This document shows, piece by piece, positions 1 through 35,198 of a stretch of 35,198 bases of DNA. Numbering within the stretch: position 1 is the first letter of the stretch; every line of letters begins with the position of its first letter. The stretch comes from Patescibacteria group bacterium. Its GTDB lineage: Bacteria; Patescibacteriota; Minisyncoccia; Phycocordibacterales; CSBR16-193. The notes under the pieces were generated by a model that was not told where the DNA came from, did no database searches, and saw only the letters and a program-made list of their open reading frames with translations. The stretch is taken from NCBI GenBank assembly GCA_051747785.1, contig JBNJGN010000004.1, positions 1-35,198 of the forward strand. The letters are read 5' to 3'. Made by a program: the position numbers and the translations under genes.

Positions 1-10
1 ATAGCATATA

Positions 11-19
11 TGCTATACT
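11..19 (+). promoter_or_regulatory. Extended -10 promoter (TGcTATACT), probable leaderless murC transcript
   Basis: TGn-TATACT ends 7 nt before ATG 27; no Shine-Dalgarno. Confidence 0.5.
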
Positions 20-26
20 GTTTTTT

Positions 27-1343
27 ATGAGTTTTGTATTGGATCAGTTTGAGAATATTCATTTTTCCGGTATAGGCGGGATAGGCATGTCCGCTCTGGC
101 AAGGATGTTTTTGAGCAAGAATATAAATGTCTCAGGATCAGATCAGTCAAAGACAAAGATAACGGAATCTCTTTCCAAAGAAGGTGCAACTATTTTCTAT
201 GAAGAATCTAGGGGTAACATAAATGAATACTGCGATGCTCTTATATATACACCCGCGCTATCTGGCGACCATCCTGAGCTCGTAGAGGCCGCTGAAAGGA
301 ATATACCTGTTTTTTCTTATCCGGAAGCCCTGGGTTTCGTTTCCAAGGAGATCTTCACTATAGCCGTTTCGGGAACACATGGAAAAACGACCACCACTGC
401 TATGATAGCTCATATTCTGAAAGAAGCGGGAATGGATCCTACCGTTATTGTAGGATCTTTGCTGAAGGATTGGGGAGAAGGAGACGGCGGTTCCAATTTT
501 CTTGCCGGTTCGGGGAAGTATTTTGTGGTGGAAGCGTGTGAATACAAGCGTTCCTTCAATCATCTCCATCCCGATATATTGGTTATTACCAATATAGAGG
601 AAGATCATCTTGATTATTATAAAGACCTTTCTGATATTCAAGAGGCCTTCGGACAGATAATCTCCAAGGTCTCTCCAAAGGGAGCCGTGGTTTGTGCCGA
701 TAAGGACGAGAAAGTACGACCGATACTGAAATTATCAAAAGCGCCGGTATATGATTACAAAGAAATAGATATAAAGAAAGAATCTCTCAATGTTCCCGGA
801 GAACATAATCGTCTGAATGCCTTAGCCGCTACCACCGCGACGAGCGTCTTGGGTGTTCCTTCAAAGAAGGCTGTCAGTATTCTCGGTTCCTTTAAGGGTA
901 CTTGGAGGAGATTTGAGTATAAAGGCAAAACCTCCAAAGGAGCTTTAGTTTATGATGACTATGCGCATCATCCCAGTGAAATATCGGCCACTATCAATGC
1001 GGCACGTGACAGTTTTTGTGACAGTGATATCGTGGTTGTTTTTCAGCCTCATCTTTACAGTCGCACCGAAGCTTTTTTTGAAGAAATAGTGAATTCTTTG
1101 GCAAAAGCGGATAAGGTTATCATGGTGCCTGTTTACCAAGCCAGAAAAGAAAACCACACTCCTACTCCTTCTTCCTCACAGATAGCAAAAGCACTTAAAA
1201 GAAAAGGGGTAAACGCTTTCTCGGTGCGCTCTCTTGAGAGGTCGGCCTCCTTGGCTTTTGATATTTCCGGATCTGAAGACGTTGTTGTTATGATGGGTGC
1301 CGGCGATATATATACCGCAACAGAGCGACTATTGGAGAAATGA
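27..1343 (+). CDS. murC: UDP-N-acetylmuramate--L-alanine ligase
   Basis: GIGGIGMS, GTHGKTTT P-loop, EACEY, DHLDYY, DDYAHHP, VFQPH motifs. Confidence 0.95.
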   Translation: MSFVLDQFENIHFSGIGGIGMSALARMFLSKNINVSGSDQSKTKITESLSKEGATIFYEESRGNINEYCDALIYTPALSGDHPELVEAAERNIPVFSYPEALGFVSKEIFTIAVSGTHGKTTTTAMIAHILKEAGMDPTVIVGSLLKDWGEGDGGSNFLAGSGKYFVVEACEYKRSFNHLHPDILVITNIEEDHLDYYKDLSDIQEAFGQIISKVSPKGAVVCADKDEKVRPILKLSKAPVYDYKEIDIKKESLNVPGEHNRLNALAATTATSVLGVPSKKAVSILGSFKGTWRRFEYKGKTSKGALVYDDYAHHPSEISATINAARDSFCDSDIVVVFQPHLYSRTEAFFEEIVNSLAKADKVIMVPVYQARKENHTPTPSSSQIAKALKRKGVNAFSVRSLERSASLAFDISGSEDVVVMMGAGDIYTATERLLEK

Positions 1344-1401
1344 GACAATAAGGTTATAATGCTTTTCCGGATCAAATACTAAAATTAAACAAAGAATCTA
1401 T

Positions 1402-1728
1402 ATGTTCATGTCAAGATCAACATTAATAATAGTAGCGGCTTTTTTTGTAATGATAGTACCCTTTTTAGGCTTTCCCAGAAGCTGGGAGCCCAAGGTTCTA
1501 ATTATTTTGGGAGGAGTTATTTTATTAGTTGAGTTATACGCGGTTTTGACGCGTGCCCAGGAGGCCTTCTTTCGTGATTACGAAGTTAATACAGAGGTAT
1601 ACGCCGAGAGGATCCAAGGCAGGATCACGTCCAAGAAAAACAAAAAAGGAAATAATGAGGAAGTCTCTTCGGATGACAATTCGGATGAAGAAAATTTAAA
1701 AGAGTTAAAAGATAAAGAAAATGAATAG
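1402..1728 (+). CDS. Small membrane protein (2 N-terminal TM helices, charged tail)
   Basis: 108-aa ORF, two hydrophobic segments around PFLGFP; overlaps the next start. Confidence 0.7.
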   Translation: MFMSRSTLIIVAAFFVMIVPFLGFPRSWEPKVLIILGGVILLVELYAVLTRAQEAFFRDYEVNTEVYAERIQGRITSKKNKKGNNEEVSSDDNSDEENLKELKDKENE

Positions 1729-3028
1729 ATGGTTTTATATTATACTCCCGATTCTTTTGGTAGTGGTTTTCGCTTTGCTCGTTGTACGGTTTACGGGACT
1801 TTCTCTTTTCGCGCTCGGGGAAGTGGATTTAATGGAGGAGAAAGATAATAATACTTTAGCGGAAACATCTGAGGATACCGAGGAAGAAGAAAAAGACAAT
1901 GAAGGGAAGGACGAAGAAGAAGATGCGGAAGAAAAAGAAGAAAAAGAGACTTTCACTCCGCTGAGAGTTGAAACACCCGAAGAAGTAAAAGCACTTTATA
2001 TGACAAATTGCTATGCCGGAACCCCTTCTTTACGGGATGGTTTGGTGTCTCTTATAGAAAAAACGGAACTTAACTCCATTGTTATAGATATAAAAGATTA
2101 TACCGGTATGATCTCTTTTAAGGCCGAAGACCCCGAACTTGCTGATGCTTATGCCACCCACTGTCCGGTCAAGGACATGAGGGAATTCGTTTACGATCTG
2201 AATGAGAAGGGGATATATGTAATAGGTAGAATAACTGTTTTTCAGGATAAATATCTGGCCAACAAACGTCCGGATCTAGCTGTTCTCAGTGAGAGTGATA
2301 AAGAGGTATGGAAAGACAATAAAGGTATAAGCTTTACCGACCCTTCGGCGGAAGAGGTCTGGGATTATCATATTCGCTTAAGTAAAGAATCTTACCGATT
2401 GGGTTTTGATGAGCTAAATTTTGATTACATTCGTTTTCCTTCGGACGGACCGATGAATAATATATATTTTCCTCATTCCGAGGATAGAGATAAGGCTGAT
2501 GTTATGGAAGAGTTCTTTTTCCATCTGGAAAAAGAGCTTGAAGGTTTGGAGGTGGTAACTTCTGCCGATATTTTCGGTTTAACGACCTCAGCCAAGGACG
2601 ACCTTGGTATTGGACAGGTTTGGGAGAAGGTTCTTCCTTATTTTGATTATCTCTCTCCCATGGTTTACCCTTCGCATTACCCCTTCGGGTTCAAGGGGTT
2701 GGGAGACCCCAATGATTCTCCGTATGAGGTTGTCAAGTGGTCTTTGGATGATGCTGTAGACAGGACCGTTTCCGCCACTACTACGGTAAAGACCATCGGA
2801 GCCCAAAGAGTTGGAACTACCACGCCGGCGGTTTATGAAAAAGAAGTTTTTGATGAAGACGTAATAAGGCCCTGGATACAGGATTTCCGTTACGGCGGAG
2901 CTTATACGGCCGAAGACATTCTTCTGCAGGTAAAGGCCGTTTATGATTCCGGACTTGATTCTTGGATGTTGTGGGATCCGGCCAATAGGTATACCCCCGC
3001 CGCCTTACAGTCTGTGTTGGAAGAGTAG
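1721..3028 (+). CDS. Membrane-anchored putative glycoside hydrolase (DUF4015-like)
   Basis: N-terminal TM, acidic linker, then NSIVIDIKD, GFDELNFDYIRFP, SPMVYPSHY, RPWIQDF, WMLWDPANRY. Confidence 0.8.
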   Translation: MNRWFYIILPILLVVVFALLVVRFTGLSLFALGEVDLMEEKDNNTLAETSEDTEEEEKDNEGKDEEEDAEEKEEKETFTPLRVETPEEVKALYMTNCYAGTPSLRDGLVSLIEKTELNSIVIDIKDYTGMISFKAEDPELADAYATHCPVKDMREFVYDLNEKGIYVIGRITVFQDKYLANKRPDLAVLSESDKEVWKDNKGISFTDPSAEEVWDYHIRLSKESYRLGFDELNFDYIRFPSDGPMNNIYFPHSEDRDKADVMEEFFFHLEKELEGLEVVTSADIFGLTTSAKDDLGIGQVWEKVLPYFDYLSPMVYPSHYPFGFKGLGDPNDSPYEVVKWSLDDAVDRTVSATTTVKTIGAQRVGTTTPAVYEKEVFDEDVIRPWIQDFRYGGAYTAEDILLQVKAVYDSGLDSWMLWDPANRYTPAALQSVLEE

Positions 3029-3118
3029 ATATTCAGATCTCTTTTTCTTGATATTGCTTCCGGATGTTTTCGCCAAAATGTTCGGAAGTGTTATTATATG
3101 GGTATAAGAAATATATTT

Positions 3119-4888
3119 ATGAAGGACACTGATCCGGAAAAGGTTACTTATATAGGAGAAACTGATTCACGTAATAAGCGTAAGGTTTTTGGCATAAAGG
3201 CCAAGGACCGCTCTCGACATACATATGTTATCGGTAAGACCGGTATGGGTAAATCAACTCTTCTTGAGAATATGGCTGTTCAGGATATAAGGAACGGAGA
3301 GGGCTTGGCGTTCATTGATCCTCACGGCAAGAGTGCCGATCTTCTTCTTGAATATGTTCCTAAAGAACGGATGCAGGATGTTATATATTTTGCCCCTTTT
3401 GATGTTGAGAACCCCATAGCCTTTAATGTTATGGAAGATGTCGGCTATGATAAGCGCCACCTGGTTATGAGTGGTTTGATGAGTGCTTTTAAGAAGATAT
3501 GGGTAGATGCGTGGTCGGCAAGAATGGAGTACATTCTGGGTAATACCTTGCTTGCTCTTCTTGAGTATCCGGGCTCAACACTTCTTAGCATAAATAGAAT
3601 GTTCTCTGACAAGGAGTATCGTAAAAAAGTGGTTGATAATGTTACTGATTCAACCGTGAAAGCCTTTTGGGAAGAGGAGTTTGCTAAATACACCGATAGA
3701 TTTGCCGCCGAAGCCACACCGGCTATACAGAACAAGGTTGGACAGTTCACCGCTAATCCTTTGATAAGAAATATAATCGGGCAATCCACTTCCAGTTTTG
3801 ATCTCCGAAAAGCCATTGATGATAAAAGTATATTCATAGTTAATCTATCCAAGGGGCGTATAGGAGAAGTAAATGCCAACCTTTTGGGCAGTATTCTCAT
3901 AACTAAGCTCTATCTTTCTGCTATGTCTAGAGCAGATACTGCGGAGAGGGAGTTAAGAGATCTGCCCAACTTTTTTCTTTATGTTGACGAATTTCAGTCC
4001 TTTGCTAATGAATCTTTTGCCGATATTCTATCTGAGGCCAGAAAGTATAAGCTTAACTTAACAGTTGCTCATCAGTATATAGAACAGATGGCTGAAGAGG
4101 TCAAAGAGGCCGTATTCGGTAACGTTGGCACCATGATCTCTTTCCGTGTTGGAGCTTATGATGCGGAGGTGTTGGAAAAGGAGTTTGCTCCTAAATTTAC
4201 GGCAGAGGATCTTGTAAACTTGGGTTTTGCTCAGATATATCTGAAACTCATGATAGACGGTATAAGTTCTGCACCTTTTTCTGCGGTCACGCTGCCCCCC
4301 ATAGAGCCTCCGGAGATATCGGTTAAGCAAGATATTATTGAGTATTCTAGAAAGAAGTATTCATATCCTAGAGCGGAAGTGGAGGACTATATAAATAAGT
4401 GGTACGATTCAGCTAAAGAGAATATCTCTAAAGGGGAGGGAGGAAGTTCTGGTAATGACAAGAGTAAAAATAAAAACAAAAACAAAATACCACCAAAGAA
4501 AAAAGCTCCTCCTAAAGATGAAAAGGAAACGGAGGATGTCGGAGAAGAGTTAAGAAACGCTCTCTCAAAGGGTAAAAAATCTACGGACAAAAGTACTCCG
4601 GTCACGGATGATAATAAGACAGAACTTCGTGAGGCGTTGGCTTCTTTGGCAATGAAGGAATCTTTTTCTCAAAAGAGAGAAGGAAAAGGGGAAGGGTCAG
4701 AGAAAAAAGAAGATAAGGGAAAAGAAGCCGGAGATAAGACCGAGAGCAATGGCAAAGAAGAAAAGAATGATAGCCATAACTCTTCTGCTAATGGAGATTT
4801 TTCTAATGGCAAAAATATTAAAGAGGTTTCCAAAAGCGAACTTGAAAGAATATTAAATATAGAAGAAGAGGGACCGGATAAGTATTGA
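3119..4888 (+). CDS. VirD4/TraG/HerA-like P-loop ATPase with charged disordered C-terminus
   Basis: Walker A GKTGMGKS, IDPHG, Walker B LYVDEFQ, SEARKY, AHQY. ORF opens at 3098; 3119 preferred because TGtTATTAT abuts 3098. Confidence 0.85.
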   Translation: MKDTDPEKVTYIGETDSRNKRKVFGIKAKDRSRHTYVIGKTGMGKSTLLENMAVQDIRNGEGLAFIDPHGKSADLLLEYVPKERMQDVIYFAPFDVENPIAFNVMEDVGYDKRHLVMSGLMSAFKKIWVDAWSARMEYILGNTLLALLEYPGSTLLSINRMFSDKEYRKKVVDNVTDSTVKAFWEEEFAKYTDRFAAEATPAIQNKVGQFTANPLIRNIIGQSTSSFDLRKAIDDKSIFIVNLSKGRIGEVNANLLGSILITKLYLSAMSRADTAERELRDLPNFFLYVDEFQSFANESFADILSEARKYKLNLTVAHQYIEQMAEEVKEAVFGNVGTMISFRVGAYDAEVLEKEFAPKFTAEDLVNLGFAQIYLKLMIDGISSAPFSAVTLPPIEPPEISVKQDIIEYSRKKYSYPRAEVEDYINKWYDSAKENISKGEGGSSGNDKSKNKNKNKIPPKKKAPPKDEKETEDVGEELRNALSKGKKSTDKSTPVTDDNKTELREALASLAMKESFSQKREGKGEGSEKKEDKGKEAGDKTESNGKEEKNDSHNSSANGDFSNGKNIKEVSKSELERILNIEEEGPDKY

Positions 4889-4903
4889 TAGTGTTTCTTT
4901 ATT

Positions 4904-5926
4904 ATGACTTTAATAAAAGAAAATGTTGGGCTCGCTCCCTTTACCTCCTTAGGAGTTGGGGGATCGGCTAGTTTTTTTGCCTGTGTGAACTCAGTTGAAT
5001 ATCTTAAACAGGTTAACTCCTTTGCCAAGAGTAAGGGCTTACCTCTTACTGTTTTAGGAGGAGGATCCAATATAATTGTCTCTGATGGAGGGATTGATGG
5101 AGTGGTGGTTAAAATGGATATAAAAGGAATAAGCTGGACAGAAGAAGATAACAAAGGAGAGGTGTTTATGGAGGTTTTCGCCGGTGAGAATTGGGACGAT
5201 GTTGTTGAGGAGTCTGTTCGCAGGGGTTTTTATGGAATTGAGAATTTATCCGGTATTCCCGGAACAGCGGGAGCTGCTCCTGTTCAGAATATCGGTGCTT
5301 ATGGAGTTGAGGTTTCTGAGGCGGTAAGTTGTGTTATGGCTTATGATACAGAAAAAGAAGAAATGATCACTTTTAGTAAAGAGGAATGTCAATTTGGCTA
5401 TAGAGAAAGTATATTCAAAAGAACTCCCGGACGTTTTGTTGTTACATCTTTAGTCTTTATTCTTTCAAGGTCAGGTGAACCTGTTTGTTCTTATAGAGAT
5501 ATAGCAGAAAGAATGAAGGAAAATGAAAGCAGACCGGATCCGCAAACTATGCGGGAGATAGTAATTGATATAAGAGATAAGAAATTTCCCGATATGAACC
5601 TCTGTGGTTCTGCCGGCTCTTTTTTTAAGAATCCCATTGTATCCGTAGAAAGATTAAAAAAACTAAGGGGTGAATATCCGGGCATGCCTTCTTATCCGCT
5701 TGACTCGGATTACTCTAAGGTGCCCTTGGCTTGGATACTGGATAAGGTTTTGGGATTACGTGGGAAGCGTGAGGGTAACGTAGGTCTTTTTGAAGGTCAA
5801 CCTCTCGTTTTGGTAACTTACAGGAACGCCACTGCTTCCGAGGTGATCTCTTTTGCTGATAAAGTAAAAGATAAAGTTTATAAAAAAACGGGTTTGGAGG
5901 TTGAGTATGAAGTAGTTTTGTTATAA
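4904..5926 (+). CDS. murB: UDP-N-acetylenolpyruvoylglucosamine reductase
   Basis: LGGGSN, GIENLSGIPGTAGAAPVQNIGAYG, FGYRESIFK, SAGSFFKNP, LEVEYE. Confidence 0.95.
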   Translation: MTLIKENVGLAPFTSLGVGGSASFFACVNSVEYLKQVNSFAKSKGLPLTVLGGGSNIIVSDGGIDGVVVKMDIKGISWTEEDNKGEVFMEVFAGENWDDVVEESVRRGFYGIENLSGIPGTAGAAPVQNIGAYGVEVSEAVSCVMAYDTEKEEMITFSKEECQFGYRESIFKRTPGRFVVTSLVFILSRSGEPVCSYRDIAERMKENESRPDPQTMREIVIDIRDKKFPDMNLCGSAGSFFKNPIVSVERLKKLRGEYPGMPSYPLDSDYSKVPLAWILDKVLGLRGKREGNVGLFEGQPLVLVTYRNATASEVISFADKVKDKVYKKTGLEVEYEVVLL

Positions 5927-6167
5927 AGTGGTTTTCTCAGCTTGCTCTGTGATCAATAGAAAGACTATTTACTCTTAAAAGCAAAGTTGCAAATAGTATG
6001 TCTTTTTTCCAAAAGGAGAAATGTAGATAATGGTCAAGACCTCTTTCTAAAACGGCTTCGCGGTATGTAAGAGCCAGCTTCGTTTTTTTCAATGTATGAT
6101 CTTAACAAGAGATAACGCTTTAAAGCGGTTTCTTGTAGAGATGTGCTTAAATATGTATACTTGTGCC

Positions 6168-8660
6168 ATGGATTTTATAAAAAAACTTTTCGGAGACGAG
6201 TTTAGTCGCCCTATAAAAAAGTATCAACCTATAGTAGAAAAGATAAATAGTTTAGAAGAAAGTGTATCATCACTATCTGATGATCAGTTAAAAAGTAAAA
6301 CAGAGGAGTTTAAAAAGAGAATTACTGAAGGTGAGAGTTTGGATGACATTCTTCCCGAGGCTTTTGCTGTGGTAAGAGAGGTTGCCAAAAGAACCCTTTC
6401 ACAGAGACATTTTGATGTTCAGCTTTTAGGGGGTATTGCACTTCATAAAGGAACTATAACTGAAATGCGCACCGGAGAAGGAAAGACCCTTGTAGCTACT
6501 TTACCGGTTTATCTAAATGCTCTAGAGGGCAAAGGTGCACATGTGGTGACTGTTAACGATTATCTATCAAAAAGAGATGCGGTTTGGATGGGGCAGATAT
6601 ATGATTTTTTGGGTCTGTCGGTCGGTATTGTTGTTCATGATAATTCTTTTATATATGACAGTAGTGTCTTTGTTGACAAGGACGAGGAAAGAGATGAAAA
6701 GGGCTCCTTTAAGGTTATAGAGGAATTCTTAAGACCGGTAAATAGACCTGAGGCATATGGTGCGGATATTACTTACGGTACCAACAATGAATTCGGTTTT
6801 GACTATCTGCGCGATAATATAGAAACTGATGTGGAGAAACTGCGCCAGAGAGAATTTAACTATGCCATTGTTGACGAAGTTGATTCTATTTTAATAGACG
6901 AGGCTAGAACACCGCTTATAATTTCAGCTCCCGCCGCGGAAGCGGAGGATCTCTACGTTAATTTTGCCAGAATAGTTAAACAGCTGAAACCGGAAGAGGA
7001 TTATACTGTAGATGAGAAAAGTCGTTCCATAAATCTTACTCAACAGGGTATAAGTAAGGCTGAGAAGGCTTTAGGTGTTGAGAATATATATACGGAAAGA
7101 GGGATAAAGTATGTCCATCATTTGGAGACCGCCGTAAGGGCCAAGGCTCTGTTTCAAAAGGACACTGATTATGTTGTTCGTGATGGAAGTGTCGTTTTGG
7201 TAGACCCCTTTACTGGACGTCTCCAAGGTGGCAAGCGTCTTTCCGAAGGTCTTCACCAGGCCATAGAAGCTAAGGAAGGCCTTTCCATACAGAGAGAGTC
7301 CAGAACTTTTGCTTCTATAACCTACCAAAACTTCTTTAAGATGTATCCGAAACTCTCGGGTATGACCGGAACAGCGGTAACCTCTTCGGAAGAATTTTTT
7401 AGAGTTTACGGACTTTCTACTGTGTCTATTCCTACCAATAAACCCTCTCAAAGAGTGGACAGAAATGACCTTATATTTCAAACGGAACAGGGAAAGTTCA
7501 AGGCCGTTGCCAGAAAGGTAAAGGAGCTGAACAAAAAAGGTCAGCCTGTTCTTATAGGGACTGTATCTATAGAAAAAAATGAGGTTCTTTCTGAGTATAT
7601 GACAAAATACGGTGTTCCTCATCAGGTTTTAAATGCCAAGAATCATGAACGAGAAGGAGAGATAATAGCTCATGCCGGTCAAAAAGAGGCGGTTACCATT
7701 GCCACCAATATGGCGGGAAGGGGAGTTGATATAAAGTTGGGAGGCGTTGATGCTGGCGAGAAGGAGAGTGAGGAGGTTAAGGGTTTAGGCGGTCTGTATA
7801 TAATTGGAACTGAGCGCCATGAAGCACGGCGCATAGATGATCAGTTGCGAGGTCGTTCCGGAAGGCAGGGGGACCCCGGTGAGACTCAGTTTTATGTTTC
7901 ACTTGAGGATTCTCTGATGAGGGTTTTTGCCTCTGATGCTATGAAGAATATGATGGGTACTTTTAAGGTGCCGGAAGATCAGTCAATAGAGAATCGTTTT
8001 ATTACTCGCTCTTTAGAGAAAGCTCAGGCTAGAATAGAAGGTTTTCATTTTGATGCCCGTAAACAGATACTTAAGTATGATGATGTGCTTAGTCATCAGA
8101 GAAGGTCTGTTTATGATGAGAGAAAGAAAATTCTTTTGGGTGACAGGGATAAAATAGAGGACTTTATAGAACGAGCCAAGGAAGTTATGACACCAGAGCA
8201 AAAAAGCTCTCTTGAGGAGTTGCAAAACAATAATGACGAAGAAGCCTTTTATGAAATAGCTCGTAAGACTATTTTGCAGACCATCGATATCTTCTGGATG
8301 GAGCATTTGGAGATGATGAACTATACGCGCTCTAGTGTTAATTTGCGCGCTTATGGGCAGAGAGATCCTTTAGTTGAATATAAAAGAGAAGGACTAAGGC
8401 TTTTTAAGGAGATGAGAGAGGGCGTAGTTGAAGAGGTGGCGAACCTTCTGCCTTATGCCGATAGAGGGGTAAAGGAGGTACAGAAACCCTCGGGGCTAAA
8501 AGAGATACACAAGGCGGGTTCTGTACTGGCAGCGGCAGGCGGCAACAAGAATTCCGGAGGTTCTTCAGGTACTTTTGAGAACAAGGATGATAAAGTGGGA
8601 AGGAATGACCCTTGTCCTTGTGGTTCGGGCAAAAAATACAAAAAGTGTCATGGGAAGTAG
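6168..8660 (+). CDS. secA: Preprotein translocase ATPase SecA
   Basis: MRTGEGKT, VDEVDSILIDEARTPLIIS, ATNMAGRGVDI, RRIDDQLRGRSGRQGDPG, C-terminal GRNDPCPCGSGKKYKKCHG. Start 6168 preferred over 6096 (TATACT 6 nt upstream). Confidence 0.97.
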   Translation: MDFIKKLFGDEFSRPIKKYQPIVEKINSLEESVSSLSDDQLKSKTEEFKKRITEGESLDDILPEAFAVVREVAKRTLSQRHFDVQLLGGIALHKGTITEMRTGEGKTLVATLPVYLNALEGKGAHVVTVNDYLSKRDAVWMGQIYDFLGLSVGIVVHDNSFIYDSSVFVDKDEERDEKGSFKVIEEFLRPVNRPEAYGADITYGTNNEFGFDYLRDNIETDVEKLRQREFNYAIVDEVDSILIDEARTPLIISAPAAEAEDLYVNFARIVKQLKPEEDYTVDEKSRSINLTQQGISKAEKALGVENIYTERGIKYVHHLETAVRAKALFQKDTDYVVRDGSVVLVDPFTGRLQGGKRLSEGLHQAIEAKEGLSIQRESRTFASITYQNFFKMYPKLSGMTGTAVTSSEEFFRVYGLSTVSIPTNKPSQRVDRNDLIFQTEQGKFKAVARKVKELNKKGQPVLIGTVSIEKNEVLSEYMTKYGVPHQVLNAKNHEREGEIIAHAGQKEAVTIATNMAGRGVDIKLGGVDAGEKESEEVKGLGGLYIIGTERHEARRIDDQLRGRSGRQGDPGETQFYVSLEDSLMRVFASDAMKNMMGTFKVPEDQSIENRFITRSLEKAQARIEGFHFDARKQILKYDDVLSHQRRSVYDERKKILLGDRDKIEDFIERAKEVMTPEQKSSLEELQNNNDEEAFYEIARKTILQTIDIFWMEHLEMMNYTRSSVNLRAYGQRDPLVEYKREGLRLFKEMREGVVEEVANLLPYADRGVKEVQKPSGLKEIHKAGSVLAAAGGNKNSGGSSGTFENKDDKVGRNDPCPCGSGKKYKKCHGK

Positions 8661-8770
8661 CACGTTTTTGTAATTAAGATATAGATCCGAAATATTAAAA
8701 TATAGACAACCAAAGAGTAAGGGGTGAAACCCGTTTGATTGTCTTCATCTCTCTGTATTTGTAAATTTTT

Positions 8771-9427
8771 ATGATAGCCGGTCTTGTAGAAACTCTGGAG
8801 GTAATAATAAGGTCACTTGGAGTTTGGGGTGTTCTGGCTGCTTCTTTTATTGAGGAGATCGTTGCACCACTGCCTTCGCCGGTAGTGATGACCACTTCTG
8901 GCTTTTTCTTGCTTGAAGGCGATCTTTCTTTGCAGTTCATTTTTACGTTGGTTTTTGGGGTGGCTATTCCTTATGGTGTGGGAGTTACGCTTGGTTCTTT
9001 TTTCCTCTACGGGATATTTCGTGTTTTTGGAGAAGATGCGGTTAGAAGATGGGGTAGCTGGTTTGGTATATCTTGGAGTAAGGTGGAGGATATAAAGAAG
9101 AAAATGGATAGATCTAGATGGGATGAAGCTACGCTTTTTTTCTTACGGGTAATTCCGATCGTTCCCAGTGCCGTTCTTGCTTCGGTGTCTGGTCTGATAA
9201 AAATGAACTTTTTGAAGTACACTCTTATTACTTTAATTGGGGTTACTTTGCGAGCCTGTATGTTTGCGAGTTTGGGTTGGTACTTGGGAGAGGCTTATAG
9301 AAAGTATGCAAAAACAGTAGGGGAGATAGAGTCTATAATAGGGTACGGTTTTCTTTTCCTGTCTTTGAGTTTTTTGATCATTATGTTCATTTATACACAG
9401 GCAAGACGCAAAAATGTGATAAAATAA
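8771..9427 (+). CDS. DedA/VTT family membrane protein
   Basis: EEIVAPLPS, LRVIPIVP, SGLIKM, LGWYLG DedA-type motifs. Confidence 0.85.
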   Translation: MIAGLVETLEVIIRSLGVWGVLAASFIEEIVAPLPSPVVMTTSGFFLLEGDLSLQFIFTLVFGVAIPYGVGVTLGSFFLYGIFRVFGEDAVRRWGSWFGISWSKVEDIKKKMDRSRWDEATLFFLRVIPIVPSAVLASVSGLIKMNFLKYTLITLIGVTLRACMFASLGWYLGEAYRKYAKTVGEIESIIGYGFLFLSLSFLIIMFIYTQARRKNVIK

Positions 9428-9469
9428 CTTACGTAATTTAAGTAAAGCGTTCATACATATTAGGCGTTC

Positions 9470-10522
9470 ATGCTAACAGCAAAAGCACAACTAAGGTTCC
9501 TTCTGGTTCTTGCCTTAGCGGCAGTTCTATTATCTTTTTTTATAATACAACCATATCTACCGGCGCTTTTCTTGGCGGTGGTTTTTGTTATAGCCTTTAT
9601 ACCTGTACATCGATCTGTTCGCAGGATGTTAGGGGGAAGGCATAATCCTTCTGCAATGATAAGTACTCTTTTGGTTCTTTTGGTAATATTTATCCCTATA
9701 ACCTTATTTGGTTTTTTGCTTTTCCAAGAAACCCTTTCTCTTTATGAAGGAGGTGTTTCCGAAACAGCTGTAGCCGAAATAGTTGAAAATGCCACTCTCT
9801 CTTTGGAGGGTAAGTTATCTGAGTTTTTTCCGACTGCTGAAATAAACATACGTCAGTATACGGATATAGATGAAGCTATAGCCCAGGTACCGGCAACGGT
9901 TGTTAATTATTTTGACAGAATATTTGCAAGTATTTTGCGGATAGGAGTAGGACTCCTTTTAATGATCTTGGGAATGTTCTATCTGTTTAGAGATGGCGGA
10001 AAACTTATAGATAAAATAAGAAAGGTAAGTCCTCTTAAAAAAGAGTATACCAATACTATTATCTCAAAGACCGTGGAAACCGTTAATGCTGTCATAAGAG
10101 GACGCTTACTTGTAGGGATCATTCTCGGCTTTTTTATTGGAATAGGTTTTGCTCTCTTTGCTTTGCCTGGACCGGTCTTTTGGGGTTCAATTGCTGCCAT
10201 AGCCTCAATGTTGCCTTTACTTGGCCCTATGTTGATAATTATTCCCGCGTCTTTAATACTCTTTTCTATGGGTTCCGCTTGGTCGGCAATCGGTATACTG
10301 GCTTGGGGAATAATAGCTGTTATTGTGGAAGAATATTTGGGCGCTATACTCATAAATCAGCGAATGAATATTCATCCCTTTTTGGTTTTACTTTCCGTTA
10401 TTGGCGGAATGAGTTTTTTCGGTCCCGTGGGGTTTGTGGTTGGGCCGGTTGTTTTAGCTTTGTTGTTTGCTATACTGGAAATATATCCGCTTCTCACTAA
10501 GCCGGACGCGTATGAAAATTGA
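9470..10522 (+). CDS. AI-2E family transporter
   Basis: 350-aa polytopic protein; FYLFRDG, LPLLGP, IHPFLVLLSVIGG..FFGPVGFVVGP. Confidence 0.88.
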   Translation: MLTAKAQLRFLLVLALAAVLLSFFIIQPYLPALFLAVVFVIAFIPVHRSVRRMLGGRHNPSAMISTLLVLLVIFIPITLFGFLLFQETLSLYEGGVSETAVAEIVENATLSLEGKLSEFFPTAEINIRQYTDIDEAIAQVPATVVNYFDRIFASILRIGVGLLLMILGMFYLFRDGGKLIDKIRKVSPLKKEYTNTIISKTVETVNAVIRGRLLVGIILGFFIGIGFALFALPGPVFWGSIAAIASMLPLLGPMLIIIPASLILFSMGSAWSAIGILAWGIIAVIVEEYLGAILINQRMNIHPFLVLLSVIGGMSFFGPVGFVVGPVVLALLFAILEIYPLLTKPDAYEN

Positions 10523-10570
10523 TCTTATGCCGATGAATAAAATTATGATTAGAAATAAGACAAAACACTT

Positions 10571-11818
10571 ATGAAAGTTCTGATGTTCGGCTGGGAATTT
10601 CCTCCTCACAATAGTGGAGGTTTAGGAGTTGCTTGTAAGGGCATAGTGGATGCTCTCTGTGATAAAGGTACTACTGTTTCTTTTGTGCTTCCTACAAAGG
10701 TCCCTCTGTCACCGTCGGATAGTAATGTCCTTTTTGCTGATAAGGGGAAGGAGATGCTCTCTGCCAGGGGGGTTGATGTGCTTTTAACTCCTTATATTAC
10801 TTCAGATGTTTACGATGAAGAAAAGATAAAGGAGGACAAAAAAAAGAGCGGAAAGAAAAAGAAACGTTCTTCCGGTTATGCTAAGAACTTAGTAGAGGAA
10901 GTCTATCGTTACGGGGAGCTGGCGGGAGATATTGCCGAGAGCGAAGAGCATGATGTTATTCACGCGCATGATTGGCTTTCTTTTGAGGCTGGAATAGCCG
11001 CTAAGGAGGCCAGCGGCAAACCTTTTATAGCCCACATACATGCCACTGAGTTTGATCGGTGTGGTGAAAATGTTAATCCGAGGGTTTATGAAATAGAGAG
11101 AAGGGGATTACACGCAGCTGACTGTGTTGTTGCCGTTTCTTCTCTTACTAAAGATATAGTTGTTAATAAGTATGGCGTACCGGAGGAGAGAGTTACAGTG
11201 GTTCACAATGGCATAAGAGAGGAGGATTACAGCGGGGCCTTGGAAGAGTCTCCCGCTTCTGTGGTAAGCAGAATAAAAGATCACGGTTACAAGATCGTTC
11301 TCTTTGTTGGCAGAATAACCTTCCAAAAGGGTCCGGATTACTTCGTTAAGATGGCCAAGAAGATCAGGGCTTACGAACCCAACACCTTCTTTGTGGTCTG
11401 TGGTTCCGGGGATATGGAAAATCAGATGATCCGTGAAGCGGCCGCAGCCAAAATGTCTGACAGGTTTATATTTACCGGATTTTTAAGGGGGCAGGCCCTA
11501 AATACCGTTTACAAGAATGCTGATATATATATTATGCCTTCCGTTTCCGAGCCTTTTGGCTTAACTCCGCTTGAGGCAATGATACAGAATACACCGGTTT
11601 TGATATCTCGTCAGTCGGGAGTTAGCGAAGTTGTTGATCATGCCCTTAAAGCCGATTTTTGGGATGTTGATGATATGACCAATAAAGTTGTTTCTGTCTT
11701 GAAGAACCCATCTCTCTATCAGTGCCTTCGTTCTAACGGAAAAGTAGAGGTCTCTCGAATTAATTGGTATCCGGCCACTGATAAACTTATCTCTCTTTAC
11801 AGAAAAATGGCGAGTTAA
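10571..11818 (+). CDS. Glycosyltransferase family 4 (glycogen synthase-like)
   Basis: MFGWEFPPHNSGGLG, HAHDW, VGRITFQKG, PSVSEPFGLTPLEAM. Confidence 0.9.
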   Translation: MKVLMFGWEFPPHNSGGLGVACKGIVDALCDKGTTVSFVLPTKVPLSPSDSNVLFADKGKEMLSARGVDVLLTPYITSDVYDEEKIKEDKKKSGKKKKRSSGYAKNLVEEVYRYGELAGDIAESEEHDVIHAHDWLSFEAGIAAKEASGKPFIAHIHATEFDRCGENVNPRVYEIERRGLHAADCVVAVSSLTKDIVVNKYGVPEERVTVVHNGIREEDYSGALEESPASVVSRIKDHGYKIVLFVGRITFQKGPDYFVKMAKKIRAYEPNTFFVVCGSGDMENQMIREAAAAKMSDRFIFTGFLRGQALNTVYKNADIYIMPSVSEPFGLTPLEAMIQNTPVLISRQSGVSEVVDHALKADFWDVDDMTNKVVSVLKNPSLYQCLRSNGKVEVSRINWYPATDKLISLYRKMAS

Positions 11819-11984
11819 AGAACGCTCTTTTACCTGTTTGCCGGTAAGGTCTCTTTTGGTTTTAGTTGAACGTTGTGTACTCTAAACATCTTGTTCACAT
11901 TGCTTTATGCGCCTCTCTCAAGTTATTATATCTAACAGATGTTTAGCTTTTGATATCTCTTTAATCTTTTTAATTAAATAATTT

Positions 11985-13232
11985 ATGGCATCCATTTGCT
12001 TCTATTTTCAAGTACACCAGCCTTTTAGGATAAAAAAATACGGTATATTTGATATCGGGAGCACTGATTATTTTGATGATGACAGTGAGACGGATCTTAA
12101 TAATAAAAGGATATTAAAAAAGGTTGCCAATAAGTGCTATCTTCCGGCTAATGCCGTGTTAAAGGATGTTCTGCAGAAAAACCCGGAGTTCAAAGCCAGC
12201 TTCTCTTTTTCGGGTGTTTTTCTGGAGCAATGTGCTATGTATGCCCCCGAGGTTCTAGAGTCTTTCAGGGAACTTATTGATACTGGCAGAGTAGAGGTAA
12301 TGAGCGAGACTTACTATCACTCGCTCGCCGCGCTTTACTCTCAAAAGGAGTTTGAAAAGCAGGTCAAGCTCCACAGTGAGGCTATAAAGGAGATATTCGG
12401 TTTAGAGCCCAAGATTTTCAGGAACACCGAATTGATCTATAGCAATGACATTGCTCAAGAGGCTCGTAGAATGGGATTTAAGGCGGTTTTGGCCGAGGGG
12501 GCTGATCATGTCTTAGGCTGGAGGAGCCCTAACTTTGTTTATACTCCTCCCGGGGTAAAAGACCTGCCTCTTCTTTTGAAGAATTACAGACTTTCAGACG
12601 ATGTGGCTTTCAGGTTCGGGGAAAGGGGGTGGAAAGAGTATCCGCTAACAGCCGAGAAGTTTGCCAGCTGGGTTACTTCGCATAACGGTAGCGGAGAGGT
12701 TATAAATCTGTTTATGGATTACGAAACTTTCGGTGAACATCAGTGGGAGGACACCGGTATATTTGAATTCTTAAGACATTTTCCTTCAATGTTCTTAAAA
12801 CATAAGGATAATGATTTTGTCACTCCTGCCGAGGCAGTGGAAAAGTACAGTCCTGTTGGGGAAATAGATGTGCCGAATTATGTTTCCTGGGCGGATGTTG
12901 AGAGAGATATTTCCGCATGGCGTTCCAACGAGATACAGCATGATGCTCTAAGGTGTATATATGACATGGAGCGTGATGTTGTTGAACTTGATGACCCTGC
13001 TATTTTGCATACCTGGAGAAAACTTCAGACTTCTGACCACTTTTACTATATGTGTACTAAGTGGTTTCAAGACGGTGATGTTCATAAGTACTTTAATCCT
13101 TATGATTCTCCCTATGAAGCTTTTATTGCTTTTTGTAATGTGGTAAGTGATCTTAAATTACGCATAGAAAGCAAAAAGAAAGAAGATTCTGTTGACCTTA
13201 AAAATAAAGAAGTGTTAGAAAAAGAAATTTAA
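11985..13232 (+). CDS. Glycoside hydrolase family 57 (alpha-amylase-like)
   Basis: FQVHQP, ETYYHSL, FRNTELIY (nucleophile), MDYETFGEHQW (acid/base), TSDHFYYM. Confidence 0.92.
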   Translation: MASICFYFQVHQPFRIKKYGIFDIGSTDYFDDDSETDLNNKRILKKVANKCYLPANAVLKDVLQKNPEFKASFSFSGVFLEQCAMYAPEVLESFRELIDTGRVEVMSETYYHSLAALYSQKEFEKQVKLHSEAIKEIFGLEPKIFRNTELIYSNDIAQEARRMGFKAVLAEGADHVLGWRSPNFVYTPPGVKDLPLLLKNYRLSDDVAFRFGERGWKEYPLTAEKFASWVTSHNGSGEVINLFMDYETFGEHQWEDTGIFEFLRHFPSMFLKHKDNDFVTPAEAVEKYSPVGEIDVPNYVSWADVERDISAWRSNEIQHDALRCIYDMERDVVELDDPAILHTWRKLQTSDHFYYMCTKWFQDGDVHKYFNPYDSPYEAFIAFCNVVSDLKLRIESKKKEDSVDLKNKEVLEKEI

Positions 13233-13237
13233 TATTT

Positions 13238-13825
13238 ATGGGAAAAGATAAAGAAAATAAAAAAAGTTTATGGAATATGTTCTTTGGTGTCCTCGATGAC
13301 GAAGAGGATAAAGATGTTTATCCGGAGGAGGACTATGAGGACGACGAGGACGATAACCTAGCTTCTGTTCTGGAAGGAAAAGATAAAAAAAAGAGTAAAA
13401 AGAGTAAAAAGATAGTCCCCGTTTTTGAAGATTCTAAAGAGCTCTCTTTTGGTAACGATGATGATAGAGGGAATGAAGAGGGTAAAGGAGATGACGTTAA
13501 AGAAGAAGCGGAAGAGGGGATAAAAGGAGAGGATAATAAAGAAAGCTTTTCAGCAGAAGAGTTGGATCGTCGTTTTATAGCACCTGCTGAACATTACTTC
13601 TTTGTTCACAACGGCCCCACTCTCAAGGATCTATACGATCTGGAGTATTACTTGGGCACCATAACTGAAGATCAGCTTCGACATCATGTAAAAGAAGACG
13701 ACAATGATTTTGCCAACTGGGTAAGGGGTGTTTTTAAAGAAGAGAACTTGGCGGCTGAACTTGAGCGTGCCAAAGATAGAGATACTATGTGTTCTATATT
13801 AAGTAGCTTTTTAAATTCAAGGTGA
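13238..13825 (+). CDS. Acidic protein with C-terminal DUF5752-like domain
   Basis: D/E-rich N-terminus; C-terminal FFVHNG..LKDLYDL...HHV...NDFANWVRGVF..LA pattern; lies between GH57 and GH15. Confidence 0.6.
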   Translation: MGKDKENKKSLWNMFFGVLDDEEDKDVYPEEDYEDDEDDNLASVLEGKDKKKSKKSKKIVPVFEDSKELSFGNDDDRGNEEGKGDDVKEEAEEGIKGEDNKESFSAEELDRRFIAPAEHYFFVHNGPTLKDLYDLEYYLGTITEDQLRHHVKEDDNDFANWVRGVFKEENLAAELERAKDRDTMCSILSSFLNSR

Positions 13826-13831
13826 TATTTT

Positions 13832-15808
13832 ATGTCTCGCCCTTTGGTCTTTGGAAACGGAATGATACTGGTTGGCTTGGATAGGTATGCCCAAGTAAGG
13901 GACTTTTACTTTCCTTATGTTGGCTCTGAGAACCACATTGGGAGAAGAGATGTTCATAAGGTAGGAGTTTGGGTGGATGGTGAAATGAGCTGGTTCTCTG
14001 AGGAGGAGTGGCATATTGAAAATCGCTATAAGGAGGAGATGATGACCTCTGATATAACCGCTCACAATGAGAAGATGCGTCTGACGGTTCGCTTTTCCGA
14101 TGTTGTTTATAATGAGAAGAATATTTTTCTCCGTTCCATAAACGTTGAAAATCACGATGAACGTAAGCGGGAAGTTAAGATATTTTTCAATCAACAGTTT
14201 GAAATATCACAAACATATTATGCCGATACAGCTTATTACAACCCGGCTCTCAGGGCCCTTATACACTACAAAGGTCGGAGAGTTTTTCTAGTTGGCGGCA
14301 GAAACAGTAAAGGAGAGTTCTTTTCTGAATACTCTACCGGTCTTTTTAATATAGAAGGAAAAGAGGGGACATGGAAAGACGCCGAAGATGGAAAGCTTTC
14401 TAAGAATCCTATAGAACATGGAGCTGTTGATTCTACATTGGGTATAGTAATGGACATTGAAGCCAGGGAGAGTGAGCAGGCTTACTATTGGATATGCGTA
14501 GGCGAAACTCTCGGTGAGGCTGAGAGATTACAGGACCATCTTCTGCATAAAACTGAGGATCATATAATAGAGACGACTAGCAATTTCTGGCAAGCATGGG
14601 TTAATAATTTTGACCTATCATTTGAAGGGCTTTCAAAGGAGGTAGTAGATCTTTTCAAGAGGTCTCTTTTGGTTATAAGAACTCATTGTGATAATAGAGG
14701 GGGCATAATAGCTTCAGGAGATTCCGCTCAATTTCAGTACGGAAGAGATACGTATAGTTATGTATGGCCCCGTGACGGTGTTTTTATAGCTCTTAGTATG
14801 GATAAAACGGGATATTCAGAGATACCGGAACGTTTTTATAGATTTTGCAATAAGGTAATGACCCAAGGTGGTTATATGTTACACAAGTACCAGCCGGACA
14901 TGTCCTTGGGAAGCTCGTGGCATCCTTGGACTCAAGGAGAAACCCCTCAGCTTGCTATCCAGGAAGACGAGACCGCACTGCTTCTTGTTGGTTTATGGGA
15001 GCATTATCGTTTTAGTAAAAACTTGGAATTTGTTGAGGAACTTTATAACCCTTTCGTTAAAAATGCAGCGGAATTCATTATTAGCTATCGTGACAATGAT
15101 ACCGGCTTACCCAGGCAGAGTTATGATCTTTGGGAAGAGAATTACGCTGTGTCAACTTTTACAGCCTCCACGGTTTACGGAGCACTGATAGCTGCTTCTA
15201 AATTCGCCGATCTTTTGGGTAAGGAGGAAGAGCGTGATAGGTATGCACATATAGCGGAAGAGACAAGAAAAAGAATAATTGAACATCTCTATGATGAAGA
15301 AAAAGGTGTATTTTATAAGTCAGTTCGCCTTGAAGAGGGTGGAGTGGTTCCTGATCACACTGTAGATTCGAGTTCAATTTACGGGTGCTTCCGTTTCGGC
15401 GTACTTTCGGTGGATGATGAGAGAATGGAGAGGGCTTTTGAGAATACCAAAAAAGCCATCTCTGATCCGGTGCCGGTTAGTGGTTTTGTTCGGTACGAAA
15501 ATGACAAGTATCATGCTCCTGAAGGAGGTTATGAGGATGTGCCCGGTAATCCGTGGTTTGTGACCACTCTTTGGATGATTCAGTATAAAATTGCACGCTC
15601 CTCTTCAGAGGATGATCTGCAGTTTGTAAACGACGAGCTGATGTGGTGTGTAGATAAAGCTCTTACTAGCGGAGTGCTGTCCGAACAGGTCAGTCCTTAT
15701 ACGGGTGAGCAGCTTTCGGTGGCTCCTCTGATATGGAGTCATGCTGAGTTTGTTTTGGCTGTTATAGAGTATTTAAATAAACTCAAGGAAATTAGAGGAG
15801 AGCAGTAA
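13832..15808 (+). CDS. Glycoside hydrolase family 15 (glucoamylase-like)
   Basis: GGIIAS, YSYVWPRDG, QEDET, SYDLWEE, LSEQ, PLIWSHAEF. Confidence 0.92.
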   Translation: MSRPLVFGNGMILVGLDRYAQVRDFYFPYVGSENHIGRRDVHKVGVWVDGEMSWFSEEEWHIENRYKEEMMTSDITAHNEKMRLTVRFSDVVYNEKNIFLRSINVENHDERKREVKIFFNQQFEISQTYYADTAYYNPALRALIHYKGRRVFLVGGRNSKGEFFSEYSTGLFNIEGKEGTWKDAEDGKLSKNPIEHGAVDSTLGIVMDIEARESEQAYYWICVGETLGEAERLQDHLLHKTEDHIIETTSNFWQAWVNNFDLSFEGLSKEVVDLFKRSLLVIRTHCDNRGGIIASGDSAQFQYGRDTYSYVWPRDGVFIALSMDKTGYSEIPERFYRFCNKVMTQGGYMLHKYQPDMSLGSSWHPWTQGETPQLAIQEDETALLLVGLWEHYRFSKNLEFVEELYNPFVKNAAEFIISYRDNDTGLPRQSYDLWEENYAVSTFTASTVYGALIAASKFADLLGKEEERDRYAHIAEETRKRIIEHLYDEEKGVFYKSVRLEEGGVVPDHTVDSSSIYGCFRFGVLSVDDERMERAFENTKKAISDPVPVSGFVRYENDKYHAPEGGYEDVPGNPWFVTTLWMIQYKIARSSSEDDLQFVNDELMWCVDKALTSGVLSEQVSPYTGEQLSVAPLIWSHAEFVLAVIEYLNKLKEIRGEQ

Positions 15809-15865
15809 CATATTATTAATATTTACTGTATCTATTTTTCACTATTTTGTGTTAAAATAGCTCTA

Positions 15866-16228
15866 ATGTCAGTAATAATAGCCAAATGGTTAGTAGGCGC
15901 ACTTTCTGTAATGTTGGTAGCCGAGGTCTTGGATGCCGTATCGGTATCTGGTCCTTATATCGCTCTGATAGTGGCTTTAATATGGGGTTTTATGAATATT
16001 TCTGTAAGACCTATTTTGATCTTTATAACTCTTCCCTTGAATATATTAACTTTCGGTCTTTTTACCTTCATGATAAACGGATTACTTTTGCTGTTTTTGG
16101 CCTCTTTTATAGACGGGCTTTCGGTTGATGGATTCTGGTGGGCGGTATTAGCCGCCGCTCTGGTGGCTGCTGTTAATTGGGTTGGTAATAGGATGATACT
16201 TTCTATAGCTAAGGTGGATTCTGAGTAG
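15866..16228 (+). CDS. YvlD/phage-holin-4-like 4-TM membrane protein
   Basis: VRPILIFITLPLNILTFGLFTFMING and VDGFWWAVLAA signature. Confidence 0.85.
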   Translation: MSVIIAKWLVGALSVMLVAEVLDAVSVSGPYIALIVALIWGFMNISVRPILIFITLPLNILTFGLFTFMINGLLLLFLASFIDGLSVDGFWWAVLAAALVAAVNWVGNRMILSIAKVDSE

Positions 16229-16316
16229 TGTTTGCTTGTCAAAAAAAGAATGTAAGTCCATACTGGGTTTACTCTTTTTGAGTGATTAAAAGTTTATTAG
16301 ATGAATTTATAAAATA

Positions 16317-17219
16317 ATGAGTATTAAGATAGTTACACATAATGGCCACTATCATAGCGACGACATTTTTGCGGTGGCTGTTTTATCCCTTTATTTGAAA
16401 GAAGAGGAAAATGAAATAGAGGTAATAAGAACTCGTGATGAGGAGGTAATAGAAAAAGCGGATTTTGCCGTTGATGTGGGCGGATCCCATGATCCAGAAA
16501 ATGGCCTTTTTGATCATCATCAAGAAGAGGGAGTGGGTGCTCGCGACAACGGGGTGCCTTATGCCGCCTTTGGCCTTGTTTGGAAGTACTACGGCGTTGA
16601 TCTCGCCGGTGGACAGGAGGAGGCAGAGACTGTTGATCGTAAACTGGTTCAACCTATTGATTCCGAGGACAATGGAGTGAAAGTGTCGCAAAATGTTTTT
16701 GAAGACATCTCCCCTTATACCGTGCAAGACTTTTTCTTCGCTTTCTTGCCGACCTGGAGGGAGGCGGACGCTGTAGATGTGGATAAAGTTTTTATGAACT
16801 GTGTTGATATAGCTAAAAGTGTGCTTAAAAGAGAGATAGTAAAAGCTAAGGATGAAAAGTATGGCAAAGAGATGGTAAAGAAAAGTCTGAATGAATACTC
16901 TGGAGAGAAGGTTGTCGTTTTAGATGATTACTATCCTTGGAAAGATGCTGCCGTAGAACACTCAGATCTTCTCTTCATGATCTATCCTAGTTCTCAGGGC
17001 GATTCTTGGCATGTTCAAGGTGTTCCGTCTGAGAGGGGTTCTATGGATACACGTCTTTCTTTTCCTGAGGAATGGAGAGGTAAAAGAGAGTCGGAAATTC
17101 CCGATGTAACAGGAGTTGAGGATGCCCTTTTCTGCCACAAAGCCGGCTTTTTGGCTGTGGCCAGGTCAAAGGAAGGAGCGCTGGATCTGGCCTATAAGGC
17201 GCTGGAAAATAATGAATAA
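16317..17219 (+). CDS. MYG1 family (DHH-like) exonuclease
   Basis: THNGHYHSDD, RTRD, VDVGG, FDHHQ, GLVWKYYG, FCHKAGF. Confidence 0.9.
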   Translation: MSIKIVTHNGHYHSDDIFAVAVLSLYLKEEENEIEVIRTRDEEVIEKADFAVDVGGSHDPENGLFDHHQEEGVGARDNGVPYAAFGLVWKYYGVDLAGGQEEAETVDRKLVQPIDSEDNGVKVSQNVFEDISPYTVQDFFFAFLPTWREADAVDVDKVFMNCVDIAKSVLKREIVKAKDEKYGKEMVKKSLNEYSGEKVVVLDDYYPWKDAAVEHSDLLFMIYPSSQGDSWHVQGVPSERGSMDTRLSFPEEWRGKRESEIPDVTGVEDALFCHKAGFLAVARSKEGALDLAYKALENNE

Positions 17220-17222
17220 TAT

Positions 17223-18212
17223 ATGGCTTTTACTGATGAAATAACAATAAGCTTAAAAGCCGGAAAGGGAGGCGACGGCGTCGTTCGCTGGAGGCACGAG
17301 AAATATAAAGAGAAGGCCGGTCCCAGCGGAGGCAACGGCGGACGCGGTGGCAGTGTCAAGGCTGTAGCGGTCAGGGACATTTTCCGTCTTTCTCACTATG
17401 CCCAGTTTCCGGAGCTATCGGCCCAAGACGGAGAGGAGGGCATGAAAGAAAGCAGAACCGGAGGCGGGGGAGAGGATCTGGTGCTTGAGCTTCCGGTGGG
17501 CTCTGTTATTACTAACACTAAAAGCGGAGAAAGGTTTGAACTTTTAAAAGAGGGGAAGGAAGTCCTGCTTTTAAGGGGAGGTAAGGGTGGCTTTGGTAAT
17601 GAATACTTTAAAAGCTCCAGGAACGTAACTCCTAAAGAACAAACTGACGGCAAGCCCGGAGAGAGCGCTGATTTTCATGTTGAACTGCGTTTAATAGCCG
17701 ATATAGGGCTTGTTGGTTTTCCCAATGCCGGTAAATCAACTCTGTTAAATTCTCTTACGGGGGCTAAAAGTAAGGTTGGTAGCTATAAATTTACCACTCT
17801 TGAACCTTATTTAGGTGATTTGCATGGAGTGATAATTGCGGATATTCCGGGCTTGATAGAAGGTGCTTCCCAGGGGCGTGGTCTGGGGCATGCCTTTTTA
17901 AGGCATATATCCAGGACAAGGTTACTGGTCTTTTGTATTTCGGCTGACTCCGAAGATGCAGTCAAAGAGTACGAAGCGGTGAAAGGGGAGTTAGAGAGTT
18001 ACGATGTATCAATGCTTGAAAAGCCGGCCGTGCTGGTGATCACTAAGTCTGATGTTGTTGATGAGAATTATTTGGAGAAAATAAAAAAAGAAACTTCCGC
18101 CAAAACCGGTCTTTCAGTCTATTCAGTATCAATACTTGATGATGAGAGTGTTAAACATCTTTCCGGAAAGCTGACTGATTGGGCGGAAAAAAAGGATGAA
18201 CAGCTTTCTTGA
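17223..18212 (+). CDS. obgE: Obg family GTPase ObgE/CgtA (short C-terminus)
   Basis: Gly-rich Obg domain (AGKGGDG, GGNGGRGG), GFPNAGKST, FTTL, DIPG, TKSD. Confidence 0.95.
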   Translation: MAFTDEITISLKAGKGGDGVVRWRHEKYKEKAGPSGGNGGRGGSVKAVAVRDIFRLSHYAQFPELSAQDGEEGMKESRTGGGGEDLVLELPVGSVITNTKSGERFELLKEGKEVLLLRGGKGGFGNEYFKSSRNVTPKEQTDGKPGESADFHVELRLIADIGLVGFPNAGKSTLLNSLTGAKSKVGSYKFTTLEPYLGDLHGVIIADIPGLIEGASQGRGLGHAFLRHISRTRLLVFCISADSEDAVKEYEAVKGELESYDVSMLEKPAVLVITKSDVVDENYLEKIKKETSAKTGLSVYSVSILDDESVKHLSGKLTDWAEKKDEQLS

Positions 18213-18270
18213 GTTTTGGATTTGCCATTTTTGGTGTGTGGCTTTATTGTTTAAGTAAATAAAACATCTT

Positions 18271-19692
18271 ATGAAAAATTATAAACCTACCATTGGCTTG
18301 GAGATACACGCTCAACTGCATACAAAGAGCAAGATGTTCTGTCGCTGTATCAACGATCCTGACGAGAGAAGGCCTAACGTTAACATATGTCCCATATGTA
18401 CAGGACAGCCCGGAACTTTGCCTGTGGCCAATAAAGAGGCTATAAGAAAAATGTTGCAGATAGGTGCCGGTTTAAACGGAGAACTGGCTGATTTTACGGA
18501 GTTTGATAGAAAGCATTACTTCTATCCGGATATTCCCAAGGGTTACCAGATAAGCCAGCATCAACATCCTCTTGTTAAAGGCGGAGAGCTCTCAGGGGTT
18601 ACGCTAACAAGAATACACTTGGAAGAAGACACTGCTCGTTCTACTCATGATAGAAAAGGTGGAACCTATATTGATTTTAACCGCTCTGGTTTGCCTCTTA
18701 TGGAGCTTGTTACTGAACCGGAAATTGAGAGCGGTAAAAAGGCTGCCCAAGTTGCCAAAGAACTGCAGCTCTTGCTTCGTTATCTTGATGCCGGTAAGGC
18801 CAATATGGAAAAGGGGGAAATGAGAGTTGAGGCAAATCTTTCAGTCAGTGATTCCGAGAAGCTTGGAACCAAAGTGGAGGTTAAAAATCTTAACTCATTT
18901 AAGGCCGTTGAAAAGGCGGTGGCTTTTGAGATAGAAAGGCATATAGATCTACTGGAGAAAGGTGAGAAGATAATTCAAGAAACGAGAGGATGGGACGAGG
19001 AGAAGCAGATAACAGTCTCGCAGAGAAAGAAAGAGGAGTCACACGATTATCGTTATTTTCCCGAACCGGATATACCTCCGTTCGTTCTATCTGAATTTGA
19101 AGAATTCTCATTGGATTCCATAAAAAGATCCCTTCCCGAGTTGCCTTGGGATAAAAGAGACAGATACAAGAAAGATTTTAATTTACCGGATGAACAGGTG
19201 GAGGTTTTTATCAACTCTCCTGTTTTAGCTTTATTCTTTGAGGATGTAATAAAAGAGATATCCTCAGTGGATAAAGAAGCGATTAAGAAAGTGGTTAATT
19301 ACATTGCCACTGATCTTGTGGGTTTAATGAAGGAAGAGGAAAAGGGCGAGGTACCTTTTTCTTCGTCTCAGTTTGCTGAATTAATGAACATGATAATAGA
19401 TAGTGAGCTCTCTTCCAGGGGAGGTAAGGATGTACTATCTTATATGTACAAAGGTGATAAGGGTTCGGCGCGTGAAATAGCTGAAAGATATGAACTTATT
19501 CAGTCCAGTGATAGCGGTGAACTTGACTTTTTGGCTGAGGAGGTCATAAAAGAGAATACTCAAGTAGCTGAGGATTATAAAGGGGGAAAAGAGAGCTCTC
19601 TACAGTTTCTTGTGGGCCAGGGCATGAAAAAGAGTAAAGGATCTGCCAATCCAAAGATGTTAAGTGAAGCGTTGAAAGAAAAACTGAGCTAA
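18271..19692 (+). CDS. gatB: Asp-tRNA(Asn)/Glu-tRNA(Gln) amidotransferase subunit B
   Basis: IGLEIHAQL, RKHYFYPDIPKGYQISQ, HLEED, DFNRSGLPLMELVTEP, DYRYFPEPD. Confidence 0.97.
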   Translation: MKNYKPTIGLEIHAQLHTKSKMFCRCINDPDERRPNVNICPICTGQPGTLPVANKEAIRKMLQIGAGLNGELADFTEFDRKHYFYPDIPKGYQISQHQHPLVKGGELSGVTLTRIHLEEDTARSTHDRKGGTYIDFNRSGLPLMELVTEPEIESGKKAAQVAKELQLLLRYLDAGKANMEKGEMRVEANLSVSDSEKLGTKVEVKNLNSFKAVEKAVAFEIERHIDLLEKGEKIIQETRGWDEEKQITVSQRKKEESHDYRYFPEPDIPPFVLSEFEEFSLDSIKRSLPELPWDKRDRYKKDFNLPDEQVEVFINSPVLALFFEDVIKEISSVDKEAIKKVVNYIATDLVGLMKEEEKGEVPFSSSQFAELMNMIIDSELSSRGGKDVLSYMYKGDKGSAREIAERYELIQSSDSGELDFLAEEVIKENTQVAEDYKGGKESSLQFLVGQGMKKSKGSANPKMLSEALKEKLS

Positions 19693-19703
19693 TGAAATTT
19701 TTG

Positions 19704-19743
19704 TAAAATAAAACCTCTCGCTTAAAGCGAGAGGTTTTATTTA
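19704..19743. terminator. Bidirectional intrinsic terminator between convergent gatB and rnpB
   Basis: TAAAATAAAACCTCTCGCT-taa-AGCGAGAGGTTTTATTTTA perfect stem with A/T tracts on both sides. Confidence 0.85.
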
Positions 19744-19775
19744 TGTGGTCTGTATCTGTAAGCCGAATTCTGTAA

Positions 19776-19867
19776 CCCGCTCTTTTAAATTTCGCTACCT
19801 TGATCATCTCATTTATCACTCTCTGTCTGAATAGTCTGGCTAAATAACAAAATCTAAAAGAGCGGGG
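19776..19867 (-). repeat. Hairpin element copy 1 (in rnpB P19)
   Basis: CCCGCTCTTTTAAATTTCG ... CAAAATCTAAAAGAGCGGGG. Confidence 0.85.
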
Positions 19868-19917
19868 TGACAGTCATTTATCTGGGATGAATGTTGCCAT
19901 TCACCTCAAGCGGCACT

Positions 19918-20014
19918 CCCCGCTCTTTTAAATTTCGTTGATATTAATCTGAACCACTTTTACTAATTTATAAGCGAACTATCTATCTGTCTAACGAAAT
20001 CTAAAAGAGCGGGG
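19918..20014 (-). repeat. Hairpin element copy 2 (in rnpB P15/P16 region)
   Basis: CCCCGCTCTTTTAAATTTCGTT ... AACGAAATCTAAAAGAGCGGGG. Confidence 0.85.
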
Positions 20015-20216
20015 CACGGCCTTGCACTCGGTAAGGATTTAGCCGTTTCACCTCTCCGTTGCCGGAGAGTTATTCCCGGAGGGAATCCTCTGCCTTTCGG
20101 CTTCGGCGTCACTGCTCGCACCTCTCCCTACACTTTACTAGTAAAGTGTAGGGGACGGGTGTTACCCGCTACCATTTTAGACGTTTTAAAGAACGAATGA
20201 GTGTTCGGACTTTCCT

Positions 20217-20291
20217 CCCCGCTCTTTTAAATCCCGTTACGACTTTTTTCTTATACAGGTATTTAATTTAACAGGCCCTAAAAGAGCGAGG
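20217..20291 (-). repeat. Hairpin element copy 3 (in rnpB P3)
   Basis: CCCCGCTCTTTTAAATCCC ... GGCCCTAAAAGAGCGAGG. Confidence 0.85.
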
Positions 20292-20316
20292 CGACTGTCC
20301 GATACAGACCTTTTAT

Positions 20317-20345
20317 ATTATACAATATAATATTCAACTGTTCAA
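20317..20345 (-). promoter_or_regulatory. Sigma70 promoter of rnpB
   Basis: Minus strand TTGAAC-17 nt-TATAAT, 6 nt before the P1 5' end at 20310. Confidence 0.75.
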
Positions 20346-20396
20346 TAGTATGTTATATCCAATCAAGGTCTAACTTTTTCAATTTCTCGAGGATTT

Positions 20397-20405
20397 TGTT
20401 ATAAT
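20397..20405 (+). promoter_or_regulatory. Extended -10 promoter (TGtTATAAT) for probable leaderless pheST
   Basis: Perfect TGnTATAAT 7 nt before ATG 20413. Confidence 0.65.
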
Positions 20406-20412
20406 AGCACTT

Positions 20413-21156
20413 ATGGAAGAGGATAAGAAAATGGGTTCCCTTCATCCCGTAACAGCATTTATACAGGAAGCTCATCTCATATTCAGGGATATGGGTTTTT
20501 TGATTGCCGAGGGACCCCAGATGGAGACCGAGTATAACAATTTTGATGCCTTGAATGTGCCCGCCGACCATCCAGCTCGTGATCAACAGGATACCTTCTG
20601 GATAAAGAATCCAAAAGATGAAAGAGTTCTTTTAAGGTCTCAAACATCTGACATTCAGATCCGTTACATGACGGATAGTAAACCGCCCTTTAGGTTAATT
20701 TCACCTGGTAGGGTTTATAGGCAGGAGGCTACCGATGCCACTCATGAAGTACAGTTCCATCAGATAGAGGGGTTGGTGGTAGAGAGAGGTGTTAATCTAG
20801 GACACCTAAAGGGCGTACTAGATAGCTTTCTTAAAAAGGTTTTCAATGACGAAGATCTAGTTACTAGATTTAGACCCGGTTACTTTCCCTTTGTTGAGCC
20901 CGGTGTTGAGATAGATATATCCTGTACTTTTTGCGGAGCTGAAGGGTGTAGTATATGTAAAAAAACCGGCTGGATAGAGGTGCTGGGTGCGGGTATGATC
21001 CATCCTAATGTTTTCTCTGCTGTAAATATTGACCCTTCTAAATGGAAGGGTTTTGCTTTTGGACTATCTCCGGAGCGTATTTTAATGTTAAGACATGGCA
21101 TAAACGATATCCGCTGGTTCCATTCGGCTGACCTTCGCTTTATTAGGCAGTTTTAG
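20413..21156 (+). CDS. pheS: Phenylalanine--tRNA ligase alpha subunit (lacks N-terminal coiled-coil)
   Basis: GSLHP, NFDALN.PADHPARD.QDTF, PGRVYR, FHQIEGL, YFPFVEP, CxxC..GCxxC, GFAFG. Confidence 0.95.
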   Translation: MEEDKKMGSLHPVTAFIQEAHLIFRDMGFLIAEGPQMETEYNNFDALNVPADHPARDQQDTFWIKNPKDERVLLRSQTSDIQIRYMTDSKPPFRLISPGRVYRQEATDATHEVQFHQIEGLVVERGVNLGHLKGVLDSFLKKVFNDEDLVTRFRPGYFPFVEPGVEIDISCTFCGAEGCSICKKTGWIEVLGAGMIHPNVFSAVNIDPSKWKGFAFGLSPERILMLRHGINDIRWFHSADLRFIRQF

Positions 21157-21170
21157 TTATCTGAGTATTT

Positions 21171-23090
21171 ATGAAAGTACAATTATCCTGGCTACAAGAC
21201 CATATCCAAGAAGAATTACCTGATCCAAAAGAGTTGGCTCGGACACTCTCGCTTAGAGCCTTTGAGATAGAAGGAATAGAAGGCGAGGGGGGTCAGGCTG
21301 TTATTGATGTTGATGTTCTACCTAACAGGAATCATGACTGTCTTTCACACAGAGGTGTTGCCAGAGAGACAGCTGCTATATACGGACTTACTCTAAAAGA
21401 AAGCAGCATAACCGGAGTAAAAACAGAAGATATAGACATTAAGGTGGATATAAAAGAAAAGGATCTGTGTCATCGCTATATAGCCGTGCCTGTTTTAAAT
21501 ATTAAGATAGAATCTTCCCCAAACTGGCTAAAGGATAGATTGGAGGCTTTAGGTGAGAGGTCAATAAATAACATCGTTGATATTACTAACTTTGTTATGT
21601 TTGATACCGGTCAGCCTTTGCATGCTTTTGATAGGGATAAGTTGGATGGAGAGACCATCACTGTTCGTAAAGCTAAACCGGGCGAGTTATTTATTACCCT
21701 TGATGGCAATGAGATGGAGTTAAAAGGAACGGAGTTGGTTATTGCCGATGAGGTTTCAGTGATCGCTTTGGCTGGAGTGAAGGGGGGTAAGAAAGCTGAA
21801 GTTGATGATGGCACGCGCAATATAGTTCTGGAGTCGGCTTCTTTTGATCCTGTTTCTGTGAGGAAAACTTCTCGTAATCTTGATCTTTTAACCGAATCTT
21901 CCAAGCGTTTTGAGAATAATGCAAGTCGTGAACTTTCACTTGAATCGGCTAAAGAAGCTATGCTAATGATAAAGCAAATAGCTGGTTTAAAGGATGTGTC
22001 TGTGGGTCAACCGGTGGATGTGTATCCGAACCCGATACACCCATGGTCTGTATCAGTTCCTCTGTCTGAAATAGTCAGTATTTTGGGAATAGAGATAAGT
22101 GAAGAGAGGGCTAAAAGTATATTGGAAGGCCTTAAATGCAAAGTCTTGCTCAAAGATGGGGCATTAGAGGTTGAACCTCCCGTGGACAGGATAGATCTTA
22201 CAATACCGGAAGATATTATTGAGGAAGTGGGGCGTATCTATGGCTATGAGCATCTTGATCCGGCCCCTCTTAAGTCTTTTTCAGAGAGTGTTCCTATAAA
22301 CAAGCATTTTTACTACAAAGCCAAGATATCTTCCTTTTTGCAGAGTAATGGTTTCTCGGAGATATTTACATACTCTATAAGAGATAAAGGTAAAGTAGAG
22401 CTTGCCAATCCTTTGACTTACGATAGGAAGTTCCTAAGAGATGAGATAGCTTCTGATATGGGAAAAGCACTTGATCTTAATGAGCGCAATATAGAGCTTA
22501 TCGGAGATGATAGAGTTAAGATCTTTGAAATAGCTAATGTTTTTACTCAGGAGGTGGAGAAAACCCATCTCGCCTTGGGGGTTAGGAATGTTAAGAAAAA
22601 ACAGAAGCCAAAGCAAGATGAATTTATAAAGGAAACTCTAAAAGAACTTTCTTTGGAATTGGAGAAAGATATTGAAGAGTACGGGTCTTTCGCCTCCGAT
22701 GGAGTTTGGGAATGCGACTTGGATGATATGATAGAGCCTCTTCCTCAGCCACAGAGTTGGGATGTTCATGTGGATGAGACGGAGTCGCTTTACAAACCCA
22801 TCTCTCCTTATCCTTTTGTATTGCGTGATATTGCTGTTTTTGTCCCTTCAGATGTTGGAAGCGCTGATGTTCTCAAGGTAATAGAAGAAAATGCCGGGGA
22901 ACTTTTGGAAAATAAAAGGCTATTTGATGTTTACGAAAAGACGGATGAAAAAGGAAATAGCTGGATCTCTTATGCTTTCCGACTGGTTTTCCTCTCGCAA
23001 GAGAAGACACTCTCTGACAACGAAGTTAACGAGGTAATGGATGTCATAACGGATACTATTCATTCCAATAAAGATTGGCAGGTAAGATGA
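21171..23090 (+). CDS. pheT: Phenylalanine--tRNA ligase beta subunit (short form, no B2 OB domain)
   Basis: PNR.HDCLSHRGVARE, INNIVDITNFVM...GQPLHAFD, RIDL..PEDIIEEVGRIYGY, C-terminal RDIAV/LFDVY/SYAFRL. Confidence 0.93.
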   Translation: MKVQLSWLQDHIQEELPDPKELARTLSLRAFEIEGIEGEGGQAVIDVDVLPNRNHDCLSHRGVARETAAIYGLTLKESSITGVKTEDIDIKVDIKEKDLCHRYIAVPVLNIKIESSPNWLKDRLEALGERSINNIVDITNFVMFDTGQPLHAFDRDKLDGETITVRKAKPGELFITLDGNEMELKGTELVIADEVSVIALAGVKGGKKAEVDDGTRNIVLESASFDPVSVRKTSRNLDLLTESSKRFENNASRELSLESAKEAMLMIKQIAGLKDVSVGQPVDVYPNPIHPWSVSVPLSEIVSILGIEISEERAKSILEGLKCKVLLKDGALEVEPPVDRIDLTIPEDIIEEVGRIYGYEHLDPAPLKSFSESVPINKHFYYKAKISSFLQSNGFSEIFTYSIRDKGKVELANPLTYDRKFLRDEIASDMGKALDLNERNIELIGDDRVKIFEIANVFTQEVEKTHLALGVRNVKKKQKPKQDEFIKETLKELSLELEKDIEEYGSFASDGVWECDLDDMIEPLPQPQSWDVHVDETESLYKPISPYPFVLRDIAVFVPSDVGSADVLKVIEENAGELLENKRLFDVYEKTDEKGNSWISYAFRLVFLSQEKTLSDNEVNEVMDVITDTIHSNKDWQVR

Positions 23091-23096
23091 TGATGT

Positions 23097-23561
23097 ATGT
23101 CATTTCTTGTTAAGAATAAAAAGACCCTGCTTTTTTCAGTGGTCATATTTATTTTTTTGCTTTTTCTATCTGTTAAGGGAGATGAAGAACTTGATACTGT
23201 TGATATAAAGGTTGGTGAAACAGAGGTGAAAGCAGAACTGGCTAGAACAGAAAAAGAACTTATCAAAGGCCTGTCGGGCAGAGAGTCTATCGGAGAAGCC
23301 GACGGGCTTTTAATGGTCTTTTCCGAGGAGGATAGGCACGGTATTTGGATGAAAGATATGAACTTTCCTTTAGATATTATTTGGGCAGATCGGTCAGGTA
23401 GAATAGTTCATATAAAAGAGAGTGTTCACCCGGATACTTATCCGGATGTTTTTGTTCCAGATGAACCGGCGCTCGTGGTGCTTGAAGTTAAAGGCAAAAA
23501 GGCGGAGAAAGAAGGATGGAAGAATGGCGATCGGATTGACCTTGAGAACCTATCTTTTTGA
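23097..23561 (+). CDS. DUF192 family protein with N-terminal signal/TM
   Basis: ELART...GLSGR, GLLMVF, WMKDMNFPLDIIW, VLEV. Confidence 0.88.
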   Translation: MSFLVKNKKTLLFSVVIFIFLLFLSVKGDEELDTVDIKVGETEVKAELARTEKELIKGLSGRESIGEADGLLMVFSEEDRHGIWMKDMNFPLDIIWADRSGRIVHIKESVHPDTYPDVFVPDEPALVVLEVKGKKAEKEGWKNGDRIDLENLSF

Positions 23562-23733
23562 TTTAACCCTCCCATTTCTTTTTAGGATGTCCACATGTTC
23601 CAGGTTCTGCTCAAATCCTCTTTGTTTGAGCAGTGACTATGCGTACTTTTTGACGCTTCTGTCCAACATTTGAGCTTGTAAGGGGTGCCCTGGTTGTTAC
23701 AATAAAAGTGTATTAATAGTAATCAAAATAGCA

Positions 23734-26031
23734 ATGGCAGAAAACAAAAAGAAATACGTGGACATATCCGATCCCAAGAACACTAAAGGATTTATAGAAA
23801 AGGTTCAAAAGCGTGATGGTACCGAGTGCTCCTTTGATCTAAACAGAATAGCTAATGCCATTTACAAGGCAATGATATCGGCTGACGAGGGTTCCGACGT
23901 TGAGGCCAGTATGGTTGCTAATAAAGTCTTTGCCGATTTGGTTCGCATAAGTAAAAAACATAAGAGTTTTGTTCCGACTGTTGAGGGAATACAGGACACT
24001 GTGGAGAAAGAGCTCATTGTCGGGGATTATGTAAATTCAGCTAAAAAATATATTCTCTATCGGGAAAAGAGAGCAAATCTTCGTAAGCAAGGAATTAAGG
24101 TTTCGCAAAAGGTTAAAAAGCTTACAGAAGAGAGTCGTAAGTATTTACCCAACCCTCTTTCGGAGTTTATATATTACAGAACCTATTCTAGATGGATGGA
24201 GGAAGAGGGAAGACGTGAGACTTGGGTAGAGACGGTTGATAGGTATATGAATTTCATGAAGGAGAATATCAAAGATGCTTTAAACAAAGAGGAATATGAA
24301 GAGATAAGAGAGGCCATTTTAAAACAGGAGATAATGCCTTCTATGCGCTTGCTATGGAGTGCCGGAAAAGCTGCTCGCAGAAGTAATGCCTGCGGTTATA
24401 ACTGTTCTTTTATCGCACCTAGAGAGCTCCGTGATTTTGGAGAGATAGTTTATCTATCAATGTGCGGATCAGGGGTCGGTTTTTCAGTTGAAAGTCAGCA
24501 CGTTGAAGCGTTGCCTCAGATACATAAACAGACCGGAGAGAAGTTATCTACTCACGTCATTGCTGACAGTAAAGAGGGTTGGGCAGATGCTTTGGTTATA
24601 GGTTTGGAAACTTGGTTTTCCGGAAAAGACATAGATTTCGATTATTCTCAAGTAAGACCTCAGGGATCTAAGCTTAAAACTATGGGTGGTAAAAGTTCTG
24701 GACCGGCGCCACTGAAGGATCTGTTAAGATTTACTAGAGAAAAAGTTCTCTCCCGACAGGGGAGGAGACTCTCAACCGTAGATACTCACGATATAATATG
24801 CAAGATAGGGCAGGTTGTTGTTGCCGGCGGAGTTCGTCGAAGTGCTCTCATTTCTCTTTCTGATCTCGATGACTCGGGTATGAGGGATTCTAAAAAAGGC
24901 CAGTTCTATGTAACTCATCCTCACCGTACTATGGCTAATAACTCGGCTGTTTATAACGAAAAACCCTCGGCAACTGACTTTCTTGATGAGTGGCTTGCTC
25001 TAGTAAGGTCTCAGTCTGGAGAGAGGGGTATATTCAATCGCGGGTCTTTGGAGAAACAGTTGCCCAAAAGACGCTGGCAGACTTTCTCGGGTTATATTGA
25101 CTACTCTGGTATAAATCCTTGCGGGGAAATAGTTCTTCGTTCCAAACAGTTTTGCAATCTATCTGAAGTAGTGGCCAGGGCGGGAGATACGAAAGAGGAT
25201 CTTCTAAGAAAGGTAAGATTAGCCGCTATGTTAGGAACGTATCAGTCTTCGCTTACTGATTTTGGTTATCTTTCAGAAGAGTGGAAAAAGAACTGTGAAG
25301 AGGAGCGTCTATTGGGAGTTTCTGTTACAGGGCAGTGGGATTCAGAGGAAGCCAGGAGTGCTGACATGCTCAAGTCTCTTAAAAAGGAGGCTGTAAAAGT
25401 AAATCGCGAATTTGCTAAGAGGCTTAATATAAATCCATCTACTGCTGTTACCTGTGTTAAGCCTTCCGGTACTGTCTCTCAGTTGGTTGATGCTTCTTCC
25501 GGAATGCATCCGAGATATGCCAAGTACTACATTCGTAGAATAAGGATATCTTCAACCGATTCTCTTTTTCATATGCTAAGGGACCAGGGTGTTCCTTTTC
25601 ATCCCGAGGTGGGTCAAAGTGTTGATAATGCTAATACCTATGTTCTGGAATTTCCGGTTAAAGCTCCTGAAGGGGCCATAACTAGCGGGGACTTAACTTC
25701 TCATGATCAATTGGAACACTGGAAGAAGGTGAAGCTGAATTACACCGAACATAACCCCTCTGTGACCGTTACAGTTGATGAGAATGAGTGGATCTCCACC
25801 GCTCATTGGATATATAATAACTGGGATATAGTAGGTGGGCTGTCTTTCTTGCCTAAAAGTGATCATGTCTATCAGTTAGCACCTTACGAAGAGATAGATG
25901 AGGAAAGATATAAAGAACTTTCAAAAAGGTTTACTGATATTGACTTCTCAAAGATCGTTACTTACGAAGGTGAAGATAATACCGAAGGAGCCAAAGAGTA
26001 CGCCTGTGTTGCCGGCGGGTGCCCGATTTAG
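23734..26031 (+). CDS. nrdJ: Class II (adenosylcobalamin-dependent) ribonucleotide reductase with N-terminal ATP cone
   Basis: ATP cone VQKRDG..FD..RI; RTYSR, NCSF, GGVRRSA, NPCGEI, FCNLSE, KPSGTVS, C-terminal CVAGGCPI; no beta subunit adjacent. Confidence 0.88.
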   Translation: MAENKKKYVDISDPKNTKGFIEKVQKRDGTECSFDLNRIANAIYKAMISADEGSDVEASMVANKVFADLVRISKKHKSFVPTVEGIQDTVEKELIVGDYVNSAKKYILYREKRANLRKQGIKVSQKVKKLTEESRKYLPNPLSEFIYYRTYSRWMEEEGRRETWVETVDRYMNFMKENIKDALNKEEYEEIREAILKQEIMPSMRLLWSAGKAARRSNACGYNCSFIAPRELRDFGEIVYLSMCGSGVGFSVESQHVEALPQIHKQTGEKLSTHVIADSKEGWADALVIGLETWFSGKDIDFDYSQVRPQGSKLKTMGGKSSGPAPLKDLLRFTREKVLSRQGRRLSTVDTHDIICKIGQVVVAGGVRRSALISLSDLDDSGMRDSKKGQFYVTHPHRTMANNSAVYNEKPSATDFLDEWLALVRSQSGERGIFNRGSLEKQLPKRRWQTFSGYIDYSGINPCGEIVLRSKQFCNLSEVVARAGDTKEDLLRKVRLAAMLGTYQSSLTDFGYLSEEWKKNCEEERLLGVSVTGQWDSEEARSADMLKSLKKEAVKVNREFAKRLNINPSTAVTCVKPSGTVSQLVDASSGMHPRYAKYYIRRIRISSTDSLFHMLRDQGVPFHPEVGQSVDNANTYVLEFPVKAPEGAITSGDLTSHDQLEHWKKVKLNYTEHNPSVTVTVDENEWISTAHWIYNNWDIVGGLSFLPKSDHVYQLAPYEEIDEERYKELSKRFTDIDFSKIVTYEGEDNTEGAKEYACVAGGCPI

Positions 26032-26054
26032 ATAGAAATATATAATAAGATAAC

Positions 26055-26084
26055 AGACCCCGTCTTTAGGCGGGGTTTTTCTTT
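26055..26084 (+). terminator. Intrinsic terminator after nrdJ
   Basis: ACCCCGTCT-tt-AGGCGGGGT stem followed by TTTTCTTT. Confidence 0.8.
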
Positions 26085-26121
26085 GCTTAAAGATCTCTAC
26101 ACTGTGATAAAATATCTAGAG

Positions 26122-27765
26122 ATGTTTAAACTGTTACAGAAATATTTTAAAAAGATAACTCTTTTAGTACCTGCTTTGGCGGTAATCTTTTCCTTATTGT
26201 TCCCTGTGTCCGTTTTTTCGGTTGAACCTGTTTATCATAACTTTTCCTTAACATATCCTATAGGCGAACTACAGCCGTCCGAAGGTGATATCATTATCCG
26301 TAACAGGTATAGCAACACTTTCCGGATATCCTCAATAGAGGATAGTGCCGACGTTTTTGGAGTTGTCGCTTCTGATGCGGCGTTGGTTTTTAGGACAGAA
26401 GACCCTGATTCGGTTCCTATAATGAGATTCGGGCAAACCGCCGTTAACGTTATATTAAAAAATGGTGATATAGAAAGAGGAGATAATATAACCACTTCGG
26501 AGGTGGCTGGTCATGGGCAGGCGCTTCAACCTTATCATAGGTATACTTTAGGCGTTGCTCTGGAGGGTTTAAGTGAAGAAGACGCCAGTGAGGAGGTGGT
26601 TACTCCGGACGGAGAGGTCTATCCCTCCGGGCAGGTAGTAGTGGACCTTAGGATAAGTTTTCATGGTTCGGGGATTGTAAATATCTCTCTGCAAGACATT
26701 CCTTCTGAAGCTGAACCACTTGAGGTTGGTGCTATGTTTCGTCAAAACTTTCAGACTATGCGCCGGTTAGGCCAGGAGGTGACGGAACAAACTCGCGATA
26801 TCTTGGAGACAGAAGCTGGATCCGTAGCTTCCAGGCTCATTGAAACAGGAGGGGCGGTTACGGGGGCCATGATATCCTTCGGTGCGCTTTTCTTAAGTCC
26901 GATAACTGTTTTTGAGGTTTTTGCTTTACCTTTTAGAGTATGGGCGCTGTTCCTTGCCCTGTTTGGTATTAAAAGAAGATCTAGACCATGGGGTGTGGTG
27001 TATGACAGCGTGACCAAGCAACCTATTGATCCGGCTTATGTAATGCTGGAAGATGATAAGGGAAATGAAGTAAAGATGTCTATAACGGACATTGACGGAC
27101 GTTATGGTTTCCTGGTGGAGCCTGGTAAGTATAAAATGATTGCTAACAAGACCAACTATATCTTTCCGTCTGAGAAGCTTAAAGATAGAAGGTCCGATGT
27201 TATCTATAACAATCTTTATTTCGGGGAGACCTTTGAGCTTAATGAGAAAAATGCCGTAATTGATAAGAACATTCCTATGGACCCACAGGATTTTGACTGG
27301 AATGAGTTTACCAAATTAAATAAAAAGATTCTGACCTATTATTCTTACGCTGATCTTTTCAAGGCTTTTATTTTTCAGTGGCTATTTTATACCGGTTTTA
27401 TTATTTCCTTAGTTTCCGTTTTTCTGGTTCCCGATACTTATAGCTACGTTATACTGGGTATATATCTTTTTCTTTTCTTTTTACGTATCGTAGGGCTCAA
27501 ACCCAGGCGCTATGGAAAGGTCGTGGAAAAGGAAACGAAAAACCCTCTGTCTTATGCTATTGTGCGCATATGCCTTAAAAGATCGGGAAGAGAGGTTTCT
27601 ACCTCTGTGTGTGATGCTTACGGGCGCTACTTCGCCCTTGCCAGTAATGGAGAGTATTACGTGAAAATAGACAAGAAAAAAGGAGAGGAGGATTACGAGA
27701 ATGTTTTCACTTCCGAGCCCTTCGAGGTGAAAGGGGGAGTAATAAGGAGAACTTTTAGGGTGTGA
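26122..27765 (+). CDS. Membrane protein: signal peptide, secreted beta domain, TM segments and two carboxypeptidase-regulatory-like beta-sandwich repeats
   Basis: Start 26122 preferred over TTG 26083 (TGaTAAAAT 8 nt upstream); N-domain paralogous to the next gene; repeats RPWGVVYDSVTKQPI...TDIDGRY and RRYGKVVEKETKNPL...CDAYGRY. Confidence 0.75.
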   Translation: MFKLLQKYFKKITLLVPALAVIFSLLFPVSVFSVEPVYHNFSLTYPIGELQPSEGDIIIRNRYSNTFRISSIEDSADVFGVVASDAALVFRTEDPDSVPIMRFGQTAVNVILKNGDIERGDNITTSEVAGHGQALQPYHRYTLGVALEGLSEEDASEEVVTPDGEVYPSGQVVVDLRISFHGSGIVNISLQDIPSEAEPLEVGAMFRQNFQTMRRLGQEVTEQTRDILETEAGSVASRLIETGGAVTGAMISFGALFLSPITVFEVFALPFRVWALFLALFGIKRRSRPWGVVYDSVTKQPIDPAYVMLEDDKGNEVKMSITDIDGRYGFLVEPGKYKMIANKTNYIFPSEKLKDRRSDVIYNNLYFGETFELNEKNAVIDKNIPMDPQDFDWNEFTKLNKKILTYYSYADLFKAFIFQWLFYTGFIISLVSVFLVPDTYSYVILGIYLFLFFLRIVGLKPRRYGKVVEKETKNPLSYAIVRICLKRSGREVSTSVCDAYGRYFALASNGEYYVKIDKKKGEEDYENVFTSEPFEVKGGVIRRTFRV

Positions 27766-27884
27766 TCTTATCTCTCAGAGTAATTTTCCCCGATTTACTT
27801 TATCCTTTTTATGTTAGTATGTTTATATGACCGGTGTATCGGTTGGTTTTGTGCATATTTCTTTTAAGATCCTTCCTTAATAAA

Positions 27885-28715
27885 ATGAGTTCACGTTTAT
27901 TGATCTTTATTCTTTCCTTTCTTTTGCTTGTAGCCTCGGGGGTTTTCTCTGATATTGCTTTAGCTCAGATAGGTCAGGGCATAGAGTCCGATGAAGGAGA
28001 TATATCTCCGGGAAGTATCATATCCAGAGACCCCAGAAGTAATTACTTTCATCTCTCTAGGGATGTGAGTGACCCCAATATATTTGGTGTTGTCGTGGAA
28101 AAACCTATTGCCAATATTCGTCCTGACGAGGAAAGTAATATATCGGTTTTAAGAACAGGCGAAGTAAGAGTTAGAGTTATCTTAAAAGAGGAGGGTATTG
28201 AAACAGGGGACTACATAACAACCTCGGAAGTTGAAGGATTGGGAATGCGCGCCAGCGATGAACATTCCAATGTTTTAGGAGTGGCTCTTGAGGACTTTAC
28301 CTCAGAGGACGCAGAGTCATCAGTTGAGCACCAAGAGCAAGAAGTGCCGGTAGGGCTAATATTGGTTGATCTTCAGATAGGGAGTCGGCAGAGGGAGGGG
28401 GGCTCTGTGCCTCCTGGAGAGGATAATAATGGTTTGACCCCTTTAGGGTCACAGGTTGAGCACTATTTGGCTATGATAGCTCGGTATCTGGCCGCGGCTT
28501 TGGTGGCGGTTTCGGCCCTCTATCTTTCTTTCAGGTTCTTTAAATCAAACGTGGCGGGAGGTTTATCTGCGCTGGGTCGCAATCCTATGGCGCGTCAGTC
28601 CATACAGAAGATGATGCTTTTTAATATGTTCTTGGTTATAGTTATAAGTGTGGGGGGTCTTCTTCTGTCTGCTCTGATCCTTCTCATTCCGGTTTTTATT
28701 AGCAGGATAATATGA
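27885..28715 (+). CDS. Secreted-domain / ATP synthase subunit c-like hairpin fusion protein
   Basis: Signal peptide ending ALA; C-terminal TM-GLSALGRNPMARQSIQ-TM resembles the c-subunit R(N/Q)P loop; lies directly before the b-like gene; ATG 27885 preferred over GTG 27834. Confidence 0.65.
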   Translation: MSSRLLIFILSFLLLVASGVFSDIALAQIGQGIESDEGDISPGSIISRDPRSNYFHLSRDVSDPNIFGVVVEKPIANIRPDEESNISVLRTGEVRVRVILKEEGIETGDYITTSEVEGLGMRASDEHSNVLGVALEDFTSEDAESSVEHQEQEVPVGLILVDLQIGSRQREGGSVPPGEDNNGLTPLGSQVEHYLAMIARYLAAALVAVSALYLSFRFFKSNVAGGLSALGRNPMARQSIQKMMLFNMFLVIVISVGGLLLSALILLIPVFISRII

Positions 28716-28759
28716 TATTGCATTATAATATTGGTCAGTGGTAAGTAATTATTTACATT

Positions 28760-29731
28760 ATGTTTGAAATGTTTGAAGAAATAGATCCCTTTTTTATACT
28801 CCTAACTTCTCTTATCGCTGCGGTGATTTTGCTTTTGCCTACCGCTATTTGGCTCTTTATTCTTTTAAAAAAACAGAATAAAGAGTATAAAGAGGTAATA
28901 AGAGATGCTGACTCGCGTGCCGAGGATATAGTAAGTAAAGCCAAGACAAGATCAAGAGAGATAGTAACAGAGGCGGACAAGCAAGCCAGTCGTTACTTAT
29001 CTGAAAGAAAAACGGAAATGGATTCCATGCATACTGAACTTGTGGGACGGTTGGATAATTTAAAAGACGAAGCCCAAAAGAGCTTTTCCAAGAGTGTAGA
29101 AAAGGTTGATTCCTTTTCAGAAGAGATATCTGAGGAAGCCAAAAGAGAGATACGTTCATCTGTACAAAAAGCAAATACTTCTTTGGGTGAGGTTATAGAT
29201 GGTATGAAAGAGCAAATAGAAAAAGATATGAAGAAAACCAAAGATAAGATCCCGGAGATTGAAAAACAGATCAGGGATCTTGAGGCTCTGAATGAAAATG
29301 CCAAAAAAAGCTTTTCTGAAAGCTCTGAGAAATTTATTAAGATCTCCAATGAAGCATCAGAAGAGGCTCACGATCATTTAATCGCCTCCGCTAAAAAGGC
29401 GGATGAGCTCATGGAAAACTTTACAGGGGAAGCTCGAAAACAGATTAAGGAAGATATTACCAAGACTGCCGAGGAGATGTCTTCAAACAGAAAGGAAATG
29501 GTCCGCCGCTTCAAAGAAGTTCTCAATAGTGAAATGGAAGAAGCTAGAAAGGAGTTGCAAGACTATAGAAAAGACAGATTAAGAGTAGTAGATGAGCATA
29601 TTGTTACTTTGGTTGAGGAGACGGTGGCCATAGCTCTTAACACCGGACTTTCCAAAGATGACCACAGAGAGGCGGTAAAAAGTGCCTTGGAAGAAGCCAA
29701 AAAAAGAGGAGCTTTTGATAAATCCCGTTAA
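28760..29731 (+). CDS. ATP synthase subunit b-like protein, elongated
   Basis: Single N-terminal TM, long charged coiled coil, C-terminal IVTLVEETVAIALNTGLSKDDHREAVKSAL resembling the b C-terminus; position upstream of delta-like/alpha. Confidence 0.65.
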   Translation: MFEMFEEIDPFFILLTSLIAAVILLLPTAIWLFILLKKQNKEYKEVIRDADSRAEDIVSKAKTRSREIVTEADKQASRYLSERKTEMDSMHTELVGRLDNLKDEAQKSFSKSVEKVDSFSEEISEEAKREIRSSVQKANTSLGEVIDGMKEQIEKDMKKTKDKIPEIEKQIRDLEALNENAKKSFSESSEKFIKISNEASEEAHDHLIASAKKADELMENFTGEARKQIKEDITKTAEEMSSNRKEMVRRFKEVLNSEMEEARKELQDYRKDRLRVVDEHIVTLVEETVAIALNTGLSKDDHREAVKSALEEAKKRGAFDKSR

Positions 29732-29734
29732 TTT

Positions 29735-30262
29735 ATGGATCCTTTTGAGGTCATTTTCTCCAATACCTATACCTATGCGGACTTTCGATACCGTCTGTCT
29801 GTTCTGCGAGAGTTTACGGAGTATATTTTATACACTAAAGAGAAGGAGAGCCTTTCTATTATGGAGAAGTTTGATCGTTTTTCCGGGGAAAAGGGGATGA
29901 GCTACGAAGATACAAAATTTTTCAAGGAATGGGGAGAGGATGTCTTTCGTAAAGTAGCCTTTGGAGGTGATATATATAAGACTCTTGAGAACATGGAGCA
30001 AAGATTCAAAGAGAGCCCTCTTTTTATACTAAGAGTACCGGTTAGTTTTTCTAAAGAAGATGATAGGTACTTTGGGAAGTGGGTGAGAGAGAACGTTGAC
30101 AGTCGTGCTTTTTTAAAAATAAAAGTTGATGAAAGCGTAAATGCCGGTTGCGTTTTCAGCTGGAGTAACGATCAGTACAATATGAGTTTTGAAAGATTAA
30201 GGAAAGAAAGATACGATAAGATATCAGAACGGATCAGAGAGGTTTTAGATTCTAAAATGTAG
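29735..30262 (+). CDS. ATP synthase subunit delta/OSCP-like protein (divergent)
   Basis: 175 aa between b-like and alpha; C-terminal LKIKVDESVNAGCVFSWSNDQYNMS resembles the delta VDPSLIGG...D.S motif. Confidence 0.6.
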   Translation: MDPFEVIFSNTYTYADFRYRLSVLREFTEYILYTKEKESLSIMEKFDRFSGEKGMSYEDTKFFKEWGEDVFRKVAFGGDIYKTLENMEQRFKESPLFILRVPVSFSKEDDRYFGKWVRENVDSRAFLKIKVDESVNAGCVFSWSNDQYNMSFERLRKERYDKISERIREVLDSKM

Positions 30263-30308
30263 AGATTTTCCACTTATGAATATCCTTAAACGATAGTATA
30301 ATATAATA

Positions 30309-31805
30309 ATGAGAGAAAAGTTTGCGAGCAAAGAGGTCGGATATGTGACTCAGGTAAATAACTATCTTTTAACTATAAAAGGTCTGCCAAGCGTAAGAGT
30401 CAATGATATTATCGCTGACAGAAAGAATAGAAGGGCGGTTATTCATTCCCTGTACGATGACTCTGTTAGAGCTTTATCTTTAAGCAAGGAACCTGTTGAT
30501 CCCGGGGCGGAGTTTTTTCTAGATAGGGAAAGTGGGAGGATGAACATGGGCGATCACTTAAAGGGTAGTGTGGTTAACGCGTTAGGTAAAACTGTTGACT
30601 CCTCCGGAGGTAATGGGGTTTTGGGGGATAAAACTTCTCAGGAATTGGAGTTTGACGTGAAAGCCAAAAATATTGACTCCAGAGATTTTATAAAAGATCA
30701 ACTTGTCACCGGTTTTGCTCTTATAGATACGATAGTTCCGGTGGGTAAAGGTCAGCGTGAACTTGTATACGGTCCCATACATAGCGGTAAAAGCGAGTTT
30801 TTGCAAAGTATTGTAATAAACCAAAAGAAACAGAAGAATATATGTATTTATGCAGCTATAGGTAAACCGTCTATTTTTACCTCTCGATTGATCAAGGTAC
30901 TTAAAGACAATGACGCTCTTGATAACACCGTAATTCTTTCGGCTCTTTCTGATGAGCCTGCTCCTATGATAACCGTAGCACCCTCCACTGCTTTCCTTAT
31001 AGCGGAGCATTTCTGTTCCAAAGGTGAAGATGTTGTTTTAATACTGGATGACCTGGGAATACACGCCAAGTATATAAGAGAGTCAGCTCTCTTATCTGGG
31101 CAGTTCCCCGGAAGAGAGTCCTATCCGGGTGATATTTTTTATCAGCATGCTCACCTTATGGAAAGGAGTGGTAGTTTTAATGAAAAACAGGGCAATGGAA
31201 CTATAACTCTCTTTCCTGTTTTGCAGACGGATGTTGAGAGTTTTTCCAATATAATACCCACTAATCTTATGGCCTCTACTGATGGACATCTTTTCTTTTC
31301 AGCGGAGATGCATGCCGAAGGCTTTAAACCGGCGGTCTCTATATTGCAGTCTGTTACTCGAGTGGGACATATGACACATAATAACTTGCAAAGAGGTCTT
31401 TCTACTAAGCTTATGAATGTTCTATCGGAGTATCCTCGCCAACAGGAGTATAGTAGGTTCGGTACACAGATGAGTGAACACACTCGCGATATCCTTAAGA
31501 AGGGTAGAGTGATATATGAGCTCTTAAACCAAAACCACGGAGAGTTAATACCTCTTGGAACTCAGTTGGTACTTCTTTCGTTGGTTTTTACTTCATTTTT
31601 TGATGGCGATAAAAGAGATGTTGATTTTGTAAGGTTTGAACGTAAGAACTTGATAAAAGCCGCCAATGAAAGTGACATTCTTAAAAAGGCTAGAGAGCAG
31701 GCAGACTCGGGGGAGATCGGTGTTGAAGACTTTATTTCTCTCATAGAAGAGGGGGTCAAAGATCTGAGCGCTCTTTTTGATTCTAAAGGTAAAGATACAA
31801 GCTGA
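30309..31805 (+). CDS. atpA: F1 ATPase alpha subunit, divergent
   Basis: TGFALIDTIVPVGKGQRELVYG, CIYAAIG, LILDDL, PGRESYPGDIFY, IPTNLMASTDGHLF, arginine finger SVTRVG. Confidence 0.9.
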   Translation: MREKFASKEVGYVTQVNNYLLTIKGLPSVRVNDIIADRKNRRAVIHSLYDDSVRALSLSKEPVDPGAEFFLDRESGRMNMGDHLKGSVVNALGKTVDSSGGNGVLGDKTSQELEFDVKAKNIDSRDFIKDQLVTGFALIDTIVPVGKGQRELVYGPIHSGKSEFLQSIVINQKKQKNICIYAAIGKPSIFTSRLIKVLKDNDALDNTVILSALSDEPAPMITVAPSTAFLIAEHFCSKGEDVVLILDDLGIHAKYIRESALLSGQFPGRESYPGDIFYQHAHLMERSGSFNEKQGNGTITLFPVLQTDVESFSNIIPTNLMASTDGHLFFSAEMHAEGFKPAVSILQSVTRVGHMTHNNLQRGLSTKLMNVLSEYPRQQEYSRFGTQMSEHTRDILKKGRVIYELLNQNHGELIPLGTQLVLLSLVFTSFFDGDKRDVDFVRFERKNLIKAANESDILKKAREQADSGEIGVEDFISLIEEGVKDLSALFDSKGKDTS

Positions 31806-31834
31806 TCTTCTGTCTGTTAACATTTTTTGTTTCT

Positions 31835-34074
<2,240 letters not shown>

Positions 34075-34091
34075 TCAATTATATTCTTTAT

Positions 34092-34115
34092 GCCGGTAAT
34101 CCCACCGGTTTTTTT
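34092..34115 (+). terminator. Intrinsic terminator after atpD
   Basis: GCCGGT-aatccc-ACCGGT followed by a T-run. Confidence 0.7.
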
Positions 34116-34152
34116 GTTTGCCAAAAATTAATTACGCTTTCATAATATATGG

Positions 34153-34182
34153 CTTATCTCGGCCTTATCTCGGTTATATCGG
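34153..34182 (-). repeat. Triple CCGAGATAA-like array, left copy
   Basis: CTTATCTCGGCCTTATCTCGGTTATATCGG; 26/30 identical to the reverse complement of 34941-34970. Confidence 0.8.
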
Positions 34183-34529
34183 CTAATTCGTTAACAGTAT
34201 TTGATGTTACAAGGTGAGGATTATTATCCTTTAGTAACCGTGACTTCTCTTTTTAGATAATAAAACAGTATCTGTGTACTTTTCTCTATAAGCACCTTTA
34301 AATAATTATTTTGTATCTGCGCTTCAGACTACTTAATAGGTATGCTTGTTATTATAAAAGGAGCAGCGACTTTTTATCTTTTGATGATCTCTGAGTATAC
34401 TTAGCTGTTATGGAGCCATGCTTCTACTATTACTTTTAACTATTGGAAAAAGTAATAATAATGATGTTATCAAATAAGTAGTGGACATGATCTTGCAAAT
34501 GTTTATTTAGGAAGTATGAAATCTCTATT

Positions 34530-34811
34530 CTAAACATTTGCATATATTTTTACCTCATTCTCTTTGGCATATAATAGAGAACGGGGAAAGGTGAACTCCT
34601 TCTGTGTTTTGCTTTCTGTTTTAACTACTATAGGGGTGTCTTTTAGGATCGTTATGAAGTTGGCGTGTTGGGGAAGAATGTCAAAGACCCCGTTAGTATT
34701 CTCGGCTGAAATGGATAGGGCGTAACCTTCCCATACTACTTCGCCTAAAGAGATTATACGGACATTTAAGAGATCTTGATTCTTTTCTGTGGCCTCTTCA
34801 TTTTTATTCAT
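34530..34811 (-). CDS. atpC: F1 ATPase epsilon subunit, N-terminal beta-sandwich only
   Basis: LNVRIIS..EVVWEG.A.SIS...NGVFDILPQHANFITIL matches the epsilon G.LGILP.H motif; no C-terminal helical hairpin. Confidence 0.8.
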   Translation of the reverse strand: MNKNEEATEKNQDLLNVRIISLGEVVWEGYALSISAENTNGVFDILPQHANFITILKDTPIVVKTESKTQKEFTFPRSLLYAKENEVKIYANV

Positions 34812-34818
34812 ATTTATA

Positions 34819-34827
34819 ATTATATCA
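34819..34827 (-). promoter_or_regulatory. Extended -10 promoter (TGaTATAAT) for probable leaderless atpC
   Basis: Minus-strand TGATATAAT 7 nt before ATG 34811. Confidence 0.6.
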
Positions 34828-34895
34828 TTTTCTAACCTCTTTTTTTAAGAATTGCACACACTGTCCACAGTGGCGGTTTCACCTTTATATCTGTC

Positions 34896-34904
34896 TGTTA
34901 TAAT
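34896..34904 (+). promoter_or_regulatory. Extended -10 promoter (TGtTATAAT) for the HTH gene
   Basis: Perfect TGnTATAAT about 100 nt upstream of ATG 35004, divergent from the atpC promoter. Confidence 0.55.
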
Positions 34905-34940
34905 TAAATAACGAGACCAAAGAGAGGTACGTAAAATAAT

Positions 34941-34970
34941 CCGAGATAACCGAGATACCGCCTAGATAAG
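34941..34970 (+). repeat. Triple CCGAGATAA-like array, right copy (putative operator)
   Basis: CCGAGATAA-CCGAGATAC-CG-CCTAGATAA-G between the promoter and the HTH start. Confidence 0.8.
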
Positions 34971-35003
34971 ACATTTTTTATATCTCGCTTATATATCATC
35001 CTA

Positions 35004-35198
35004 ATGGAGGAGGAAAACGAATTAAAATATATTCCAACGCGTGAAGCTTCCAAGCTTACCGGTTACACGGCTGATTATATAGGGCAGCTATGTCGTTCTG
35101 GTTTGGTGCTTTGTCGTAAGGATGGAAAGGGTTGGTTAGTGGATAGAGATGATCTTCTAAGATACAAAGAAGGCATATCCGCCGGTATACCCCAAAGT
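35004..35198 (+). CDS. Protein with N-terminal excisionase/MerR-like (HTH_17-type) domain, 3' end outside window
   Basis: Not in the ORF track; translates MEEENELKYIPTREASKLTGYTADYIGQLCRSGLVLCRKDGKGWLVDRDDLLRYKEG..., open to the window end. Confidence 0.8.
   Translation, partial: MEEENELKYIPTREASKLTGYTADYIGQLCRSGLVLCRKDGKGWLVDRDDLLRYKEGISAGIPQS

What the first reader, a model, noticed from the sequence alone, without database searches (positions are those of the whole stretch)
26122..34811. F1Fo-derived locus without ion-translocating parts: candidate ATP-driven rotary surface machine
Seen: gene order X(multi-TM)-Y(c-like)-b-like-delta-like-alpha-gamma-beta, with epsilon nearby. This mirrors canonical atpB-E-F-H-A-G-D-C, but the a and c positions hold two signal-peptide proteins sharing an extracellular domain. 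No subunit a is recognisable and the c-like hairpin has no carboxylate. Beta keeps its catalytic motifs ([14 protein letters not shown], Walker B) and alpha keeps the arginine finger. Known: H+/Na+ coupling needs both the a-subunit Arg and the c-subunit Asp/Glu, and repurposed F1-like ATPases exist in mycoplasmas (gliding, MIB-MIP). The order is not that of N-ATPase (atpDCQRBEFAG). Inference: an ATP-hydrolysing motor that turns or remodels an external protein ring (host attachment, motility, substrate threading) instead of making ATP. I cannot confirm it is undescribed.
Basis: partly seen in the sequence, partly recalled or inferred. Interest (0 to 1): 0.92.

Follow-up and report, generated by a model that had tools for sequence, protein, structure and literature searches.

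The report
F-type ATPase without ion path
A tiny candidate-phyla bacterium carries a full ATP-synthase-like motor whose membrane rotor subunit has lost its ion-binding site, gained an outward-facing domain and has no ion-channel partner, so it probably burns ATP to do mechanical work at the cell surface.

Summary
Window 26122-34811 encodes X, Y, b-like, delta-like, alpha, gamma and beta on the + strand, and a short epsilon on the - strand.

- **Y:** a signal peptide, a ~150-aa outer domain and a C-terminal hairpin that matches only F-type c subunits. The ion-binding carboxylate is hydrophobic in 0 of 150 family representatives.
- **No subunit a:** none was found in this genome.
- **Catalytic residues:** the motifs checked are intact in 31 of 31 Y-linked alpha/beta sets.
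- **Spread:** at least 55 of 401 sampled Patescibacteria genomes have a full-length Y. Of these, 32 also have a separate canonical atpB operon and 23 do not.
- **Linkage:** Y sits beside a divergent F1 set at 30 of 40 loci.
- **Phylogeny:** these alpha/beta fall outside the clade that joins E. coli with canonical Patescibacteria enzymes.

It is a lineage-specific neighbour built on a common membrane module. A more widespread neighbour is a giant MerR-HTH surface protein.

Caveat: a 2.8-kb contig of this genome holds V-type I and K genes.

Rotation and function are inferred. The closest known system is the mycoplasma F1-like X0 ATPase. My literature searches found no description of this one.

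The parts
26055..26078 (+). Terminator-like hairpin after the ribonucleotide reductase gene. It marks the upstream edge of the X-to-beta unit.
   Evidence: 10 pairs, 6 G-C, followed by a T run. It overlaps the alternative TTG start at 26083, so the ATG at 26122 is the likelier start of X.
26122..27765 (+). X: a signal-peptide-like N-terminus, one Y-like outer domain, then about 4 TM helices with two CarboxypepD_reg (transthyretin-like) domains. It is a lineage-specific neighbour, not a subunit-a equivalent.
   Evidence: PF13620, E 2e-11; shared domain with Y; Y-domain HMM, E 2.3e-35; about 10 full-length homologues; the C-terminal module in at least 791 proteins; same position in L101 and L102 only.
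27885..28715 (+). Y: a signal peptide, a ~150-aa outer domain, a ~35-aa linker and a C-terminal c-subunit-like hairpin (28434-28712). The hairpin has the GRNP loop and Ile where the ion-binding carboxylate belongs.
   Evidence: R-N-P invariant; weak ATP-synt_C / F0F1 subunit C hits in family members; only c subunits hit in the PDB; 0 of 150 acidic at the carboxylate position; canonical Patescibacteria c have the same loop and E/D at that position.
28760..29731 (+). b-like peripheral-stalk subunit: one N-terminal TM helix and a long coiled coil. At 323 aa it is longer than in other loci (166-266 aa).
   Evidence: weak F0F1 B hits; family profile hits ATP synthase subunit b, E 2.2e-6, among coiled-coil noise.
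29735..30262 (+). delta/OSCP-like subunit.
   Evidence: NF009976, E 0.015; family profile hits OSCP/delta, best E 2.9e-11, profile positions 39-159 of 165.
30309..31805 (+). Divergent F1 alpha, 27% identical to E. coli alpha. It keeps a P-loop of the form G-x4-G-K-S and the Arg finger.
   Evidence: 339 bits against a cut-off of 554; long branch, 1.24.
31835..32668 (+). F1 gamma.
   Evidence: PF00231, E 2.5e-22; 54 bits against a cut-off of 194.
32656..34074 (+). Divergent F1 beta with Walker A, the catalytic GER.REG and the Walker B Asp intact.
   Evidence: TIGR01039, 460.6 bits against a cut-off of 462.85; 38% identical to E. coli beta.
34092..34109 (+). Terminator-like hairpin after beta.
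34530..34811 (-). Short epsilon of 93 aa. It has the beta-sandwich domain only and lacks the C-terminal helical domain. It is transcribed on the opposite strand.
   Evidence: PF02823, E 4.4e-12; promoter-like site 34848-34819; Y-linked epsilon 80-109 aa in 29 of 30; canonical 133-152 aa in 14 of 15.
35004..35198 (+). 5' end of a large gene cut by the contig end. The visible part is an N-terminal helix-turn-helix. In the 89%-identical relative it continues as HTH, then a TM helix near residue 160, then a large outer region.
   Evidence: (HTH_17, E 5.1e-5, below the Pfam cut-off).

Best explanation
The locus belongs to a widespread second rotary-ATPase system of Patescibacteria, derived from the F-type enzyme.

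**What it keeps:** a complete F1 head (alpha3beta3, inferred), the central stalk (gamma and a short epsilon) and the peripheral stalk (b, delta).

**What has changed in the membrane part:**
- The ring subunit (Y) is a c-subunit hairpin. A hydrophobic residue replaces its ion-binding carboxylate.
- The outer N-terminus of Y carries a ~150-residue exported domain.
- There is no subunit a.

**Consequence:** with no ion-binding site and no half-channel partner, the system cannot couple to H+ or Na+ flow by the known mechanism.

**Most likely mechanism:** it hydrolyses ATP and turns gamma-epsilon together with a ring of Y. The ring's outer crown then delivers torque or conformational work outside the cell. 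The likely targets are proteins carrying the same domain: X in this lineage, and the C-terminal part of giant surface proteins in others.

**Shown here:** the parts list, the loss of the carboxylate, the absence of subunit a, the conserved catalytic residues, the conserved gene linkage and the separate phylogenetic position.

**Inferred:** ring formation, rotation, hydrolytic direction, the outward position of the domain, and the target.
For: - **Parts:**. delta-like is confirmed by profile against OSCP/delta (E 2.9e-11). b-like is confirmed by profile against subunit b (E 2.2e-6).
- **Y hairpin is c-derived:** it hits only F-type c subunits in the PDB, 11 of 11 hits. Canonical Patescibacteria c subunits share its GRNP loop and score 15-35 bits with the Y hairpin HMM.
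- **Carboxylate lost:** 0 of 150 best representatives have D/E at +18 after the loop Pro. Only 6 of 150 have any acidic residue in TM2. By contrast, 17 of 18 canonical Patescibacteria c subunits and E. coli c have E/D there.
- **No subunit a:** PF00119 is absent from G000. No multi-TM gene is conserved in the operon.
- **Sole rotary system in some genomes:** five Y-bearing genomes that are 95-100% complete have no PF00119, PF00137 or PF01496 match at all.
- **Catalysis kept:** the Walker A, GER.RE, Walker B Asp and alpha Arg finger are each conserved in 31 of 31 sets.
- **Short epsilon:** it lacks the C-terminal helices in 29 of 30 loci. In canonical enzymes that domain inhibits hydrolysis (established knowledge).
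- **A paralogous system, not a decayed synthase:** 32 of 55 Y-bearing genomes also have atpB at another place and 4-6 PF00006 matches. Canonical alpha/beta plus E. coli form one clade with SH-aLRT 100, and the Y-linked sets lie outside it.
- **Linkage:** Y lies next to the F1 genes at 30 of 40 loci.
- **Family size:** 993 clusters at 50% identity with E<=1e-10.
- **Shared outer domain:** X and Y are the only carriers in G000. 5 of 7 complete giant genes next to Y loci carry it near the C-terminus.
Against: - No structure, complex model, expression data or biochemistry could be obtained.
- Without subunit a it is unclear what holds the b stalk against the ring. Torque needs a reaction point, and none is identified outside the X-bearing lineage.
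- A polar residue is conserved 5-6 positions before the lost carboxylate: Asn in 111 and His in 14 of 150, with Gln or Glu in the other subgroup. An unorthodox ion site is therefore not excluded.
- Y is unlinked from the divergent F1 in at least 5 genomes. One genome, G030, has Y but no alpha/beta pair.
- The Y-like domain is common in giant proteins of about half the sampled genomes, so finding it in a neighbouring giant gene is weak evidence.
- G000 itself has V-type I and K genes on a contig fragment. Its energy coupling may therefore be ordinary, with this system purely accessory.
- The basal position of Y-linked alpha/beta in the tree may be a long-branch effect.
Confidence: 0.55

Rival explanations
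1. It is still an ion-translocating ATPase or synthase. It would use an unorthodox ion site, for example the conserved Asn/His or Gln/Glu in TM2, and an unrecognised stator partner in place of subunit a. Candidates for that partner are X, the TM helix of the giant protein, or the b helices.
For: - The full stator and rotor set is retained: b, delta, gamma and epsilon.
- A polar residue is conserved in TM2: Asn 111 and His 14 of 150 at +13, Gln 15 and Glu 4 at +12.
- In 23 of 55 Y-bearing genomes no atpB was found. In 5 of the 5 that were tested, no c/K or V-type I was found either. There, this would be the only rotary enzyme.
Against: - All known F/V/A rotors need a membrane carboxylate, and it is absent in 0 of 150.
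- No conserved multi-TM partner lies in the operon.
- 84 of 401 sampled Patescibacteria genomes have no PF00006 match at all, so lacking a coupled ATPase is tolerated in this phylum.
- 32 of 55 Y-bearing genomes keep a separate canonical operon.
- The polar residue sits nearer the cytoplasmic loop than the canonical site (alignment).
Confidence: 0.12
2. The F1-like head does not spin a ring to act on outside targets. Instead the complex is an ATP-dependent assembly, export, anchoring or signalling device for the giant surface proteins. Y would serve as a fixed membrane and wall anchor. The MerR-HTH giant protein would act as a membrane-tethered regulator of the divergently transcribed operon.
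For: - Very large genes with alike N-termini lie divergently upstream of Y at 13 of 20 loci of the window's subgroup.
- The MerR HTH was confirmed by Pfam in 3 of the 4 giants tested.
- The same architecture follows epsilon in the window's close relative.
- Rotary ATPases and type III export ATPases are homologous (established knowledge; abstract of PMC3665681 in the listing).
- The mycoplasma Type 3 F1-like ATPase is needed for a surface protein system by an unknown mechanism (abstract of PMC12994834).
Against: - Retention of gamma, epsilon, b and delta is what a torque-transmitting rotary design needs.
- The gamma shaft fills the hexamer channel, so threading a substrate through it is unlikely (established knowledge).
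- The giant-gene neighbourhood is not seen in the second subgroup.
- Giant genes are common in these genomes.
Confidence: 0.2
3. It is a decaying remnant of a duplicated ATP synthase operon with no present function.
For: - All four F1 subunits fall below NCBIfam equivalog cut-offs.
- The window's alpha is a very long branch.
- The membrane parts are lost.
Against: - Frames are intact at all loci read.
- The catalytic residues checked are conserved in 31 of 31 sets.
- About 1000 clusters at 50% identity keep an invariant R-N-P loop.
- Operon order is conserved across many families.
Confidence: 0.03

Closest known systems
Mycoplasma F1-like X0 ATPases: Type 3 is linked to MIB-MIP, Type 2 is the Mycoplasma mobile gliding motor
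   Same: - An extra, fast-evolving F1-like set (alpha, beta, gamma, epsilon) sits beside the genuine F1Fo in host-dependent bacteria with very small genomes.
- It has a membrane sector that is not Fo and serves a surface process instead of ATP synthesis.
- The Type 3 cluster includes a protein with a signal peptide, outer domains and two C-terminal TM helices (MMCAP2_0577). This is the same architecture as Y.

Sources: abstract of PMC3369863; abstract and section 2.1 of PMC12994834.
   Different: - It is in a different phylum.
- By NCBIfam scores the window's subunits are no closer to the mycoplasma families than to ordinary atpA/atpD, and they fall below all cut-offs.
- b and delta are kept here, whereas none is described in the seven-gene mycoplasma clusters.
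- There is no 12-TM protein and no 19-kDa cytoplasmic protein here.
- The hairpin of Y is demonstrably c-derived.
- No Y family member matched a mycoplasma-associated NCBIfam family: 0 of 26.
Canonical bacterial F1Fo ATP synthase (atpBEFHAGDC)
   Same: - Gene order c-b-delta-alpha-gamma-beta(-epsilon).
- All F1 and stalk subunits are homologous.
- The c-like hairpin has the same GRNP loop as canonical Patescibacteria c subunits.
   Different: - No subunit a.
- No carboxylate in the ring subunit.
- A ~150-aa exported domain is fused to the ring subunit.
- Epsilon lacks its C-terminal helices.
- Beta is 38% and alpha 27% identical to E. coli, against 62-68% and 47-57% for canonical Patescibacteria enzymes.
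- It forms separate clades.
N-ATPase (atpDCQRBEFAG)
   Same: A second, laterally spread F-type operon that coexists with the regular one. Source: abstract of PMC2881411, seen in the listing.
   Different: - N-ATPases keep subunits a and c with ion-binding sites and have a different gene order.
- The window's beta scores 438.9 bits against a cut-off of 752, and alpha 302 against 750.5, for the N-ATPase models.

Membership tests
Canonical F1Fo ATP synthase | Catalytic alpha3beta3 with Walker A/B, the catalytic Glu and the alpha Arg finger | tested here: met
   Each is conserved in 31 of 31 Y-linked sets, the window included.
Canonical F1Fo ATP synthase | Central stalk gamma and epsilon | tested here: met
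   Epsilon has only the N-terminal beta-sandwich (93 aa).
Canonical F1Fo ATP synthase | Peripheral stalk b and delta | tested here: met
   Family profiles hit OSCP/delta at E 2.9e-11 and subunit b at E 2.2e-6 (the latter among coiled-coil noise).
Canonical F1Fo ATP synthase | c subunit with a membrane-embedded Asp/Glu that binds the ion | tested here: not met
   The hairpin is homologous. The carboxylate column is Ile in the window and is acidic in 0 of 150 representatives.
Canonical F1Fo ATP synthase | Subunit a (PF00119) with the essential Arg | tested here: not met
   No PF00119 match in G000 at E<=1. None lies beside Y at 40 loci.
Canonical F1Fo ATP synthase | Scores above the NCBIfam equivalog cut-offs | tested here: not met
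   score against cut-off: beta 460.6 / 462.85; alpha 339 / 554; gamma 54.1 / 194.45; epsilon 40.8 / 67.25.
N-ATPase | Gene order atpDCQRBEFAG and membership of the alternate F1F0 models | tested here: not met
   The order differs. TIGR03305 scores 438.9 against 752, and TIGR03324 scores 302 against 750.5.
Mycoplasma F1-like X0 (Type 2/3) | [quoted passage not shown] | tested here: not met
   score against cut-off: 225.1 / 520; 410.4 / 570; 304.8 / 600; 373.4 / 850.
Mycoplasma F1-like X0 (Type 2/3) | Seven-gene cluster with a 12-TM protein and no b or delta | tested here: not met
   No 12-TM gene lies in the operon, and b and delta are present. The cluster description comes from PMC12994834 section 2.1.
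Mycoplasma F1-like X0 (Type 2/3) | Membrane protein with a signal peptide, outer domains and two C-terminal TM helices | tested here: inconclusive
   Y has this architecture. No mycoplasma sequence was available to test homology. 0 of 26 Y members hit a mycoplasma-associated NCBIfam family.
V/A-type ATPase | A/B catalytic subunits with the I and K membrane subunits | tested here: not met
   The window genes are F-type. I and K occur only on contig C53. No A/B subunits are in the assembly.

The most novel reading that the evidence does not exclude
A rotary ATPase whose output is outside the cell. ATP hydrolysis spins a ring of Y subunits, and the ring's exported crown engages homologous domains on other surface proteins. 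Those would be X in this lineage and the C-terminal domain of membrane-anchored giant proteins of 2,500 to about 11,700 aa in others. The machine would then wind, pull or reposition these giant proteins, for example for host attachment or release in epibiotic Patescibacteria. It would be the first F-type derivative with a c-derived rotor used as a mechanical surface motor, and it would have arisen independently of the mycoplasma F1-like X0 systems.
Probability: 0.2. Interest if true: 0.95.

Novelty: new variant of a known kind. Interest (0 to 1): 0.82.

Why it matters
Rotary ATPases are defined by coupling ion flow to ATP. Outside the mycoplasmas, no F-type derivative is known that has given up the ion path while keeping the whole rotor and stator.

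This system is found in at least 55 of 401 sampled Patescibacteria genomes and forms about 1000 sequence clusters. It keeps every torque-transmitting part and has turned the ring subunit into a carrier of an outward-facing domain.

If it works as a motor, it gives this enormous uncultured radiation an ATP-driven surface machine. It would also be a natural experiment on what a c-ring does without protons. It also bears on metabolic reconstruction. Counting atpA and atpD in these genomes as 'ATP synthase present' would be wrong for the 23 Y-bearing genomes in which no atpB was found.

Tried and rejected
**X as a divergent subunit a: rejected.** Its C-terminal module is a common Patescibacteria membrane module with many different N-terminal domains. 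X is absent from the other 40 Y loci.

**Fold of the outer domain: unresolved.**
- The profile against the PDB gave nothing significant (best E 0.087).
- There were only weak matches to phage capsid-accessory families: PF23982 in 11 of 26 members (best 4.6e-6) and PF09956 in 1; phrog_673 in 6 of 28.

**hhalign of the hairpin profile against the single E. coli c sequence:** no result (probability 0.1). The HMM searches did detect c subunits.

**BLAST of the neighbouring giant proteins against G000:** nothing at 1e-5. The window's own giant gene is cut by the contig end.

**Expression:** no RNA holder was listed.

**Literature.** Searches found no description of this system.
- 'Patescibacteria' together with 'F1-like ATPase' gave 0 papers.
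- PMC7304191 does not mention ATP synthase in its main text.
[quoted passage not shown] The sections I read (8, 15, 19, 20, and passages found) do not describe it.

**Counts that are lower bounds or not verified.**
- The count of 55 full-length Y genomes is a lower bound, because 168 match rows were not listed.
- The identity of the third PF00006 match in genomes with 3 or 5 matches was not checked.
- Self-matches inflate the HTH column, so I rely instead.

**Tallies that include an unpublished genome.** include genome G154 as one of the 401.

Full report
**What is in the window.**

The + strand carries, in order:
- X, 26122-27765 (a TTG at 26083 is also open)
- Y, 27885-28715 (a GTG at 27834 is also open)
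- a b-like gene, 28760-29731
- a delta-like gene, 29735-30262
- alpha, 30309-31805
- gamma, 31835-32668
- beta, 32656-34074

Epsilon lies on the - strand at 34530-34811. Terminator-like hairpins at 26055-26078 and 34092-34109 bracket X to beta. A promoter-like site precedes epsilon.

Pfam and NCBIfam recognise alpha, gamma, beta and epsilon as F-type. All four fall below NCBIfam's equivalog cut-offs; beta scores 460.6 against 462.85 and alpha 339 against 554.

The rest of the window is housekeeping: Mur ligase, SecA, MurB, Obg, GatB, PheST and a class II ribonucleotide reductase. G+C is even across it. Nothing suggests a mobile element.

**The two proteins in the 'a' and 'c' positions.**

X and Y share one domain: 40% identity over 131 residues, E 1e-21. 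They are the only two matches to the Y profile in the whole genome.

Y has four parts:
- a hydrophobic N-terminus with an Ala-x-Ala-type site
- the shared domain
- a ~35-residue linker
- two C-terminal TM helices joined by an invariant Arg-Asn-Pro loop

Several lines show that the hairpin is a c subunit:
- A profile of the hairpin hits only F-type c subunits in the PDB, 11 of 11 hits, best E 2.1e-4, aligned over the whole hairpin.
- 2 of 26 family members reach Pfam ATP-synt_C at E<=1, best 4.5e-4.
- 9 of 26 reach an NCBIfam 'F0F1 subunit C' model, best 5.1e-5.
- Canonical c subunits of other Patescibacteria have the same E-A-[IL]-G-R-N-P-E loop and score 15-35 bits with the Y hairpin HMM.

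In those canonical proteins the residue 18 positions after the loop Pro is Glu or Asp in 17 of 18, as in E. coli. In Y it is Ile.

In the 150 best representatives of the family, that position is I, L, V, F, A, G, T, S, M or C, and never D or E. Only 6 of 150 have any acidic residue in TM2.

A polar residue is conserved five to six positions earlier. It is Asn in 111 and His in 14 of 150, and Gln or Glu in a second subgroup.

In c subunits both termini face outward and the loop faces F1 (established knowledge). A signal peptide plus an N-terminal domain therefore fits an outward-facing crown. This topology is inferred, not shown.

**No subunit a.**

PF00119 has no match at E<=1 in G000, which is 94.4% complete and 0.5% contaminated. 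PF00006 matches only the window's alpha and beta.

The one PF00137 match lies on contig C53 (2789 bases). It is a K-type proteolipid next to a V_ATPase_I gene, and both genes are cut by the contig ends. Homologues of that I subunit occur in 5 of 40 other genomes of the same class.

The organism may therefore also have a V/A-type ATPase whose remaining genes are unassembled. Alternatively the contig may be a remnant or a mis-binned fragment. This cannot be settled here.

**X is not the missing a.**

- Only about 10 proteins match X over its whole length. They come from contigs of the same lengths as those bearing the closest Y homologues.
- At least 791 proteins match only its C-terminal 60%. 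That part comprises TM helices with two CarboxypepD_reg domains. These proteins carry other N-terminal domains, including VWA and Ig.
- The order RNR-X-Y-b is kept in two relatives, at 89% and 62% Y identity.
- tblastn with X found nothing but the shared domain inside Y itself at the other 40 loci.

**The system is widespread and conserved.**

The Y profile finds full-length matches (ORFs of about 250-380 aa) in at least 55 of 401 sampled genomes of the phylum. Many other matches are the outer domain alone, inside ORFs of 1000 to 6900 aa. The hairpin profile finds 993 clusters at 50% identity with E<=1e-10 among 1.84 billion representatives. The hairpin is always at the C-terminus, and 111 of the best 150 proteins are 230-310 aa long.

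I fetched 40 Y loci.
- In 30 of them, Y lies beside alpha, gamma, beta and a short epsilon.
- In 24 of them, as in the window, exactly two ORFs lie between Y and alpha: a 166-266-aa protein with one N-terminal TM helix and a 143-178-aa protein.
- A profile of the second ORF hits OSCP/delta at E 2.9e-11.
- A profile of the first hits subunit b at E 2.2e-6, among coiled-coil noise.
- No multi-TM gene is conserved in the operon.
- Epsilon is 80-109 aa in 29 of 30 Y-linked loci, against 133-152 aa in 14 of 15 canonical operons. It lacks the C-terminal helical domain.

In five genomes where Y stands alone, the divergent set b-delta-alpha-gamma-beta-epsilon lies elsewhere without a ring gene beside it.

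**It is a second system, not a broken synthase.**

Of the 55 Y-bearing genomes:
- 32 also have atpB at another place and 4-6 PF00006 matches.
- 23 have no atpB and 1-4 PF00006 matches (the cross-tabulation is mine).

Five of those 23, each 95-100% complete, also have no PF00137 and no PF01496 match.

Canonical operons fetched from 20 genomes are a-c-b-delta-alpha-gamma-beta-epsilon.
- Their beta is 62-68% and their alpha 47-57% identical to E. coli.
- Y-linked beta is 35-44% and alpha 26-36% identical.
- The window's beta is 38% and its alpha 27% identical.

I built a joint alpha+beta tree of 101 rows (IQ-TREE quick search, LG+G4), with each half rooted on the other.
- E. coli and all canonical Patescibacteria sequences form one clade with SH-aLRT 100 in both halves.
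- The Y-linked sequences lie outside it in two groups: 19 rows with the window, and 11-12 rows.
- These groups coincide with the two similarity classes of Y.

Whether this reflects an old split or fast evolution after an in-phylum duplication is open. The window's alpha is a long branch (1.24).

**The motor is catalytically intact.**

In 31 of 31 Y-linked sets:
- beta keeps GG[AS]G[VLI]GKT, GER.RE, and the Walker B Asp and Arg
- alpha keeps the Arg finger and a G-x4-G-K-[ST] loop

**Neighbours.**

In 13 of the 20 loci of the window's subgroup, a very large gene lies divergently upstream of Y. These genes have alike N-termini and one TM helix at about residue 100-185. Pfam finds a MerR-type HTH at the N-terminus in 3 of the 4 tested.

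In the window, the 3'-open ORF at 35004-35198 has a weak HTH_17 match. In the 89%-identical relative that gene continues as HTH, a TM helix at about residue 160, and a large outer region, until its contig also ends.

I extended nine giant genes, and seven could be read to their end. Five of these carry one Y-like domain near the C-terminus:
- 4660 aa (G243)
- 5727 aa (G315)
- 2810 aa (G200)
- 2479 aa (G148)
- a gene of about 11,700 aa (G198), with partial matches only

Two do not: 4483 aa (G352) and about 8800 aa (G057).

This domain is common in giant proteins of the phylum. The link is therefore suggestive, not proven.

**How it most likely works.**

Every part that transmits torque in F1Fo is kept. 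Both parts that let ions through are gone, and the ring subunit has gained an exported domain. The simplest reading is an ATP-hydrolysing rotary or torsional machine whose work is delivered outside the membrane.

The loss of epsilon's C-terminal domain, which inhibits hydrolysis in canonical enzymes (established knowledge), fits a hydrolytic direction.

The weakest point is the reaction point for the stator. Without subunit a, nothing known holds the b stalk against the ring. X (here) or the TM helix of the giant protein (elsewhere) are candidates only by position.

I put this reading at 0.55. The alternatives are:
- a non-rotary assembly, anchoring or signalling role tied to the giant proteins: 0.2
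- a cryptic ion-coupled enzyme: 0.12
- a relic: 0.03

**Comparison with what is known.**

The nearest parallel is the mycoplasma F1-like X0 ATPases. They are an extra F1-like set with a non-Fo membrane sector. They are needed for gliding (Type 2) or for the MIB-MIP antibody-cleavage system (Type 3). The Type 3 cluster includes a protein with a signal peptide, outer domains and two C-terminal TM helices.
- For Type 3 I read the abstract of PMC3369863 and the abstract and section 2.1 of PMC12994834.
- For Type 2 I saw only the abstracts in the listing.

The Patescibacteria system is not a member of those families by NCBIfam cut-offs. It also keeps b and delta, lacks the 12-TM protein, and has a ring subunit that is demonstrably c-derived.

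It is not an N-ATPase, by gene order and scores.

My searches found no paper describing it. One 2026 preprint mentions unusual CPR beta neighbourhoods in its Methods, and its closed supplements may show them.

**Limits.**

Structure prediction, complex prediction, the protein atlas and the earlier-findings tool were all unavailable. No RNA run holds the locus. All functional statements are therefore inference from sequence, gene order and distribution.

Noticed in passing
G000 contig C53 (L001/L054), whole contig 1-2789: A 2.8-kb contig holds only a V_ATPase_I gene (E 6e-27) and a K-type proteolipid gene (E 1.7e-17). Both are cut by the contig ends. No A/B catalytic subunits are in the assembly. 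The I subunit has homologues in 5 of 40 other genomes of the class.
   Followed up: partly
window 35004-35198; L101 16096-17806; L034 3-4658 (-); L038 1-4779 (-); L110, L112-L115, L118: Giant surface-protein genes (2,479 to about 11,700 aa) lie next to the Y operon in many genomes. They have a cytoplasmic MerR-type HTH at the N-terminus and one TM helix. 5 of the 7 read to the end carry a Y-like domain near the C-terminus. A membrane-tethered MerR-type regulator divergent from the operon is one possible reading.
   Followed up: partly
window 26850-27765 (C-terminal 60% of X): The module of TM helices plus two CarboxypepD_reg domains occurs in at least 791 Patescibacteria proteins with varied N-terminal domains, such as VWA and Ig. 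It appears to be a common but undescribed membrane anchor.
   Followed up: no
L052 (G245:C1), Y 11998-12765 and alpha 10569-11993, - strand: In this complete genome, Y abuts alpha with a gap of 5 bases. There are no b-like or delta-like ORFs between them.
   Followed up: no
G030: This 99%-complete genome has a full-length Y match (E 3.9e-48) but only one PF00006 match (E 2.6e-31). That is, Y without an alpha/beta pair.
   Followed up: no
L063 3743-4891, L080 7997-9151 (-), and ~383-392-aa ORFs in L103, L105-L107: In the second subgroup, a class V aminotransferase gene sits directly upstream of Y or of b. Pfam confirmed this for L063 and L080; the others are judged by size and position only.
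   Followed up: partly
L034 13234-13914; L039 314-1450: Peptidase M50 (site-2 protease) genes lie within a few kb of the operon in two different families. This may be plain synteny with the nusG-L11-L1 cluster.
   Followed up: no
window 34075-34529: A 455-base stretch between beta and the inverted epsilon has no ORF of 50 aa or more. It lies in the lowest-G+C part of the window (0.337 for 34001-35000).
   Followed up: no
window 15866-16228 and 3098-4888: A Phage_holin_4_2 family protein (E 8e-27) and a protein with a weak TrwB/coupling-protein-like match (E 7.7e-6) sit among housekeeping genes.
   Followed up: no

Follow-up and report, generated by a model that had tools for sequence, protein, structure and literature searches.

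The stretch of DNA analysed here (the window, 35,198 nucleotides) carries a conserved second F-type-like ATPase cluster, present in many Patescibacteria, with the gene order X-b-delta-alpha-gamma-beta-epsilon, which includes neither a subunit a nor a canonical subunit c, and which is headed by a fusion gene that we call X. The open reading frame of X spans 27834..28715 on the + strand, and translation from the ATG at 27885 gives a protein of 276 residues with the C-terminal end GGLSALGRNPMARQSIQKMMLFNMFLVIVISVGGLLLSALILLIPVFISRII. It is followed on the same strand by genes for a b-like peripheral-stalk protein (28760..29731, 323 aa), a delta/OSCP-like protein (29735..30262, 175 aa), an F1 alpha-like subunit (30309..31805; PF00006 at 1.8e-55, and PF00306), an F1 gamma-like subunit (31835..32668; PF00231 at 2.5e-22) and an F1 beta-like catalytic subunit (32656..34074; PF00006 at 2.1e-64). 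A short epsilon of 93 residues, consisting of the beta-sandwich only (PF02823 over residues 15-92), is encoded on the - strand (34530..34811), as it is in loci L004-L008. The b-like protein has one N-terminal transmembrane helix (hydropathy segment at residues 18-36), is otherwise long and helical, and keeps its position in the cluster; a profile of six sequences gives a weak match to ATP synthase b (6n2d_b2, at E=8.5e-4) and also picks up other coiled coils. The delta-like protein has no Pfam match, and was assigned with a seven-sequence profile, for which 21 of the 28 PDB matches are delta/OSCP chains (best E=7.6e-5). In a phylogenetic tree the beta subunits of these clusters form a single clade (SH-aLRT 98), apart from six canonical Patescibacteria betas and that of E. 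coli.

Upstream of X lies a clade-specific accessory ORF of 560 residues (26083..27765, + strand), with a signal-like helix, an N-terminal beta domain paralogous to that of X (40% identity over 131 aa), hydrophobic segments in two pairs, and two stretches that match a CarboxypepD_reg-type domain. A separate upstream copy of this gene was found only in loci L004-L007. We rejected this protein as a substitute for subunit a, since it has no match to the a or c HMMs and occurs in one clade only.

The AlphaFold2 model of X (pLDDT 87.8, with 79 homologues in the alignment) comprises a helix at residues 2-20, a beta domain at 29-167, a disordered stretch at 173-184, and two long helices at 186-232 and 234-275. 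A previous inspection of the letters alone (the sequence-only reading) had proposed a signal peptide and an external domain, and in sequence, model and hydropathy the N-terminal part does have that look. The N-terminal hydrophobic helix (residues 1-27, 27885..27965, + strand) contains a hydrophobic segment at residues 6-24 and ends in an A-x-A motif followed by Gln (IALA, then QIG), of which A27 and Q28 are conserved in at least 90% of the sequences in family alignments A1 and A2; residues 1-27 are likely a Sec signal peptide, presumably cleaved. The beta domain (residues 28-167, 27966..28385, + strand) is modelled with pLDDT mostly above 90, and is joined by a low-complexity disordered linker (residues 168-185, 28386..28439, + strand; pLDDT below 50 at 173-184), variable across A1 and A2, to a C-terminal helical hairpin. 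Helix 1 of this hairpin (residues 186-231, 28440..28577, + strand) is predicted to run from the outside to the cytoplasm, and is followed by the motif R232-N233-P234 (28578..28586, + strand), equivalent to the R(Q/N)P cytoplasmic loop of subunit c, and by helix 2 (residues 235-276 plus stop, 28587..28715, + strand). The RNP motif is where the sequence-only reading had placed it; position R+20, at which it had found the essential acid missing, is Ile252 (28638-28640), with no Asp or Glu anywhere after R237; and helix 1 has AAALVAVSA and no GxGxGxG motif, so that its observation on the hairpin is confirmed.

The X hairpin is a divergent homologue of F-type subunit c, as had been suspected. An HMM built from 28 canonical c subunits of Patescibacteria and searched against 6,394 six-frame ORFs matched X at E=8e-4 and recovered each of the 80 family members, with no unrelated ORF scoring better than E=0.13. 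Reciprocally, the family profile A2 matched canonical c ORFs of 73-98 aa in some 25 of 61 genomes, with E between 6.8e-10 and 9e-4. Alignment of the hairpin and c profiles with hhalign gave a probability of 97.0% (E=1.1e-10), against 0.4% for the reversed c profile and at most 1.4% for 20 column shuffles. Among the 24 PDB matches of the hairpin profile 19 are c subunits, including all of the top 15 (best E=4.2e-6), and both helices align with them in the A5 profile, for example with residues 5-77 of 2wie_A. The hairpin modelled by itself has a pLDDT of 91.3, and the Foldseek matches listed for the hairpin (ranks 1-49) are all F-type c chains, with TM-scores up to 0.82 and rmsd of 1.7-2.2 Å. 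The similarity is found with profiles only, because Pfam ATP-synt_C (PF00137) gives no match to X or to its last 89 residues even at E<=10; the same model scores 17.1 bits for a paralogue of X and 24.1-28.9 bits, above the cut-off, for three longer fusions. In the ESM Atlas, 29 of 30 matches, including the three nearest clusters shown, were clusters of "hypothetical protein" with no common Pfam family. A four-copy complex prediction for residues 183-276 scored 0.13, against a mark of 0.42, which weighs neither for nor against an oligomer.

Compared with the F-type c subunits of A. woodii (c2, 4bem_A), Spirulina (2wie_A) and Chloroflexus (9itt), the X family has the same two-helix hairpin of equal length, ending mostly 37 residues past the loop Arg (45 in X's own clade), an equivalent of the EAIGRNP-type loop (canonical Patescibacteria c subunits carry EAIGRNPEA), and a topology compatible with an N-terminus outside the cell. 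Unlike these c subunits, X has some 185 residues of signal peptide, domain and linker ahead of the hairpin, lacks both the helix 2 carboxylate and the helix 1 GxGxGxG motif, and falls under the Pfam threshold; its gene has no adjoining subunit a and comes with its own alpha/gamma/beta set.

The loop is also the best kept part of the family. GRNP is present in all 16 homologues found by word search and in 80 of 80 loci, a circular count since these loci were picked by a GRNP pattern; in seven homologues found by profile, with no selection for the pattern, RNP is present in all and the preceding Gly in five. RNP is invariant in alignments A1, A2 and A5, and lines up with the corresponding RNP/RQP motif of c subunits. 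At position R+20, on which hhalign places the canonical c Glu (Ile252 in X), the 80 sequences have Val (22), Ala (19), Ile (18), Leu (7), Gly (5), Phe (3), Thr (2), Ser (2) or Met (1), one being masked, and the absence of the acid thus extends to all 79 readable members. Asn247 in helix 2 (R+15, 28623-25) is conserved in at least 90% of sequences in A1, A2 and A5. One diverged member (L151) has a Glu at R+14.

The external domain resembles phage capsid decoration or cement proteins. A Foldseek search of the X beta domain against the PDB gave 26 matches at E<=0.001, and those listed are either phage capsid decoration proteins (8pkh, 8hdt_G, 9kzj_I, 5wk1_K and 7kmx_a) or the phi29 gp8.5 base and gp12 C-terminal fragment. 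For the decoration proteins, E-values go down to 4e-5 at a probability of 1.00 and target-normalised TM-scores are 0.41-0.55. X itself has no significant Pfam match over the whole protein, and the Pfam family XM1_gp53_minor_capsid (PF23982) matches 5 of 16 family members (best E=4.6e-6). The fold is common to X and to the decoration or cement proteins of TW1 (5wk1_K), Pam3 (8hdt_G), BB1 (8pkh) and XM1 (gp53, 7kmx_a), but these are virion proteins, whereas X is a cellular membrane protein, and the sequence identity is 10-17%. In other Patescibacteria acid-less c hairpins also anchor Big_1/Invasin_D3 Ig-type proteins of about 612-760 residues, a NHL/lactonase-type beta-propeller protein of 497 residues, and giant proteins of 2,496 and 2,571 residues.

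The association of X with the ATPase genes was assessed in the 67 loci whose flanks reach 6 kb or more. In 62 of these an alpha gene lies downstream of X on the same strand (within 2 kb in 46, at 2-4 kb in 14, and further in 2), and this synteny holds at only about 30% sequence identity. The five loci without a downstream alpha (L015, L018, L035, L065 and L046) count against the reading that we prefer below; in L046 the alpha-gamma-beta-epsilon genes are upstream of X. Six loci were read between X and alpha, and they contain only the b-like and delta-like genes, plus a gpmI-like insert in two, with no ORF of 12 transmembrane helices in any of the six. The HMM of subunit a had no match in 85 loci (+/-10 kb) or in the organism's own genome (best E=0.47), from which the subunit a family PF00119 is also absent. 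The idea that X is simply the gene 5' of a normal a-c-b operon was rejected, a and c being absent between X and b.

As a rule, genomes that bear the cluster encode a canonical ATP synthase as well, of F-type or V/A-type, at a separate site. An a-c...alpha...beta arrangement is present elsewhere in four of them (G001, G002, G004 and G005), a second alpha/beta pair in G008 and G009 (with an adjoining c match in G009 only), a second alpha/beta pair together with a double-hairpin V-type c in G007 and G010, and a complete V/A-type operon in G006. In the organism's own assembly, contig C53 has V-type I/K genes, with a subunit I that shares 89% identity with its G006 counterpart. These genes, together with an alpha/beta count of just two in the assembly, had suggested a chimera in which a V-type membrane sector bears an F1 head. 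We rejected this idea, since the closest relative, with an X 89% identical, holds a complete V/A-type operon besides the X cluster, and the C53 subunit I is likewise 89% identical to that of this relative. Most simply, the organism's own V/A-type A/B genes are unassembled (54 contigs, 94% completeness). In a sample of 61 genomes of the phylum, all nine with at least four alpha/beta matches carry the hairpin fusion, more than three such matches occur in none of the 48 fusion-free genomes, and the fusion is in cis with an X-type alpha/beta pair in 10 of the 13 genomes that bear it. In G036 (100% complete) and G067 (97%) the X cluster is present and a PF00137 match is absent; in G003 neither an a nor a c match was obtained.

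We propose, with a probability of about one half, that X is a non-ion-conducting membrane base on which gamma/epsilon dock, coupling ATP hydrolysis in this second ATPase cluster to the external domains. X would oligomerise into a c-ring-like base, and the gamma/epsilon of the F1-like head would dock on its GRNP loops, as conservation and synteny suggest. With neither a channel subunit nor the carboxylate, the complex would move no ions, so ATP hydrolysis would instead turn X and the external domains tethered to it, or exert torque on them, against the b/delta stalk. The outcome would be a mechanical ATPase facing the cell surface, working as the mycoplasma F1-like X0 ATPases do; ring formation, rotation and surface function are what we infer for the complex. 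The interpretation given in the sequence-only reading, of a kept gamma/epsilon-docking loop, lost ion binding and a ring in which each protomer displays an external domain, is as a whole partly supported. It counts against the proposal that, in a complex lacking subunit a, the b stalk would resist torque with a single transmembrane helix, that passengers of about 2,500 residues would fit poorly on every protomer of a small ring, and that the hairpin escapes the Pfam ATP-synt_C model.

A further point against a rotating base is the helix 1 consensus of the X family, RYIxAxLVxxxSFxxGF, in which the Gly-rich motif that serves the packing of c rings is missing; a Gly-rich helix 1 is retained in related fusions of 629 and about 2,500 residues. 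This would be in line with X being a static anchor or assembly factor that belongs to the complex and is not a rotor, its hairpin holding gamma/epsilon or templating assembly like AtpI/UncI, with the external domain tethering the complex to a partner cell or the wall and ATP hydrolysis serving another output. Also in keeping with this, X is first in the operon, the position of atpI in E. coli, there is no subunit a as membrane stator, and the external domain belongs to a type with which phage decoration proteins bind surfaces. Such a role is nevertheless unlikely in our view, as the most conserved part of X is the very loop by which c contacts gamma/epsilon, and a static plug there would stop the ATPase, which is hard to square with the good conservation of the catalytic beta. 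AtpI-type factors, moreover, are small and polytopic, and are not known to have a c-like loop.

The variety of passengers ending in one and the same hairpin could also mean that it is just a reusable membrane anchor for surface or adhesin proteins, adjacent to the ATPase genes through co-regulation or history and making no contact with their products. In G040 (99% complete) there is a diverged X, with an SRNP loop, and no alpha/beta match at E<=1e-40, and in G038 and G065 invasin-like hairpin proteins are encoded on contigs other than that of the extra alpha/beta pair; both observations favour this explanation and count against a dedicated ATPase base. It has nevertheless to contend with the persistence of the X-alpha synteny in the diverged loci, with the confinement of two alpha/beta pairs to nine sampled genomes that all have the fusion, and with the alternative-passenger proteins of G019, G015 and G029, whose genes likewise lie 5' of the extra alpha/beta pair. 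A simple anchor, in addition, would have no need of an invariant GRNP loop in the cytoplasm, and we consider this explanation rather improbable.

The coexistence with canonical enzymes in most X genomes raises the question of whether X could insert as a minority protomer into a canonical ATP synthase ring, of F-type c or V-type K, and decorate it with its external domain. Rings with carboxylate-free hairpins are known, and A. woodii c1 (4bem_J), in which one ion site is lost, is among the PDB matches of the hairpin. This is very improbable given that G036 and G067 have the X cluster and no PF00137 match, G003 has no a or c match, X's own lineage has V-type K and not F-type c, and X travels with its own alpha/gamma/beta set and not with a-c. 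We give hardly any credence to ion movement through the membrane-embedded Asn247 and an unrecognised channel partner, which the conservation of this residue and the Glu at R+14 of L151 might suggest, since the canonical carboxylate is found in 0 of 79 readable sequences, there is no a-like ORF within +/-10 kb in 85 loci, and the extra multi-transmembrane ORF is confined to X's own clade.

The non-conducting base that we favour has its closest parallel in mycoplasmas. According to the available portions of the relevant papers (PMC3369863; PMC12994834), the Type 2 and Type 3 F1-like X0 ATPases are likewise an extra alpha/beta/gamma/epsilon set beside a genuine ATP synthase, both they and the X cluster are without an ion-channel subunit, and they are proposed to be ATP-hydrolysing surface machines, acting in gliding and in MIB-MIP antibody cleavage. 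Protein 5 of the Type 3 clusters (MSC_0620/MMCAP2_0577) is described in these portions as having, besides a signal peptide, a large ectodomain and a C-terminal pair of transmembrane helices joined by a short loop, a description that the architecture of X fits. The mycoplasma clusters, as described there, have a Protein 1 with 12 transmembrane helices and a cytosolic Protein 2, with no recognisable a, b, c or delta, whereas the X cluster has b-like and delta-like genes, a c-derived membrane protein and no 12-helix partner. A search with the hairpin profile among longer proteins gave none named as mycoplasmal.

Other rotary ATPases are comparable in part. Ion translocation by the N-ATPases implies a working a/c membrane sector, in which they differ from the X cluster. 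In the accessible part of PMC2881411 the N-ATPase is described as a Na+-translocating form of the F1Fo ATPase, encoded like the X cluster by an additional F-type operon beside that of the main enzyme. A carboxylate-free c-type hairpin can sit in a working rotor, as in the duplicated V-type proteolipids (PMC9171764, in the part available), but in the rings with A. woodii c1 (4bem_J) and in V-type rings the other hairpins keep the ion site and a channel subunit is present, while the X family lacks the site throughout and is encoded with no subunit a in the vicinity. The available portions of the literature searched, including PMC10656485, PMC10633639, PMC8407418 and 10.64898/2026.10.01.756066, contain no description of the X cluster or fusion; the last of these, a 2026 preprint, by its own account looked at "unusual genomic neighborhoods" of beta homologues in CPR bacteria, and its supplementary figure S3 may bear on priority.

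Genome surveys count alpha/beta/gamma/epsilon genes of this kind as an F-type ATP synthase, often as an "incomplete" one. The X cluster, as encoded, cannot translocate ions, and in some complete or near-complete genomes it is the sole rotary ATPase found, as the evidence from G036, G067 and G003 indicates, which would alter the reconstruction of energy metabolism for a large part of the Patescibacteria. The cluster also represents an evolutionary intermediate between a proton-driven rotor and an ATP-driven surface machine, in which c is still recognisable, the acid has been lost, a is gone and passengers have been added, a conversion step that is untraceable in the mycoplasma F1-like X0 ATPases because their membrane parts have no detectable homologues. 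Beyond this, the finding points to an adhesin-like surface protein family of episymbiotic bacteria that may be mechanically powered. A bolder version, which we put forward tentatively as possible but not probable, is that of an undescribed Patescibacteria rotary machine, in which an F1-like ATPase and its stalk turn an acid-less c-derived ring with an adhesin-type domain on each hairpin, and which may have an origin or a logic in common with the F1-like X0 motors of mycoplasmas. If true, intracellular ATP hydrolysis would spin or crank decoration-like, invasin-like, propeller or giant structures at the surface, giving these bacteria a transmembrane mechanical drive with which to attach to host cells, move on them or attack them.

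The open reading frame that encodes X runs from 27834 to 28715 on the forward strand, and its internal ATG at 27885 agrees with the start of the homologues, which gives a protein of 276 aa. The AlphaFold2 model, built on a 79-sequence alignment (pLDDT 87.8, pTM 0.63), comprises an N-terminal helix (residues 2-20), a beta domain (29-167), a disordered stretch (173-184) and two long helices (186-232 and 234-275), and hydropathy places hydrophobic segments at residues 6-24, 194-212 and 250-268. The N-terminal helix is closed by IALA|QIG, with A27 and Q28 at least 90% conserved, and is probably a Sec signal peptide that would be cleaved at an A-x-A site. From R232, the final 45 residues read RNPMARQSIQKMMLFNMFLVIVISVGGLLLSALILLIPVFISRII; the loop R232-N233-P234 lies at 28578-28586, Ile252 (28638-28640) occupies the position 20 residues after the Arg, no Asp or Glu is found in the sequence after R237, and helix 1 has AAALVAVSA instead of the GxGxGxG motif. 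The sequence-only reading had described a subunit c-like hairpin devoid of the ion-binding acid and fused behind a secreted domain, and all of these elements are present in the sequence where it had placed them.

The N-terminal domain of X resembles phage capsid decoration and cement proteins in Foldseek searches (E down to 4e-5), and a search of 61 genomes with the family profile, A2, showed this domain alone, without the hairpin, in numerous giant ORFs, the longest of 3,355 aa. The 560-aa ORF directly upstream (26083-27765, forward strand) has a decoration-like N-domain paralogous to that of X (40% identity), along with four hydrophobic segments and a CarboxypepD_reg-type domain in two matched stretches; it is found as an independent gene in the window's clade only (loci L004-L007). 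In these loci the order of a ribonucleotide reductase, the 560-aa ORF and X is conserved; in the window, the ribonucleotide-reductase-like ORF, named from sequence alone, encodes 765 aa at 23734-26031, before the cluster.

Pfam gave no ATP-synt_C match in X even at E ≤ 10, for either the whole protein or its last 89 aa. A profile of the first 16 homologues matched seven PDB entries at E ≤ 10, all of them ATP synthase c subunits (best E = 0.002). We then searched 6,394 six-frame ORFs, from the window's own genome and 85 loci, with an HMM of 28 canonical Patescibacteria c subunits, whose loop is EAIGRNPEA. The best matches were four long fusion proteins (E from 8e-11 to 2e-9), followed by all 80 family members and two further copies; X itself matched at E = 8e-4 (18.0 bits), the V-type K subunit of its own genome more weakly (E = 0.015), and the first unrelated ORF only at E = 0.13. 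In the reverse search, the hairpin part of A2 matched ordinary c ORFs of 73-98 aa in about 25 of 61 Patescibacteria genomes (E from 6.8e-10 to 9e-4). Direct comparison of the hairpin and c profiles with hhalign gave 97.0% probability (E = 1.1e-10, 47 columns), aligning the c Glu to Ile252, against 0.4% for the reversed c profile and at most 1.4% for twenty column shuffles. The hairpin-only profile A5 (84 sequences) had 24 PDB matches at E ≤ 10, of which 19, including the top 15, are c subunits (best E = 4.2e-6), with alignments spanning both helices, while the remaining five (E ≥ 0.3) are filamentous-phage coat proteins and one reductase. Finally, for a hairpin-only AlphaFold2 model (92 residues, pLDDT 91.3), all PDB matches listed by Foldseek were F-type c chains (target-normalised TM up to 0.82, rmsd 1.7-2.2 Å), with weak E-values, from 0.045 upward, as expected for a query of only 92 residues. 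In our view, these profile and model comparisons indicate that the hairpin is almost certainly a diverged homologue of F-type subunit c, as had been proposed.

Subunit c meets gamma and epsilon through its R(Q/N)P loop. All 16 homologues found by word search have GRNP, as do all 80 loci, the latter count being circular because these loci were selected with the peptide pattern [SE][AS][LI]GRNP[LM]A[RK]; in the seven homologues retrieved by profile without the pattern, RNP is retained in every case, preceded by Gly in five and Ser in two. Among the 80 sequences, none has an acidic residue 20 positions after the Arg (V22, A19, I18, L7, G5, F3, T2, S2, M1, one masked), so that both the retention of the loop and the consistent loss of the acid, anticipated from the single sequence, extend to the family. 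The acids that do follow the loop sit near it, with Glu at R+9 in four sequences and at R+6 in one, a further exception being a frame-broken, N-masked record; in L151, a diverged member, Glu stands at R+14. Position R+15 is an Asn (N247) with at least 90% conservation, and the majority of members terminate 37 residues past the loop Arg. X is c-derived, with the loop that meets gamma and epsilon kept and the ion-binding acid lost.

The acid-less c hairpin is a module, found behind several passengers in other Patescibacteria. Four very long ORFs match Pfam ATP-synt_C at their C-terminal ends, each with a helix 1 rich in Gly, the GRNP loop and a helix 2 free of acids, and three of them exceed the cut-off of 24 bits: two ORFs of 629 aa (L133 1872-3761 and L135 1186-3075; 28.9 bits for one and 24.1 for the other) and one of 2,496 aa (L134 9433-16923, reverse strand; 26.5 bits), with the 2,571-aa ORF (L136 2400-10115) below it at 21.5 bits. 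The passengers preceding the acid-less GRNP hairpin are invasin-like Ig domains in the 629-aa proteins, a propeller in a 497-aa protein (L153 359-1852, reverse strand) whose helix 1 is likewise Gly-rich, and giant bodies in the two largest. Homologues of the window's alpha, gamma and beta genes come after the gene of the 2,571-aa protein on its strand, and both the 2,496-aa and the propeller protein have an extra alpha/beta pair downstream. A hairpin-profile search among longer proteins retrieved 105 at E ≤ 0.001, most of them X-like (about 208-317 aa), and a subset of about 612-760 aa with Big_1 and Invasin_D3 domains, several of which are labelled "F0F1-type ATP synthase membrane subunit c", and one "adhesin/invasin", in one source.

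The genes that accompany X make up a full F1 and stalk set with no channel subunit. Downstream of X, on the same strand, lie a b-like gene with one TM helix (28760-29731; its profile weakly matches ATP synthase b, E = 8.5e-4), a delta/OSCP-like gene (29735-30262; no Pfam match, with delta/OSCP accounting for 21 of 28 PDB matches of a 7-sequence profile, best E = 7.6e-5), alpha (30309-31805; PF00006, 1.8e-55), gamma (31835-32668; PF00231, 2.5e-22) and beta (32656-34074; PF00006, 2.1e-64). The epsilon gene (34530-34811, reverse strand) encodes 93 aa, with PF02823 over residues 15-92, and corresponds to the beta-sandwich only, without C-terminal helices. In the window's clade epsilon is convergent with beta, and other clades have it behind beta in the same orientation; locus L008 has two epsilon matches and a split gamma. 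An HMM of five Patescibacteria a subunits and E. coli atpB had no match to a subunit a gene among the 85 loci and none in the window's own genome (best E = 0.47).

A scan of species-representative genomes gave 172 tblastn-confirmed relatives, most in records titled as Patescibacteria lineages, and 80 loci were kept. An alpha homologue lies downstream on the same strand in 62 of the 67 loci with at least 6 kb downstream, within 2 kb of X in 46, at 2-4 kb in 14 and further in two. The exceptions are L015 and L018, with b and delta 4-6 kb downstream and alpha beyond the locus, L046, with alpha-gamma-beta-epsilon upstream of X, and L035 and L065. In all six loci read at the ORF level, b-like and delta-like genes lie between X and alpha, with nothing else in four and an additional phosphoglycerate-mutase-like insert in two of Woesebacteria type. 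This gene (564-589 aa) directly follows X in Woesebacteria-type and Chisholmbacteria loci (L033 10665-12359; L039 10636-12405; L089 1-1482, reverse strand), in L033 and L039 between X and the b-like gene, and is reminiscent of the glycolytic enzyme PGK in the F1-like motor chain of Mycoplasma mobile, as far as the consulted parts of the literature describe it. Many 'TPA_asm' records with the cluster (L010, L014, L015, L018, L069 and others) are titled uncultured Gammaproteobacteria or Pseudomonadales, and one Nanoarchaeia archaeon; these titles look unreliable, because the alpha and beta proteins from such records fall among Patescibacteria-titled ones in the tree.

The cluster is a second ATPase, and not the cell's ATP synthase. 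G001, G002, G004 and G005 encode canonical a and c next to each other, with an alpha/beta set of their own, elsewhere in the genome, and in G003 neither a nor c was found. Besides the X cluster, the Gottesmanbacteria genome G001 contains two sets of canonical a-c...alpha...beta genes, in one of which alpha is broken by a TAA stop (G001:C2:941976-942630). In the window's clade, a complete V/A-type operon (G-like, I, double-hairpin K, E, C, F, A, B, D) occurs in G006, the closest relative. G007 and G010 carry another alpha/beta pair together with a V-type c of the double-hairpin form, and G008 and G009 a second pair elsewhere, with a c match beside it in G009 and no PF00137 found in G008. The only canonical ATP-synt_C match of the window's own genome is on a 2.8-kb contig, C53, where (L001 1-1764) the final part of a gene for V-type subunit I (89% identity to the closest relative's) precedes the start of a K/c proteolipid running off the contig. 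No V-type A/B genes were found in this assembly, and its V/A-type operon is therefore probably only partly assembled.

An evenly drawn set of 61 Patescibacteria genomes contained 13 that encode the hairpin behind a longer N-terminal part (full-length X in seven); the nine genomes with at least four strong alpha/beta matches are all among these 13, and the 48 without a fusion have at most three each, counts that describe a pattern and are no test, since related genomes are not independent. The fusion shares contig and strand with the cluster-type alpha/beta pair in 10 of the 13 and is on a different contig in G038 and G065. G036 (100% complete) and G067 (97%) have the X cluster only, with no PF00137 match. 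Against canonical Patescibacteria beta the window's beta shows about 40% identity, and against that of E. coli 39%. A quick maximum-likelihood tree of 63 rows, which included the window's beta and a random 35 of the 62 cluster beta subunits, with alpha subunits for the outgroup, unites the cluster beta in a single clade (SH-aLRT 98), and six canonical Patescibacteria beta group with E. coli, the sole reference outside the phylum (SH-aLRT 94).

We class the cluster as a derivative of the rotary F-type ATPase. The literature searched, with the supplements of 10.64898/2026.10.01.756066 outside its scope, yielded no description of the cluster or the fusion, and the ESM Atlas neighbours of X, among those listed, are "hypothetical protein" clusters. 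In the parts of the sources consulted, 30% of sampled CPR are reported without genes for a canonical complex and "minimal complexes" are mentioned (Mahendrarajah et al., PMC10656485), and the methods of a 2026 preprint examine unusual neighbourhoods of CPR beta homologues, with no result on them in its text (10.64898/2026.10.01.756066). By analogy, the closest functional parallel is offered by the F1-like X0 ATPases of mycoplasmas: according to the consulted portions of these papers, they are an additional F1-like set beside the true synthase, with a membrane protein in which a signal peptide and an ectodomain precede two TM helices at the C-terminus (PMC3369863; PMC12994834), an architecture that X is predicted to share, and act in gliding and in the MIB-MIP antibody-cleavage system (PMC3369863; PMC12994834; 10.1101/2024.06.11.597861).

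The gene order and the retained loop suggest that X probably belongs to an F1-like complex. That it forms a rotating ring is a more tentative proposal, and X may instead not be a simple homo-oligomeric ring, as favoured by a helix 1 that is not Gly-rich in the X family, by how large the giant passengers are and by the lack of a membrane stator. The same is suggested by G040 (99% complete), which encodes a diverged X with an SRNP loop (L150, G040:C5:10983-11699) and has no alpha/beta ATPase match at E ≤ 1e-40 and no PF00137 match, so that X can evidently persist without an ATPase. Ion translocation requires the c carboxylate plus subunit a, and the c termini face the cell outside. The short epsilon fits a hydrolytic enzyme, because the C-terminal helices are the part tied to hydrolysis inhibition. 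In the mechanism that we propose, to which we assign a probability of about 0.5, X would oligomerise into a ring-like base under the F1-like head, the complex would hydrolyse ATP with no ion movement, and rotation or torque may be passed to the tethered external domains.
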